A DNA stretch of 64,000 nt from an uncultured Acidimicrobiia bacterium (GCA_963848485.1 CAWKDX010000009.1:324954-388953); one strand, 5' to 3'. Positions 1 to 64,000 are shown, counted from the first letter of the stretch. Numbers and translations: made by a program. Notes: generated by a model not told the origin, from the sequence alone.

Positions 1-1026
1 ATCGGCCTCGGCTCCGTGTTCATCTCCGAGCGGTTCAACACCAAGGACGCGTGCGCCCTGAGCGGCGCGGCCGGCGCGGTGAGCACGACGCTCGGCGTCG
101 CGACCGCGGCGACGAACCACAACACGCGTCACGTGCTCGTCACCGCGACGTTCGGCACGACGATGCACCGCCTCACCGAAGGTCGCTTCACACTCGGGCT
201 CGGGCGCGGCTTCGACATGCTCTTCGACGTCATGGGCGTCCCGCGGGTGACGATGGCGCAGCTCGAGGACGTCATGGGACTGCTCCGCCGGCTCTGGCAC
301 GGAGAGGCGATCATGGGTCACGACGGTCCGGCCGGCCGGTTCCCCTACCTGAACCAGGACTCCTCGTTCGACGAGGACATCCCGATCCTGCTGACCGCGA
401 TCGGGGAGCGGACCCTCGAGTTCTCGGGTGCACACGCGGACGCGGTCGTCCTGCACACGTTCTTCACCGACGACACACTCGCCCGGAGCGTCGCCGCGGT
501 CCGGCGCGGCGCCCTGGCCGCGGGTCGAGATCCGTCCTCGGTGCGGGTGTGGTCCGTGCTCGCGACCGTCGGCGACCACATCGACGAAGAGCTGCGGCTC
601 AAGAAGCTCGTCGGCCGGCTCGGCACCTATCTCCAGGGCTACGGCGACCTGCTCGTGCGGGTGAACGGTTGGGACCCGGCGGTGCTCGAGGCGTTCCGTG
701 CCGATCCGGTGGTGCAGGGCATCGGCGGCGCGCTCGACGCGATCGCGACGCCCGACGAGCTGCGCCACATCGCGACGTTGCTCCCGGACGAGTGGCTCGC
801 CGCCTCGGCTACGGGGACGGCCTCCGAGTGCGCGGCCCGGGTCATCGACCAGTTCGAGGCCGGTGCGGACAGCGTGATCCTCCACGGCGCGACGCCCGAC
901 GAGCTCGCGCCCGTCGTGGAGGCGTACCGCGCCGTCCGTCCCGCCGGTCGGTTCGAGGCCCAGGCCGCGAACCCCGGCGTCACGCCGTCGTTCGCGCAGG
1001 CGTTGAAGCCGCGGCCCGCGGTCTGA
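1..1026 (+). CDS. Luciferase-like (LLM class) F420-dependent oxidoreductase, 5' end outside window
   Basis: One uninterrupted frame from the window edge to TGA 1024-1026 (ORF 16..1026; the GTG at 16 is probably internal). LLM-type motifs FISERFN, GRFTLGLGRGF and ADSVILHGATPDE, with strong GC3 bias. Family assigned from motif recall only. Confidence 0.75.
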   Translation: MGLGSVFISERFNTKDACALSGAAGAVSTTLGVATAATNHNTRHVLVTATFGTTMHRLTEGRFTLGLGRGFDMLFDVMGVPRVTMAQLEDVMGLLRRLWHGEAIMGHDGPAGRFPYLNQDSSFDEDIPILLTAIGERTLEFSGAHADAVVLHTFFTDDTLARSVAAVRRGALAAGRDPSSVRVWSVLATVGDHIDEELRLKKLVGRLGTYLQGYGDLLVRVNGWDPAVLEAFRADPVVQGIGGALDAIATPDELRHIATLLPDEWLAASATGTASECAARVIDQFEAGADSVILHGATPDELAPVVEAYRAVRPAGRFEAQAANPGVTPSFAQALKPRPAV

Positions 1027-1042
1027 ACGAGCCGGAAACGAG

Positions 1043-1868
1043 TCAGCGGGGCGGTTCGAGTCGGGCCGCGACCTCGCGGTAGCGCGAGACGGGGACGAGA
1101 TGCGACGCCGTCGAACGCGCCGCTCTCGCGGATGCGCTCCACGTACTCGCACGCAAGCTCGACACCCGCGTTCCGGTCCGCTTCGACCGCGTGCACCCAT
1201 TCGTCGGGGATGTCGATCTCGCGGATGTCGTCGCTCAGCTTGCGGGCCATGCCCGCGCTCGCGAGCACCATGACGCCCGCATAGACCGGGCCGTCGAACT
1301 GCAGTGAGTCGCGCCAGCGCAGGAGCGGGTCCAGCGAGAACGTCACCTGGGCGAACAGGAAGTCCGCGGTCTGCTTGCGTGCGGGCAGCGGCGCGAGCCG
1401 TGACGTCACCCCGAGCCGGAACGCCGGGAAGCCGTCGAACGCCGCACCCTCGGAGAACATGCGGATGTCGTCGAGCATGCTGCCGATGGTGAGCCCGTCG
1501 CCGACCGCACCCGGCTGGGACCGGTCGCCGTAGACGAGCAGGAACTCGTTGACGCCGTACGCGGCCGCGGTGAGCACGTCGCGGCGGAGCCCGAGCACGT
1601 TGCGGTCGCGAGCGTTGACGCACGCGACGGACCGTCCGCCCATCAGCTGGACCTCGTGCGCCACGGCGACGCTCGAGACCGTCGCCCGACCGAGGTGGTT
1701 GTCCGGGATGAGGAACCCGGAGGCGACCTTGCTCAGCACGCCGATCTGATGACGGGCGTGCGTGAGATCCGGCTTCGTCGGCGGCTCGATCTCGCAGATC
1801 AGCTCGAACGGTCGTGCTCCTGCCACCGCGTCAGCGTACCGGCGCAGCTCAGCCGTCGAGGGCGGCAT
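1043..1868 (-). CDS. Methylenetetrahydrofolate reductase family protein (actinobacterial MetF-like), one frameshift near 1100
   Basis: MPPSTAELRRYADAV..FELICEIEPPTKPDL..LLVYGD..FAQVTFSLDPLLRW..ERIRESGAFDGV lies in the frame of ORF 639..2300. After ~1100 the sensible continuation HLVPVSRYREVAARLEPPR-TGA (1043-1045) is in another frame. The 553-aa ORF is a read-through artefact. Confidence 0.7.
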
Positions 1869-2217
1869 TGATCGTGTCGGCACCGGCGAACGGCAGGTCG
1901 GTGAGCTGGCGCGGCAGGGCCTCGAGGCCGTCGTCTTCGAGGACCGCGGCGATCGCGTCGTTCGAGCCGCCGACGTAGGTCCAGGCGCCGTCGACCTCCG
2001 TCGCGACGAACCATGCGTGATCGTCGGGCCACCACAGGTTGGGCGAGCGGTCGAAGCTCGCATTCGCCATCGATTCGGACGCGGCAGCGATCGGGCCCGA
2101 CCCCAGCAGGTAGCCGCGCTGCGGAAGCGCGATACGAGCTGCAACCTCGGGACGGCCGAAGTCCGCCCGTCCCTCCGCGGGCTGATCCAATCGCCCTCGG
2201 CGGCGTCGTCGAGCCAC
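1849..2217 (-). CDS. Hypothetical small protein (..NLWWPDDHAWFVATEVDGAWTYVGGS..)
   Basis: ORF 1849..2217 with good GC3. The true start may be the ATG at 2240 in the neighbouring frame (MAGAELSGWLDDAAEGDW..) if a frameshift near 2185 is repaired. Overlaps the MetF-like start by 20 nt. No family recognised. Confidence 0.45.
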   Translation of the reverse strand: MARRRRRGRLDQPAEGRADFGRPEVAARIALPQRGYLLGSGPIAAASESMANASFDRSPNLWWPDDHAWFVATEVDGAWTYVGGSNDAIAAVLEDDGLEALPRQLTDLPFAGADTINAALDG

Positions 2218-2316
2218 CCGCTCAGCTCCGCTCCTGCCATCGCGTCATCGTTGCCGCTCGGAGCATCGCCCCTGCGCCATTTCGGTCCGAGGAATGGCAC
2301 GGCCCTGGCCTTGCTA

Positions 2317-2339
2317 TCGAACGTATGTTCGTGTAGGGT
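2317..2339 (+). promoter_or_regulatory. Candidate LexA (SOS) box TCGAAC-GTAT-GTTCGT followed by -10-like TAGGGT
   Basis: 2317-2332 matches 11 of 12 defined positions of the mycobacterial SOS box TCGAAC-N4-GTTCGA. TAGGGT (TANNNT) lies at 2334-2339. The site is about 60 nt upstream of the DUF222/HNH start. Confidence 0.6.
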
Positions 2340-2397
2340 GTGGGGACCTTCTCCGGTCGCTTCCCCGGTCCTGGTGTTGGTGTTCGGTTGGGAGCGC

Positions 2398-3585
2398 GTG
2401 GTGTTGGAGGTGGTGTCGGAGTCGATCGCGTCGGTGCGTCAGTTGGTGGCGACGTTGGATCCTTCGGTGTTGTCGGGTGCGCAGGCCAAGGCGCTGGTCG
2501 AGGACTTCTCGGTGCTGGAGCGGTTGGCGGGGGCGGGCAAGACGTTGGCGGCGGGTCGGTTGGCGCAGACCGGCGCGTGGACGGTGGACGGGTCGCATCG
2601 CGATGTCGGCGCCTGGATGGCTTCGGTGACGGGCACGACGGTGGGGCAGGCCCGGGCGACGATCGAGACCGCGCAACGGTTGGGTTCTCTGGGTGAGACG
2701 GCCGCGGTGTTCCGGTCGGGGGCGTTGTCCGGTGTGCAGGTCGATGCGATCGCGACGGCCGCATCGGCTGACCCTTCGGCGGAGGGGTCGTTGTTGGAGC
2801 ACGCGTCGACCGATGGGGTGCGCGGGTTGCGGTCGGCGTGCGCGGCGGTCGAGGCCGCGGCCTCGACCGATCAAGCCGAGCGGTACGAGGCGTGCCGGGC
2901 GCGGCGCAGCTTGCGGCACCGGCGGATCTCCGACGTCGAAGGCGTGGTGGAGATGCGGGGACCGCTCGATGTGACCGCGCGGGTCATGGCCGCGCTCGCG
3001 CCCCACGAAGCGGAGCGGTTCGAGCAGGCCCGATCGTCGGGTCGCCGGGAGCACCCCGAGTGCTTGGCGTTCGATGCCCTCGCGCAGCTGGCCGACGAGT
3101 CCGCCGCCGTCGCGCAGCAGTCGAACGGGAACCGGGCGCCCGCCACGGTCGTGGCCCATGTCGACCACTCGGCGTTCACCCGGGGCTGGACCGAACCCGG
3201 CGAGTCCTGCGAGATCACGGGCATCGGACCGGTGCCGGTGTTCGTGGTGCGCAAGCTGGCATCCGACGCGATCCTCAAAGCGCTGATCACCGACGGGACC
3301 GACATCCGCTCGGTCAGTCATCTCGGTCGCACCATCCCGGCCCGGCTCCGCACCGCGATCGGCGCGGTGTACCCGGAGTGCGTGATCGCCGGTTGTCACC
3401 TCGACCGGCACCTCGAGCTCGACCACAACACCCCCGTGTGCGAAGGCGGGCTCACCGAGCTCGACAACCTCGCGCCGCTCTGCCACTTCCACCACGACGA
3501 CAAGACGATCCACAACCTCCGCGTCGAAGGCACCGGCACCAACCGCCGACTCGTCCCCACCCCACGACCACCACCCCAACCATGA
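2398..3585 (+). CDS. DUF222 / HNH endonuclease family protein (mycobacterial 13E12-repeat type)
   Basis: Intact frame (3' part of ORF 1762..3585). Start taken at GTG 2398 (alternatives 2401-2410). C-terminal HNH signature CHLDRHLELDHNTPVCEGGLTELDNLAPLCHFHHDDK. The N-terminal ~300 aa resemble DUF222. Confidence 0.85.
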   Translation: MVLEVVSESIASVRQLVATLDPSVLSGAQAKALVEDFSVLERLAGAGKTLAAGRLAQTGAWTVDGSHRDVGAWMASVTGTTVGQARATIETAQRLGSLGETAAVFRSGALSGVQVDAIATAASADPSAEGSLLEHASTDGVRGLRSACAAVEAAASTDQAERYEACRARRSLRHRRISDVEGVVEMRGPLDVTARVMAALAPHEAERFEQARSSGRREHPECLAFDALAQLADESAAVAQQSNGNRAPATVVAHVDHSAFTRGWTEPGESCEITGIGPVPVFVVRKLASDAILKALITDGTDIRSVSHLGRTIPARLRTAIGAVYPECVIAGCHLDRHLELDHNTPVCEGGLTELDNLAPLCHFHHDDKTIHNLRVEGTGTNRRLVPTPRPPPQP

Positions 3586-3648
3586 CCGCTCGACACTCGG
3601 ACGCGAACAGCCACCAGTTCGGCGGAACCGGCTGCCGCGCTCGCAGAC

Positions 3649-5650
3649 CTAGCTGGCGCGGCGGCGGGCCTGGCGGTGCTCGAGGAAGTCGACGAGGACG
3701 TAATCGCCGAGGTTGTCCGGGCTGGTGAAGAAGGCGCGGCCGTTGTTCATCTTCATCATGCGGCGCACGAAGTCCTGGAGGTACGGGCTCTCGTCGAGCA
3801 TGAAGGTGTTGATCCGGATGCCCGAGCGCGTGCAGCGCTGCACCTCGCGCAGCGTCTCCTCGATCGTGATCGCCGACGGCGGGTACTGGAACACTGCTTC
3901 GCCGTGATCGATGTGGGCGGTCGGCTCGCCGTCCGTGACCATGATGATCTGCTTGGTGCCGCTCTCCCGCTCGAGCTGGGTGCGGGCGAGGAGCATCGCG
4001 TGCTGCATGTTCGTGCCCCACTCGAAGTCCCAGCTCATCTCGGGGAGCAGCTGCGGCTTCACCTCACGGGCGACCCGACCGAACGCGACGAGCCCGAAGT
4101 AGTCGCGCGGGAACTGCGTCGTGATGAGCGAGTGCAACGCCATCGCGACCTTCTTGGCCGGGAGGAAGTTGTCGCGCATCGGCATGGACAGCGACACGTC
4201 GAGCATGAGCACGGTCGCGGATCGGGTGAGCAGCTCGGTGCGCTCGACCTCGAAGTCCTCGGGCGAGAGGTTCACCGGCGTGCCCGAGCCCTGACGCCAG
4301 ATCGCGTTCTTGACGGTCTGCTCCACGTTGAGGTGGAACGGGTCGCCGAACTCGTAGGGCTTGTGCTCGTACGCCCGCTCGTGGCCGACACCGACGCGCT
4401 CGACCTCGTGGCGGCCGGCCTTGTTCTTCATCATCTTGCGGAACAGGTCGCCGAGCGCCTGCTGGCCCAACGCACGCACACCCTTGGGCGTGAGCTCGAA
4501 CCGGCCCTCGCGCTGGTCGATGAGCCCGGCCTCCTCGAGGATCTTCGCGAGGTCCTGGAGCCGCTCGAGCGAACGGGCGGAGTCCTCGCCGAGCAGGTCG
4601 CGGGCCTGGTCGATGTCGACCTCGGCGAGCTGGCCCGGTTGGGTCGCGTTCTTCAACATGTTCTCGAGCTGGTCGAGATCGCCGAGCGTCTCGAGCACGC
4701 TCGACATCTGGCCGAACTGCATCGGGTCGTCGCCGCTGAAGCTCTGGCGCTTGTTCCACGGCATGTCGGGGAACGCCTGCTGCAGGTTGCGCGACAGCTC
4801 GTCCATCTGCCAGCGCAGGTCCATGTCCTCGAGCAGCGCCTGCGCAAGCCCCTGGAGCTGCGCGCGCTGCTCGGGGGTCATCGAGTTGAGCATCTGCTGC
4901 ATCGCCGCCATCGAGCGGGCCATCTGCTCGAGCAGCTCGTCGAGGTTCTTCGGGTTCCCGGGGAAGAAGTCGCCGTACTGCTCCATGAAGCTGTCGAAGT
5001 CCGGCTCCTCGCCCCGCTCCCGCTGCTCGAGCATCTGGTTCAGCTCGGCGAGCATGTCCTTCATGCGCGCCATCTGCTCGGGCGACACGTCCTTCATGCC
5101 TTCGGCCATCTGGTTGAAGTAGCTCTGCATGAGCTGCTGGCGCAGCTCGTCCATCAGCTCCTCGAACCGCTGCCGGGCGGCGTCGTCCATGAAGTCGTAC
5201 TCCTGCATCGCCTGGACCCGACCCGCGAGGTCCGGCGGCATGAGCTCGAGCTCCATCTGGCGCGCCTGCGCCAGGTCTTCGGTGATCTCCTTGCGGCGCT
5301 GGTCGCCGGAGTCGCGCGCGTCCGACACCCGCTGCTCGATCCCGGCCTGCTCCTGCTCCAGGATCTCGTCGAGCTGGTCGGCGATGTCGTCGTACACGCC
5401 ACCGAGGTCGTGGCTTCTCGAGCTCCTCGCGCCGGCGTTGGCGCAGCTTCTCGAGCATCTCCCGCATGCCGTCGAGCCGCTCCCCGTTGCGGTCCTGGAA
5501 CCCCTGCTGGAGCATCCGGCGCAGCGCCGCGTTGAGATCGCCGTGGTAGAGGAGATCGTCGGACATCTCCGCGAGCAGCGCGTCGGCGTCGAGATCGAAC
5601 CCGACCTGCGTGCCGTCCCAGCGTGAGTATTGGAAGGCGGAACGCGGCAT
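3649..5650 (-). CDS. von Willebrand factor A (VWA) domain protein, partner type of ChlI/MoxR-like ATPases; one frameshift near 5413
   Basis: The N-terminal 80 aa (MPRSAFQYSRWDGTQVGFDLDADALLAEMSDDLLYHGDLNAALRRML..) are in the ORF 4064..5869 frame. The rest (HDLGGVYDDIADQLDEI...) is in the ORF 3649..6492 frame. C-terminal VWA fold with MIDAS DVSLSM and ..IIMVTDGEPTAH. Long acidic helical middle region. Confidence 0.8.
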
Positions 5651-5744
5651 GCCCCGAGGGTATCGCTTTCCCCCGCCTCCGATTCCGGCGCCCGACGGCC
5701 CGCTCGACTCGGCGTCGGGCGCCGGATCAGGACACAATCGGCGC

Positions 5745-6120
5745 ATGCGCCGACCCCTCGCCCTCGCCACCGCGGCGGTATGCCTCGTCGCGTTCTCGGG
5801 CCTCGCGGGGTGCAAGGAGAGCGAGGATGCGGCGTCCAACCTCCCCCGGCCCTCGGTCGCGTTCTGCAAGGCCGCCGGCCACTACGACAACCAGATCCAG
5901 TCGGCGAAGCTCCCCCAGCAGATCGAGATGGTCGCCAAGATCGCGGCGGCCGCGCCGAAGGACGTCGTCGCGCGACGCGCAGACGTTCCTCGACGCGCTG
6001 AAGAAGCGCAGCGAGGGCGACACGTCGGTCGTCGACAACCCGAAGATCAAGACGGCGATCGACCACGTCAACCGCCGGGCCGGTCAAGACTGCGGCTGGT
6101 ACAAGCGCAACGGCATGTGA
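5745..6120 (+). CDS. Putative lipoprotein, one frameshift near 5968
   Basis: MRRPLALATAAVCLVAFSGLAGC gives a signal peptide plus lipobox LAGC (ATG 5745, frame of ORF 5610..6632). The C-terminal half ..AQTFLDALKKRSEGDTSVVDNPKIKTAIDHVNRRAGQDCGWYKRNGM-TGA is in the frame of ORF 5623..6120. Confidence 0.6.
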
Positions 6121-6163
6121 CACCGACCGTCGACGGACGGGAGAGCGCGGAGCGGAGTGGAGG

Positions 6164-7564
6164 TCAGCCGCGGGAGCGGTACGTGGCGCGGCTGCCGACC
6201 GCGTCCTTGTTGAGCCGCTTCGCGAGGTGGAGTCCCTCGAGCACGAACTCGATCGCGGACGCGAGGCCCGCCGGGGTCTCCCCCACGCCGAGGTCACCGA
6301 GTGCCTCGCGCATCCCCGGCGTCTCGGCGACGAGCGCCGCGTACTCGGACGACGCGACGTCCTCACCGGTGTGCACGACCCGGCCGTCGTCGAATGCGTG
6401 CACCAGCTCCGCGAGCCGCTCGGCGCGGACCCGCGAGCGGAACACCTCGAGCACGCTCGCCTTGAGGATGCGCTCGAGCACCTGGCCCTCACGACCGTCG
6501 TCGATGGTCTCGATCTCGATCTTGCCGGCGGTGGACGCCACGAGCGCGTCGAGGTCGCTCACGCGGGGCACGACCTCGTGCTCGCCGTTGCGCAGCGAGC
6601 GGCGCATGGCGTTGGCGATCAGCGTCTCGTAGTTGGCGATCGAGAGCCGGACCGACACGCCGGAGCGCTGGTTGACGTGCGGCGAGCGCCGGGCCTGCTG
6701 GCTGATCTCGGCGATGATCTCGGTCATGAAGTCCGGGACCGTCACGACCAGGCCCTCGGCCCCGAGCGGGCGGGCCTCCTGCTCGATGACGTCCATCTCG
6801 GTCTCGACGTCGAGCGGGTAGTGCGTGCGGATCTGCGAGCCGAAGCGGTCCTTCAGCGGCGTGATGATCCGGCCGCGGTTCGTGTAGTCCTCCGGGTTCG
6901 CGGACGCGACGAGCATCACGTCGAGCGGGAGGCGGATCTTGTAGCCGCGGATCTGCACGTCGCGCTCTTCGAGCACGTTGAGCAGACCGACCTGGATGCG
7001 CTCGGCGAGGTCGGGCAGCTCGTTGATCGCGAAGATGCCGCGGTTCGTGCGGGGCACGAGGCCGTAGTGGATCGTCAGCTCGTCCGAGAGGTAGCGGCCT
7101 TCCGCGACCTTGATCGGGTCCACCTCGCCGATGAGGTCCGCGATGGAGGTGTCCGGCGTCGCGAGCTTCTCGCCGAAGCGCCGGTCGCGGTGCACCCAGT
7201 CGATCGGCGTGTCGTCGCCGCGCTCGGCGACGAGCAGGCGCGCGTGGTGCGAGACCGGGTTGTACGGGTCGTCGTTGATCTCGCTGCCCGCGACGATCGG
7301 CATCCACTCGTCGAGCAGCTGGGTGAGCGAGCGGATCATGCGCGTCTTGGCCTGACCGCGCTCGCCGAGGAAGATCACGTCGTGACCCGCGAGCAGCGCG
7401 TTCTCGAGCTGCGGGATGACGGTGTCCTCGTAACCGAGCACACCGGTGACCGGCGCCTCGCCGGCCGAGATCCGCGCGATCGCGTTCGCCCGGACCTCCT
7501 CTTTGACCGGGCGCGACTCCCAGCCGCTCGCTCGAAGGTCACCGAGGGTGGAAGGTCGGCTCAT
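6164..7564 (-). CDS. AAA+ ATPase of the ChlI/BchI (Mg-chelatase-like, MoxR-related) type
   Basis: Intact 466-aa ORF. Walker A GERGQAKT, Walker B-like IFAINELPDL, and ..VMLVASANPEDYTNRGRIITPLKDRFG typical of ChlI-like ATPases. A VWA protein is encoded nearby on the same strand. Confidence 0.85.
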   Translation of the reverse strand: MSRPSTLGDLRASGWESRPVKEEVRANAIARISAGEAPVTGVLGYEDTVIPQLENALLAGHDVIFLGERGQAKTRMIRSLTQLLDEWMPIVAGSEINDDPYNPVSHHARLLVAERGDDTPIDWVHRDRRFGEKLATPDTSIADLIGEVDPIKVAEGRYLSDELTIHYGLVPRTNRGIFAINELPDLAERIQVGLLNVLEERDVQIRGYKIRLPLDVMLVASANPEDYTNRGRIITPLKDRFGSQIRTHYPLDVETEMDVIEQEARPLGAEGLVVTVPDFMTEIIAEISQQARRSPHVNQRSGVSVRLSIANYETLIANAMRRSLRNGEHEVVPRVSDLDALVASTAGKIEIETIDDGREGQVLERILKASVLEVFRSRVRAERLAELVHAFDDGRVVHTGEDVASSEYAALVAETPGMREALGDLGVGETPAGLASAIEFVLEGLHLAKRLNKDAVGSRATYRSRG

Positions 7565-7658
7565 GCCCGCACACTACCCAACCGATCCTCCCACTTCCTC
7601 CCCGCGCCGCCGAGCTCCCAAACTCGCGGAGTGACGCCGGTCTCGTAACCTCCGGACG

Positions 7659-9822
7659 GTGAGCCCGCCCGGTGCATCGTCCGCCCTCACGACGCCTCGC
7701 GACCTTTCCGGCTCGTGGCGGGTGCACACCTCGAACGGGGAGCTCGCGCGCCGGTTCACCGACCCGTCACTCTCCGACGCCGACTGGCCCGAGATCTCGG
7801 TGCCCGGCCACTGGCGCAGCAGCGAGGCGTTCGCGACGAGTGACGGCCCGCTGCTCTACCGCCGGACCTACGAGGGCGCGGACCTCGAGCCCGGCCGCCG
7901 CCGGTTCCTGACCTTCGACGGCATCTTCTACGACGGCGACATCTGGCTCGACGAGGGCTACGTCGGTGCGACCGCGGGCTACTTCTTCCCGCACACGTTC
8001 GAGGTGACCGACCAGGCCCGCCGGGTCCCCGACGGCGGCCACCTGCTCGCGGTCGAGGTCGCGTCGCCGCCGCAGCGCGACCGCACCAAGAAGCGGACCA
8101 TCACCGGGGTGTTCTCCCACTGGGACAACCTCGACCCGGACTGGAACCCCGGCGGCATCTGGCGACCGGTCCGGCTGCGCGACACCGGGCCGGTGCGCAT
8201 CAAGTGGCTGCGCGCGCTGTGCACCGAGGCGACCGAGACCCGCGGCCGGCTGCTGCTCGACGTCACGCTCGACTCCGGGCACCGACCCGCAGCCCGTCCC
8301 GCTCGGCGCGCGGCTCTACGCGACGGTGACCGGGCCGGACGGCGAAGCTGATGGCCGCGACGACGCGGGACCTGACCCTCGCGGCCGGCGACAACACGCT
8401 CAGCCTCACGGTCGAGGTCGACCATCCCCCGCGCTGGTGGCCGTGGCGGCTCGGCGCGCAGCCGCAGTGCGACGTGGAGGTGGTCGTCGAGGTCGACGGC
8501 GTGCCGAGCGACGACCGGCGGCTGCGCACCGCGTTCCGCGAGGTGCGGTTCAAGAGCTGGCAGCTCACCGTCAACGGCGAGCGCATGTTCCCGATGGGCT
8601 CGAACCACGGGCCGACCCGCATGGCGCTGGCCGAGGCCACCGCACCGGAGCTGATCCGCGACGTGCAGCTCGCGGTCGACGCGAACCTCGACCTGCTGCG
8701 CATCCACGCCCACGTCACCCGGCTCGAGCTCTACGACGCGGCCGATGCCGCGGGCCTGCTGCTCTGGCAGGACCTGCCCCTGCAGTGGGGCTACGCGCGC
8801 GGCACCCGCAAGGAGGCGGTGCGCCAGGCCCGCGAGATGGTCGACCTGCTCGGGCACCATCCGAGCATCGCGATGTGGTGCGCGCACAACGAGCCGCTCG
8901 CGCTCGACCTGCAACCCGGCGACCCGATCCGCGGCCGCGACGTCGCGAAGACCGCGGTGTCGATGTTCCTGCCGAGCTGGAACAAGGACGTGCTCGACCG
9001 GTCCGTCGCGCGGGCGCTTGCACAAGGCGGACCCCACCCGTGCGGTCAACCCGCACTCGGGCGTGCTACCCGGGCGTCGGCAGCGGCGGGACCGACACGC
9101 ACTTCTACTTCGGCTGGTACCACGGCAAGATGGACGGCCTCGCGCCCGCGCTGCGCGCGATGCCGCGCCTCGCGCGCTTCGTCACCGAGTTCGGCGCGCA
9201 GGCCGTCCCGGACACTGCCGAGCTTCATGCACCCCGAGCGGTGGCCCGACCTCGACTGGGACGACCTCTTCGAGCACCACGCGCTCCAGAAGCGCTACTT
9301 CGACCTGCACGTCCCGCCCGACGCTGTTCGAGTCGTTCGCCGCGTGGCGCGACGCGACCCAGCACTACCAGGCCGCGCTGATCCAGCTGCAGATCGAGGA
9401 CCTGCGCCGGCTCCGCCACGACCCCACCGGCGGGTTCTGCCACTTCTGCTTCGCCGACGGGCACCCGTCGGTCACGTGGTCCGTGCTCGACCACGATCGG
9501 GTCCCGAAGGCCGGGTACCGGGCGCTCGCCGACGCCTGCCGGACGGTGCTGCCGATGCTCGAGCCCCGGACCGGGCCAGATCCACGTGGTGAACGAGGCC
9601 CGCACGCCCGCTCGACGGACGTCGTGGTCGAGGCCCGGGTGGACGGCGCACCGCCACGGGTGGACGGGGGACGTCGACGCCGACGCCATCGCCTACATCG
9701 GCCGGCTCGAGCTGCCTGCGGACGCGCAGCACGTGACCCTCACGCTGCGCCATCCGTCACTCGCCGAGGTGACCAACTCGTACGACGACGTGCTGGAGTG
9801 GCTCCGTATCGTGTCCGGCTGA
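7659..9822 (+). CDS. Glycoside hydrolase family 2 protein (beta-mannosidase/beta-galactosidase-like), at least 7 frameshifts
   Basis: Pieces from ORFs 7659..8351, 8326..9381, 8351..9592, 8745..9947 and 9586..9822 join into one GH2-like protein. Sugar-binding domain TFDGIFYDGDIWLDEGYVG, TIM-barrel segment LLRIHAHV..LLLWQDLPLQWGY, acid/base WCAHNEP and nucleophile region FVTEFGAQ. Frame changes at about 8283, 8348, 9030, 9075, 9225, 9320 and 9575-9640. Confidence 0.75.
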
Positions 9823-9878
9823 GGTCGAGGGCTAGGTTTCGCGCGAGTTCCGCCGGTGGGGAGAGCACCCGGAAGGGA

Positions 9879-9984
9879 AGAGCGCAGGTGGTAGCGGGCA
9901 CGAAGTGCGGACACCGGAGCGACCCGGACCGAGAGCGCAGGTGGTAGCGGGCACGAAGTGCGGACACCGGAGCGACCCGGACCG
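9879..9984 (+). repeat. Perfect tandem duplication of a 53-bp unit (2 copies) in the sdhC 5' leader
   Basis: 9879-9931 and 9932-9984 are identical: AGAGCGCAGGTGGTAGCGGGCACGAAGTGCGGACACCGGAGCGACCCGGACCG. The second copy ends 15 nt before the sdhC ATG. Related single copies occur at 18938-18987 (reverse) and 20970-21017. Confidence 0.95.
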
Positions 9985-9999
9985 CAGAGCGAGGCGGGG

Positions 10000-10784
10000 A
10001 TGGCGAAGGTAGAGGTATCGACCGCGGACGAGCGCCCGGGCGCCGATGACGCAGAGCGTCTGACGCGGTACACCGGCGCGCCGATCCCGCGGCCCAAGGT
10101 GCAGGGTCATCCGCTGCTGCGGTTCTGGCACTCGGCCGTCGGCAAGAAGTGGGTCATGGCGCTGAGCGGCATCGCGCTGCTGGGCTTCGTGCTCGCCCAC
10201 ATGATCGGGAACCTCAAGATCTACCTGGGCCCGACCCACCTCAACGTCTACGCCGAGTGGCTGCGGACGCTGGGTGAGCCGGCCCTGCCCCGCACCGTCG
10301 TGCTCTGGGTGATGCGGGTCGGCCTGATCGTCGCGTTCGTTGCGCACATCGTCGCGGCCGCGCAGCTGACCCGGATGAACCAGAAGGCCCGGCCGGTCCA
10401 CTACCAGTCGCCGCGCGACTACGTGGCCGCGAACTTCGCGTCGCGCACGATGCGCTGGACGGGTGTGATCGTCGGACTGTTCCTGATCTTCCACCTCGCC
10501 GACCTGACGTGGGGCACGCTCAACCCGCACTTCGTGCGCGGCGACGTCTACGACAACGTGATCGACAGCTTCAACCGCGTGCCCGTGGCGATCATCTACA
10601 TCGTCGCCAACATCGCGCTGGCGATCCACATCTTCCACGGCGCCTGGAGCATGTTCCAGAGCCTCGGTTGGAACAATCCCCGGTTCAATCCGTGGCGCCG
10701 CTCGTTCGCGATCGCCTTCGCAGTGGTGATCGGCATCGGCAACGTGAGCATGCCGTTGCTCGTGGTCACGGGAGTGGTGACGAA

Positions 10785-10788
<4 letters not shown>
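10000..10788 (+). CDS. sdhC: Succinate dehydrogenase / fumarate reductase cytochrome b subunit (b558 family)
   Basis: Intact frame from ATG 10000 (within ORF 9958..10788). Five hydrophobic helices with conserved His (..[12 protein letters not shown].., ..VAFVAHIV.., ..[10 protein letters not shown].., ..[11 protein letters not shown]..). Directly upstream of sdhA, with a GTGA overlap. Confidence 0.9.
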
Positions 10789-12703
<1,915 letters not shown>

Positions 12704-12737
12704 CCGGGCCGCGGCGAGTGACGAGGGAGACGCACGG

Positions 12738-13500
12738 GTGGATCTGAACCTCAAGGTGTGGCGGCAGGCCGGGCCCGACGCCCCCGGCCGCTTCGAGACC
12801 TATGAGATGCGCGACGTCAGCGAGGAGATGTCGTTCCTCGAGCTGTTCGACGTGCTGAACGAGCAGCTCAACGCACGCGGTGAGGAGCCGGTCGCGTTCG
12901 ACCACGACTGCCGCGAGGGCATCTGCGGATCCTGCGCCATGATGATCGACGGCCGGGCCCACGGACCCCAGACCGGTACCGCGACCTGCCAGCTCCACCT
13001 GCGCAAGCTCGAGCACGGGGCCACCGTCACCGTCGAGCCGTGGCGGGCAGCCGGGCTTCCCGCTCATCCGCGACCTCGCGGTGGACCGCAGCGCGTTCGA
13101 CCGCATCATCGAGGCGGGCGGCTACATCACCGCTCCGACGGGCAGCGCGCGCGACGCCAACGAGATCCTCGTGCCGAAGGAGTCCGCCGACGCGGCGATG
13201 GACGCGGCCGCGTGCATCGGCTGCGGTGCCTGCGTGGCCGCGTGCCCGAACAGCGCCGCGCAGCTCTTCACCTCGGCGAAGTACTCACACCTCAGCCTGC
13301 TCCCCCAGGGTCAGCCCGAGCGCTTCACGCGTGTCGTGGCGATGGTGGAGGAGATGGAGCAGTGGTTCGGCTCGTGCACGAACCACGGTGAGTGCGAGGC
13401 GGCGTGCCCGAAGGAGATCTCCATCGACTTCATCGCACTGATGAACCGGGACTACGTGAAGGCCCTGTTCAAGAACCGCTCGCTCGCCGGCCAGACCTGA
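12738..13500 (+). CDS. sdhB: Succinate dehydrogenase / fumarate reductase iron-sulfur subunit, one frameshift near 13057
   Basis: GTG 12738 preceded by [17 protein letters not shown] (2Fe-2S) is in the ORF 12081..13391 frame. [12 protein letters not shown] and [12 protein letters not shown] (4Fe-4S/3Fe-4S) are in the ORF 13081..13500 frame. The junction sits at gccGGGcttccc. Confidence 0.9.
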
Positions 13501-13598
13501 CTTCGAAGATCTCTGGAGGGCGACCGCCGGACCGCGGTCATTCGGCGCCCGCCAGCGGCCTTCGAAGATCTCTGGAGGGCGACCGCCGGACCGCGGTC
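13501..13598. repeat. 39-bp perfect direct repeat (2 copies, 20-bp spacer) filling the sdhB / Cys-rich-gene convergent intergenic region
   Basis: CTTCGAAGATCTCTGGAGGGCGACCGCCGGACCGCGGTC occurs at 13501-13539 and 13560-13598. Copy 1 starts right after the sdhB TGA. Copy 2 ends inside the TAG of the minus-strand gene. Each copy contains palindromes CTTCGAAG and AGATCT and a GACCGC/GCGGTC 6-bp stem. Confidence 0.95.
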
Positions 13599-14413
13599 TA
13601 CGTGCTGACGGGGATGCTGTCGACCCAGGCCTGCGGCCAGGTGATCGGGGCAGCGCCGCCGGTCACGCCCGCGGCGATGATCGCGTTCGCCTCCGCCGGG
13701 TCCCTGATCTTGCGCTTCTCGAGCCAGTTGGTGAGCCAGAGCGTCGCGCTCTGGTCCCCCTTGATGATGCGGAACATCTCTTCGTCAACCACCTTCGGTT
13801 TCGGTACGTCCTGCAAGCAGGGCTTGTTGTGATTCGCAGTCGAGTTGTCCACCGCGAGCGTCGGAGCGCAGTTGCCGGCGACGAGCACGAGCGGCGAGCA
13901 CGACACCACCCGGCACGCGATGCGTCCGACGCTGGCGACCTGCTGGTTGCACTGGCCGTAGCGGAACGCGGTGCAGCCGGCCTTGCGGTTGTTGCAGTCA
14001 CCCTTGGCGCAGCCGCAGCCCCACGGCGCGTTCGAGCAGCTGTCGGGGCAGATGTGGCCCCCGCCGCAGCGGCAGGTCGCGTTGCAGTCGACGTAGTACC
14101 GGGGGCCGTTGCAGTACTGGGAGCCGTCGGCCTTCCACCAGCCACCGGCGATCGTGCCCGGCGGGCAGACGTTGTTGCCGGTCATCGTGCAGCAGAACTC
14201 GGTGAAGCCGTCGCAGCAGAGCGACCCGCACGCGCAGTTCTGGCCGCCGCACGCGCAGAGCGCCTGGTACGCGGAGCCGGGGCGCAGCAGGTAGTCCTTG
14301 GGCACGACCGCGATCGCGCTGCCAACGAGCGCGGTCTTCTGCAGGAAGCTCCGCCGGGTCGGTCCCCGCCCCCCGAGGAGCTTCGCGGCGCGCTCGGCGA
14401 GTCGCTGGCTCAC
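13598..14413 (-). CDS. Tat-signal, cysteine-rich (24 Cys) secreted protein with methylamine-dehydrogenase-light-chain-like segment and an unrelated C-terminal domain
   Basis: Intact 271-aa ORF. Twin-arginine motif TRRSFLQK plus a hydrophobic stretch. The Cys-rich core CCDGFTEFCCTMTGNNVCPPGTIAGGWWKADGSQYCNGPRYYVDCNATC resembles MauA (C..DG..C.C......CPPGT......W....Y..DCC). The GTG start overlaps the MauE-like stop (GTGA). Confidence 0.7.
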   Translation of the reverse strand: MSQRLAERAAKLLGGRGPTRRSFLQKTALVGSAIAVVPKDYLLRPGSAYQALCACGGQNCACGSLCCDGFTEFCCTMTGNNVCPPGTIAGGWWKADGSQYCNGPRYYVDCNATCRCGGGHICPDSCSNAPWGCGCAKGDCNNRKAGCTAFRYGQCNQQVASVGRIACRVVSCSPLVLVAGNCAPTLAVDNSTANHNKPCLQDVPKPKVVDEEMFRIIKGDQSATLWLTNWLEKRKIRDPAEANAIIAAGVTGGAAPITWPQAWVDSIPVST

Positions 14414-14943
14414 TTCGTGGTCCTCGGTCGGTACAAGCTGTTGAGCTGCGGCAGCGCGGTCAGCGCGAGGAAGGCGAGGTACGTGGCCGTCGCCGACCAG
14501 CAGCAGGAACGGGCAGGCCGGCGAGCTCCTGGTCCGAGAGGGTGTTCGCGATTCCGCCGCCGGGGCCGAGCGCTACGGCCGTCGCGCTCACGATCGCGCC
14601 GACGTTGAGGACGACGTGCACGACGCTCGGCGGGGTGTCGACCTTGCCGAAGCAGCCGCACGACCCGATCGGGAGGTGGCGCACGAGCGCGAACACGACG
14701 AACCCGGTGAAGAGCAGGTACGAGGCCGCGACGAGGGCGCGGCGACGGTCCCGCCCGTGGCGATCGCCGCGATGCCGATCAGCGACCTCGAGCCCGCCAC
14801 CGATGCGCACGATCAGCGGCGGAACCGGCAAGCCCGGCCCGGCGGAGCGCGCCGACGGTGTTGACGGGGTCGTACGCCTTGAGCGCGCCGGCCGCGGTGA
14901 GCAGCAGCGCCGCAACGAGGAACGGACCGGCCCAAGCACCCAT
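14410..14943 (-). CDS. MauE/DoxX-family redox-associated membrane protein, about 3-4 frameshifts
   Basis: Hallmark ..LVRHLPIGSCGCFGKVDTPPS.. (ORF 14460..14939 frame). N-terminus MGAWAGPFLVAALLLTAAGALKAYDPVNTVGAL from ATG 14943. C-terminal helix ..WSATATYLAFLALTALPQL..-TGA 14410-14412 in the ORF 14410..14661 frame. Confidence 0.7.
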
Positions 14944-14955
14944 CTCCGGACAAAC

Positions 14956-15463
14956 CTAACCCGCGGTCCGGGGCGTGATCTGGACGGTGGCGAGCACCGA
15001 GTTCACGAGCTCGACGAGCGGAGCTGCGGCCGGACCCGTTGCCGAGCACGACGTAGAGGCAGAAGGCGCGGCCGGCCTCGTGGAAGAACGTCTGGTAGCC
15101 GGCCTGGCCTGAGATGCCCGCGGCGCAGCATGGTCGGGTCGAAGTCGGCCGGCGGCGAGCTGGCGAGGAATGCCCTCGGTCTTGAACAGCGGTTGGCTCG
15201 CGTTCGCCGGCTCGTACTCGAACAGCACGATGAGGACGTCGCGTGTGCCCATGAGCTCGACCGCGCCGCTGCCGAAGTCGCCGCGTTCCTCGGGGAGGGC
15301 GAAGTTGGCGAGGTGCACCACCGGGCTGGGGCACCGCGGTGAAGACCTCGTGGCCGCCGTCCATGCTGAACGCCTCGGGCGCACCGTCGTGCCGGACGCT
15401 GATGCGCCCGTCCCAGCCCGCGGGAAGCGTGCAGCCGAGATCGTGCCGGCGGAGCTTGGCCAC
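14956..15463 (-). CDS. Hypothetical protein of the MauE cluster, about 3 frameshifts
   Basis: Assembled from ORFs 14813..15463, 14956..15384 and 15003..15806: MAKLRRHDLGCTLPAGWDGRISVRHDGAPEAFSMDGGHEVFTAVPQP / VVHLANFALPEERGDFGSGAVELMGTRDVLIVLFEYEPANASQPLFKTEGIPRQLAA / ..ISGQAGYQTFFHEAGRAFCLYVVLGNGSG / ..PLVELVNSVLATVQITPRTAG. GTG 15463 directly follows the upstream TAA. No family recognised. Confidence 0.5.
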
Positions 15464-16247
15464 TTATTCGCGCGGGTCGGTGGTCGGTGACTCGGCGGCC
15501 GGGTACAGGCTCGGGTCGCCGGGATAGGATGCCGGCGGCCATCAGCATCTCGTCGGCGCGCGCCTCGCGGGCACGGTCGTCGAGGTGGCGGCGCTCGGCC
15601 CGGCGGGCCCGTGCGTCCGACGCGGCGCGTGACGCGTTCAGCGCGGCGTCGTCACCCGCCTCGGACATCAACCGGACGACCTGGTCCCAGTCCGGTGCGG
15701 TCCCCTGCCCGATGATCCGACCGCTGTCGCCCTCGACGAACACGAAGTACGGCGACCCCGGGACCTCGTAGTCGTCCCACGAGTCGGACGACATCACGAC
15801 GTTCACCTCGGGCGGCGCCAGCTTCAGCGATCGCCGACTCGCTCTCGGCTTCGCCGCCCATCGTCACGATGACGAGCCGGGCCCCGCCGGGCAGGCGCAG
15901 CTTCGGGTCGGCGAAGGTGTCCCAGAAGTGGCGGCAGGTGATGCAGCCACTCGAGAGGAACGCGAGCAGGGTCGGCTGGCGTCGCGCCGGCCACCCCGAC
16001 GACGACGGAGTCACCGTCCGGGGTGGCGCCGGCAACGTCCGACGCGATCGTCGCGGCCCCGGCGGCGCTGCGGGCGAGCGTCGGCGCCTGCACCGGGGTC
16101 GTGGCTCCGGGCGCGGCGAGCGGGTCCCGACCGATGCCCATGTCGTGGAACGTGCGCAGGATCTCGGCGTGGCTGCGCAGCAATCCGGCCACGAGGAGGG
16201 CCAGGAATGCCAGTACGACTGCCCTCGATCACCACCAGGACCAGCAT
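15464..16247 (-). CDS. Membrane-anchored thioredoxin-like protein (TlpA/ResA/MauD-like, CxxC = CITC), about 4 frameshifts
   Basis: MLVLVVIEG.VVLAFLALLVAGLLRSHAEILRTFHDMG (TM anchor, ORFs 16011..16247 and 15824..16192). ..RRQPTLLAFLSSGCITCRHFWDTFADPKLRLPGGARLVIVTMGGEAESESAIAE (ORF 15652..16035). ..NVVMSSDSWDDYEVPGSPYFVFVEGDSGRIIGQGTA (ORF 15003..15806). End ..YPGDPSLYPAAESPTTDPRE-TAA 15464-15466. Confidence 0.65.
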
Positions 16248-16341
16248 CGGTTCGAGGATACCGACTCCCCGCCGAGGATCTCCGGAGGCCGAGCCGCAGG
16301 ACCGCTGGCGCCCTCCGGCGGGTCGCGCTCGGGCGGCTCCG

Positions 16342-17502
16342 TCAGCCCAGGGCTTGTTGGAGGTCGGCGAGGAGGTCGGGGAGGGACTCGATGCCGACGG
16401 AGAGGCGGACCAGCGCGGGATCGACGGCGAGCGGCGAGCCCTCGGCCGAGGCGTGGGTCATGCGGGCCGGGTGCTCGATGAGGGACTCGACCGCGCCGAG
16501 GGACTCGGCGAGCGTGAACACCCGGGTGCGGGCGACGAGGTCGAGCGCCGCGCGCCTCGCCGCCGGCGGCGAGGAAGCTCACCATGCCGCCGAACGCCCC
16601 GCATCTGTCGGGCCGCGACCTCGTGGCCCGGGTGCGTCGGGAGGCCCGGGTAGAGGACCCGGTCGACCGCGGGATGCGCGTCGAGCATCTCGGCGACCGC
16701 GTGCGCGTTCGCGCAGTGCCGGTCCATGCGGACGCCCAGCGTCTTGATGCCGCGCAGCACGAGGTAGCAGTCGAACGGGCTCGGCACTCCCCCGGCCGCG
16801 TTCTGCAGGAACGCGATGCGCTCGCCCAGCTCGTCGTCCGCGACCGCGACGAACCCGCCGACGACGTCGGAGTGACCGCCGAGGTACTTCGTGGTGGAGT
16901 GCACGACGACGTCGGCGCCGAGCTCGAGCGGGCGTTGGAGGTACGGGGTCGCGAACGTGTTGTCGACGACGAGCACCGCACCCAGCTCGTGCACGACGTC
17001 GGCGACCGCGGCGATGTCGACGATGCCGAGCGCAGGGTTCGTCGGCGTCTCCACCCACACGACCTTCGTGGCTTCGGTCCACACGTCGCGCAGCGCGTCC
17101 GGCGTCGCGAGCGCGGCGGAGCTCCAGCTCACGCCCGTCGCCCCGAGCACCTTCGCCACGAGGCGGAACGTGCCGCCGTACGCGTCGTTCGGAATGACGA
17201 TGTGGTCCCCCGGTCCGAGGAGCGCGCGCAACACGGCATCCTCCGCGGCCAACCCGCTCGCGAACGCGAGGCCGCGTCGTCGCGCCCTCGAGCGACGCGA
17301 GGCACGTCTCGAGCGCGGCGCGGGTCGGGTTGCCGCTGCGCCCGTACTCGAAGCCGCGGTCCTTCCCCACCGCGTCCTGGGCGAACGTCGTGGCCAGCTG
17401 GATCGGGACGACGACCGCGCCGGTCGCCGGATCCGCGTCCTGGCCGGCGTGGATCGCGCGGGTCTCGAACCCGGGTCCTTCTCCGCTCGCGTCGCGGCTC
17501 AC
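16342..17502 (-). CDS. Cystathionine gamma-lyase/gamma-synthase family PLP enzyme, about 2-3 frameshifts
   Basis: [20 protein letters not shown] (ORF 16579..17664 frame). ..[19 protein letters not shown].. with the PLP lysine (ORF 16458..17252). ..QMRGFGGMVSF.. (ORF 16229..16981). End ..[16 protein letters not shown] 16342. GTG 17502 overlaps the cbs stop (GTGA). Confidence 0.8.
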
Positions 17503-18878
17503 TCGGGCGCCTTGGCCGCGAGGAACGCAGAGCAGGTCCGAGCGGCTGAGGACGCCGACCGGATGACCGCCGTCGAGGACGAGCACCGCGGACGCGCGGT
17601 TGAGCCGGTCCACGACCTCGGGGATCGGCTCGCCGATCCCGATCATCGGTATCGCCGGGCTCATGATCTCGCGCCACCGGTCGTTCGAGCACGGACGGGT
17701 CGCGGAACGCGAGGTCCATGAGCGAGAGCTCGTCGAGCGTCCCGCTCACCTCCTTCGCCGCGAGCGGCGGCTCCTTGCTGACGCTGACCACCACCTGCGA
17801 CACCCCGAGCCCCCGCATCAGCGACCACGCGTCGCGCGCCGTCTCGTCGGGGGTGACGAGGACGAGGTCCGGGATCGAGCCGTCCTTGCTCGCGAGCACG
17901 TCGCCCGCGCACGGGTCGTCGCACCGGATGAACCCGAAGTCCATCATCCAGTCCTCGTTGAAGATCTTCGACAGGTAGCCGCGGCCGGAGTCCGGGCAGG
18001 AGCACGACGACGACGCGCCTCCGGTCCGGCCTCGCGGCCGACCACGAGCGCCGCGTGCACGGCCATGCCGCACGAACCGCCGACGAGCAGGCCCTCTTCG
18101 CGCGTCACCCGGCGCGTCATGTCGAAGGCCTCGGCGTCGGTCACCATCACGACGCGGTCCACGAGGCTCGGGTCGTACGTCGTCGGCCAGAAGTCCTCGC
18201 CGACGCCTTCGGTCAGGTACGGCCGGCCGGTGCCACCGGAGTACACCGAGCCTTCGGGGTCGGCGCCGATGATCTGCACGTCGGGGTTCATCCGCTTCAG
18301 GTACCGGGCCACGCCGGTGATCGTCCCGCCGGTGCCGACGCCCGCGACGAAGTGGGTGATGCGCCCGTTCGTCTGCCGCCAGATCTCCGGCCCGGTCGAA
18401 CGCTCGTGCTCCTCCGGGTTGTGCGGGTTGGAGTACTGGTCGGGCCGGAACGCGTTCGGCGTCTCGCGGGTCAGCCGGTCCGCGACGGAGTAGTACGACG
18501 CCGGGATCCTCGGGCGGCACCGCGGTCGGGCACACGACGACTTCGGCGCCGTACGCCCGCAGCAGCGCGACCTTCTCCGTGCTCATCTTGTCCGACATCA
18601 CGAAGATGCAGCTGTAGCCGCGCTGCGCGGCGACGATCGCGAGGCCCACCCCGGTGTTGCCCGACGTGGGCTCGACGATCGTGCCGCCGGGCTTCAGCAT
18701 GCCGTCGCGCTCGGCCGCGTCGATCATCGCGATCGCGGGGCGGTCCTTCACGCTCCCGCCGGGGTTGAACATCTCGAGCTTGGCGATCAGGTCACAGCGT
18801 GAGCTCCGCGCCGACGCGCCGGAGCCGCACCATCGGCGTGTTCCCGACGAGGTCGAGCAGGGAGTCGGCAACTTCCAT
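17499..18878 (-). CDS. cbs: Cystathionine beta-synthase with C-terminal CBS-domain pair, about 5 frameshifts
   Basis: [19 protein letters not shown] (ATG 18878). ..[21 protein letters not shown].. (ORF 17129..18871). ..[29 protein letters not shown] (ORF 17944..18312 and neighbours). CBS pair ..[22 protein letters not shown].. and ..[41 protein letters not shown]. Confidence 0.8.
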
Positions 18879-18937
18879 CGACTCGGCGTCGCTCGTCCGG
18901 GGGCACGGACGCGACGCTAACGCCCCGTGTCTTCCTT

Positions 18938-18987
18938 CCTGGGTCGCTCCGGCCTGCGCACTTCGTGCCCACTCCGGCCTACGCTCC
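18938..18987 (-). repeat. Copy of the ~50-nt intergenic repeat family (reverse orientation on + strand)
   Basis: The reverse complement reads GGAGCGTAGGCCGGAGTGGGCACGAAGTGCGCAGGCCGGAGCGACCCAGG. It shares the core GGGCACGAAGTGCG-N3/4-CCGGAGCGACCC with 9879-9984 and 20970-21017. It lies in the cbs / SRPBCC divergent intergenic region. Confidence 0.8.
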
Positions 18988-18992
18988 TGACC

Positions 18993-19537
18993 GTGCAGAA
19001 CCACGAGTACTCGCTGGATGTGAACGCACCGCCCGAAGAGGTCTGGGAGCTGTTCTGGTACCGCGGTCCGGACCGCCCGCAGGGCAAGATCGGCCGGATC
19101 GACATCCTGCATCCGGGCGACGAGATCGGTGAGGGCCTCGTCCGCCACTGCACGTTCCCGGTGCCGAAGTTCCTGCTGTCCGGCGGCGTCGGGAAGGTCG
19201 TGGGAGTGGCTCACGCAGGTGAAGCCGTACGAGTCGTGGCGCTACGACGCGATCGGCAAGCCGCTGTGGTCGAAGGCGGTCGGCCACACCCGGCTCGAGG
19301 ACCTCGGCGACGGGCGCACGCGCATCCACTTCTCCGAGAGCTACGAGTGCTTCAACCCGTGGATGCGTCGGCGTCGGCCTCGAGAAGTACGTGCACGAGC
19401 AGATCTCGAAGGACAACGACACGATCCTCGCCGCGATCGAGGGCGGCATCCGAAGTGGCACCGCAAGCGCCGCGCCCGCGAGGCCGCCGCTGCGCGAGCA
19501 CCAGTCGGCTCAGCCGGAGTCGCGCGCCGAGGCGTAG
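18993..19537 (+). CDS. SRPBCC (START/polyketide-cyclase-like) family protein, about 2 frameshifts, 3' end uncertain
   Basis: [45 protein letters not shown] (ORF 18927..19739 frame). [55 protein letters not shown] (ORF 19129..19701 frame). Then ..[23 protein letters not shown]. The TAG 19535-19537 end would overlap the xylB 3' end by 28 nt. Confidence 0.55.
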
Positions 19538-20904
19538 GCCGCGCGCACGTCGGTCGCACTCGACGCGTCCGCGATCGGGATCGACGGTCGTCCCCATCCC
19601 GAGCGCCCACGCTTCCTGCACGTCCGCGATCGGGACGCCGGACACCCGCGCCGCCGCCTGCACGCACGCGCCGAGCGCGACGAGCTCGTCCTCGGTGGTG
19701 ACGACAACCGGTCGTTGCGCGAGGTCCGCCAGGATCTGACGGTACGCACCGCTGCGCGCGCCGCCGCCGACGAGGAACAGGCGGCCGTCATCGGTGGCGA
19801 CGCCGCTGGCCCGGAGCGCGTCGAGACCGTCGAGCAGGCCGCAGACCACGCCTTCGAACGCGCTCCGGGCGAGCTGCTCGCGCGCGACGTCCGAGCGCAG
19901 GCCGGAGATGACACCGGTTGCGTCCGGCCGGTTCGGCGTCCGCTCGCCGTCGAGGTAGGGCAGGAACACGACCCCACCCGATCCGGGCGCGGTCGGCCAA
20001 CGCCATCTCGTCGAGCTCCTGGAGGTCGACCCCGAGCAGGTGACTGGTCGCGTCGGTGACCTTGGTCGCGTTCAGAGTGCAGACGAGTGGGAGGTAGCGA
20101 CCGGTCGCGTCGGCGAAGCCGCACACCGCGCCGCTCGCGTCCGCCGTCGGCGTGTCGCTCACCGCGAACACGGTGCCGGACGTGCCGAGCGAGATCGCGA
20201 CGTCGCCGGGCTGCAACCCGAGCCCGAGTGCGGCCGCCATGTTGTCGCCGGTGCCCAGCGCGGCCTCGGGCGCGAGCACCGGCGGGAGCACCGACGGCCC
20301 AGTCGACGTCGCGGTCCACGATCTCGAGCAGGTCGAGCCGGTACTTGCCGGTCGCGGCCGACCAGTAGCCGGTGCCCGACGCGTCGCCCCGATCCGTGCC
20401 GAGCTCACCGGTGAGCTGCCACGCGAGCCAGTCGTGCGGGAGCATGACGTGCGCGATGCGATCGAAGAGCTCGGGCTCGGTGCGGTGGAGCCAGGAGAGC
20501 TTCGTGATCGTGAACGCCGCGACCGGGACCGAACCGCAGGCCTCGGCCCACCCCGTGGTGCCGGCCGCGAGCTGACCGATCAACCAGCCCGCGTCCGCCG
20601 CGGACTCGGTGTCGTTCCAGAGCTTCGCCGGCCGCAGCACCTCGCCCGCGCCGTCGAGCACCACGAGCCCGTGCTGCTGCGCGGCGACGGACACCCCCGC
20701 GATGTCACCCGCCAGGTCGTGACCCGCCTCGGCCCGCGCCGACTCCAGGGCCCGCCACCACATCGCAGGGTCCTGCTCGGAGCACGGCGGCGCGGTCGGC
20801 GAGTGCGGCGCCCAGCCGTGACCGACGAGGCGACCCGAGTCTGCGTCGCGGACCTCGACCTTGGTCGACTGCGTCGAAGAGTCGATCCCCGCGATGAGTG
20901 GCAT
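19510..20904 (-). CDS. xylB: Xylulokinase (FGGY carbohydrate kinase), about 4 frameshifts
   Basis: [34 protein letters not shown] (ORF 19510..20904 frame). ..[32 protein letters not shown] (ORF 19788..20408). ..[34 protein letters not shown] (ORF 19352..19969). Adjacent to xylA. Confidence 0.8.
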
Positions 20905-20969
20905 CCGCTGACACTAGGCAGCACCGACCCAGGGCGCGGGAGCGAAGGCGGGAGCGAGCACGGAGGCGG

Positions 20970-21017
20970 AGCGCAGGCGGGAGCGGGCACGAAGTGCGAT
21001 GCCGGAGCGACCCGGAG
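20970..21017 (+). repeat. Copy of the ~50-nt intergenic repeat family between xylA and xylB
   Basis: AGCGCAGGCGGGAGCGGGCACGAAGTGCGATGCCGGAGCGACCCGGAG is about 85% identical to the 9879-9984 unit. It is embedded in a GGAGCG-rich stretch (20935-21040). Confidence 0.8.
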
Positions 21018-21043
21018 TAGCGAACGCAGCAGCGACTCGGGAA

Positions 21044-22205
21044 TCAGCGGGTGCCGAGGAGGAGCTCGGTGACGAGCTGGTCGAGCCGCTCGTGGCCCCA
21101 GCCGATCGCGGCGAGCTCGTCGACGTCGACCGTCTCCTTGCGCAGCCGCGTGAACCGGTCCTCACCGTTCTCGGGCAGCGTCGGCTCGCTCAGCTGGTCC
21201 ACCTGCGCGACGGCGAGCGCCTCCTGGATCTCGACGTCCTCGGCGAAGCGCTCGGCCTTCTCCTTGAGCATCAGGTAGGTGCGCATGCAGCCGCGGGCGA
21301 AGTCCCACACGCCGTCGGCATCCTCGGTGCGGTACGCGTGCGCATCGAAGTGGCGCATGCCGTCCCACTCCGCGTCCTCGAGCAGCTTCACGAGGTAGAA
21401 CGCGTCCTTCACGCCCTCGGAGCCGAACCGGAAGTCCTGGTCGTACTTCCCGGGCACCTGGCCGTTGAGGTCGATGTGGAAGAGCTTGTCCGCCCACAGC
21501 ACCTGCGCGACCGCGTGGTGGAACGACAGTCCGCTCATCGTCTCGTGCGCGAACTCCGGGTTCAGCCCGACCATCTCGGGGAACTCGAGCTCGTGGATGA
21601 ACGCGAGCGCGTGGCCGACGGTCGGCAGCAGCAGGTTGCCGCGCGGCTCGTTCGGCTTCGGCTCGAGCGCGATCTCCATGACCCAGCCGCGCTCGGTGAT
21701 GTACGCGCAGCACACGTTGACGGCTTCCGCGTAGCAGTCGAGCGCCGCGGGGATGTCCTTCGCCGCGTCGGACTCGACGCCCTCGCGCCCACCCCACAGC
21801 ACGAACACCGCGGCGCCGAGCTCGGCCGCGAGGTCGATCGCGTCGAGCGTCTTGCGCAACGCGTGGCGGCGGACCCTGCGGGTCGTTCGCGGTGAACGCA
21901 CCGTCTTTGAACACCGGCTGCGAGAACAGGTTCACCGTGGCCATCGGCACCTGCATGTCGGTGTCGTCCAGCACCGCGCGGAACCGCTTCAGGATGTCCT
22001 CGCGCTCACTCGCGCTCGAGCCGGGCGGGATCAGGTCGTCGTCGTGGAAGCTGACGCCGTACGCGCCGAGCTCGGCGAGCCGCTGCACCGTCTCGACCGG
22101 GTCCAGGGCGGGCCGGGTCTCGTGACCGAACGGGTCACGACCCCGGTTCCCGACCGTCCAGAGGCCGAACGTGAAGTGATCCTCGGGTGTCGGTTCATAC
22201 GTCAC
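21044..22205 (-). CDS. xylA: Xylose isomerase (class I, actinobacterial type), one frameshift near 21885
   Basis: [37 protein letters not shown] (ORF 21162..22205). ..[52 protein letters not shown] (ORF 21044..21901). Confidence 0.9.
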
Positions 22206-22500
22206 CCGAGGATCACTATCACTGGCGGGCCGCTTCTACCAACGCGCCGCCGGTTCCGGCGCGCGACCGCCTGCTGGATGCCGACGGCGCAGTGCAGTGC
22301 GTCGCTCGCACCCGTGAACACCGCGATCATCCCGTCGCCGGTGTGCTTGGCCACCTCGCCGTGGCGCGCCGTCACCTGCTCGCGAGCAACCGGTCGTGCT
22401 CGAGGCGGATGCCGTCGAACCGATCTTCACCCGTCTGCACCCGGAGCGCCGTCGAGCCCACCAGGTCGGTGACGAGCAAGGTCACGACGCTGGTGGTCAT
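22202..22500 (-). pseudogene. Truncated class-III adenylate/guanylate-cyclase-homology-domain fragment (first ~85-95 aa only), one frameshift
   Basis: ATG 22500: MTTSVVTLLVTDLVGSTALRVQTGEDRFDGIRLEHDRLLASR / VTARHGEVAKHTGDGMIAVFTGASDALHCAVGIQQAVAR.. then runs out. A TGA at 22202-22204 overlaps the xylA GTG (GTGA). This is less than half of a normal cyclase domain. Confidence 0.4.
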
Positions 22501-22660
22501 CCCGTCCCGCCCATGACATCGGGCCCATTGCGCCCACCGATCTCACGCCGTCCCGCCCCGGTCCCGGGAAGACGTGAGGCCCCTGATACGGCCACGCGCC
22601 GGGGAGGATCTCGTCGGCGTCAGTGACGCATGACCACATGACCGCGTAGGGTCACGGACC

Positions 22661-23414
22661 GTGACGCAACCACCGCCTCCCCCGCCGCCGGTCACCCCAC
22701 CCCCGCCGCCGTACCAACCACCGCCGTACCAGCCGCCGGTCCAACCCGCCCTCCCGCTCCCGCCGGTGGACCGGGTGCGCAACGCGTACCTGCGCCGCAA
22801 CGAGACGGACTACATCTTCGACTTCTGGACCGCGTTCGGATGGTCGCTGCTGACGTGCGGCATCTACCTGATCTACGTCGTGTACCAGCTGGTGCGGCGC
22901 TCCCGTGATCACAACGTGCGCCGGCTCGAGCTCCTCGAAGCCGCGAACGCGGTCGCGTGGGAGCGTGCGGTCGCGCAGGGCCTGACCGAGGAGCTGCACG
23001 GCAACTTCGAGAAGGTCGCGGCTCACCTCGAAGGGCTGCGCCGGCTCACGCACGAGTTCCGCGACCCGGTGGTGTGGCTCGTGCTCGCCGATCATCGCCC
23101 GCGGGATCGTCGAGATCGTCGCGTTCGTGCTGCTCGACGGCGACCTCGTGAAGCACGACTACGACGAGGGCGGGGCGGAGAACGAGCTCGCGTTCATCTT
23201 CACCCGGCTCGGCACCCCGGTCGACCATCCCGACCCCGGCCGCCTGCACCAGCCCGAGAACTACGTCGGCCGGATCCTCGCCGCGGTCTTCACCTGTGGC
23301 GTCTACACGTTGTTCTGGCTCTACAACATCATGGACGACGGCAACCGGCACTTCGCCACGAACTGGGTCTGGGAGGACTCACTCGCCCAAGCCGTGCAGC
23401 AGGGCCAATCGTGA
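22661..23414 (+). CDS. Proline-rich N-terminus / DUF4234-like membrane protein, one frameshift near 23090
   Basis: MTQPPPPPPPVTPPPPPYQPPPYQPPVQP.. then ..FWTAFGWSLLTCGIYLIYVVYQLVRR (ORF 22661..23725) and ..RILAAVFTCGVYTLFWLYNIMDDGNRHF (ORF 23127..23414). The two G.Y..(F/Y)W.Y-type hydrophobic motifs recall DUF4234. Confidence 0.55.
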
Positions 23415-23429
23415 GCCCGAGCGCGCCGA

Positions 23430-24533
23430 GTGACGGAGGTCGACGCGCTGCTCGACCCGGGCGCGGCGCGAGATCGACTCCGGGCTCCTGCCGGCCGTGC
23501 CAGATCGCGATCGCCCGTCACGGCGAGCTCGAGGTCTTCGAGACGCTCGGCGACGCGACCGACGACACCCGCTTCGTCGTCTTCTCCGCGACCAAGGCGT
23601 TCGTCGCGTCGGCCTTCTGGATGGTCATCGCGCGACGGTCTGGTCGACGAGCACCAGCTCGTCACGGACTTCATCCCGGAGTTCGCGACCAACGGCAAGG
23701 ACGTCGATCACCGTCGAGCAGGTGATGCTGCACACCTCGGGCTTCCCGTACGCGCCGCTCGGCCCGCCGCAGCAGTGGACTCGCGAGGGCCGGGTCGAGA
23801 AGTTCGCGAGCTGGCGGCTGAACTGGGAGCCCGGCTCGACCTTCGAGTACCACCCGACGTCCGCGCACTGGGTGCTGGCCGAGATCATGGACCGGGTCAC
23901 CGGCGAGGACTACCGCGACTTCATCGAGCGCCGCGATCACCGCGCCGATCGGTCTGCCCCGCGTGCTCGGCGCGCCCGAGTCCGAGCCAGGACGGCGTGG
24001 CCGCACCTCCGCAACGTCGGAGACGTCGCCACGCCGGACGAGCTCGAAGCGGTGCTCGGCGTGCGCGAGCTCCCGTTCAGCGACGTGACCGCGGACGCGC
24101 TGCTCGCGTTCAACTCGCCGACGGCTGCGCGCGCTCGGCGTGCCGGGTGGCGGTGGCGTGATGCGCGCGTCGGATCGTCGTGCGCTTCTACCAGGCGCTG
24201 CTCCACAACCCCGAGGGGATGTGGGACCCGGCGGTGCTCGCGGACGGGACGGGCACCGTGCGCAACCACCTGCCCGACCGGTGGACCGGGATACCTGCGA
24301 ACCGCTCGCTCGGGCTCGTCATCGCAGGCGACGACGGCCTCGCGAACCGCCGCGGCTTCGGGCACACCGGCTCGCCGCGGTCGTTCGGCCACGACGGCGC
24401 GGGCGGCCAGATCGCGTGGGCCGATCCCGAGAGCGGGATCTCGTTCGCGTACCTGACGAACGGCATGGATCAGCACGTGATCCGTCAGGGCCGGCGCGGC
24501 ATCGCGCTCTCGAGCCTCGCCGCCGTCTGCTAG
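23430..24533 (+). CDS. Serine hydrolase, beta-lactamase/transpeptidase-like family, about 5-6 frameshifts
   Basis: ..AVQIAIARHGELEVFETLGDATDDTRFVVFSATKAF (SxxK), ..ITVEQVMLHTSGFPY, ..FEYHPTSAHWVLAEIMDRVTGEDYRDFI, ..FGHTGSPRSFGHDGAGGQIAWADPESGISFAYLTNG (ORFs 23430.., 23497.., 24180..24533). Confidence 0.7.
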
Positions 24534-24543
24534 CTCCGGCCCG

Positions 24544-25521
24544 ATGAGGCGCTGGTACCGGCCGCGGCGGCATCGTGGTCGTCGCGGTCGTCTGGTCGCG
24601 CTCGTGGTGCCGGCGCCGGTGGGTCCGCGTTGGCCGGTGCCGGCTCATGCCCGCGGTGACGGCACGCGCCCCGTCGTACGCAGTGGGCACCCGAAGCGCC
24701 GTGCTTCGTGGACCCGAGCCGCCCGACCGCGGCGCACGGCCTCTACCGCGCGACGCGCCAGCCGCACGCCTGCCGACGCTGATCCTGTACCCGGCGCCGC
24801 CGCCACACCCCTGGCTGACTGCGCCGCCGGCTCGGCGGGGCGCGACCGTTCCCGCTCGTGGTCTTCTCGCACGGCTTCCTGGGGAGCGGCCCGTTCTCCG
24901 AGGCCTTCCTCCAACGCATCGCCGCGCACGGCTACGTCGTCGCCGCACCGACGTTCCCGCTCACGAGCGGCGCGGCGCCCGGCGAGGCCGACCGAAGCCG
25001 ACGTGGTCAACCAACCCGCCGACGTCCGGTTCGTGATCGACCGCATGCTGCGGATGAACGGCGGCCGGGCCCGCTGCACGGGCTCATCGACCCGAACGAG
25101 ATCGCCGCGGCCGGGCAGTCGCTCGGCGCGATGACGACGCTCGGGGTCACCTACGCCCGCGGCATCTCCGACCCGCGCATCAAGGCGGCGGTGTCGATCT
25201 CGGGCCGGCGCATCCGCGTTTCCCGGCGGGACCTGGACCTGGCCCCGCGTGCCGTTGCTGCTGATCCACGGGACGAGGACGAGACGGTGCCGTACCGCGG
25301 GAGCACCAAGGTCTACGCAGAGGCGAGAGCCGCCGAAGTTCCTGCTGACCATGCTCGGCGCGCCCACACGCTGTTCGGGCCGCAGTACGTGGACCACGTC
25401 TCGCGGGCCGTCAACGAGTTCCTCGACCGCTACCTCCGCCACGACCGACGCGCGCTCACGCCGGCTCGAGCGCACGGGCCGCGCGGCGCGGGGTCAGCAG
25501 CTCGAGTCGGACCCGCGCTGA
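24544..25521 (+). CDS. Secreted alpha/beta hydrolase (PAF-acetylhydrolase/chlorophyllase-like), about 6 frameshifts; both ends uncertain
   Basis: ..YAVGTRSAVL.., ..VVFSHGFLGSGPFSEAFLQRIAAHGYVVAAPTFP.., ..ADVRFVIDRMLRMNG.., nucleophile elbow ..IAAAGQSLGAMTT.., ..VPLLLIHGT.. and ..VSRAVNEFLDRYLRHD, scattered over ORFs 24544.., 24575.., 24858.. and 25249..25521. Confidence 0.55.
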
Positions 25522-25610
25522 CCGCGACCGGCAGCTCGACCCTGACACGGATGTCAGGAGTGCGCGAGGCTGCGGGAAGTCGTGGTCGACGTCGAGACGA
25601 GGGGGATCTG

Positions 25611-26789
25611 ATGGCCGGTGCGCTCGATGGAGTGCGCATCCTGGACTGTCCTGGGGCATCGCCGGACCGCTCGGCGTCATGCTGCTGGCCGAGCAGGGAG
25701 CCGACGTCATCAAGGTCGAGCCGCCGGGCGGTGATCCGTTCCGCTCGTACTCGGGGTACTCCGTGTGGAACCGGTCCCGCCGCTCGGTGACCGTCGACCT
25801 CAAGCGGCCCGGACGGGCTCGAGGCGATGCTGCGCGCTCGTCGACGACGCCGACGTGCTGGTGGAGACCTACCGGCCCGGCGTCACCGACCGGCTCGGGA
25901 TCGGGTACGACGCGCTGCACGCGCGCAACCCGAAGCTCGTCTACTGCTCCTGCCCCGGCTATCCCGAAGGGCACCGGTTCGCGCAACGACCGGGCTACGA
26001 CGCGCTCGTCCAGGCGAGCAGCGGCCAGCAATGGGAGCAGCCGGGTTGGCGCATGGGCCCGATCTTCCTGCACATGCCGATGCCGAGCATGGGCGCGGCG
26101 TTCCTCATCCCGACCGGGATCCTCGCCGCGCTCGTCGCGCGGGAGGAGACCGGGCGCGGCCAGCACGTCACCACGTCGCTCTACCAGGGGTCGATGCTCT
26201 ACACGACGCAGGTCTGGCAGCACGTCGAGAAGGCGCCGGCCGCGTTCCACGACCTCATGGGCAAGACGTACCCGCCGGGCATCCACCAGCAGATGCTCTT
26301 CGAGGTCGCGAACGGCGAGTGGGTGCACGCGTCGGTGATGAGCGGGCTCACGCCGAAGGCGAGCCAGGACGAGCTGCTCGGGCTCGAGGACCCGCCCGAC
26401 CCGCTGACGTTCCTCACGATGCCGCCGGAGGAGCGCGACAAGTTCACCGTGAAGCGACGGGAGGCGTACCTCGACCACGACCGCGACGAGCTCGTCGCGG
26501 AGTTCCAGGCGAACAACCACACGATCGAGGCCGTCATCACGATGGAGGAGGCACTCGGCGCGGGTGGGCACCCGCATCCCCAGCTGGTCGCGAACGGGAT
26601 GGTGGCCGAAGTCGACGATCCCGAGCTCGGGCCCGACGACCCAGATCGGCGTGCCGATCAACCTGCTCGGGACGCCCGGCGCGATCCAGGGGCCCGCAAC
26701 CCCAGCCCGGTGAGCACAACATCGAGATCTTCGGGCTGCTCGGCTTCAGCGACGCCGAGATCGCCGCGTTCAGTGGAGAGGTGGACTGA
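25611..26789 (+). CDS. Family III CoA-transferase (CaiB/BaiF family), about 4 frameshifts
   Basis: MAGALDGVRILD..GPLGVMLLAEQGADVIKVEPPGGDPFR..VLVETYRPGVTDRLGIGYDALHARNPKLVYCSCPGY.. (ORFs 25679.., 25765..26868, 25827..26789). The stop TGA overlaps the ATG of the next CoA-transferase (TGATG). Confidence 0.8.
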
Positions 26790-27995
26790 TGGGTGCCCTC
26801 GAAGGCGTACGGGTCATCGACTTCGGCCAGTACCTGGCCGGGCCGTTCGGGCCCATGATCCTGAGTGACATCGGCGCCGAGGTCATCAAGGTCGAGCCCG
26901 TGACGGGTGACGGGATGCGGCTCGCGGGCAAGCCGTTCTTCGCGTGCCAGCGCGGCAAGCGCGACATCTCGCTCGACCTCAAGTCGCCGAAGGGCGTGGA
27001 GATCGCGCTCGAGCTGGTCGAGCGCGCGGACATCGTGCACCACAACATGACCGCGGGCGTCGCGAACCGGCTCGGCATCGGCTACGAGGAGTGCAAGCGG
27101 GTCAACCCCGACGTCGTCTACTGCAACACCTGGGCGTACGGGCTCGAGGGTCCGCTCGCCCACTTCGGTGGCCTCGACCCGCTGTACCAGGCGTCGGCCG
27201 GGCTCGAGTACGAAGCGGGCGCGACCCACACCGGCAACGCGCCGCTGTACTACCGCTTCGGGATGTGCGACGCGGCGAACGCGATGCTCTCGGTCGTCGG
27301 CGTCCTCGCGGCGCTCTTCCACCAGCGTCGCACCGGCGAGGGCCAGGAGCTGTGGACGTCGCTCATGGACGGCGGCGCGGTGTTCGCGTCCGACGCGTTG
27401 CTCGTCGACGGCGAAGCGGTGCGCGCGGCCTCGCCTGGACCAGGGTCTGCACGGGACCGGTGCGTGCTACCGCCTCTACGAGACCCAGGACGGTTGGATC
27501 CAGATCGCCGCGGTGAAGGAGTCCGAGTGGATCGCGCTGTGCGGCGCGCTCGGCCTTCCGCATCTCGCCGACGACTCCCGGTTCGCGGTCGCGGATCTCC
27601 GGCGCGAGAACCGCGAAGCGCTCGAGGCGATCCTCGAGCCTCGCTTCCTCGAGAAGACCCAGCTCACGTGGGCGAACGCGTTCAACGAAGCCGGAGTGCC
27701 CAACGAGATCCCCGTCGACACGAAGGCCGGCGACCTCGTGCTGTTCGATGCGGACAACGAGCGGCTCGGGCTCGTGGCCGAGTACGAGCACCCGATCATG
27801 GGGAACCTCCGCCAGTTCGGGGACCTGATCCAGTTCTCCGACGCGCCCAGCACCATCGACACCCCGCCGCCCCGCGTCGGCGAGAACACCCGGGAGATCC
27901 TGGCGTGGCTCGGCTACGACGACGCGCAGATCGACACGTTGAAGGCGGACAACATCGTGAACTGGCCCGAGGCCGAGTACCCCTGGGTGATCTGA
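26789..27995 (+). CDS. Family III CoA-transferase (CaiB/BaiF family), one frameshift near 27425
   Basis: MGALEGVRVIDFGQYLAGPFGPMILSDIGAEVIKVEPVTGDGMR..ADIVHHNMTAGVANRLGIGYEE (ORF 26789..28048). ..GACYRLYETQDGWIQIAA..PRVGENTREILAWLGYDDAQI (ORF 27168..27995). Confidence 0.85.
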
Positions 27996-29149
27996 TCAGG
28001 CTCCGAGCTCGCCGCCGGGGTTGGCCACGATCGGTGGGTCCGGGTTGACCGATCCCCTCCCGCCGCGCGCCTTCCACCGGAGCGCCGGCCGCTCCACCGT
28101 GAACCAGCTCACCACTGCGAGCGGCACGACGAAGGCCAAGGTGAGGACGATGTACACGCCCACGCCCCACCGGTTCCACACGCGCAGGGCCAGGAGCTGC
28201 TGGACCGGGAACGCGTAGAGGTAGATGCCGTACGACAGGTCGCCGTGCGCCTCGAGATCGCGGATCGGCAGCTCGAGCCCGAGATACACCAGTACGTAGG
28301 CGAACGGGATCAGCCCGCCGTAGTCGAGCCAGCCGGCGTACAGGCTCGCAACGCTCAGGATCAACGCGACGACAAACCAGCTCCGCAGCATCGGGATCCG
28401 GTCGCTGAAGCTGAAGCACGTGACTCCGAGCGCGAACGCGGCGACGACCCGCATCGACAGCGGGTTCACGGAGATCCACTGCGTGATCTGGACGACCGTG
28501 GTGTTGTCGACCACGTACGCGAGCGCGACGAGCGCGCCCGCGGCGAGCACCGCAATGACGACCCGGCGCGCCTTCACCAGGAGGCCACACAGGCCCAGGA
28601 CGAGCACGCCGAGGTAGCAGGCGAATTCGTAGAACAACGTCCAGAGCGAGCCGTCCAGCTGGCCCACCGGAGGCGTGAAGTACGGGACACCGTTCAGCGT
28701 GCCGCGGATGCCGTCCTGGGCCCGGAACAGCGCGAAGTTGTCGACCAGGTACCCACCGGCCGAGTTGCGGCCGACGATCGGGAACCCGCTCAGCGTCCCG
28801 TGCAGCGTCCGCCAACCGAGCGGGCGCGATCACGAACGCGATGACGACGAGGCAGACCCAGAAGCCCGGGAAGATCCGCAGCACGCGGTGCCGGAGGAAC
28901 ACGCGGGGCTTGGGCCGGCGGACCCAGCTCCTCGCGATCGAGCAGCCCACTGAGCACGAAGAAGCCGACGACGGCGACCGTCCCGAGGGTGTTGCGGTTG
29001 TGGCCGAAGCCGACCAGCGGCTCGGCACCGAACCCGCCGAGCACCCAGGCGTGCGAGACGAGGACGGCCAGCGCCAGGAGCAACCGGAGCAGGCCGATCC
29101 CGTTGGGACCGCCGTCCAGCTGCTCGCCCAGCGTCGACCCTGATGGCAC
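27996..29149 (-). CDS. Acyltransferase family 3 (OafA-like) integral membrane protein, about 3 frameshifts
   Basis: GTG 29149: VPSGSTLGEQLDGGPNGIGLLRLLLALAVLVSHAWVLGG..VAVVGFFVLSGLL / IARSW..VFLRHRVLRIFPGFWVCLVVIAF / ..DGSLWTLFYEFACYLGVL..GDLSYGIYLYAFPVQQLL (ORFs 28790..29653, 27796..30072, 27996..28667). Confidence 0.75.
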
Positions 29150-29207
29150 TGGCCGAGGGTACCCGAACCCCCCGAATCGCCCGAGGCCGAACGCCGATCC
29201 GGCGGTG

Positions 29208-30072
29208 CTAGGCGGCCGGGCTCTCGTGGATGCCGCTCGCGTCGTGCGGTCCCGCGGCGTCGGGGTCGAGCAGGAACATGACTGCTTCGAAGCGCTGGGC
29301 GTGGGCGATCGCGTTCGCCGCGGGCGTGGCGAACCGTCCGAGCAGGGCCGAGTCGGCATCGGTGAACCGGTCCGAGGCGTCGGCGTCGAGCGTGATGAGA
29401 CCGAGCAGACGCCCGTCGCGCAGCAGCGGGATGCAGAGCACCGAGACCGTCCCGGAGTTGAGCAGCGCGGGTTCTTGCGGGTGCGGCCCACGACCCGGAG
29501 CAGGTCGTCGTTCGGCTCGCCGGCTCGGACTGCTCCCGTCCGGTCGACGTCGACCTGGGTCGCGACCGGCCGCAGGTCACCGTCGTCGTCGGCGAGCCAC
29601 AAGCGACGCGCTGCGCCGCGCCGACGAGCCGGCAGGCCTGTTCGCCGACACACGTGAGCACCTCGTCGAGCTCGAGCGAGGCGTGCACGGCTTCGGTCGC
29701 GTCGGCGACCAAGGCGGACTGCAGCATCGTCGCGGCCAGCGCAGCATCGAGGTCGTGGACGTCGCGACCAAGGCGGCTGAGCCGCTTGAGGTGCTGCTCC
29801 TTGTCGTACAGGTAGGCCGCGCTGATGACCCCGAAGCCGATCAGCGCGAATCGGGCGATGTCCGGGTCGATCCAGCTGCGGTCACGGAACGACGTCCACA
29901 CGTCGTTCGCCACGGTGGTGAAGAGCAGTCCCACGAGCACGACCACCGCGAGCAGGAACATCTGGCGCCGTCTCCGGTGGATCTCCTCGGCGCTGACCGT
30001 GCCGTCGGCGTCGAGGTTGGTCACCCGCTCTTCCCGGGTGATCTCGTCTCGCAGGTCTTCGATCGTGGACAC
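29208..30072 (-). CDS. Membrane-anchored GAF-domain protein, about 2 frameshifts
   Basis: MSTIEDLRDEITREE..FLLAVVVLVGLLFTTVANDVW..FALIGFGVISAAYLY (two TM helices, ORF 27796..30072 N-terminus). ..LDEVLTCVGEQACRLVGA.. then ..LCIPLLRDGRLLGLITLDADASDRFTDADSALLGRFATPAANAIAHAQRFE (ORF 29208..29441), which is GAF-like. Confidence 0.6.
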
Positions 30073-30161
30073 GGCCGCTCCGTCTCATCGGCCTCTCCCC
30101 GGGGACGTATCGGCCAAAGCGCCCCGATGCTTTACCCATCCCGTGGCGTAGCGTCGAGCCG

Positions 30162-31015
30162 ATGAACGATCCGGGCTTCGGGCTCCTCGGGGCCGCCGAC
30201 CTCACGGCGATCACCGCCCTCTGCGCAAGCGTCCCTGGTCGATCCGCCGAGCCATCGACGAGCTCGAGCGCACGCTCTTCGCGCCGGAGCAACCCGCGGT
30301 CGTCCGGGGCGACCCCGACGTCGGTCTGGTCGCGACCGTCGAGGGCAGCGCGGCCGCCGGCGCGGCCGGCCAGGGGTTCATCCGGATCCTCGTGGTGGCC
30401 CGCGAGCACCGGGGCCGCGGCATCGGCCGGGCCCTGGTCGCGGCCGGCGGAGGCGGACGTCGCGCGCCGCGGGTCTCACCTCCGTGACGACCGGCGCAGA
30501 CGGGCCGTTCTACCTCTACCCCGGGGTCGAGTCCCGCGAGACCGCGCTGCTGTGCCTGCTCGAGCGGCTGCGCTACGGGCGGGTCGAGGCGAACTTCAAC
30601 ATGGACGTCGATCTCGAGTCGATGCCGCCGGACCCCGGCGGCTGGTCCACGCGCCGGTCCCGCCGACCGCGACGAGATCCAGGCCTGGGGCGCGCAGCAC
30701 TGGGCGAACTGGGAGCACGAGCTCGTCCGCGCCGCCGAGCGCGACACGCTCGTGATCGCCCGCGACGACGACGGGATCTCGGCCGTCTGCGCGTACGACG
30801 TCAACCGGGCCGGGTGGATCGGTCCCGTCGCGGTGCGCCCGGACCTGCTCGGCCGGGGCGTCGGTGTCGCCCCGCTGCTCGGCGCGCTCCACCGGATGCG
30901 CGCGTCCGGGCGGACCCGGGCCGAGATCGGCTGGGTCGGACCGGTCGTCCCCTACGCCCGCATCGGCGCGACCGTCGGCCGGGTGTTCTTCGTCCACCGC
31001 AAGGAGCTTCGGTGA
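30162..31015 (+). CDS. GNAT family N-acetyltransferase, about 4 frameshifts
   Basis: MNDPGFGLLGAADLTAITALCA.., ..ILVVAREHRGRGIGRALV.., ..TTGADGPFYLYPGVESRETALLCLLERLRY.. (ORF 30484..), ..VIARDDDGISAVCAYDVNRAGWIGPVAVRPDLLGRGVGVAPLLGAL (ORF 30752..31015). The stop overlaps the GH20 GTG (GTGA). Confidence 0.65.
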
Positions 31016-32739
31016 ACCTGCTGCCCGTCCCCCGCCACGTCGATCTGCTCGACCGCACCGTGGCTGCGTCGGAGCCACGCGTGACGCTCGGTGCACCCGG
31101 GCATCCCGGCCGAGGGCTACACGATCACGGATCGACGCCGACGGCACGGTGACGTCGACGCCGCGGACCCGGCCGGCGACGTTCTACCGCGCGCGACGCT
31201 CGCGCAGCTCGGCTCGCCTGCACGACGGCGCGCTGCCCGGTCGGCGAAGATCCGCGACTGGCCCGACATCCCGATCCGCTCGGTGATGCTCGACATCGCG
31301 CGGGACAAGGTGCCGACGATGGAGACGCTCTTCGCGCTCGTCGACCGGCTCGCGTCGTGGAAGGTCAACCAGATCCAGCTCTACTCCGAGCACACCTTCG
31401 CCTACCGCGACCACGAGGTCGTGTGGCGCGACGCGAGCCCGATGACCGCCGAGGAGATCCGCGCGGTCGACGCGTACTGCACCGAGCGCCACATCGAGCT
31501 CGTGCCGAACCAGAACTGCCTCGGGCCACATGGGTCGCTGGCTCGCCCACGACGAGTACCGGCACCTCGCGATGGCTCCGACCCCGGACCAGCCGGATCG
31601 CGCGCCGACCACGATCGAGCCGACCAACCCCGCCGCGCTCGCGCTCGTGCGCGACCTGCTGAGCGAGCTGCTGCCCAACTTCTCGCACGAGCGCTACGTG
31701 AACGTCGGGCTCGACGAGCCGTGGGAGATGCCGCCGGAGCGGATCGACGACTACCTCGAGTGGATGCGGGTCGCTGCGCGCGCTGCCCGAGCTCGGCGAG
31801 CGCGAGCTGCTGATCTGGGGCGACATCCTCGCCGGCGAGCCCGAGCACATCGCCGCGCTGCCGGACGGCGTCACCGTCTGCGAGTGGGGCTACGACGCGG
31901 GCTACCCGTTCGACGCCCGGGCCGCGACCTACGCGGCTGCCGGCCGGCCGTGCTGGACCGCGCCGGGGACGTCGAGCTGGCTCACGATCCTCGGCCGGAC
32001 GACGAACATGCGCGCGACGATCGCCGAGGCCGTCGACGCCACCATCGCGCACGGCGGCGACGGTGTCCTCAACACCGACTGGGGCGACCAGGGCCACCTC
32101 CAGTACCTGCCGATCAGCGATCCGGGGCTCGCCTACGGCGCCGCCGTGGCGTGGTGCGCGGCGACGAACCGCGACCTCGACCTCGGCGCCGCGCTGTCCG
32201 CCCACTGCTACGACGACCCGACCGGCGTGCTCGGCGAGACGCTCGTCGCGCTCGGCGACGTCTACCTCGGCATCACGCCGCAGATGGGCAACGTCTCCGC
32301 GCTCGTCCTGCCGCTGTACTGGCCCCAGCTCGTCTCGGGCCGGTGGCCGTTGAAGGGCGCGAGCGCGGACGAGTACGAGGCGGTCGAGATGGAGCTCGGA
32401 CTGCTCCGCGACGACGCTCGACCCACGCCCGGCCCGGTCGAGCCGACGGCGAGCTGGTGCTCGACGAGCTGCGCAACGCGATCGCGCTGGTGTCGCTGCT
32501 GGCTCGCGACGGCCGCGCGCGCGCGTCGAGGGGGACGGGACCCTCGCGTCGATCCCGCAGCGCACGCGCACACGGCTTCGCCGAGGACCTCCGCCCGGTG
32601 ATGGCGGAGCACGAGCGCCTGTGGCTCGCCGCGCAACCGGCCCGGCGGGCTCACCGACTCACTCGCGTGGTTGACCCACCTCGAGGGTTGCTACGAGACC
32701 GGCCAGGCCGACTTCACCTGGAACGGCGTCCACACCTAG
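31012..32739 (+). CDS. Glycoside hydrolase family 20 (beta-N-acetylhexosaminidase-like), about 6 frameshifts
   Basis: ..IRDWPDIPIRSVMLDIARDKVPTMETLFALVDRLASWKVNQIQLYSEHTFAY..ELVPNQNCLG (ORF 31091..). ..YVNVGLDEPWEM with the GxDE catalytic pair (ORF 31530..). ..VLNTDWGDQGHLQYLPIS.. (ORF 32008..). End ..ETGQADFTWNGVHT-TAG 32737-32739. Confidence 0.75.
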
Positions 32740-32762
32740 CGAACCGCCAACGCCGCCGGCGA

Positions 32763-33139
32763 CTACTGGTAGCGGTGGAGCAGGCTGCTGACGCGGAACG
32801 CCTGCGGCACTCGTCGTGCTTCAGCAGGTGGAGCGTCGCCAGCGCGACGCATCTTGCGCTTGCACCCGCGACACGCCTTGTCCTCGGCCCACGCCCCGAG
32901 CGCCGCGAGCTCTGCGCCGTCGACCTCGGTGACGCTCCCCATGTAGACCAGGGTCTCGCGCTCGTCGGGCAGGTCGTCGGCGATGTCGATGACGTCGGCG
33001 AAGGCATCGTCGTTCGCCTCGCCGCCGAGGTTGTCGCGGTCCCAGAACCCGTGCGGGTCGGTGTCCTCGACGTGCGGACCTCGTCGGCCAGCTCGTCGGC
33101 GTCGAGGTCGTCGGTGCGGATCTTCGTCTTGCGACTCAT
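32763..33139 (-). CDS. Small, strongly acidic hypothetical protein with C-terminal basic CxxC tail, one frameshift near 33075
   Basis: ATG 33139: MSRKTKIRTDDLDADELADEV (ORF 32714..33229 frame), then ..EDTDPHGFWDRDNLGGEANDDAFADVIDIADDLPDERETLVYMGSVTEVDGAELAALGAWAEDKACRGCKRKMRR.. (ORF 32763..34160 frame). Lies 90 nt downstream of nurA on the same strand. Confidence 0.5.
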
Positions 33140-33229
33140 CGGGCTCTCCGGGGGCCTGGAGAGTGGGACCGGGCATCCGTGCCTCGCTAGACGGTATCGA
33201 CTCCCCCGGCGTCCTGGTGAACGGGGCAA

Positions 33230-34180
33230 TCAGCCCACAGCCCCCGTTGCGGCGACCCGCAGGGCCCGAAACATCAGCCGGGCGTCGCCCAGGCGCCGCC
33301 GGAGCTCCCGCTCCAGACCACCGATCGGGTACAGGTTCTGGGCGCACGGGGGTCCTTGTACGGCTCGCTGGCGTAGCGGCCGAGGGTGATCCCCACCGTG
33401 TCGGCGAGCGCGCCGGCGTCCGGGACGCGCGACCTCGGTCGAGCACTCGACCCGCACCACCCCGGCCCACGGCGCGTCGGCACCGCCGGGGAGCCGCAGG
33501 TACCAGGAGTGGCGGGACCACCGGCTGCCGATGGTGAAGATCGGGGTCCGCTCTCCCGCGCCGAGGGTGCTGACGAGTGCGTGCAGCGGCGGTGGCAGGT
33601 ACGCGACCTCGTGGGTCTTGACCATGCCGACCGTCCCCGGCACGTGCTGGCGACCGCTCAGCGGGCCGTCGACCACGACGAGCGCGTCGTCGGGCTCGGG
33701 ACACTCGCGTCGGGCGGCTTCCGCGGCCTCGACCTCGCGCCGGGCCATCCGTTCCTGCAGCGCGAGCCAGAGGTCCTTCGGGCTCGGACCGTTCGCGACG
33801 TGCGCGGCGTACGCGCCGTGCCTGGTCACGATCTCGGCCGCGTGCGGGGACGCGCTGAACACGCCCCGCCCGACGCTCGGGTGGATGACCTCGGCGCGCC
33901 GCCCCGCGCCACAGCGTGCGACACCCGCACCGAACGACGCGCAGATCCCCGGCTGGGCGTCGCCGTCCGGGTCTTCGATCCACACCCGGGCGTCCACCCG
34001 GCGGACCCCGTCGACGAACAGCACCGTCGCCGGCTCCCGAGCCGTCGCGCTCGGACCGATCGCGTGCCACTCGTCGGCTGGAACCTCGACGTCGGGGTTG
34101 ACGTCGACCGCCGACTGGTCGAGGTCGGACTCGACCGACGCGCCGTACTCCACGCTCCACGGATCCACCCGGAACTTCAT
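33230..34180 (-). CDS. nurA: NurA-like nuclease (DSB end-resection partner of HerA), about 2 frameshifts near 33350-33440
   Basis: ATG 34180 overlaps the sbcC stop (ATGA). MKFRVDPWSVEYGASV..TVLFVDGVRRVDARVW..VVVDGPLSG..VGMVKTHEVAYLP..SWYLRLP.. (3' part of ORF 33230..36805). C-terminus ..VPDAGALADTVGITLGRYASEPYKDPRAPQNLYPIGGLERELRRRLGD. The call rests on operon context plus recalled C-terminal NurA-like motifs. Confidence 0.55.
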   Translation of the reverse strand: MKFRVDPWSVEYGASVESDLDQSAVDVNPDVEVPADEWHAIGPSATAREPATVLFVDGVRRVDARVWIEDPDGDAQPGICASFGAGVARCGAGRRAEVIHPSVGRGVFSASPHAAEIVTRHGAYAAHVANGPSPKDLWLALQERMARREVEAAEAARRECPEPDDALVVVDGPLSGRQHVPGTVGMVKTHEVAYLPPPLHALVSTLGAGERTPIFTIGSRWSRHSWYLRLPGGADAPWAGVVRVECSTEVARPGRRRARRHGGDHPRPLRQRAVQGPPCAQNLYPIGGLERELRRRLGDARLMFRALRVAATGAVG

Positions 34181-36567
34181 CGGGTCACCCGCTCGACCGA
34201 CGCGGTGCGCGGCCCCTTCGCCACCCGGTACTGCACCGGCATCCGCTCGGCCAGCTCCCGCACGTGCGTGACGACGCCGACGGTCCGGTCGCCCGCGCCG
34301 AGGTTCTCGATCGTTCCGGCGACCGTCTCGAGCGTGTCGGGGTCGAGCGAGCCGAAGCCCTCGTCGAGGAAGATCGACTCGAGCCGCGCCGCGCCGTCGG
34401 CCGCGAGGTCGGCGAGCTGATCGGCCAGCGCGAGCGCCAGCGCGAGCGACGCCTGGAACGTCTCCCCGCCGGACAGCGTGCGCACCGAGCGGCGTTCGTC
34501 CGCGTTGCGGTGGTCGACGACCAGGAAGTCGCGGCTCGAGTCCTCGAACGCGAAGGAGTACTGCCCGGCCGACAGCTCCCGGAGCCGCAGCGACGCGCCG
34601 TCGACCAGCAGCTCGAGCGCCTCGGCCACCAGCCACCGTTCGAAGTTGCGGGCGTCGAGCAGCCGGGCGAGCTCGCGGGCGACGTGGACGTCGGCGCCGG
34701 TCTTCTCGATCTGGCGCTCGAGCTTGGTCCGCGCCTTGATGCCGTCCTTGACCCGCTGTTGCTCCGCCCGGGCGCGCCTGCTCGGCTTCCACGACCGCGT
34801 CGGCCAGCTCGTCCGGGGTGACCGGTCGCCGCACTTCGATGTCGGCTTCGAGCGCCGCGCTCGACCAGCGCGCCCGAGCTGCTCGTCGCGTCGCTGACCC
34901 GAGCTCGGTGGCAGCCGCGTCCGCCGTTGCCGCCGCCGCGGCGTGCGTCGGCGCCTCCGACTGCGGCCCACTCGACGAGCGCGGGCCAGTCCGCGGCGAG
35001 GTCGCCCCGCTCCGGACGGCGGCGCGACCCCGATCTGCACGAGCGCGTCGCGCTGGGCCCGGAACGCCGCCGCGGCCTTCTGCAGCCGGGCGTCGACCGC
35101 GTCGAGCGCGGCGCGGGCCTCGGTCTCGCTGCTTGCGGGCGTCGCGTGTCCGCGGCGCGCGCGGCCTCGACCGACTTCGCGGCCGCCTCGATCGCGTGCA
35201 GCTGACGATCGACGGCCTCCGCGTCCGGCTGCTCCGCGACCGTGCGCGCCAGCTGCGCGTTCCCGTTCGGTGAGCTCCGTCGCCGACTGCTGCGCCGCGG
35301 CCGCGTGCTCGCGGGCCTTCTGGTCCGCGGCCTTCGCGGCAGTCGACGCTGCTTGCGCGGCCCGGCCGCGCGCCGCCGGCGCGCGGCGCTTCGGGAATGC
35401 GTCTCGACCGGCTGCTCGCACACCGGGCACGGCTCGCCGACCTCGAGCGCACCGACGAGCGCGTGCGCCGCGTGGGCGACCCGGAGCGCCTCGAGCGCCC
35501 GCTCGGCGTCCGCCAGCTCGCTCGCCGCGGGCTGCGACCGCCGCGGCCGATCGCTCGGCGCCGCTCGCGGGCCTGGGCCAGCGCCGCGCGGATCTGCTCG
35601 AGCTCGTCCGAGCGCGGCGCGCGCCGCGACGCAGCGGATCCCGCGGCCCGAGCTCGGCGAGCGCCTCCTGCGCCGTGCTCACCACGCGCTGCGCCGCCTT
35701 CGCGGCCGCTTCGACTGCGTGCCGTCGAGCTCTCGCGCGGCCTGCTCGCGAGCAGTCGCCAGCTTCGCGACGGTGCCGGCATCTCCGTCCGGGTCGAGCC
35801 GCTCGACGATCTCGCGCGCTCGCGTCGCCGCGGTGGTTGCCGCGGCTGGTCCTCGCGCCGAGCGTGCTCGCAGCGCGGCCCGGGCGGCCCGCACCTCGTC
35901 GCGCAGCTGGCCGGTAGAGCGCGACCCACTGCTCCCAGACGTCGAGCTGCTCGGGCGTGCAGTCGGCGAGGGCCTCGAGCTGCTGCTCGGCCAGCTTCAC
36001 CGCGGCCTCCTGCTCGGCCGCCCGGGCCCGGGCGTTGCGCATCATGCGCTCGTACACGTCGAAGCCGAGCAGCTTGATGAGGAGGTCCTGGCGGGCCGCG
36101 GGCTTGTCGTGGAGGAACCGGGCGAACTCGTTCTGCGGGAGCACGACCGCACGGGTGAAGTGCTCGAAGGTCAGGCCGAGCAGCCCTTCGACCGCGCCGT
36201 CGATCTCGCCGACCGATCCCGCCAGCACCTCGCCGTCGACCGCCTCGAGCCGGGCTTCCTTCGTCGTCGCGCTGCCCCGCTTGTCGAGCCGGACGACCCG
36301 CGTCGCGATGTAGCGGCGACCCGCCGCTTCGAACGTCAGGCTCACCCGCGCCTCGATCGCGCCCATCGTCACGATCGGCGCGACGCTGCCCTTGTTGCCG
36401 TAGCGGGGCACGCTGCCGTAGAGCGCGAAGCAGATCGCGTCGATGACGGTCGACTTCCCGGAGCCGGTCGGGCCGACGAGCGCGAACAGCTCGACGCCTT
36501 CGAAGTCGATCTCGGTGAGCTCGCGGAACGCGCCGAAGCCCTGCGCCTGGAGCCGGACCGGCCTCAC
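34177..36567 (-). CDS. sbcC: SbcC/Rad50-family SMC-like ATPase, more than 10 frameshifts in the coiled-coil region (~34830-35950)
   Basis: GTG 36567: VRPVRLQAQGFGAFRELTEIDFEGVELFALVGPTGSGKSTVIDAI (Walker A). Zinc-hook CPVC at 35418-35429. C-terminal LSGGETFQASLALALALAD (signature) and IFLDEGFGSLD (Walker B), both in the ORF 34177..36762 frame. Confidence 0.85.
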   Translation of the reverse strand: MRPVRLQAQGFGAFRELTEIDFEGVELFALVGPTGSGKSTVIDAICFALYGSVPRYGNKGSVAPIVTMGAIEARVSLTFEAAGRRYIATRVVRLDKRGSATTKEARLEAVDGEVLAGSVGEIDGAVEGLLGLTFEHFTRAVVLPQNEFARFLHDKPAARQDLLIKLLGFDVYERMMRNARARAAEQEAAVKLAEQQLEALADCTPEQLDVWEQWVALYRPAARRGAGRPGRAASTLGARTSRGNHRGDASARDRRAARPGRRCRHRREAGDCSRAGRARARRHAVEAAAKAAQRVVSTAQEALAELGPRDPLRRGARRARTSSSRSARRWPRPASGAERSAAAVAARGERAGGRRAGARGAPGRPRGARARRCARGRRAVPGVRAAGRDAFPKRRAPAARGRAAQAASTAAKAADQKAREHAAAAQQSATELTERERAAGAHGRGAAGRGGRRSSAARDRGGREVGRGRARRGHATPASSETEARAALDAVDARLQKAAAAFRAQRDALVQIGVAPPSGAGRPRRGLARARRVGRSRRRRRTPRRRQRRTRLPPSSGQRRDEQLGRAGRARRSKPTSKCGDRSPRTSWPTRSWKPSRRARAEQQRVKDGIKARTKLERQIEKTGADVHVARELARLLDARNFERWLVAEALELLVDGASLRLRELSAGQYSFAFEDSSRDFLVVDHRNADERRSVRTLSGGETFQASLALALALADQLADLAADGAARLESIFLDEGFGSLDPDTLETVAGTIENLGAGDRTVGVVTHVRELAERMPVQYRVAKGPRTASVERVTR

Positions 36568-37726
36568 CGGGTGAGCTCCTCGTCGAGCAGCCGGGCGAAG
36601 AGCGCGACCAGCCGGTCGTCCTCGATGTTCTGCTCGTCGAGGTAGGCCGCGAACAGCTCGTGGGGGCCACGCCCGCGGCGCTCGGCCCGCGGCCGAGGGT
36701 CCGAGGCTCGCCGGCGCATCGATGCGGACCTCGACCACCCGGTCGCCGAGCAGCGCGCGCACGTCGTCGGCCAGACCCGGCTCGTGCGGGTTCGGTCACG
36801 CGCACCCGCAGCCACGTCCCCGCGAGGTCCTCGGCCGCGGCGATGGCCTGCAGCTCGGCGAAGGTCCCGGTCAGCGTGCGCAGCTGCTCCCCCGCGGTCA
36901 GCGGGATCGGCTCGATCGGACGCGGGCAGTCCCGGGCTCGGCCTCGATCACCACGACGTGCTTGCCCGCGCCCGCCTCGCCGAAGTCCACCTGGATCGGT
37001 GAGCCCGAGTACCAGATCGGCGCGCCGCCGGGCAGCTTCTGGGCCAGGTGCAGGTGCCCGAGCGCGACGTAGCTCGCCGCGCCGGGAAACACGCTCGCGT
37101 CGATCCAGTAGTCCTCGAACGCGGTCTGCGCCTCGCGCTCGCCGCCCCCGGTCTGCCCGCCGCGCACCATCGCGTGCGCCACGACGAGGTTCACCGCGCC
37201 CCCGCCGAAGTCCGCGGTCAGCGCGCCGACGATGCCACGCATCTGCTCCGCGTACGCGCCGACGTTCTCGAACGCCTCCTGGCTCATCAGCTCCGCGGCC
37301 CGCACCGCGTAGCGCTGGGAGCAGAACGGCAGCAGCGCGATGTGCGCGCGCTCACCGCCGGCAGTCGTGTGCTCGAGCACCCCGCCGGCATCGGGCCGCG
37401 CGACCTGGCCGAGCACCGTGATGCCGAGCTCGGCCATCAGCGGGCGGATCGCCTCGAACCGTCCGGGGTTGTCGTGGTTGCCGGCGACGACCACCACCTT
37501 CGCGCCGGTGTCGTGCAGGTCGAGCAGCGCGCGCAGGACGATCTGCTCGGCTTCCGCCGACGGCGCCGCGGACTCGTAGAGGTCGCCGGCGACCAGCACG
37601 AGATCGACCGACCGGGATCGCGGCCAGGTCGACGATCTCCGCGAGCACGCGGCGGTGCTCGTCCAGCCGCGACAACCCCCGGATCGTCTTGCCCACGTGC
37701 CAGTCGGACGTGTGCAGGATCCTCAC
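36564..37726 (-). CDS. sbcD: SbcD/Mre11-family nuclease (calcineurin-like phosphoesterase), about 3 frameshifts
   Basis: GTG 37726: VRILHTSDWHVGK.. (ORF 37352..37849). ..LVLVAGDLYE..VVVVAGNHDN..LVVAHAMV..YVALGHLH (ORF 36898..37599). C-terminus ..HELFAAYLDEQNIEDDRLVALFARLLDEELTR-TGA (ORF 36564..36815). GTGA overlaps at both ends. Confidence 0.85.
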
Positions 37727-39536
37727 GTGCTGCTCTCCCGAAGATCTCCCACGGCCGAGCTGCGGACCGCGACCATCCTGGGGCCGTGGGCGGCGCTGCT
37801 CACGCGCCCGGGAGTCCCGCGAAGGGGTCGGCCTCGACGCCGTCGGCACTCACGGTGCCGGTCGGCGTCGACGCGCCCGCCGCGGACCTCGTCGGGCCGG
37901 GTCGCCCACGCCGGGAACGGGAACTCGGCCACGAGCGGCACCGGGATCTCGGGCTGGCTCACGAACATCGTGCCGGGCTTCGCGATCCGGGCCCGCTCCC
38001 GGTGGGCGGCGGGCAGGAAGCCGTACTCCGGCCGCATCGCCTCGGCCGGGTCGAGCCGGCCCGCGACGCGCAGCGCCGAGTTCGCGATCACCCGCCGCTC
38101 CACCTCGCTCGCGGTCTGCTGCGCGCCGACGAGGATGATGCCGAGGCTGCGGCCCCGCTCCGCGATGTCGAGGAGCAGGTCCTTGATCGGGCTCTGGCCC
38201 TCACGGGGCGCGTACTTGTTCAGCTCGTCGAGCACGACGAAGAGCAACGGCCGGCGCGCGCCCGATTCTTCCTTCTGCTCGAACTCGCGCTGCAACGTGA
38301 CCCCGACGACGAACCGCTGCGCGCGGTCGGCCAGGTTGTGGATGTCCACCACGGTCACCTGCGCGGACTCCGCGGTGCGCACGTGCCGTCCGGCGCGGAG
38401 CGGGACGTCGGCGCGGATCAGGTGGCCGAGCGCGCGCTGCGACGACAGCAGCCGGCGCACGAACGCGTTGATGGTCCCCATGCCGACCGCGCGCCCGGCC
38501 CAGTCGAGGCTCGAGTCGTCGTCGGTCAGCCGTTCCACGATCAGCTCGACGAGCTCGTGGTAGGTGCGGACCGTCACGCCTTCGATCTGCCACGCGCCGT
38601 CGTCGCCGAACCGGCACGCCGTCGACCTTGAGCTTCCGCACGACGTTGTGGATCACCATCGTGTACTGCTGGCGCTCGTCCTCCGCGTCGGCGAAGACGA
38701 ACGGGAGCAGCTCACCCTCGACGAAGTCCGCGATGGTCCAGTAGTAGGTGCTCACGCCGGTGGTGCGGGTCGCGACGTCCGGCCCGGCGTTCGGATCGCC
38801 CTTGCGCGGCGGGGCGAAGACCGCCACCGACTCGAACGGTCCCGGGGTGAGGCCGAGCGTGCGGTAGCGGTCCTGCTGCTCCTCGTCGAGCTTGCCGTTG
38901 GGCTGGTCGAGGAAGAGGAGGTCCTCGCCCTTCACGTTGAAGATGAGCGCCTTCGTGTTGACGGCCTCGGCGCCGAGCACGCCCGGAGTGGAACATGCTG
39001 TAGAGCAGGAACGTCGCGTAGCTCGTCTTGGTCGCGACGCCGGAGATGCCGCTGATGTTGACGTGCGCGCCACGGGTGCCGTCGAGGAACTCGAGGTTGG
39101 CGTAGAGCGGCGCACCGTCGCGACCGAGCCCGATCGGGACCCGGTGCTCCATGTCGTCGAAGAACAGCGCGTGGTCGCGCTCCGCGTCCTCGGCCCGGCG
39201 CGCCGGCGCGCCCGGCAGCGGCGGGACGTAGATCTCCGGCTCGACCCGGCTCACGGTGATCTCGGCCACCTCGACCGCCTCGCCCGGCAGCACGCCGTCG
39301 GCGATGAGGAAGACGTCCGAGGCGAACTGCGCGCCCTCCTGGCGGCCGATGACCTGGGTGACGATGCCCGACAGCGTCACCGACTCGTCGTCCGGGAGCG
39401 GCCGCTCGCAGATCACGACGTCGTCGAGCTGCAGGTAGCGCTCCGGGCTCAGCGCGACCCAGAAGTGCAGCGGGGTGCTGTCCTCCGTGCCGACGACCCG
39501 CCCCACGGGCCCCGTCTGGCGCGCCTGATCGCTCAT
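37723..39536 (-). CDS. herA: HerA-like (DUF87/FtsK-HerA superfamily) ATPase, about 4 frameshifts
   Basis: ATG 39536: MSDQARQTGPVGRVVGTEDSTPLHFWVAL.. (N-terminal barrel). P-loop region HVNISGISGVATKTSY (39021-39050). Walker B LLFVVLDELNKYAP. ..AERGRSLGIILVGAQQTASEV.. (ORFs 38712.., 38201.., 37723..38577). The last ~60 codons need two compensating shifts. The stop at 37723-37725 overlaps the sbcD GTG. Confidence 0.7.
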
Positions 39537-39587
39537 GCGGCGGAGCGTATCGAGCGACCGCGCCGCCGGGCTCGTAACGTCGCGGTG

Positions 39588-40169
39588 ATGGAGAGCCGGG
39601 CCGCGACCACGGAGGATCTGCAGGCGATCGCGGTGACGTTGGCCGGCGCGTTCGAGCCCGACCCGGTCTGGGGCTGGGCGTTCCCCGAGCGCGACCAGCT
39701 CGAGGTCTGGTGGCGGTTCTGGGTCGCCGCGGCGTTGCGGCAGGGTGCGGTGCGCATGACCGAGCGGGCCGAGGCAGTCACGGTCTGGATCCCGCCGGGT
39801 GGCCACGAGCTCGCCCCCGCCGACGAGCCGCACGTCGCGCCGTTGCTGCGCGCGCTCATCGGCGACCGCGCCCGGCTCGTGCTCGATCTGCTCGACTGCT
39901 TCGACGCGAACCATCCCCCGGCGTCGCCGCCGTACTACTACCTGACCCTCTTCGGCACCGCGCCGGACCACCGCGGCCAGGGCATCGGCATGGCGCTGCT
40001 CGACGACACGTTGGAGCGCATCGACGCGGCGCACTCGCCCGCGTACCTCGAATCGAGCAACCCCGTGAACATCGGGCGCTACGAGTCCGTCGGGTTCGTC
40101 CCGCGCTCGACGTTCGCACTGCCCGGGGGCAACGGCACGGTCACCACCATGTGGCGTGCGTCGCGCTGA
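39588..40169 (+). CDS. GNAT family N-acetyltransferase
   Basis: Intact frame from ATG 39588 (3' part of ORF 38892..40169). ..YYYLTLFGTAPDHRGQGIGMALLDDTL..PAYLESSNPVNIGRYESVGF. Divergent from herA with a 51-nt spacer. Confidence 0.8.
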   Translation: MESRAATTEDLQAIAVTLAGAFEPDPVWGWAFPERDQLEVWWRFWVAAALRQGAVRMTERAEAVTVWIPPGGHELAPADEPHVAPLLRALIGDRARLVLDLLDCFDANHPPASPPYYYLTLFGTAPDHRGQGIGMALLDDTLERIDAAHSPAYLESSNPVNIGRYESVGFVPRSTFALPGGNGTVTTMWRASR

Positions 40170-40178
40170 CCCTGGTGG

Positions 40179-41336
40179 TCAGACCGGGCGGTCGACGACG
40201 AGGTGGCTGTCGTCGGTGGTGACGAAGAGCCCGTGCACCCAGAGCGGCGAGTTCGGCGACACGGGGCCGGGGGCGAGCTGCGTCCAGGTCCCGGTCGTGG
40301 TGGAGAGTCGCACCACCGGTCCGCCGGTCCCGTCGAAGAAGTCGATGTCCGATCCGTGCCCGACGCCGGATCCCCCGGCTGCGGTGGGGAACGGCGGTCG
40401 AGCGACGGTGGACCACTGCTGTGACGACAGGTCGTATCGCTGCACGATCGCGAACGGCGAGCCGGACACCCGCGGGAAAGCGCACAGCTCCGACGTCGAA
40501 CACGTCTGCGCGCGCTGATCGCCTTTGACCACGACGACGCTGTCCGCGTCGCACGACGGCACTGCACCCACTGCCGCATCCGAGAAGCCACCCGGGAGGA
40601 CGGGGCACTCCACGAATGGTCATGGAAGCCGAGGAGCCGCAGCGCGTTCAGCCCCATCGTCCGCGTCGGACCGAAGCTCGCCGCGTACCGGCCTGACGAG
40701 CAGGTCGCGCCCGGCACAGCCGGCGGAATCTCGCGCCACCGGCCGGTGTGTGGGTTCACGGCCATCGTCGTGCCCCCGGTCAGCTGGAGCCACGCGTCGT
40801 CCTTCGTCGCCATCAGAGCGCGCTCGGGGTCGCGCCGAAGCCTCGACGTCGCGAACCGCGTCGGGCACCCGCAGGTGCCGCCACGCGCCCGTGTGCACCG
40901 AGTACACCGCGGCGACGATCTTCCCGCCCGTGCAACCGTGCTCCGCGCCGACGCGCCCGGGACACGTCACGCCCGCGACGACCAGCCGGGGCCCGACCCA
41001 CACCGCGGTCGTCGTCTGCGTTCGCCTGAAGGGCGCGTCCGGGAGCCGCTTCCAGCTCCGGGTGCGCAGGTCGAACACCGCGCCGTCGTTCATGCGCTTC
41101 ACGGGCTGGCCGTCGCGCAGCATCTGCCCGCCGACCACGAACACCTGGTGACCCCGCACGGCGATCGCGGGCGAGCCACGCGGACCGAGCGGTCCATCGG
41201 ACACGACGGTCGCGCCGACTGGCCAGTGCGACCGGGTCGACGTCGCGGCGGAGCCCGACGTGCATCCCAGCACCGGTACCAACGCGGACGCGAGGAGCAC
41301 GGCCGTGCCCAGAGGAACAGCGCGGTGCCTGCTCAC
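40179..41336 (-). CDS. Putative lipoprotein with repeated beta-strand-rich (possibly propeller-like) segments, about 5 frameshifts
   Basis: GTG 41336: VSRHRAVPLGTAVLLASALVPVLGC (lipobox). ..AIAVRGHQVFVVGGQ..DGAVFDLRTRSWKRLPDAPF..TAVWVGPRLVVAG.. (ORF 40620..41903). ..DDAWLQLTGGTTMAVNPHTGRWREIPP.. (ORF 40079..). ..YDLSSQQWSTVARPPFP..RLSTTTGTWTQLAPGP (ORF 40179..40613). Confidence 0.5.
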
Positions 41337-41347
41337 CGCCCCCAAAC

Positions 41348-42118
41348 CTACGTGACGCGTGGCTCCCAGCGGAAGCGCCTCACCGCGACCACGCCGGCCG
41401 CCAGACCCCAGGCCGCGACCACCGCGAGATCGCCCCAGTGGAGGCGGGATCCGACCTCCAACGGGTCGAAGGTGGCGAAGGTGGCCTGGAGGAACGGCCG
41501 GACGGGGAAGAAGTCGGCGATCCGCGCGAGCACGGAGTCCGGGCTCACCGGGAAGAAGGTCCCCGACAGGAAGACGAGCGGGAAGAAGATCGCGTTCACG
41601 ATCGCCGGGCCGGCATCCGCGTTCGGGACGAGCGACGCGATCGCGACGCCGAGCGCGCTGAACGACGCGGCACCGACGACGAGGACGAGGACGAGATCGG
41701 CAAGGTGCGAGAGCGGGAACTCGACGTCGTAGACCACCGCGCCGAACCCCATCACGAAGACCGTGAGCAGCGCGCTGACGAGGAACGCGTTCGCGAGCAG
41801 CCCGAAGACGAACGCGGGGATCGGCAGCGGTGTTCCTCGCATGCGCTTGAGCAAGCCGGTGTCGCGCCGGAACGGAAGGTTGATCCCGAGGTTCACCAAG
41901 CAAGCGTCCATCACCCCGAAGGCAACGATGTTCGGGGTGAAGAACTGATTGAAGTTGATGTTGCCGAGCTGGCTCAGCCGTTCGTTCAGGTTCATGGACC
42001 CGAAGATCACGAGGAAGAAGACGGGGAAGGCGACCGTGAAGATGGCGCTCGCGGGGTTGCGCCAGAACCGCTTCTGCTCGAGCACGAGCTGGTCGAACGC
42101 GAGGCGGGTCGGGCTCAT
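41348..42118 (-). CDS. ABC-2 type transporter permease
   Basis: Intact from ATG 42118 (overlaps the ATPase stop, ATGA). MSPTRLAFDQLVLEQKRFWRNPASAIFTVAFPVFFLVIFG.. with six hydrophobic segments (3' part of ORF 41348..43396). Confidence 0.85.
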   Translation of the reverse strand: MSPTRLAFDQLVLEQKRFWRNPASAIFTVAFPVFFLVIFGSMNLNERLSQLGNINFNQFFTPNIVAFGVMDACLVNLGINLPFRRDTGLLKRMRGTPLPIPAFVFGLLANAFLVSALLTVFVMGFGAVVYDVEFPLSHLADLVLVLVVGAASFSALGVAIASLVPNADAGPAIVNAIFFPLVFLSGTFFPVSPDSVLARIADFFPVRPFLQATFATFDPLEVGSRLHWGDLAVVAAWGLAAGVVAVRRFRWEPRVT

Positions 42119-43033
42119 GCGCCCTTCCCGTCCGGATGCTCGGTGAGCTGGAGGTAGACGTCCTCCAGGTTCGGGCGGGTCACCGTGAGGCCGCGCAGGG
42201 CGACGTCGCGTTCCAAGGCCCACCCGGTGAGCTCGTGAAGCACGGGTGCGGGCTCGTCGGTGCGCAGCTCGACGTAGCCGGGCTCCTCCGGGTCCGCCGG
42301 CGCCACCGCGATCGGCAGCTCGGACCGCGCAATCCCCTCGGGGAGCGCGAAGCGGATGAGGACGGCCGCGACATCCCGTCCGCCGATCGTCTCCGGTGTC
42401 CCTTCGGCGACGATGCGACCGCCTGCGATGACGGCGACGCGGTCCGCGAGTTGCTGGGCCTCGTCCATGAAGTGCGTGGTCAGCAGGACCGTCTTGCCCA
42501 GACGGCAGAGCCCCTCGACGATCTCCCAAGCACCGCGTCGCTGCCGACGGGTCGAAACCCGTGGTCGGCTCGTCCAGGAAGATGAGGTCGGGATCGCCGA
42601 CGAGCGCGAGCGCGAGATCGAGCCGGCGTTGCTGACCACCCGAGAGCGTCTTGACCCGTGCGCCCGTCTTCTCGGAGAGGCCGACGAGATCGAGCAGCTC
42701 GTCGACCGGACGCGGGTGCGGGTACGTGCGTCCGGTGTGCAGCACGTACTCGGACACCGTGAGGTACGGGTCGAGCCCGCACGACTGCAACACGATCCCG
42801 ATGCGCTCGTGCCAGGCGGGACCGCCATGCTCTGGATCGCGGCCGAGCACCTCGACCCGGCCCGAGGTCCGGGACCGGTAGCCCTCGAGGATCTCGACCG
42901 TCGTGGTCTTGCCCGCGCCGTTCGGCCCGAGCAGCGCGAACACCTCGCCCTCGCGGACCTCGAAGCTCACACCACCGACCGCGTCGGTCTCGCCGTAGGT
43001 CTTCCGCAGGTCCTCGACCACGATCGCGGGCAT
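42115..43033 (-). CDS. ABC transporter ATP-binding protein, one frameshift near 42545
   Basis: ATG 43033: MPAIVVEDLRKTYG..LLGPNGAGKTTT (Walker A), LSGGQQRR (signature), LIFLDEPTTGFD (Walker B). C-terminal part in the ORF 42115..42828 frame. Confidence 0.85.
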
Positions 43034-43038
43034 GGCTC

Positions 43039-44115
43039 CTACTTCCGGCGGACGCGCAACAGGCCCTTGCCGGGGATCAACGGGCAGGTCGAGCACCGAG
43101 AGCAGGCCGGGTCGGGCCTCGCACACCGCGGGGATCGCGTTGACGAGCCGGGCCGCGGTGCCCACCAGGCCGCCGGTGTTGTGGTCGCCGTCGTCGCCCA
43201 TCATCTGGACGTCGCAGGTGTAGCTCGGGTTGCCGCTCACGATCACCCGGTACCCGCTGTGGCCCACCGGCTGGGGCCAGTCGGGGGCGAGCGAGTCGTC
43301 GAGCCGGGTGACGTGCTCGAGGATGATCCGGGGCTCGCCGTCGACGATCCCCTGGACCTCGAAGCGCATCGCCGCGGTCGTCCCCTTCTCGACCACGCCG
43401 AAGCCGAGGTCGAGCGTCTCCTCCGCCGGGCAGCCGCTCGTGGACCTCGCGCAGCTCGTCGATCTCCACCCCGAGCCCGGCGGCGAGCACCTTGACCGTC
43501 CCGCCCCACGCGAACGACAGCACCCCGGGGATGAGCAGCAGCGGCGTCGCGTCGAGCGCCTGCCCGAATCCCATCGTGTCGAACAGCACCGTCGGCTGCG
43601 CGTACGTCGCGTAGTTGACGACTTCCATCACGCGCAGCGTGTCGATGTACTCGCACTGCCCGGTGAGCACGAGCGGCAACAGGTCGTTCGCCCAGCCGGG
43701 ATCGATGCCGGACGTGAAGCACGACACTCCGGCTTCGTTGCACGCCTCTTCGAGCGGCCGGCGCATCTCGGGATCGACGTGCGGCGGGTAGACCAGCGGC
43801 ACGACGGAGCTCGACACGATGTTCTTGCCGGTCATCGCGATGCGCGCCATGTCGGCGATCGCTTCGGCCGGTCGCAGGTCCGCGGTCGCGGTGTAGCAGA
43901 CGCAGTCCGCGTCGAGGTCGAGCAGCGCGTCGATGTCGTTCGTCGCGATGCACGCCGGTCGGGTCGATGCCGACGATCTCGCCGGCGTCGCGACCCGCCT
44001 TGTCCTCGCTGTGCACCCAGAGCCCGACGAGCTCGAGATCGGGGTGCTCGGCGATCAGCCGGACCGCGTGCTGCCCCACGTTGCCGGTGCTCCACTGGAT
44101 GACCTTGTACGCCAT
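43039..44115 (-). CDS. DapB-N-like NAD(P)-binding oxidoreductase (NAD(P)H-dependent amine dehydrogenase family), about 3-4 frameshifts
   Basis: ATG 44115: MAYKVIQWSTGNVGQHAVRLIAEHPDLELVGLWVHSEDKAGRDAGEI.. (ORF 43243..45474 frame). ..MTGKNIVSSS..FTSGIDPGWANDLLPLVLTG.. (ORF 43077..43850). ..VEKGTTAAMRFEVQGIVDGEPRIILEHVTRL.. (ORF 41348..43396 N-terminus). End ..LPLIPGKGLLRVRRK-TAG 43039-43041. Confidence 0.65.
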
Positions 44116-44226
44116 TGGGCCCGCTCCTCGGTTCGAGAGGCCGGAGCGTAGGCCGAGCGCCAAGGATTTCCCGCTCCCGCGCTGGATTTTCGGCGCGTCA
44201 GAGTGGTGAAACCCCGGAATCCGGGT

Positions 44227-45282
44227 ATGTCGGGCGCGTGGGCCACTTGGCGGGCCGGGGCGAGGCCCCGTTACCCTTGGTACTTCCGTGACGTCCCGCA
44301 ATGCTCCTCTCTCGTCGCGCGCACCCAGCGGTTGGCGGTGGCCCTGCTGGCAGTCATCATCGTGCTCAGCGCGCCCACCGCAGCGATGGCTGCGTCGCGC
44401 TCGCGCGACGCCGCGAGTGACGCCAACGGACAGGTCGAGTCCGCCCGCCGGGCCGCGAACGCCGAGGCCGGCCGCTACCTGGCCGCGCTGAGCGCGTTCG
44501 AGAGCCTCCGCACGCAGGCCGCCGGCATCGAGACCGTGATCGCGCAAGGTGAGCAGCGCGCCGCGCGTCTTGAAGCGCGTCGTGCAGCGAGCGCGCGGCA
44601 CGCGCGCGTACATGCGCGCCGGTTCGAGCCTGCCGTCGGTGTTCACCGTCGGTGACCTCGCCGACATGATGCGCAGCGACAAGCTGCTCGCCACCGCGAA
44701 CATCAAGGACACCGACGCGCTCTCGTTGTTGAACGCGCAGCAGGCGGACCTGCGCGCGAAGCGCGCGGACCTGCACAACCTCGAAGCAGCAGCAGGGCAC
44801 CGCGCTGGACCAGCTGCAGACGCGCGAGCCGCAAGGCCGACGCGTTGCTCGCCTCCGCGTTGCGCAACAGCAATGAGGTCCAGGCGCGACTCGCGGCGCA
44901 GGCTGCCGCGAGCCGCGCGACGCGCAGCACGCGCCAAGTCCGTCCGCCCACCGCTCGACGGCGCGTGCGGCCACTCCGGTCGCCGTCGCGGTTCCCGCGC
45001 CGCCGAGCTCGGGCGGAACCGGCTCGCACCATGACGACCCGTTCCTCTCGTGCGTGCGCCAGCGCGAGAGCCACGGCAACTACGGCGTCGTGAACCCGAG
45101 CGGTCCGTACTACGGCGCGTACCAGTTCCTCGCGTCGACGTGGAACGTCGCCGCCCGCCACGCGGGTCGCATCGACCTCGTCGGCGTGATCCCGTCGAAC
45201 GCGTCGCCGGCCGACCAGGACGACGATCGCCTGGAGCCTCTACCAGTGGCAGGGCCCGGGCCCGTGGGGCGGGGGCTGCTGA
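44227..45282 (+). CDS. Secreted coiled-coil protein with C-terminal transglycosylase-like (Rpf/SLT-like) domain, about 5 frameshifts; start uncertain
   Basis: Signal/TM ..RLAVALLAVIIVLSAPTAAMA, then coiled coil ..QVESARRAANAEAGRYLAALSAFESLRTQAAG... The C-terminus ..DPFLSCVRQRESHGNYGVVNPSGPYYGAYQFLASTWNVAARHAG..ASPADQD.. (ORF 45054.. frame) ends ..WQGPGPWGGGC-TGA 45280-45282. Confidence 0.55.
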
Positions 45283-45285
45283 TCC

Positions 45286-46326
45286 GTGCGCGCCCTGCGG
45301 CTCACGGCATGGCAGCACGACCCGGAGCTCCTCGAAGTCGACGAGCCCGAGCCCGGTCCCGGCGGAGTCGTCGTGCGGATCGGTGGCGCGGGCGCGTGCC
45401 ACTCGGACCTGCACTTCCTGCACGAGTTCCCGGACGGCCTGCTCCCGTTCGACCCGCCGTTCACGCTCGGCCACGAGAACGCGGGCTGGGTCGAGTCGGT
45501 CGGCGCGGACGTCACCGGCCTCGAAGTCGGGACAACCGGTCGCGGTCTACGGCGCGTGGGGCTGCGGCCGCTGCAGCCGCTGCCTGCAGGGCATGGAGAA
45601 CTACTGCGAGAACCGGGCCGAGTTCACGCGTGAAGGTTGCGGGGTCGGCTTCGACGGCGGCATGGCTCCGCTGCTGCTCGTGCCGAACGCGCGCCACGTC
45701 GTCCCGCTCACGGACCTCGACCCGGTCGACGCCGCGCCGCTCACCGACGCGGGCCTGACGCCGTACCACGCGATCAAGCGCTCGCTGCACCGGCTCGTCC
45801 CCGGCTCGACCGCGCTCGTGATCGGCGCCGGCGGCCTCGGCCACCTGGCGATCCAGATCCTCACCGCGATCTCGCCCGCGCACGGTCATCGCGGTGGACC
45901 AGTCGCCCGACGCGCTTGCGCCTGGCCGAGTCGGTCGGCGCCGCACACGGCGTGCTCGCCGGCGACACCGCGGCCGAGGAGATCCGCGAGCTCACCAAGG
46001 GTCGGGGCACCGACCTCGTGCTCGACTTCGTCGGGGTCGACGCCACCATCGCGCTCGCCGCGAGCGTCGCCCGCCCGCTCTCGGACGTCACGCTCGTCGG
46101 CGTCGGCATGGGCAGCTACCCGTTCAGCTTCTTCACCGTGCCCTACGAGGTGTCGCTCGCCAGCACGTACTGGGGCTCGGTGAGCGAGCTGCACGAGGTG
46201 GTCGCGCTCGCCGAGGCGGGCCAGATCCGCGCCCACGTCGAGCGGTACTCGCTCGACGACGCCGCCAAGGCGTACGCGGACCTGGCCGCCGGCACGCTGC
46301 ACGGCCGCGCCGTCATCGTCCCCTGA
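45286..46326 (+). CDS. Zinc-dependent alcohol dehydrogenase family (MDR) oxidoreductase, about 2-3 frameshifts
   Basis: GTG 45286: [37 protein letters not shown] (Zn ligands). ..[16 protein letters not shown] (structural Zn). ..[16 protein letters not shown] (Rossmann). C-terminus in ORF 45637..46326. Confidence 0.8.
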
Positions 46327-46367
46327 CGCGCCCGCCGGAGACGGACTACCGTCCGGCGGCCGCACAG

Positions 46368-47178
46368 ATGACTGTCGAAGAGGAGTCGCAGGTGCTGGAA
46401 CGGTTTCGACTCGACGGGAAGGTGGCGATCGTCACCGGCGCCGGACGCGGCATCGGCGCGGCCACCGCGCTCGCGCTCGCCGAGGCCGGCGCGGACGTCG
46501 TGCTCGCGTCCCGCACGAAGGAGCAGCTCGACAGCATCGCGGACCAGGCCCGCGCGTTCGACGTGCGCGGCGGTCGTCGTGCCGACGGACGTCGCGGAGA
46601 ACGAGGCCCTCGACGCGCTCGTGCAGACCACCATCGACGAGCTCGGCCGCATCGACGTCGTCGTGAACAACGCCGGCGGCACGATGCCCCGGCCGTTCAT
46701 GGACACCAGCCCCGGCTACCTCGAGCGCGCGTTCCACTTCAACACCACGAGCGCGTTCGTGCTCAGCAAGGCCGCGGTCCCGCACATGCTCGAGCAGGGC
46801 GAAGGCTCGATCGTCAACATCTCGTCCACGATCGGCCGCCTGCGCGACCGCGGGTTCGTCGCCTACGGCACCGCCAAGGCCGCGCTCACGCACATGAGCC
46901 GGCTCATGGCCGCGGACCTCGCGCCGAAGATCCGCGTCAACGCGATCGCGGTCGGGTCGATCGCGACGAGCGCGCTCGAGACCGTCCTCACCGACGACTC
47001 GATCCGCAACGAGATGGTGAGCGGCACCCCGCTGAAGCGGCTCGGCGAGGCGGACGACATCGCGCTGTGCGCGCTCTACCTCGCGTCACCTGCCGCGAGC
47101 TTCGTCACCGGCAAGGTCTTCGAGGTCGACGGCGGGCTCGAAGAGGCGAACCTCGCGCTCAACCTGCCGGACCTGTGA
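46368..47178 (+). CDS. Short-chain dehydrogenase/reductase (SDR), one frameshift near 46560
   Basis: ATG 46368: ..[18 protein letters not shown] (TGxxxGxG). ..VVVNNAGG, ..[15 protein letters not shown] (catalytic YxxxK) in ORF 46579..47178. Confidence 0.85.
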
Positions 47179-47185
47179 GCTGACC

Positions 47186-48062
47186 GTGCGCTGGACCGTC
47201 GCGTTCCCCATGTTCCCCGCCGACCACCTGCTGCCGATGGCGCAGATGGCGGACTCCGCCGGCTTCGACACGATCACCGTGCCGGACTCCGTCTTCTTCC
47301 CCGAGAAGGTCGACGACCGACTACCCGTACTCGGGTGACGGGTCGCGCTTCTGGGGCGGCGACACGCCGTTCGTCGACCCGTTCATCGCGATCGCCGCGA
47401 TGGCCGCGGTCACCGACCGGGTCCGGTTCCTCACCAACGTCGTCAAGCTGCCGATCCGCGACCCGCTGCTCGTCGCGAAGCAGCTCTCGTCGATGGCGGT
47501 GCTCTCGAACGAGCGGGTCGGGCTCGGCGTCGGGCTCAGCTGGATGCCCGAAGAGTTCGCGTGGACGCACACCGACATGAAGACGCGCGGCAAGCGCGCC
47601 GACGAGATGATCGAGATCCTCCGGCTCGTGTGCGGCGGCGGCGGTCCGCAGTGGGTCGAGTACCACGGCAAGTACTACGACTTCGACCGGCTGATGATCT
47701 CCCCCGCGCCCGAGCGGCCGTGCCGATCTCGGTCGGCGGCCTGTCCGAGCCGGCGCTGCGGCGCGCCGCGCGCCTCGGCGACGGGTGGATCTCGGTGCAG
47801 AACACCGAGGCCGACATCACCGAGCGCGATCGTGGACGCTCAACCGCTACCGGGCCGAGTACGGGCGCGCCGAGTCCCGTTCGAGATCAACGCGCTCTGC
47901 ATCGACGCCTTCGACCTCGACGGCTACCGCCGGCTCGCGGACGCCGGCGTCACCGAGCTCCAGGCCGTGCCCTGGTACTTCTACGGCGGCGACCCGAACG
48001 ACCTGCAGGTGCAGCTCGACTCGCTGGCCCGCTTCGCGGACGAGGTCATCGCCCGGTTCTGA
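47186..48062 (+). CDS. LLM-class F420-dependent oxidoreductase (Rv2161c-like subgroup), about 3 frameshifts
   Basis: GTG 47186: VRWTVAFPMFPADHLLPMAQMADSAGFDTITVPDSVFFPE.. ..DPFIAIAAMAAVTDRVRFLTNVVKLPIRDPLLVAKQLSSMAVLSNERVGLGVGLSWMPEEF (ORF 47400..48062). ..ISVGGLSEPALRRAARLGDGWI (ORF 47561..). Confidence 0.75.
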
Positions 48063-49054
48063 TCGCCTCGTCCGGCTGGTCCGTGGCGGCGGGCTCGACC
48101 GTGCGGCTCGGACCCGGCGGCGCCGCCGGGGCCGGCGGCGCGGCTGCGACGTGACGCGTCGGCGACGCACGCTGCTCGGCCTGCAGGTCCTCGGGCGACG
48201 GGACGTAGCCCGCGGCCCGGTCGATGACCCGGTGCACGCTCGACAGCATGCCGTCGTGCGCCTCGTGGTGGCGGTGCCGGGCGAGCCACGCGGTGAGCAG
48301 GCAGCCGATCGCGAACGTGACGAGCGGGAGGGCGACGCCGAGCATGTCGCCGAACACGACCGAGAGCTGGTTGCCGAGCCGGTCCGCGACGCCCGACCAG
48401 CCGCGGAGCTTGACCGTGCCGACCGCCCACGCCGCCAGGCCGAGCGCGAGCACGAAGCCGGCGAGCGCGAGCGGCACGCGCAACACCGTGATCGGATGGT
48501 TCGACTCGGCGAGCACGCCGCCGGCGTCGCCAGATCCCGAACGCCAGGATCAGCGCGGCGAGCCCGGCGCCGATCGCCGCACCGGCGACGAGCGCGCTCC
48601 CGAGCGGTCGGACCTCGGTCGACGTCGACGAGGTCGACCTGGCCCGTGTGGTTCGGGTCGTAGCGGATCGGGAGCCGGCTGTCGATCCACTGCGCGCCCG
48701 AGCCTTCGACCTGCACCTGGGCGTCGTGCCGATCGCCCCGACGGTCGAAGTAGAAGAGCCGCAGCGCGAGCCCGTCGCCCTCGCGCACCGCGGTGAGCGT
48801 GCCGGTGCTGCGGATCCAGTCCCGGCCGACGCTGCGCTCGTGGCGCCAGTCGCTCCACGACGTGTTGAGCCGGGTGCCGCCGCCGATCAGCAGCGGGAGC
48901 GCGACCGCGACGAGGACGATGCAGATCCCGCCGACCAGCAGCCGCACCGGGTTCTTGACCAGCTCGGGCCCGTAGGTCGCGCATCCGGCGACCGAGCGCG
49001 ACGAGGCGATCCATGCCGCGGTCCAGGCGGGTTCGGCTCCCTTGGTCCGTCCAT
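48046..49054 (-). CDS. Membrane protein, DUF3592-like N-terminal module plus multi-helix C-terminal part, about 4 frameshifts; start uncertain
   Basis: ..LVKNPVRLLVGGICIVLVAVALPLLIGGG..STGTLTAVREGDGLALRLFYFDRRGDRHDAQVQVEGSGAQWIDSRLPIRYDPNHTGQVDLVD (ORF 47847..48947). ..LRVPLALAGFVLALGLAAWAVG..VFGDMLGVALPLVTFAIGCLLTAWL.. (ORF 48046..48516). Confidence 0.5.
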
Positions 49055-49216
49055 CAGATCCCCATGCTCACCTGTGCCGCGTTGATCGGCCATACCCGGT
49101 CGACCCTGAACGGGAACCACCAGGGTCGCGCTTTGCGGCGGCGGTGATCGGGCGCGCCGGCCCGATCCGACACCTCACCCCGTTTGCTGCATTTCCGTTG
49201 CGGTACGGTCGGATTC

Positions 49217-50173
49217 ATGCGCTACGGACCGCTCGGTCGCTCCGGCCTCGTCGTCTCCGTGGTGGGCCTCGGCGCCAACAACTTCGGGCGCCGGCTCGAT
49301 CGTCGACGGCACCCGCGCCGTCGTCGACGCCGCGTTCGACGCCGGCATCAACCTCGATCGACACCGCGGACATCTACGGCAACAAGGGCGGGAGCGAGAC
49401 GCTGCTCGGCGAGGTGCTCGAAGGGCCGGCGCGACCAGGTCGTGCTCGCCACGAAGTTCGGCATGGACATGGAGGGGGCGAACGGTCCCGACTGGGGCGC
49501 GCGCGGCTCGCGCCGCTACGTGCGCCTCGCGGTCGAGGCGTCGCTGCGCCGGCTGCAGACCGACTGGATCGACCTGTACCAGCTCCACCAGCCGGACGGG
49601 ATCACGCCGCTCGAGGAGACGGTCGCCGCCCTCGACGAGCTCGTGCGCGAAGGCAAGGTCCGCTACATCGGCTCGTCGAACTTCGCGGCGTGGCAGGTCG
49701 CCGACGCCGACTCCTTCGCGCGCCATGCCGGCACGAGCCGGTACATCAGCGCGCAGAACGGCTACTCGCTGCTCGACCGCACCGTCGAGCGCGAGCTCAC
49801 GCCCGCGTGCGTCGAGCCACGGCGTCGGGATCCTGCCGTACTTCCCGCTCGCGAACGGCCTGCTCACCGGCAAGTACCGACGGGGCGAAGCCGGCGCCGT
49901 CCGGCACCCGCATGGAGACTCGCGCTCGACACCGTGCGCGACCGCACGTTCGATCGCATCGAGGCGCTCGAGACCTACGCGACCGAGCGCGACCTCACGC
50001 TGCTCGACGTCGCGATCGGCGGGCTCGCCGCGCAGCCGGCCGTCGGCTCGGTGATCGCCGGCGCGACGCGGCCGGAGCAGGTGAAGGCGAACGCCGCGGC
50101 CGGCGAGTGGGAGCCGACCGCCGAGGACCTCGCCGCGCTCGACGCGATCGCGCCACGCGGCACGCGCGCGTAG
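49217..50173 (+). CDS. Aldo/keto reductase, about 5 frameshifts
   Basis: ATG 49217: MRYGPLGRSGLVVSVVGLGANNFG.., ..IDTADIYGNKGGSETLLGE (ORF 49042.. frame), ..VVLATKFG..SLRRLQTDWIDLYQLHQPD..GKVRYIGSSNF.. (ORF 49184..50173), ..GVGILPYFPLANGLLTGKY (ORF 49725..). Confidence 0.8.
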   Translation: MRYGPLGRSGLVVSVVGLGANNFGRRLDRRRHPRRRRRRVRRRHQPRSTPRTSTATRAGARRCSARCSKGRRDQVVLATKFGMDMEGANGPDWGARGSRRYVRLAVEASLRRLQTDWIDLYQLHQPDGITPLEETVAALDELVREGKVRYIGSSNFAAWQVADADSFARHAGTSRYISAQNGYSLLDRTVERELTPACVEPRRRDPAVLPARERPAHRQVPTGRSRRRPAPAWRLALDTVRDRTFDRIEALETYATERDLTLLDVAIGGLAAQPAVGSVIAGATRPEQVKANAAAGEWEPTAEDLAALDAIAPRGTRA

Positions 50174-50230
50174 CCCGCATCGGCTTCGGGGTCGCGCTGA
50201 TCCGGCCGCGGTCGGACTACCGTCGACGCC

Positions 50231-51563
50231 ATGTCTCAGACCCCCCAACCGCCCCTCGGCGGCCGCTACGAGCTGCGCCGCCAGCTCGCCTCGACCCCGG
50301 CCGCACGCGTCTACCTCGCCCAGGACCTCGAGCTCGGGCGGCCGGTCGCGATCAAGGTGCTCGGGCCGGATCTGGCCCGTGACCCGCAGATCGTCGAGCG
50401 GTTCCAGCAGGCCGCGAACGCCGCCGCCTCGGTGCACCACCCGAACATCGTCACCATCTACGACTCGGGCGAGGACCAGGGCGCGGTCTACGTCGCGATG
50501 GAGTACGTCGACGGGGCGAGCCTGGCCGACGACCATCGCCGACGCCCGCCGGCTCGGCATCGCGCCGACCATCAACATGGGCGTGAGCGTCGCCGAGGCG
50601 CTCGACGCCGCGCACGCGGCCGGGGTCGTGCACGGCAGCCTGAAGCCGGCCGACGTCCTGATCGGCCGCGACGGCACGGTGAAGGTCACGGACTTCGGCA
50701 CCGCGACCGCGGGGCTCGCATCGCTGGCCGGCCCGGTCGCGGTCGCGACCTACGACTCGCCCGAGCAGCTCCAGGGGCAGGCGCCGACCGCGCGCTCGGA
50801 CCTCTACGCGCTCGGCATCCTGCTCTACGAGTCCCTGACCGGCGTGCCGCCGTTCACGGGCACCGACGCGGTCGCGATCACGCAGCGCAAGCTCGCCGAG
50901 AGCCCGATCCCGCCGTCGGTCGCGGCGCCCGGCATCCCGCCCGGGTTCGACGCGATCATCGACCGGCTGCTCGAGCGGGACCCGGACCGCCGCTACGCGA
51001 CCGGCGGCGCCGCGGCCACCGACCTCATCCGTCTCGGCGAGACCGCGCAGGTCCCGCTCGCGGAACCGACGGTGGCGATGCCGATCGTTCCGCCCGGCGC
51101 CGACCCCCTGGCGCCCGTCGCGCCTCCTCCGCCCGAGAAGAAGCGCAGCGCGACCGGCTGGATCATCGCGGCGATCGTCGTGCTCGTCCTCGTCGTCGGT
51201 GGCCTGATCGCGTACGCGGTCACCCAGAACGACGACAACAAGGCCGCAGCTGGTCCAGGTCCCGGCGGTCGTCGGGACGAACGCAGCGCGACGCGGTGGC
51301 CGCGCTCAGGCAGGCCGGCCTCAGCCCGACCACCCAGGACGTCGCCAGCGACTCGTTCGCCAAGGGCATCGTCTTCGAGCAGGCCCCGCAGGCCGGGACC
51401 CAGGCCCGCAAGGGTTCGGTCGTCGTGCTCAAGGTGAGCACCGGTCCGACGACCACCACCACGTCGAGCACCTCGTCGACCAGCACCTCGACGTCGACCG
51501 ACCACCACCACGACGACCACCACCACGACGACCACCGTGCCCCCGACGACCTCGTCCACCTGA
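50231..51563 (+). CDS. Ser/Thr protein kinase-like protein (predicted pseudokinase) with TM helix, one PASTA domain and Thr/Ser-rich tail, about 3 frameshifts
   Basis: Kinase-fold landmarks RPVAIKVL, HHPNIVTIYD, VAMEYVDG, VKVTDFG, YDSPEQ and SDLYALGILLYESLTGVPPF (ORFs 50231.. and 50379..51437). TM WIIAAIVVLVLVVGGLIAYAV. PASTA ..AVAALRQAGLSPTTQDVASDSFAKGIVFEQAPQAGTQARKGSVVVLKVS. The catalytic loop reads HGSLKPAD (50631-50654) instead of HRDLKPxN. Confidence 0.75.
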
Positions 51564-51680
51564 CCCCCCATCCCGTTTTGGCGCCAGTTGCCGCCCGTGC
51601 GGCGCACCGGCTTGCGCCAGGATCCGGGGGCGACGCTGATGCCGGTCGCCACGGCTCCGGAGTGCTCCTAGCCTGGGGGC

Positions 51681-52610
51681 GTGACGATCGCGGAGCTGCC
51701 GCTCGTGCCCGTCCCTGCGGCGCCGGAGGGCGAGCCCTTCCGGCGCATCACCGTCGAGCGCTTCGCCGGACCGTGCGGCGCGGTGATCGGCGGCGTCGAC
51801 CTCGCCGACGGAGCCTCGACGACCGCGCGATCGGCGAGATCCGCCGCGCGATCCTCGACCACGGCGTCGTCTTCTTCCGCGGCCAGTCGCTGACGCCCGA
51901 CGCAGCAGGTCGCGTTCAGCCGCCGGTTCGGTCCGTACAGCCCGGTGCCGTTCGTGCAGCCGATCGCCGACCACGACGAGGTGATCGCGGTCGTGCGCGA
52001 GCCGACCGAACGCCAGGGCTTCGCGTTCGGCGGCATCTGGCACTCGGACTTCTCGTTCCTGCCCGAGCCGCCGATGGGCTCGATCCTGCACGCGCTCGAG
52101 GTGCCGCCCTACGGCGGCGACACGCTCTGGGCGAACCAGTACCTCGCGTTCGAGACGCTGTCGCCGGGCTGCAGAGCACCGTGCGCGGCCTGACCGGCGT
52201 GCACAGCGCCCGCAACGCGTACTCACCGAAGATGCAGGCGATCCACGACTCGTTCGAAGGCATGACCGTGCAGACGAGCGAGACCGCGAACGACGTGCAG
52301 GCCCACCCCGCGGTGCCGCGTGCACGGCGAGACCGGGCGCGAGGCGCTCTACCTGAACCAGCAGTACACGATCGGTCTCGACGGGTGGTGGCCGCACGAG
52401 TCGAAGGCGCTGCTCGACGTGCTGTTCCACCACTCGACCCAAGCCGCGTTCACCTGCCGCTGGCGCTGGTCCGAGGGCGACGTCGCGTTCTGGGACAACC
52501 GCTGCATGCAGCACATGGTGATGGCCGACGTCGAAGGTCACCGGCGCGCGATGCACCGCACGACCGTCGCCGGCGAAGCCCCGATCCCGCCGGCCCGTCT
52601 AGCGCCGTGA
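51681..52610 (+). CDS. TauD/TfdA-family Fe(II)/2-oxoglutarate dioxygenase, about 4 frameshifts
   Basis: GTG 51681: ..GAVIGGVDLADG.., ..ILDHGVVFFRGQSLTP.., ..GGIWHSDFSF (HxD) ..LEVPPYGGDTLWANQYLAFETLSPG (ORF 51945..), ..LYLNQQYTIG..WSEGDVAFWDNRCMQH..RAMHRTTV (ORF 52320..52610). Confidence 0.8.
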
Positions 52611-53041
52611 CCGTCACCGACGACGACCTGCGGGAACGGCGGTCGCAGGTCGTGCGCGACCACATGGAGTCCGAGAACCGGCTCGCGTTCGACGAGACCA
52701 TTGCGACGTTCGCGCACCCGCACTACGAGCTGATCGCGACGGGCATCGTGTACGACGGCGTCGAAGAGGTGATGGGCTACTACACCGCGTCACGCACCGC
52801 GTTCCCCGACCAGCGCAACGAGATCCACTCGTTCCGCCAGGCCGACGACGCGGTGATCGTCGAATTCGACCTGCTCGGCACCCACTCGGGGCCCTTCCTC
52901 GGGCTCGAGCCGACCGGCCGCGAGTTCCGCTGCCGCATGGCCGCGTTCTTCATCTTCGAGCCCGGCACCGCCCGCATCGAGATCGAACGGATCTACTTCG
53001 ACGCCGGGACGATCCTCACCCAGCTCGGCATCACGCTCTAG
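52607..53041 (+). CDS. SnoaL-like / ester-cyclase (NTF2-fold) protein
   Basis: Intact. GTG 52607 overlaps the TauD stop (GTGA). VTVTDDDLRERRSQVVRDHMESENRLAFDETIATF..FPDQRNEIHSFRQADDAVIVEFDLLGTHSGPFLGLEPTGREFRCRMAAFFIFE.. (3' end of ORF 50231..53041). Confidence 0.75.
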   Translation: MTVTDDDLRERRSQVVRDHMESENRLAFDETIATFAHPHYELIATGIVYDGVEEVMGYYTASRTAFPDQRNEIHSFRQADDAVIVEFDLLGTHSGPFLGLEPTGREFRCRMAAFFIFEPGTARIEIERIYFDAGTILTQLGITL

Positions 53042-53056
53042 CTGTACCCGATCGGG

Positions 53057-54419
53057 TTACGGCGTGGGGACCCAGTTGCCGTGGAAGCCGAACGGGACCC
53101 GGACCGGCAGGTGGACGGTGGCGACGGGGTCGCCGGTGAAGTCCTGCGCGTCGAGGATCACGACGTCCGCTCTTGTCCGTGGTGCCGTCGTAGACGTAGG
53201 AGATCACCCAGCCGTCGTCCTCGTCGGTCGCGCCTTCGCGCGGCGACGAACACCGGCTCGAGCGACTCGCGACCCTGGCCGTAGTCGTGCTCGACCGTCG
53301 TCCCCGCGACGAGGTCGTGCTTGAGCGCCGGACCACCGCCCGCGTCGAGGCTCGCCGAACGTCGCGCCGTAGCCGTAGCGGTTGCGCCGGCCCTGGTACG
53401 CCTCGTTCAGCCGCGGGAACTCCTGGTTGTGGTCGTCGAGCGTCGCCGCGAGCACCTTGCCCGCCGCGGGATCGAGCGTCCACCGCTCGAGCCGCGACGC
53501 ACCCTCGTTCGGGCCCTGCCGGTTCTTGTTGAACATCGTCTCGTAGCGCACCGCGTCGAGCACGACCTGACCGTCGTCGAGGTCGTACGCGTTGAGCGGG
53601 TGGTAGAAGTAGCAGGGGTCGATGTCGAACCACTGCACGTCGGTTCCGTCGGTTGCGGTGCTGCTGCGCGGCAGCAGACCGATGCGTGCGCCGTAATCGT
53701 GGTTCCACGCGTACGGGAACGACGCGCCACCCATCGCGGCTTCGAGGTCGAACGTGACCGGCAGGTCGAACAGCAGCGCGTACGTGTCGGTGAACGCCAT
53801 GTCGTGCACCATCGGGCCCGCCCGGCGTGTCGACGTCAACCGACTTCTGCACGCGGCCGTCGGGCGAGATGCTCATGTACCGGATCTTGTTGCCCCAGCC
53901 CCAGAAGTACGCGACGACGTGCCACTCCCCCGTCCGCGGATCCCGCTTCGGGTGCGCGCTGAACGGGTGCTCCAGCGTGCCCGAGAAGTTCGACGGACCG
54001 ACCGTCTCGAGCTCGTCGGTGAGCTCGACCGGCGGCGATCCGGCTTCGACGATCGCGTACGTCTTCCCCGCGATCGAGACCACGTTGGTGTTCGCGGCGA
54101 AGCTCGGGACGCCCTCGGCATAGGGCGACGGTGGCGTCCGCTCACCGAGCACCGCCGCCACCTCCGGGCTGCGCACGAACCGGTTGCGGTACCACTCGGC
54201 CTTGCCGTCGCGCAGGCGCAGCCCGTGCACCATGCCGTCGCCCGTGAACCAGTGGTACTTCGCCGGGTCCTGGGGGCTGATCGGGTTCGGGCCGTTGCGC
54301 AGGAGCCGGCCGTCGAGCTCGGCCGGGATCGTTCCCGTCACCGGCAGGTCGATCGCCGTGATCTCCGAGTGGACGGGGCCGAAGTTTCCTTCGAGGTAGT
54401 GGTGCGCCGGTGCGGTCAT
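53057..54419 (-). CDS. Carotenoid/apocarotenoid cleavage oxygenase (RPE65/CCD family), about 3 frameshifts
   Basis: ATG 54419: [62 protein letters not shown] (ORF 53031..54722). ..[31 protein letters not shown] (ORF 53204..53839). End ..[20 protein letters not shown] 53057. Confidence 0.8.
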
Positions 54420-54450
54420 GGCTTCCTCCAATGTCCAGGGAGTCTGATGC

Positions 54451-55095
54451 TCAGGTGGTGCGCGGCTCGGGGTCCACACCGAGCACGATCGATTGCGAGA
54501 GCGCGATGAACTCGTCGAGGCCGAACGTCTCGTCCGCGCCGGGCAGGCCGCCAGCCGCGGATCCAGAGGTCGGCGAGGCCGTGCATGGTCGTCCACATCA
54601 CCGACGCGAGGCGCGTGACGTCGACATCGGGGTGGAAGCCTTCGCGCTGTGCGGCCTCCACGATGTCCTGCAGCTGCAGGAACGACGTCGAGCGGACGCG
54701 TCGACGAAGGTCGGGTCGGCAACGTCGAGGCGCTCCGGTCGGAACATGACGGTGAAGACGCCCGGACTCGCGATCGCGAAGCTCACGTAGCCGCGACCCG
54801 CGGCCGCGAGCCGGTCGCGCGCGCTCGCGTCGTCGGGCCAGCGCATCGATCTGCGCGTCGACCGCGGCGATGAGCTCGTCGAAGCCCTGCGCCGCGACCG
54901 CCGCCAGCAGTGCCGCGAGCGTCGGGAAGTGGCGCAACGGCGCGCCGTGCGACACGCCGGCGCCCCGGGCGATGGCCCGCAGGGTCAGGCCGTCGAGGCC
55001 CTGCTCGTCGAGCATCGCCCTCGCCGAGTCGACCAGCCGGGCCGCGGTGGTCGTGCCGGGGCCGGCGGGGGCGCCGGCACGGTCTCGATCACCAT
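54451..55095 (-). CDS. TetR-family transcriptional regulator, about 3-4 frameshifts
   Basis: ATG 55095. HTH ..GLDGLTLRAIARGAGVSHGAPLRHFPT (ORF 54416..55015). ..RDRLAAAGRGYVSFAIASPGVFTVMF (ORF 54598..54846). ..MWTTMHGLADLW... End ..IVLGVDPEPRTT-TGA 54451-54453. Lies 31 nt upstream of the oxygenase gene on the same strand. Confidence 0.75.
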
Positions 55096-55132
55096 GTAGA
55101 CACTGTCTACCGATCGGTGGACAGTGTCAACC
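55096..55132. promoter_or_regulatory. Composite palindromic operator candidate abutting the TetR start codon
   Basis: GTAGACACTGTCTAC (55096-55110, perfect palindrome), CGATCG, then GTGGACAGTGTCAAC (55117-55131). The two 15-mers are also inverted repeats of each other (13/15). Located in the TetR / large-regulator divergent region. Confidence 0.6.
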
Positions 55133-55200
55133 GCCGCCGTTCTGGCGCCGACCGCTGCGCCGGTAGGCTCCAGGGCGGGATTCCGGGGACGAGCAGCGCG

Positions 55201-58200
55201 GTGGAGTGGGTCTCGACAGTGCGGGCAGCACGATCCGACACAGAGCCAATCCAGGGTGCAGACCCCGCATATCGGACGCTGCTGCCCTACGTCCCCCGGC
55301 TGACCGTCGACTGGGCCGACACCCGGCCCGGACCAGCCCGCCCAGACCATCGACGGGTCGCTGCTCTTCGTCGACATCTCCGGATTCACCAAGATGTCCG
55401 AGCGCCTGGCCCGCCACGGCAAGGTCGGCGCCGAAGAGGTGACCGACGCGATCGGTACCTGCTTCGAGGCCCTGCTCGAGGTCGCGTACCGGGCCGGCGG
55501 CGGTCTCCTGAAGTTCGGCGGCGACGCGCTCCTCCTGCTCTTCACCGGTCCCGAGCACGCCGAACGGGCCGCCGGCTCCGCGCTCGGCATGCAGACCCGG
55601 CTGGCCGACGTCGGGCGTCTCGACACGAGCGCCGGACGGGTCGTGCTGCGCATGTCCGCCGGCGTGCACACCGGGTCGTTCGCGTGCTTCCTCGTCGGCG
55701 AGTCGCACCGCGAGCTCCTCCTCGCCGGTTCTGCGGTCACGACCCTCACGGACATGGAAGGCGGTGCGAACGCGGGCCAGGTCGTGGTGAGCGAGGCGAC
55801 CGCGGCCGCGCTGCCCGCGAACGTCGTCGGCGAACGCCAGGGCGCCGGCTTCCGGCTCCGGCGGGTGCGCCGTCCGATCACGCCCGACCGCGACCGCACC
55901 GTCGCCCCGACCATCCGCGACGTCGACCTCACCCGCTACGTGCCGACCGCGATCCGGTCGCACCTGCTCTCGGGCGGCGAAGACCCCGAGCACCGTCAGG
56001 CCACCGTTGCGTTCCTGCACTTCGACGGCACCGACGAGCTGCTCGAGCGCGAGGGTCCGGAGTACGTCGCCGAAGCGCTGCACGAGCTCGTCGCCGACGC
56101 CCAGGCCGCGGCCGACGAGCACCAGGTCACCTTCCTCGGCACCGACATCGACCACGACGGCGGCAAGATCATCCTCGTCGCGGGCGTACCCCGGGCGATG
56201 GGTGAGGACGAGGAGCGCATGCTCGGCGCGGTGCGCCAGTATCGCCGACGGCAGCCGCCGTCTCGACGTCCGCATCGGCGTGCACCGCGGCCCGATCTTC
56301 GCCGGCGACGTCGGGCCCCGCTACCGCCGGACGTACACGGTCATGGGCGACACCGTGAACCTCGCGGCCCGCCTGATGGCCCGCGCCGAGCCCGGTCAGA
56401 TCCTCGCCACGAGCGCGGTGCTCGACCGGGCGCGCGCGTCGTTCGAGACCGAGGCGCTCGAGCCGTTCTACGTGAAGGGCAAGCGCAACCCGGTCGAGGC
56501 GTTCGCGGTCGGCGCGGTGCAGCGCCGGGTGGAGAACGCGGCCGCGGACCTGCCGCTCGTCGGCCGCGACGAGGAGATCGCCACGTTCACCGAAGCCCTG
56601 GAGGCGCTGACGACCGGCCACGGCCGGGCAATCGAGATCGTCGGCGACGCGGGCATCGGCAAGAGCCGGCTGATCGAGGAGCTGCGCGCCCGGCGCCGGC
56701 GACCTCCCGACGTTCGTCATCGCGTGCGACCCGTACGAGGCGACCACGCCGTACGCGCCGTTCTGGTGGCTCCTCCACGATCTGCTCGGGCTTGCTCGAG
56801 ACCGCGGCCCCCGAGCAGATCAGCGAGCGACTCCGCGCACTCGTCGACGAGAAGTGCCCCGAGCTGCTTCCCTGGCTCCCGCTGCTCGGCACCCCGCTCG
56901 ACGTCGACATCCCGGACACTCCCGACACCGCGCGCGCTCGCACCCGAGTTCCGGCGCGAGCGCGTCGAGCAGACCATGGCGATCTTCCTCGACCGCGCCC
57001 TGCCGGTCGGGGTGCTCGTGGTGCTCGAGGACGCGCACTGGATGGACGAGGCGTCGTGCGGAGTCCTCCGGATCATCGTCGACAACCTCGCGTCGCGGCC
57101 GGCGATCATCTGCACCACCCGCCGCAACCTGGACACCGGCTTCGTCGCGCCGGACCACCCGCACGTCCGGAGCCTGCGCCCGGCGCCGCTCACCCCGGAG
57201 CAGGCGTCGGCCGCGCTCGTCGCCGCGACCGAGGACTCACCGCTGCGGCCGCACGAGATCGCGACCCTCATCGAGCGCGCCGCCGGCAACCCGCTGTTCC
57301 TCGCCGAGCTGATGCAGGCCGCGTCGCGCGACCGGCATGGTCGACGCACTCCCCGACTCCATCGACGCAGTGATCACGGCACAGATCGACCGACTGCCCG
57401 ACCACGCAGCGCAAGCTGCTGCGGTACGCGTCGGTGCTCGGCCACACCTTCCGGGTCGACGAGCTCGAGCGGCTGGTCTCGGACGAGCTCCCGACGCCCG
57501 ACGAGGCCACCTGGCGCAGCCTCGACAGCTTCCTCGGCTTCGTCGGCAGCGACGTCGTGCGGTTCCGGCACGCAATGCTGCGCGACACCGCCTACGAGGA
57601 GCTGCCGTTCCGCCGGCGTCGCGAGCTCCACGCCCGGGCCGGCGACGCCATCGCACTCGCGAATGGCGACCACCCGGAGACGGAGGCCGAGCTCCTCTCA
57701 CTGCACTTCTTCCACGCGCAGCGGTATCGCCGAGGCGTGGCGGTTCGCGCGCATCGCCGGCACCCGGGCGCAGGACAAGTACGCGAACGTCGAAGCCGCG
57801 GAGTTCTTCGAACGCGCGCTGGCGGCATCGCGCCGCGTCCCGGATCTCGACCCGAGCGAGGTCGCCGAGATCTGGGAGGCGCTCGGTGACGTTCGCGAAC
57901 GCTCCGGTTTCCTCGACCGGGCGCTCGGCGCGTACCGCAACGCCCGGAAGGTGCGCGCCGGCGACGCGGCCGGCGAAGCGGGGTTGCTCCTCAAGGAGGC
58001 GTGGATCTCCGAGTCGGACGGCCGCCTCTCCAACGCGGTGCGCATCGTGCGGCGCGGCTACCAGCGGATCGACGAGCTCCCCACCGGAGCAGGTCGCGGG
58101 CGTGCGGGCCAGCCTCACCGCGTTCTACGCCGCGGTGCGCGCGGGTCAGGGACGGTTCCGGGAAGCGGTGGCCGCCGGCCTGGAGGCGATCAACGAGGCT

Positions 58201-59115
58201 GCAGCCTCCGCGAACCTCGAGGCCGAGGCCCACGCCGAGCTTCATCCTCGACTGGGCGTACTTCTTGCTCGGCCACCCCGAGCAGGCCGTGCACTCGGCG
58301 CGGGCGCTCGAGATCTACGAAGCGCTCGGCAACTTCGACCGGCAGGCCGTCGTCCTGAACAACCTCGGCGGGTTCGCGTACTACGAGGGTCGGTGGGACG
58401 ACGCGATCGACGCTCTACGAGCAGGGCCGGAACATCCGGCTGCGGACCGGCAACGCGGTCGAGGCGGCGTTCGTCTCCTGCAACATCGGCGAGGTGCTGA
58501 CCGACCAGGGTCGACTCGACGAAGCCGGCGCGTGCTTCCGCGACGCGCTGCGCGTCGCACGCGCCGCCGGCAAGCCGTACGTCGCCGCGACCGCAACCCA
58601 GCACCTCGGCCGCGTGCGCGATGCTCGGCGGCGAGCCCGAGCGCGGGCTCGAGCTCCTCAACGACGCGCGGGAGCAGTTCGACTCGATGGGCAACTCCGA
58701 TGACGTCTCCGAGGTCGACGTGCTCCTCGCCGAGTGCCATCTCCTGCTCGGCGACCCGGCCCGCTCACTCGAGATCGTCGCCGCGACCAGCGCGACGAAC
58801 CCGACCCGCCTGCCCACCCTCGAGCGGACCCGCGGTCGAGCCCTCCAGGCGCTCGGCGACCTCGACGGGGCCAGCGAGGCCTTCGCCGGGAGCCTGGCCG
58901 AGGCCCGCGAGCAGGACGCGCGCTACGAAGTGGCCCGAACCCTCGACGCGCTGACGCACCTCGACGTGCTCCGCGGTGACATCGCCACCGCGGAGCATCA
59001 CGAGACCGAGAGCGCCGAGCTCTTCGCGCGGCTCGGGATCCGGGTCGAGCCCGGCGACCGGGTCATCGACGTCCGAACTTCGGATCTCCCGACAACAGCA
59101 GCACTTCGAACGTAA
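55201..59115 (+). CDS. Large multidomain regulator: two tandem class-III cyclase-homology domains + AAA/STAND-type ATPase + TPR-like C-terminal repeats, more than 10 frameshifts
   Basis: GTG 55201. CHD1 ..LLFVDISGFTKMSERL..LLKFGGDALLLLF..RMSAGVHTG. CHD2 ..ATVAFLHFDGTDELL..DVRIGVHRGPIFAGDVG..YTVMGDTVNLAARL. P-loop ..IEIVGDAGIGKSRLIEEL, ..VLVVLEDAHWMDEAS. Helical repeats ..NLGGFAYYEGRWDDAI..NIGEVLTDQGRLDEA.. to TAA 59113-59115 (ORFs 54910.., 55394.., 56007.., 57337.., 57434.., 58001.., 58621..). Confidence 0.75.
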
Positions 59116-61517
59116 CGTCGCCGTGGCGGTCCACCGAGCGTGCGTTGACGCACGGCGACGGGCTCGCGACGCCGCTGTGCGGACCCAAGTGGCTGCGCAG
59201 GTGCCGCAGGAACCAGAACAGCCACGACCACCAGCCACGGAGCTCGTGGTGGTGCCGATCGAAGCGCGGAGGAGCTGTGCAGTCGGGCACGGTCACGACC
59301 GGGCCGCCCTCCGCCTTCTGGACGTACAGCGTCGAGAAGATCCCGCGACCCGCGACCGAGCGGTCCCACGTGATCTTGAGCGACGCCGGCTGCTGGGGGT
59401 CGTTGTAGCCCGCGAACGGGCTGACGAACGCGGTCTTCCCGCTGCATCGCCGCCCGCCGCAGAACGCTGAGCGTGGCGTCGTTCTCGGCCAGCAGGGAGA
59501 TCGGCGTGCCCGGGCCGGAGTTCGGGAGGCTGAAGCTGATGATCGTGTTGTCCTGGGGCGTCGCGGTCGTGCCGGTCGCGAGCGTGCCGCCCGGCGGGAC
59601 GTAACCGGAGGCCTGGCCCGGCGTCCTCGCCTCGACCGTCACGGACGAGCCGACCGCAGCGATGGCACCGGTCTGATCCGAGGTCCCCGTCGCGGTCGTC
59701 GTGACGGTCCCGCCCGGCGGGACCGCCCCGGGCACGGTGACGACGGCCCGGATGGTCGCGTTCGCACCGCCGTCGATCACGCCGAGGTGGCAGGTCACCG
59801 TCGTGCCGACCGGAGCATCGCAGGTCCCCTGACTTGCGGTGACCGGGCCCAGGCTCGAGCCCGACTGCGGCGTCACGGTCACGTCGACCCCGCTCAACGG
59901 CGTCGCGCCCGTGTTCGTCGCGGTCACCGTGGTCAGCGCCTGCCCGCCGGTCGTCACCACCGGCGGCTCGGACGTGCTGGTGATCTCGAGGTTGCCCGTG
60001 ACGACCGGGGTCCAGGTCTTGGTGACGTCGTTGGAGTTGACGGTGGTCTCACCGTCAACCGCCGACGCACGGATCGTGTCGGTGCCGGCAGTCGGACCAC
60101 CCGTGTAGGTGAAGCTCGCGGTACCGGAAGCGTCCGTTGTCGCGTTCCCGGTGGTTCCCGAGTTCGGGCCTGAGATCACCGAGAACGACACCGGGACGCC
60201 CGCTTCCGGAGCCCCGTTGCGGGACGCGGTGGCGGTGACGGTGTGGCTCGTGCCCACCGGGTTCGTCGCCGTTGCCGGCGTGAGTGCGATGACCAACGGG
60301 GCGGCCACCCCGGTCACGGTGACCGGAGCGGTCGGGCCCGTCGGGGCGACGGTGTAGCCGGCCGCGGTCGCGCTCGCTTCGTTCGTGTACGTCCCGGCGG
60401 CCGACGACGCGGTCACTCCGAAGTGGAGTGATGCCGTGCCCGTCGCGGGCACCGAGATGCCGGTCCAGGTCAGCTCCTGTCCGACGACCGTCGGGTTCGC
60501 GGTGGTCGCGCCCGTGGTCGAGCCCGGCGTGTAGGTGAAGCCGGCCGGCAGGTCGTCGACCACCGAGTCGAGCGGCACTGCGACCGGGTTCGGATTGGTG
60601 GCGGTGATCGTGTAGCCGTCCGCCCCGCCGGGACCGACCGAGCCCGCGTCCGCGGCCTTCGTGAGCGCCAGCGGAAGCTGGCCGAGCGGCGAGAACGTGA
60701 TGAGCGACGAGACGGTCGTCGAACCCGAAGCGGGCACGTTCACGTCCCAGCTCAGGCCTGCACCGTTGTCGATGTTGGACGTGCAGAGGCAGGTGTTGGG
60801 GAACGGCTGCATCGCGGCGATCGTCGACCACACGGTCGAGTACCCCGACTCCAGGTAGGAGCTGCCGGCGGTCAGCGGGAACCACTGCTCGATGCGGCTG
60901 CCCGCTTCGAGACCCGTGGTGCACGCCACCGCGCCGGTCGCGGTGTCGACCGCGCCGAACCCCAAGTCCGAGCTCTGCAGGTAGCAGTCGCCCGCGCGGT
61001 AGACCCGCACCGACTTCGCGGTGCCGCTCGAGTTCGTGACGACGACGTCGGTCCGGTAGGACTCGAGACCCGTCACGTAGCTGTCGGTCTCGGTGATGCC
61101 GACTCCGGTGGCACCCGCGGCCACCGTGGTGACGACCTTGAACGGGTCGGCGTCGGTGCCGGATCCGGTCGGCCCGGTCTGGCTGACGGCCGTGAAGGGC
61201 GTCGTCGACGGCTGCCCGGCCGGGACCGACGCCGGGCTGAAGTACATCGTGCCGTCGACGACGATGAAGGTTCCGCACGCGGTGTCGCCGAAGAACTCAC
61301 CCGCGGTGTCGCCGGTGTAGTTCACCGAGCAGTTGAGCTGATCGCTGACCCCGACCGCGGTGAGTGGCCCGGTGCTGGTGATCGTCGCGGTCGCGGCGCT
61401 GGCGCTGCTCGCACCGAGCACGACGACCAGCGGCATCAACACCGCGACCAATGCCACCGCGATGACCGATTTCACCCCGCGTTGCCCGTGCAGCTTGCCC
61501 CGAATGATGCGCCTCAT
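59063..61517 (-). CDS. Large secreted surface/adhesin-like protein with DUF11-type repeats and a bacterial Ig-like (Big_1-like) domain; C-terminus unresolved
   Basis: ATG 61517. Signal peptide ..VIAVALVAVLMPLVVVLGASSASA. ..LTKAADAGSVGPGGADGYTITATNPNPVAVPLDSVVDDLPAGFTY.. and ..VTATNTGATPLSGVDVTVTP..TVTCHLGVIDGGANATIRAVVTV (DUF11-like). ..TSHTVTATASRNGAPEAGVPVSFSVISGPNSGTTGNATTDASGTASFTYTG (Ig-like). The frame is continuous from 61517 to ~59460, then at least one shift (ORF 59063..59296 continues ..VVTVPDCTAPP..). Confidence 0.7.
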
Positions 61518-61671
61518 GCCCTGCCTCCCACGGCCTACAGCAATCGCGGGACCTTAGAACGAAAACCGTCGGCCTTGTGAAGACCTCTCACCACCGTGCG
61601 TGCCCATCTGGGCGGGATCTGCCGGCAAAACCCGGTCAAGTCGGCCAGGGCAGGCGCCGATCCACCCGGGG

Positions 61672-62061
61672 ATGGGGCTCCGAGAGAAGACGCTGAACGG
61701 CTACAAGCTCGAACCTTTCGCGAACCTGCAGGGGGCGCAGCTCCAGCGCGCCCGCCTGGGCGGGATGAACCTCTACAGCGTGAACTTCCGTGGCGCCGAC
61801 CTGAGCGAGGCCGACCTCCGCGGGGCGTACCTCGCCGAGTGCCAGCTGACCGGCGCCGTGCTGACCGCCTGCGACATGAGCGGGGCGAACCTCTCGGGTG
61901 CGACCCTCCAACGGGCGATCATGAATGGCGTGGACCTCAGCCTGGCCAACCTGCGCAACGCGGACTTCACCGGTGCGCACATGTACGGCGCCGACCTGCG
62001 GGGGGCGAAGTTCTGCAAGACCACGATGCCCGACCTCCGCGTCAACAGCTCCGGTTGTTGA
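61672..62061 (+). CDS. Pentapeptide-repeat protein
   Basis: ORF 61600..62061; the likely start is ATG 61672 (MGLREKTLNGYKLEPF). Consecutive A(D/N)LxG-type pentapeptides: ANLQGAQLQRARLGGMNLYSVNFRGADLSEADLRGAYLAECQLTGAVLTACDMSGANLSGATLQRAIMNGVDLSLANLRNADFTGAHMYGADLRGAKF. Confidence 0.85.
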   Translation: MGLREKTLNGYKLEPFANLQGAQLQRARLGGMNLYSVNFRGADLSEADLRGAYLAECQLTGAVLTACDMSGANLSGATLQRAIMNGVDLSLANLRNADFTGAHMYGADLRGAKFCKTTMPDLRVNSSGC

Positions 62062-62127
62062 CGAGACCACGCGGCTCGGCGATCGACCTCCGGAGAACTC
62101 GAGCAATCAGTAGGTAGCCTGCGGCGG

Positions 62128-63733
62128 ATGTCCGATTGGAGCTTCGCCCGGGTCTGGGATGCGATCGCCGCAGCCGCGCCCGACCGCGACGCGCTGGTCT
62201 GCGGGCCGGTCCGGCGCACGTTCGGCGAGCTCGAGTACCGGGCCTGCGGCCTCGCGAGCTGGCTGTGGGACCAGGGGGTCCGGCCCAACGACAAGGTCGC
62301 GATCAACCTCACCAACCGTCCTGAATACCTCGAGACGTTCTACGCGGCGAGCAAGATCGGTGCGGTGCCCGTCAACGTCAACTACCGCTACGGCGTCGAG
62401 GAGATCAGGTACCTCATCGACGACAGCGACGCGAAGGTCGTCGTGACCGAGCCCGCCTTCGCAAAGGACACGCGCAAGGCCGCGCGTCAGCTCGGCCGCC
62501 GGTACGGCAAGAAGTTCGAGGCGCGGCGTCATCGAGATCGGCGACGCGCTCGAGGCGGCGATCGCGGGGGCGGGTGACGTGCAGCCGTGGCGCGCGCGCG
62601 TGCCGAGTGGCGACGACCTCATGTTCCTCTACACCGGGGGAACGACCGGCATGCCCAAGGGCGTCATGTGGCGCAACGACGACCTCTACGTCGCGCTGTG
62701 GCAGATGGGCCGGCCCGGCACCGAGCCGCCGGATCCGCTCGAGACCATCCACGCCGGCAAGCGGGCCGCGACCGCGCTCCCGGCCTGCCCGCTCATGCAC
62801 GGCACCGGCCTCTTCATCACCCTCTCGACGCTCGCCGGTGGCGGGACCGTCGTCTTGATCGACCGGGTCGGCCTGGACGCCTCGCTCATCTGGAGCGAGG
62901 TCGAGCGCAACGCGGTGCAGGTGCTCACGATCGTCGGCGACGTGTTCGCCCGGCCGTTGCTCGCGGCGCTCGACGCCGAACCGGACCGGTGGGATCTCTC
63001 GAACCTGAGGGCGATCACGTCGAGCGGTGTGACGTGGAGCCCGGAGGTCAAGCGTGCACTGCTCGACCACCTTCCAAGGGTCACGATGCTCGACTCGCTC
63101 GGCGCATCGGAAGGCCTCATGAGCCGCGCCGCGGCCAAGGCCGGCGACGCGGAGATCGCGGCCGCCCGCTTTGCGGTGAACGACCGGGTCAAGGTCGTCA
63201 CCGAGGACGGACGCGAGGTCGCTCGTGGCACCGAGGAAGTCGGCATGGTCGCGGTCGGGGGGCGGATCCCGCTCGGCTACTACAAGGACCCTGAGAAGAC
63301 CGCGCAGACCTTCCGCATCGTGGACGGCGTCCGCTACTCGATCCCCGGTGACTACGCGACCGTCGACGCGGACGGCACCGTGCGACTCCTCGGGCGCGGA
63401 TCCGCGACCGTCAACACCGGCGGCGAGAAGGTGTACCCGGAGGAGATCGAGATCACGCTCCGCAAGAACAAGGGCGTCTTCGACTGCGTCGTGGTCGGCG
63501 TGCCCGACGCTCGGTTCGGCGAGACGGTCATTGCCCTCGTCCAGGTCGCCGACGGCTATTACACCGACGAACCCGAGCTCCAGGCGTTCTGCCGGAGCAG
63601 CGGACTCGCCGGCTACAAGATCCCGCGTCGCATCCTCTTCACAGACACGCTGCGACGCGCGCCCAACGGCAAGGCCGACTACAAGCTTCTGCGCGAGATG
63701 GCCGCAGACCTACTCAGCGTGACCGGAGACTGA
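62128..63733 (+). CDS. AMP-dependent acyl-CoA synthetase/ligase (FadD-like), 1-2 frameshifts near 62490-62575
   Basis: MSDWSFARVWDAIAAAAPDRDALV.. (ORF 62128..62577), then ..LMFLYTGGTTGMPKGVMW (AMP-binding P-loop) ..GDYATVDADGTVRLLGRGS..NTGGEKVYPEEIE..IPRRILFTDTLRRAPNGKADY (ORF 62579..63733). Confidence 0.85.
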
Positions 63734-64000
63734 TGGCCGACCACTTCGTGATCGACGGATCGAACTTGGCGACCGAGGGACGCACCGAGCCCAGCCTCGC
63801 CCAGCTGAAGGAAGCCGTCGCGGCGTTCTACGGGGAACACCCGGGTGCCGTCGCGACGGTGGTCGTCGACGCGAGCTTCGAACACCGCATCGATCCGTCC
63901 GAGCGAGCAGCGTTCGGGCAGACCGAAGCCGCGGGTGAGGTCGTGTCCCCGCCGGCCGGCGCGGTCGGACGCGGCGACGGGTTCCTGTTGCAGATCGCGG
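63733..64000 (+). CDS. NYN/PIN-like (Zc3h12a-type RNase-like) domain protein, 3' end outside window
   Basis: ATG 63733 overlaps the preceding TGA (TGATG). MADHFVIDGSNLATEGRTEPSLAQLKEAVAAFYGEHPGAVATVVVDASFEHRIDPSE..VVSPPAGAVGRGDGFLLQIA is open to the window edge. Family assignment is from recalled NYN-like motifs only. Confidence 0.5.
   Translation, partial: MADHFVIDGSNLATEGRTEPSLAQLKEAVAAFYGEHPGAVATVVVDASFEHRIDPSERAAFGQTEAAGEVVSPPAGAVGRGDGFLLQIA

What the first reader, a model, noticed from the sequence alone, without database searches (positions are those of the whole stretch)
33230..39536. Archaeal-style HerA-Mre11-Rad50-NurA operon with every junction translationally coupled
Four minus-strand genes occur in the order herA-like ATPase, sbcD/mre11, sbcC/rad50 (with CPVC zinc hook at 35418-35429) and a nurA-like gene. 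The stop and start codons overlap by 4 nt at all three junctions: GTGA at 37723-37726, GTGA at 36564-36567 and ATGA at 34177-34180. As I recall, this is the same gene order as the crenarchaeal (Sulfolobus) DSB end-resection operon. The typical bacterial arrangement is sbcCD alone. The bacterial HerA-NurA pairs studied so far (Deinococcus) are not fused into one operon with Mre11-Rad50, as far as I know. No SOS box was seen in the 51-nt herA upstream region.
Basis: partly seen in the sequence, partly recalled or inferred. Interest (0 to 1): 0.6.

Follow-up and report, generated by a model that had tools for sequence, protein, structure and literature searches.

The report
Bacterial HerA-SbcD-SbcC-NurA DNA-break repair operon
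This is a real four-gene DNA-end-processing operon (HerA motor, SbcD/SbcC break-recognition nuclease, NurA nuclease), but it is built from bacterial-type proteins, is common in Actinobacteria, and looks broken here only because the assembly is full of small insertion and deletion errors.

Summary
The four minus-strand genes are present in the stated order: herA-like 39536-37800, sbcD 37726-36564, sbcC 36567-34177 (CPVC hook at 35418-35429) and nurA-like 34180-33230.

None of the four is a clean ORF here. They carry 21-24 frameshifts. Neighbouring genes carry 2.4 per kb, and rpoB and rpoC are also broken, so these are assembly errors and not decay.

Two of the three 4-nt overlaps hold (sbcD/sbcC and sbcC/nurA). 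The herA/sbcD overlap is a frameshift artefact. The conserved HerA end, DPFAGLPGA, stops at 37800-37802, 73 nt before sbcD.

HerA and NurA are Deinococcus-type. Profile matches to PDB 7F6D give E=5e-179 and 2e-53, and a pLDDT-95 NurA model matches its fold. No archaeal HerA or NurA was hit. SbcCD is also bacterial-type.

In 63 of 63 related loci with enough flank the order is the same. In a 301-genome phylum sample, all 66 further HerA-positive genomes hold sbcD and nurA, in two orders. The window's order forms one clade, nested among nurA-first clusters.

Many relatives have a PafBC/RecA-NDp-like promoter before herA. The window has no clean match.

Earlier agents in this scan reported the same operon on other DNA. 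I rate it ordinary but experimentally unstudied.

The parts
37800..39536 (-). herA-like hexameric FtsK/HerA-type ATPase gene (Deinococcus HerA type). It is read in three frames because of indels near 38981, 38605 and 37884. Walker A-like GISGVATKT lies at 39050-39024 and Walker B VVLDELNKY at 38238-38212. The likely true stop is TGA at 37800-37802.
   Evidence: Frameshift-aware alignment to the G003 ortholog gives 90% identity. The family profile A2 matches D. radiodurans HerA (PDB 7F6D_B) at E=4.8e-179 over its full length. Motif positions are and the tail frames.
37727..37799 (-). 73-nt herA-sbcD spacer with a Shine-Dalgarno GGGAGAG (37739-37733) 6 nt before the sbcD GTG.
36564..37726 (-). 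sbcD (Mre11-type phosphoesterase), with four frame changes (37618, 36923, 36775, 36717). Motifs HTSDWH, AGDLY, GNHD and GHLH are present.
   Evidence: The main frame piece (36898-37722) scores 123 bits against NCBIfam TIGR00619 sbcd (cut-off 77.65). Archaeal Mre11 models score 31-40 bits. Alignment to the G003 SbcD gives 82% identity.
34177..36567 (-). sbcC (Rad50-type ABC ATPase, about 796 aa). The start GTG overlaps the sbcD stop (GTGA 36564-36567). Walker A GPTGSGKST is at 36474-36448, signature LSGGE at 34476-34462 and Walker B FLDEGF at 34371-34354. There are 12-15 frame changes in the coiled coil (35907-34771).
   Evidence: The window piece hits TIGR00618 sbcC at E=2.7e-75, against archaeal Rad50 models at E=1e-16 or weaker. 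The intact G008 ortholog hits Pfam AAA_23, SbcC_Walker_B and SMC_N.
35418..35429 (-). CPVC zinc hook of SbcC. In this assembly it lies in a frame other than that of the head domains.
33230..34180 (-). nurA (bacterial NurA nuclease, RNase-H-like fold, 316 codons). The ATG overlaps the sbcC stop (ATGA 34177-34180). DG motifs FVDGVRR (34018-33998) and VVDGPL (33676-33659) are present. A compensating frameshift pair at 33424 and 33338 garbles 29 residues.
   Evidence: Profile A1 matches D. radiodurans NurA (7F6D_H) at E=2.4e-53 and T. maritima TM1739 (1ZUP) at E=6e-20. The AF2 model of the G008 ortholog has pLDDT 95.2. Foldseek's top hits are 7F6D_G and 1ZUP, TM 0.65-0.77. D57, E149 and D171 are invariant across 100 diverse relatives.
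39537..39587 (-). 51-nt divergent promoter region between herA and a GNAT gene. A -10-like TACGCT (39549-39544) ends 7 nt before the herA ATG, which suggests a leaderless or near-leaderless transcript. The upstream TGTC element seen in relatives is degenerate here (GGTCGC, with shortened spacing).

Best explanation
The locus is a chromosomal four-gene operon, herA-sbcD-sbcC-nurA, of an Acidimicrobiia (Actinomycetota) bacterium. [quoted passage not shown]

Inferred mechanism, by homology. SbcCD is the genome's only Mre11-Rad50-type complex. It recognises, tethers and opens or cleans DNA ends and hairpins. The HerA hexamer translocates DNA into a NurA dimer, which degrades it, as shown for the Deinococcus radiodurans HerA-NurA complex. 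This gives long-range resection for RecA-dependent repair.

The four genes evolve and move as one unit. In many relatives they sit behind a PafBC/RecA-NDp-like DNA-damage promoter and not a LexA box.

The resemblance to the crenarchaeal herA-mre11-rad50-nurA order is convergent. This order arose once inside Bacteria from a nurA-herA-sbcD-sbcC arrangement.

The many frame breaks in this window are assembly errors, and the genes are most likely intact in the organism.

Shown here: gene identities, fold, motifs, linkage, phylogenetic pattern and error rate. Inferred: co-transcription, damage induction, physical cooperation of SbcCD with HerA-NurA, and the repair role.
For: Identity. The HerA profile matches D. 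radiodurans HerA (7F6D_B) at E=4.8e-179 over its full length. The NurA profile matches D. radiodurans NurA at E=2.4e-53 and TM1739 at E=6e-20. The NurA model has pLDDT 95.2 and its top fold matches are 7F6D_G and 1ZUP. The catalytic D/E/D residues are invariant. The SbcD and SbcC pieces match bacterial sbcD and sbcC models, and all ATPase and phosphoesterase motifs are intact in the window.

Linkage. In 63 of 63 loci with enough flank the order is herA>sbcD>sbcC>nurA on one strand. In a 301-genome phylum sample, 66 genomes besides the window's own have HerA. All 66 have SbcD, 65 as a single match. It lies directly downstream of herA in 57 and downstream with inserts in 7. All 66 have NurA, downstream in 25 and directly upstream of herA in 34. 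In 20 of 20 fetched nurA-first loci sbcD and sbcC follow herA.

Evolution as a unit. The HerA, NurA and SbcD trees each separate the two orders by one branch (SH-aLRT 91, 100, 100). With the HerA tree rooted on Deinococcus HerA, the window's order is one clade and the nurA-first clusters are basal.

Regulation. The pattern TGTC[AG]NNN-N7-9-[TC]ANNNT lies upstream of herA in 41 of 63 sequences (62 related loci plus the window, which does not match). Shuffles give 0.5 and the opposite strand gives 0. The RecA-NDp/PafBC promoter is described in PMC8223512, and mycobacterial sbcD is reported in the PafBC regulon (PMC11348249). Tandem WYL-domain genes, as in pafBC, occur in four relatives.

Assembly errors. 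rpoB has at least 2 and rpoC at least 1 frame change. Neighbouring genes carry 119 frameshifts in 49 kb of coding sequence. Completeness is 56% in only 24 contigs. Orthologs in better assemblies are intact.
Against: The window's own upstream region lacks a clean TGTC-N8-TAnnnT match, and no WYL gene was found in this incomplete genome. The motif count is inflated by related genomes.

In the two bacteria studied, nurA/herA mutants show mild or even opposite phenotypes. The title of Fujii et al. 2018, cited in PMC13748450, reports resistance to UV caused by inactivation of nurA and herA in Thermus. So a central repair role is not established.

The cluster is patchy (22% of the sampled genomes). 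It crosses phyla, and single families hold both orders, which is also what a mobile accessory or defence module would show.

Relatives also carry an AdnAB-like tandem of large PD-(D/E)xK proteins, so this is not the only candidate resection system.

Frameshift density in the SbcC coiled coil (about 10 per kb) is four times the local background and is not fully explained.
Confidence: 0.72

Rival explanations
1. The cluster is mainly a defence or anti-foreign-DNA module. SbcCD and HerA-NurA would together degrade linear or unprotected incoming DNA (phage or plasmid), and would not primarily repair the chromosome.
For: The distribution is patchy: 67 of 301 genomes and 53 of 199 genera. The cluster transfers horizontally as a unit. 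Gammaproteobacteria, Bacteroidota and Gemmatimonadota rows nest inside the actinobacterial clade, and single families hold both gene orders. HerA-type ATPases paired with nucleases are known anti-phage systems. The NurA model also resembles TdpAB (8WFD_G, E=2e-5). There are weak PADLOC hits to HerA, mad and LmuB models. The 2026 review PMC13748450 states that bacterial NurA-HerA mainly degrades foreign DNA.
Against: The similarity to the Deinococcus repair-type HerA (E=4.8e-179) dwarfs that to anti-phage HerA structures (E>=0.002). PADLOC hits are generic P-loop or SMC matches at E of 1e-5 to 1e-7 for HerA, and NurA has none. There is no Sir2, DUF4297 or other effector partner. The cluster carries the genome's only sbcD. 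It sits in a region syntenic between G000 and G008. In many lineages it is preceded by a DNA-damage-type promoter motif.
Confidence: 0.15
2. The operon in this organism is a decaying set of pseudogenes. The 21-24 frameshifts would be real, and the repair module is being lost in this lineage.
For: Frameshift density in the operon (3.3-3.8 per kb) is above the local background of 2.4 per kb, and it reaches about 10 per kb in the SbcC coiled coil. The sites are not tied to long homopolymers. The upstream promoter element is shortened relative to congeners.
Against: Essential rpoB and rpoC are frameshifted too. Most of the 46 neighbouring genes tested carry frameshifts. Completeness of 56% in 24 contigs fits an error-rich long-read assembly. 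Inside the operon every segment still reads 74-90% identical to orthologs in its own frame, with no stops in the frames used and all catalytic motifs intact. The SbcC heads remain in one frame.
Confidence: 0.05
3. The operon was acquired from Archaea as a ready-made herA-mre11-rad50-nurA unit.
For: Gene content and order are identical to the crenarchaeal operon (Constantinesco et al. 2004, cited in PMC13748450). The review PMC13748450 suggests that bacterial nurA came from archaea by transfer.
Against: The family profiles find no archaeal HerA or NurA chain in the PDB at E<=1 and E<=10, although such structures are cited in the literature (e.g. 4D2I in PMC9960219). They match the Deinococcus proteins at E=5e-179 and 2e-53. 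Bacterial sbcC and sbcD models far outscore archaeal Rad50 and Mre11 models: 254 against at most 60 bits, and 123 against at most 40 bits. The window's order is a derived single clade among nurA-first bacterial clusters.
Confidence: 0.04

Closest known systems
Deinococcus radiodurans HerA-NurA complex (PDB 7F6D, 7WRW, 7WRX; PMC9960219)
   Same: The same protein families over full length: HerA profile E=4.8e-179 and NurA profile E=2.4e-53. The model matches the same NurA fold. Walker and DG motifs are conserved. The two genes lie in one operon.
   Different: In Deinococcus, nurA and herA are treated as a two-gene operon (PMC9960219). Here sbcD and sbcC lie between herA and nurA, and nurA is the last gene, not the first.
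Oceanithermus profundus hepA(herA) locus with sbcD and sbcC downstream (Blesa et al. 2017, PMC5448004)
   Same: A bacterial-type HerA joined to bacterial SbcD and SbcC. The authors read it as an architecture like the archaeal break-repair system.
   Different: It was reported for one genus of Thermales. By analogy with Thermus its order is probably nurA-first, like the 'type 2' actinobacterial clusters. The window has nurA last. I did not inspect the Oceanithermus locus myself.
Crenarchaeal herA-mre11-rad50-nurA operon (Sulfolobus/Saccharolobus; Constantinesco et al. 2004, cited in PMC13748450; PMC4351679)
   Same: The same four functions in the same gene order, tightly packed on one strand.
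   Different: The proteins are not the archaeal lineages. The host is a high-G+C mesophilic-type actinobacterium. In relatives the promoter is PafBC/RecA-NDp-like. The order arose independently.
Bacterial SbcCD (E. coli and B. subtilis type)
   Same: SbcD phosphoesterase motifs are present. So are the SbcC Walker A, signature and Walker B motifs and the CxxC zinc hook. The sbcD stop overlaps the sbcC start.
   Different: SbcC is short, about 790-800 aa against roughly 1,040-1,130 positions in the sbcC models. The pair is embedded between herA and nurA and does not stand alone. sbcD without HerA also exists in the phylum.
Anti-phage HerA-effector systems (Sir2-HerA, DUF4297-HerA, TdpAB; PDB 8XAU, 9C1M, 8ZIQ, 8WFD)
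   Same: A HerA-type hexameric ATPase paired with a nuclease. TdpAB's nuclease subunit is a distant fold match of NurA.
   Different: Sequence similarity is only marginal (E 0.002-0.4). There is no Sir2 or DUF4297 partner, and PADLOC models hit only weakly.

Membership tests
Bacterial NurA (Deinococcus/Thermotoga type) | RNase-H-like NurA fold | tested here: met
   The AF2 model of the 69%-identical G008 ortholog has pLDDT 95.2. Foldseek's top hits are 7F6D_G (E=6.6e-20, TM 0.69) and 1ZUP (TM 0.65-0.77).
Bacterial NurA (Deinococcus/Thermotoga type) | Sequence homology to characterised NurA | tested here: met
   Profile A1 matches 7F6D_H at E=2.4e-53 and 1ZUP at E=6.3e-20. The Pfam NurA model alone is below its cut-off (15.5 against 21 bits).
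Bacterial NurA (Deinococcus/Thermotoga type) | Acidic catalytic residues in the two DG motifs, plus a glutamate | tested here: met
   D57, G58, E149, D171 and G172 are invariant in 100 diverse relatives. FVDGVRR and VVDGPL are present in the window.
Bacterial NurA (Deinococcus/Thermotoga type) | Mn2+-dependent 5'-3' exo/endonuclease activity stimulated by HerA | not testable with these tools
   This needs purified proteins.
Bacterial HerA (Deinococcus HerA / Thermus HepA type) | Full-length homology, including the N-terminal barrel and the RecA-like ATPase core | tested here: met
   Profile A2 positions 5-553 align to 7F6D_B residues 9-605 at E=4.8e-179. Pfam DUF87 does not hit.
Bacterial HerA (Deinococcus HerA / Thermus HepA type) | P-loop and Walker B motifs | tested here: met
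   GISGVATKT and VVLDELNKY are present in the window and identical in D. radiodurans HerA.
Bacterial HerA (Deinococcus HerA / Thermus HepA type) | Hexameric ring that binds a NurA dimer | not testable with these tools
   No complex prediction was available.
SbcCD (bacterial Mre11-Rad50) | SbcD calcineurin-like phosphoesterase motifs and a match to the sbcD model above its cut-off | tested here: met
   TIGR00619 scores 123 bits against a 77.65 cut-off on the main frame piece. Motifs HTSDWH, GDLY, GNHD and GHLH are present.
SbcCD (bacterial Mre11-Rad50) | SbcC ABC-ATPase heads, coiled coil and CxxC zinc hook | tested here: met
   Walker A, signature and Walker B motifs and CPVC are present. TIGR00618 hits at E=2.7e-75 but below its full-length cut-off, because the coiled coil is frame-broken here.
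Archaeal herA-mre11-rad50-nurA operon | Four genes in this content and order on one strand | tested here: met
Archaeal herA-mre11-rad50-nurA operon | Proteins belong to the archaeal HerA, NurA, Mre11 and Rad50 lineages | tested here: not met
   No archaeal HerA or NurA chain was found by the family profiles. Bacterial sbcC and sbcD models far outscore the archaeal ones. The window's order is a clade nested among bacterial nurA-first clusters.
Anti-phage HerA systems (PADLOC HerA, Sir2-HerA, DUF4297-HerA) | Strong match to the defence HerA models and a Sir2 or DUF4297 effector next door | tested here: not met
   The best PADLOC HerA hit is E=2.5e-5 over the C-terminal part only. NurA has no hit. 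NCBIfam HerA_antiphage_2 gives E=0.029. The neighbours are sbcD, sbcC and nurA.
PafBC / RecA-NDp DNA-damage regulon | TGTCRgtg-8 nt-TAnnnT promoter upstream of the first gene | tested here: inconclusive
   A relaxed form is present in 41 of 63 upstream sequences, against 0.5 in shuffles. In the window only the -10 TACGCT is clear, and the TGTC element is degenerate with shortened spacing. I quote the consensus from memory of Gamulin et al. 2004, cited in PMC8223512.
PafBC / RecA-NDp DNA-damage regulon | The organism encodes PafB and PafC (tandem WYL-domain regulators) | tested here: inconclusive
   Tandem WYL genes occur in G008, G002, G003 and G013. None was found in the error-rich, 56%-complete G000.

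The most novel reading that the evidence does not exclude
In Actinomycetota and several other phyla, HerA-NurA and SbcCD form one co-regulated, damage-inducible (PafBC-type) four-protein resection machine. This machine was assembled independently of the archaeal one and converged on the same gene order. If so, the archaeal-style Mre11-Rad50/HerA-NurA pathway becomes genetically tractable in cultured bacteria such as Micromonospora or Actinoplanes. [quoted passage not shown]
Probability: 0.4. Interest if true: 0.55.

Novelty: new member of a known kind. Interest (0 to 1): 0.3.

Why it matters
HerA-NurA has been studied with Mre11-Rad50 only in thermophilic archaea. In bacteria it has been studied only as an isolated pair, in Deinococcus and Thermus.

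[quoted passage not shown] The survey here contradicts that. In this phylum, every sampled genome with this HerA also has nurA and sbcD, nearly always in one co-oriented cluster. That cluster holds the genome's only sbcD, and it occurs in cultured genera.

This points to a second end-resection route beside AdnAB in Actinobacteria, and it gives tractable hosts for testing how Mre11-Rad50-type and HerA-NurA-type machines cooperate.

For this particular window the practical lesson is different. The assembly carries about one indel per 400 bases, so ORF boundaries and 'overlaps' read from it are unreliable.

Tried and rejected

2. Pfam and NCBIfam scans of the raw frame pieces gave nothing for the HerA and NurA pieces. 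Pfam DUF87 misses this HerA family even when the protein is intact. The identifications came from family profiles searched against PDB sequences.

3. I tested whether the frameshifts reflect homopolymer errors. Only 1 of 24 sites lies near a run of 4 or more identical bases, and G000 is not depleted in such runs. I rejected that explanation, so the error type remains unknown.

4. I searched for a LexA/SOS box. No consistent box lies upstream of herA in the window or in 62 related loci.

5. The sigma-70 promoter and intrinsic terminator scan was uninformative in this 72% G+C DNA. It found no promoter, and one terminator-like site inside nurA, at chance level.

6. I could not read Iyer et al. 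2004 on the FtsK-HerA superfamily, because it is not held. An early mention of bacterial HerA-SbcCD linkage there cannot be excluded.

7. I looked at the genes inserted between herA and sbcD in some relatives. They are unrelated secreted, membrane or GNAT-like ORFs, often on the other strand, and I did not pursue them.

8. I considered the pseudogene reading and rejected it because rpoB and rpoC are frameshifted too.
Full report
**What is in the sequence**

On the minus strand of 33230-39536 lie four co-oriented genes. Stop-to-stop ORFs and tblastn with intact orthologs show that none of them is a clean single ORF in this assembly.

I aligned the intact proteins of two same-genus relatives (G003, G008) to the DNA with a frameshift-aware dynamic program. 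I repeated it with harsher frameshift penalties. The results were:

- herA-like, 39536 to about 37800: 90% identity to G003, with 3 frame changes near 38981, 38605 and 37884.
- sbcD, 37726-36564: 82% identity, with 4 frame changes.
- sbcC, 36567-34177: 74% identity, with 12-15 frame changes, all in the coiled coil at 35907-34771.
- nurA-like, 34180-33230: 81% identity, with a compensating pair at 33424 and 33338.

All catalytic motifs are present:

- HerA: GISGVATKT and VVLDELNKY.
- SbcD: HTSDWH, GDLY, GNHD and GHLH.
- SbcC: GPTGSGKST, LSGGE and FLDEGF.
- NurA: FVDGVRR and VVDGPL.

**The frame breaks are assembly errors**

The window lies in G000, which has 3.69 Mb in 24 contigs but only 56% marker completeness.

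- The essential genes rpoB and rpoC are also split across frames.
- With the same method, 46 genes around the operon show 119 frameshifts in 49 kb of coding sequence, or 2.4 per kb. tblastn frame switches give the same picture.
- Orthologous clusters in better assemblies (G008, G003, G002, G013, G015, G027, G021) have intact ORFs of about 585, 385, 790 and 316 aa.

The operon's rate (3.3-3.8 per kb) is of the same order as the background. The SbcC coiled coil is about four times richer than background, and I could not explain that. There is no link to homopolymers.

**Junctions**

The sbcD/sbcC overlap (GTGA 36564-36567) and the sbcC/nurA overlap (ATGA 34177-34180) agree with the ends and starts of the orthologs.

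The herA/sbcD 'overlap' does not. HerA family members end in a nearly invariant DPFxGLPG. In the window this is encoded as DPFAGLPGA followed by TGA at 37800-37802, in a frame reached by the third frameshift. That leaves 73 nt with a GGGAGAG ribosome-binding site before the sbcD GTG.

Across 62 related loci:

- sbcD/sbcC overlaps by 4 or 1 nt in 49.
- sbcC/nurA has no gap or overlaps in 29.
- herA/sbcD has no gap or overlaps in 8.
- All three junctions overlap by 4 nt in only 2.

**What the proteins are**

Pfam misses the HerA-like protein, and it scores NurA below its cut-off. So I built family alignments: A2 for HerA (42 sequences) and A1 for NurA (100 diverse representatives).

Searched against all PDB chain sequences:

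- A2 matches D. radiodurans HerA (7F6D_B) at E=4.8e-179 over its full length. The next hits are anti-phage HerA proteins at E>=0.002.
- A1 matches D. radiodurans NurA (7F6D_H) at E=2.4e-53 and T. maritima TM1739 (1ZUP) at E=6e-20.
- Neither profile returned an archaeal HerA or NurA chain at the thresholds used.

An AlphaFold model of the G008 NurA ortholog has pLDDT 95.2. Its best structural matches are the same two entries, followed by TdpAB. D57, E149 and D171 are invariant.

The SbcD and SbcC pieces score far better on bacterial sbcD and sbcC models than on archaeal Mre11 and Rad50 models. PADLOC gives only weak generic hits.

The lineage, however, is bacterial (Deinococcus/Thermotoga type) and not archaeal.

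**How widespread the arrangement is**

A scan of one genome per species for HerA relatives returned more than 563 matches. The 80 best include Acidimicrobiia, Micromonosporaceae (Micromonospora, Actinoplanes and others), Glycomyces and Nitriliruptorales. They also include MAGs labelled Gammaproteobacteria, Gemmatimonadota, Cyclobacteriaceae and Limnocylindrales. Source names on homologs also label them Acidimicrobiia.

All 63 loci with enough flank have herA>sbcD>sbcC>nurA on one strand. The rest are cut by contig ends.

In an even sample of 301 genomes of the phylum:

- 67 (22%; 53 of 199 genera) have this HerA, that is 66 besides the window's own genome.
- All 66 also have SbcD, 65 as a single match. 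In 57 it lies directly downstream of herA. In 7 it lies downstream after 2.7-14 kb of inserted genes.
- All 66 have NurA. It lies after sbcC in 25 (the window's order, 'type 1') and directly upstream of herA in 34 ('type 2', nurA-herA-sbcD-sbcC).
- All 20 fetched type 2 loci showed sbcD and sbcC after herA.
- SbcD above its cut-off occurs in 125 of the 301, so sbcCD without HerA/NurA is also common.

**Evolution**

In a HerA tree rooted on the Deinococcus protein, type 1 is one clade (SH-aLRT 91). Type 2 forms two basal clades. The non-actinobacterial rows nest inside type 1. The NurA and SbcD trees split the two types by one branch with support 100.

The four genes therefore evolve as a unit. 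Given the rooting, and given that nurA precedes the herA homolog in Thermus and its relatives (PMC5448004), the window's Sulfolobus-like order is most simply a single bacterial rearrangement of a nurA-first cluster. That is convergence, not import of an archaeal operon. This last step is an inference from a quick tree with one outgroup.

**Regulation**

Upstream of herA, 41 of 63 sequences (62 related loci plus the window, which does not match) carry TGTC[AG]NNN-N7-9-[TC]ANNNT on the sense strand. Shuffles give 0.5 and the opposite strand gives 0.

- The count is inflated by related genomes, but the element spans Acidimicrobiia and Micromonosporaceae.
- It resembles the actinobacterial RecA-independent RecA-NDp promoter bound by PafBC (PMC8223512).
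- sbcD is reported in the mycobacterial PafBC regulon (PMC11348249).
- Tandem WYL-domain genes, as in pafBC, are present in four relatives.

In the window only the -10-like TACGCT, ending 7 nt before the ATG, is clear. That suggests a leaderless mRNA. The TGTC element is degenerate and the spacing is shortened relative to congeners.

**Function**

By homology, SbcCD processes ends and hairpins, and HerA feeds DNA to NurA for resection. The obligatory linkage, the single sbcD copy and the damage-type promoter favour a chromosomal repair role.

Relatives also have an AdnAB-like tandem, so this would be an additional route.

The patchy, horizontally mobile distribution keeps a defence role possible. 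So does the claim in PMC13748450 that bacterial NurA-HerA degrades foreign DNA.

**Literature and earlier notes**

Blesa et al. 2017 (PMC5448004) already noted sbcD and sbcC downstream of the herA homolog in Oceanithermus. [quoted passage not shown] Searches for the operon in actinobacterial literature found nothing specific.

Earlier agents of this scan reported the same operon on other genomes, with the same reading. My calls reach it independently.

**Verdict**

The operon is real and intact in its relatives, and it is mis-framed here by assembly error. It is a further member of a known kind of system, with one artefactual junction claim. It is of modest interest mainly because the bacterial four-gene linkage is under-described.

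Noticed in passing
whole window and G000 (e.g. G000:C1:730-6232 for rpoB and rpoC): The assembly carries about 2.4 frameshift indels per kb of coding sequence, and rpoB and rpoC are split across frames. Any ORF boundary, overlap or 'pseudogene' read from this genome needs checking against relatives.
   Followed up: yes
window 34771-35907: The SbcC coiled-coil stretch has about 10 frame changes per kb, four times the local background. It shows no homopolymer association. The cause may be error-prone context or strain heterogeneity, and remains unexplained.
   Followed up: partly
window 39588-40169 (+): A GNAT-type acetyltransferase-like ORF is transcribed divergently from herA across a 51-nt gap. 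This implies two back-to-back, probably leaderless promoters.
   Followed up: no
L107-L126 (e.g. L107:1544-7770): A second, equally common arrangement, nurA-herA-sbcD-sbcC, exists in the same phylum. Single family codes (f23, f32, f36) hold both orders, which implies replacement or transfer of the whole cluster.
   Followed up: partly
L039, L041, L046, L105, L059: Clusters in the window's order occur in MAGs labelled Gammaproteobacteria, Gemmatimonadota, Cyclobacteriaceae and Limnocylindrales. Those included in the HerA tree nest inside the actinobacterial clade. This points to cross-phylum transfer, or to binning error.
   Followed up: partly
L141:6024-8841, L139:5823-11730, L140:5575-9286, L136:6201-8979, L038:9629-12278, L104:4784-7565, L061:13309-14443: In several lineages the operon is interrupted by 1-6 kb of unrelated genes (secreted, membrane or GNAT-like ORFs, often on the other strand). 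The inserts lie between herA and sbcD, between sbcD and sbcC, or between sbcC and nurA.
   Followed up: partly
G008:C7:1250189-1251344; G003:C103:17849-19004; G002:C17:47692-48928; G013:C8:41149-42278: Tandem WYL-domain genes, the arrangement expected for pafB-pafC, occur in relatives. None was detected in G000 itself.
   Followed up: partly
G003:C65:27742-32033; G008:C4:474225-478604; G013:C13:23863-28211; G015:C3:31948-36332: Pairs of PD-(D/E)xK nuclease domains lie about 3.5 kb apart, mostly within long open frames. This fits an AdnAB-like helicase-nuclease, a second candidate end-resection system in this lineage.
   Followed up: no
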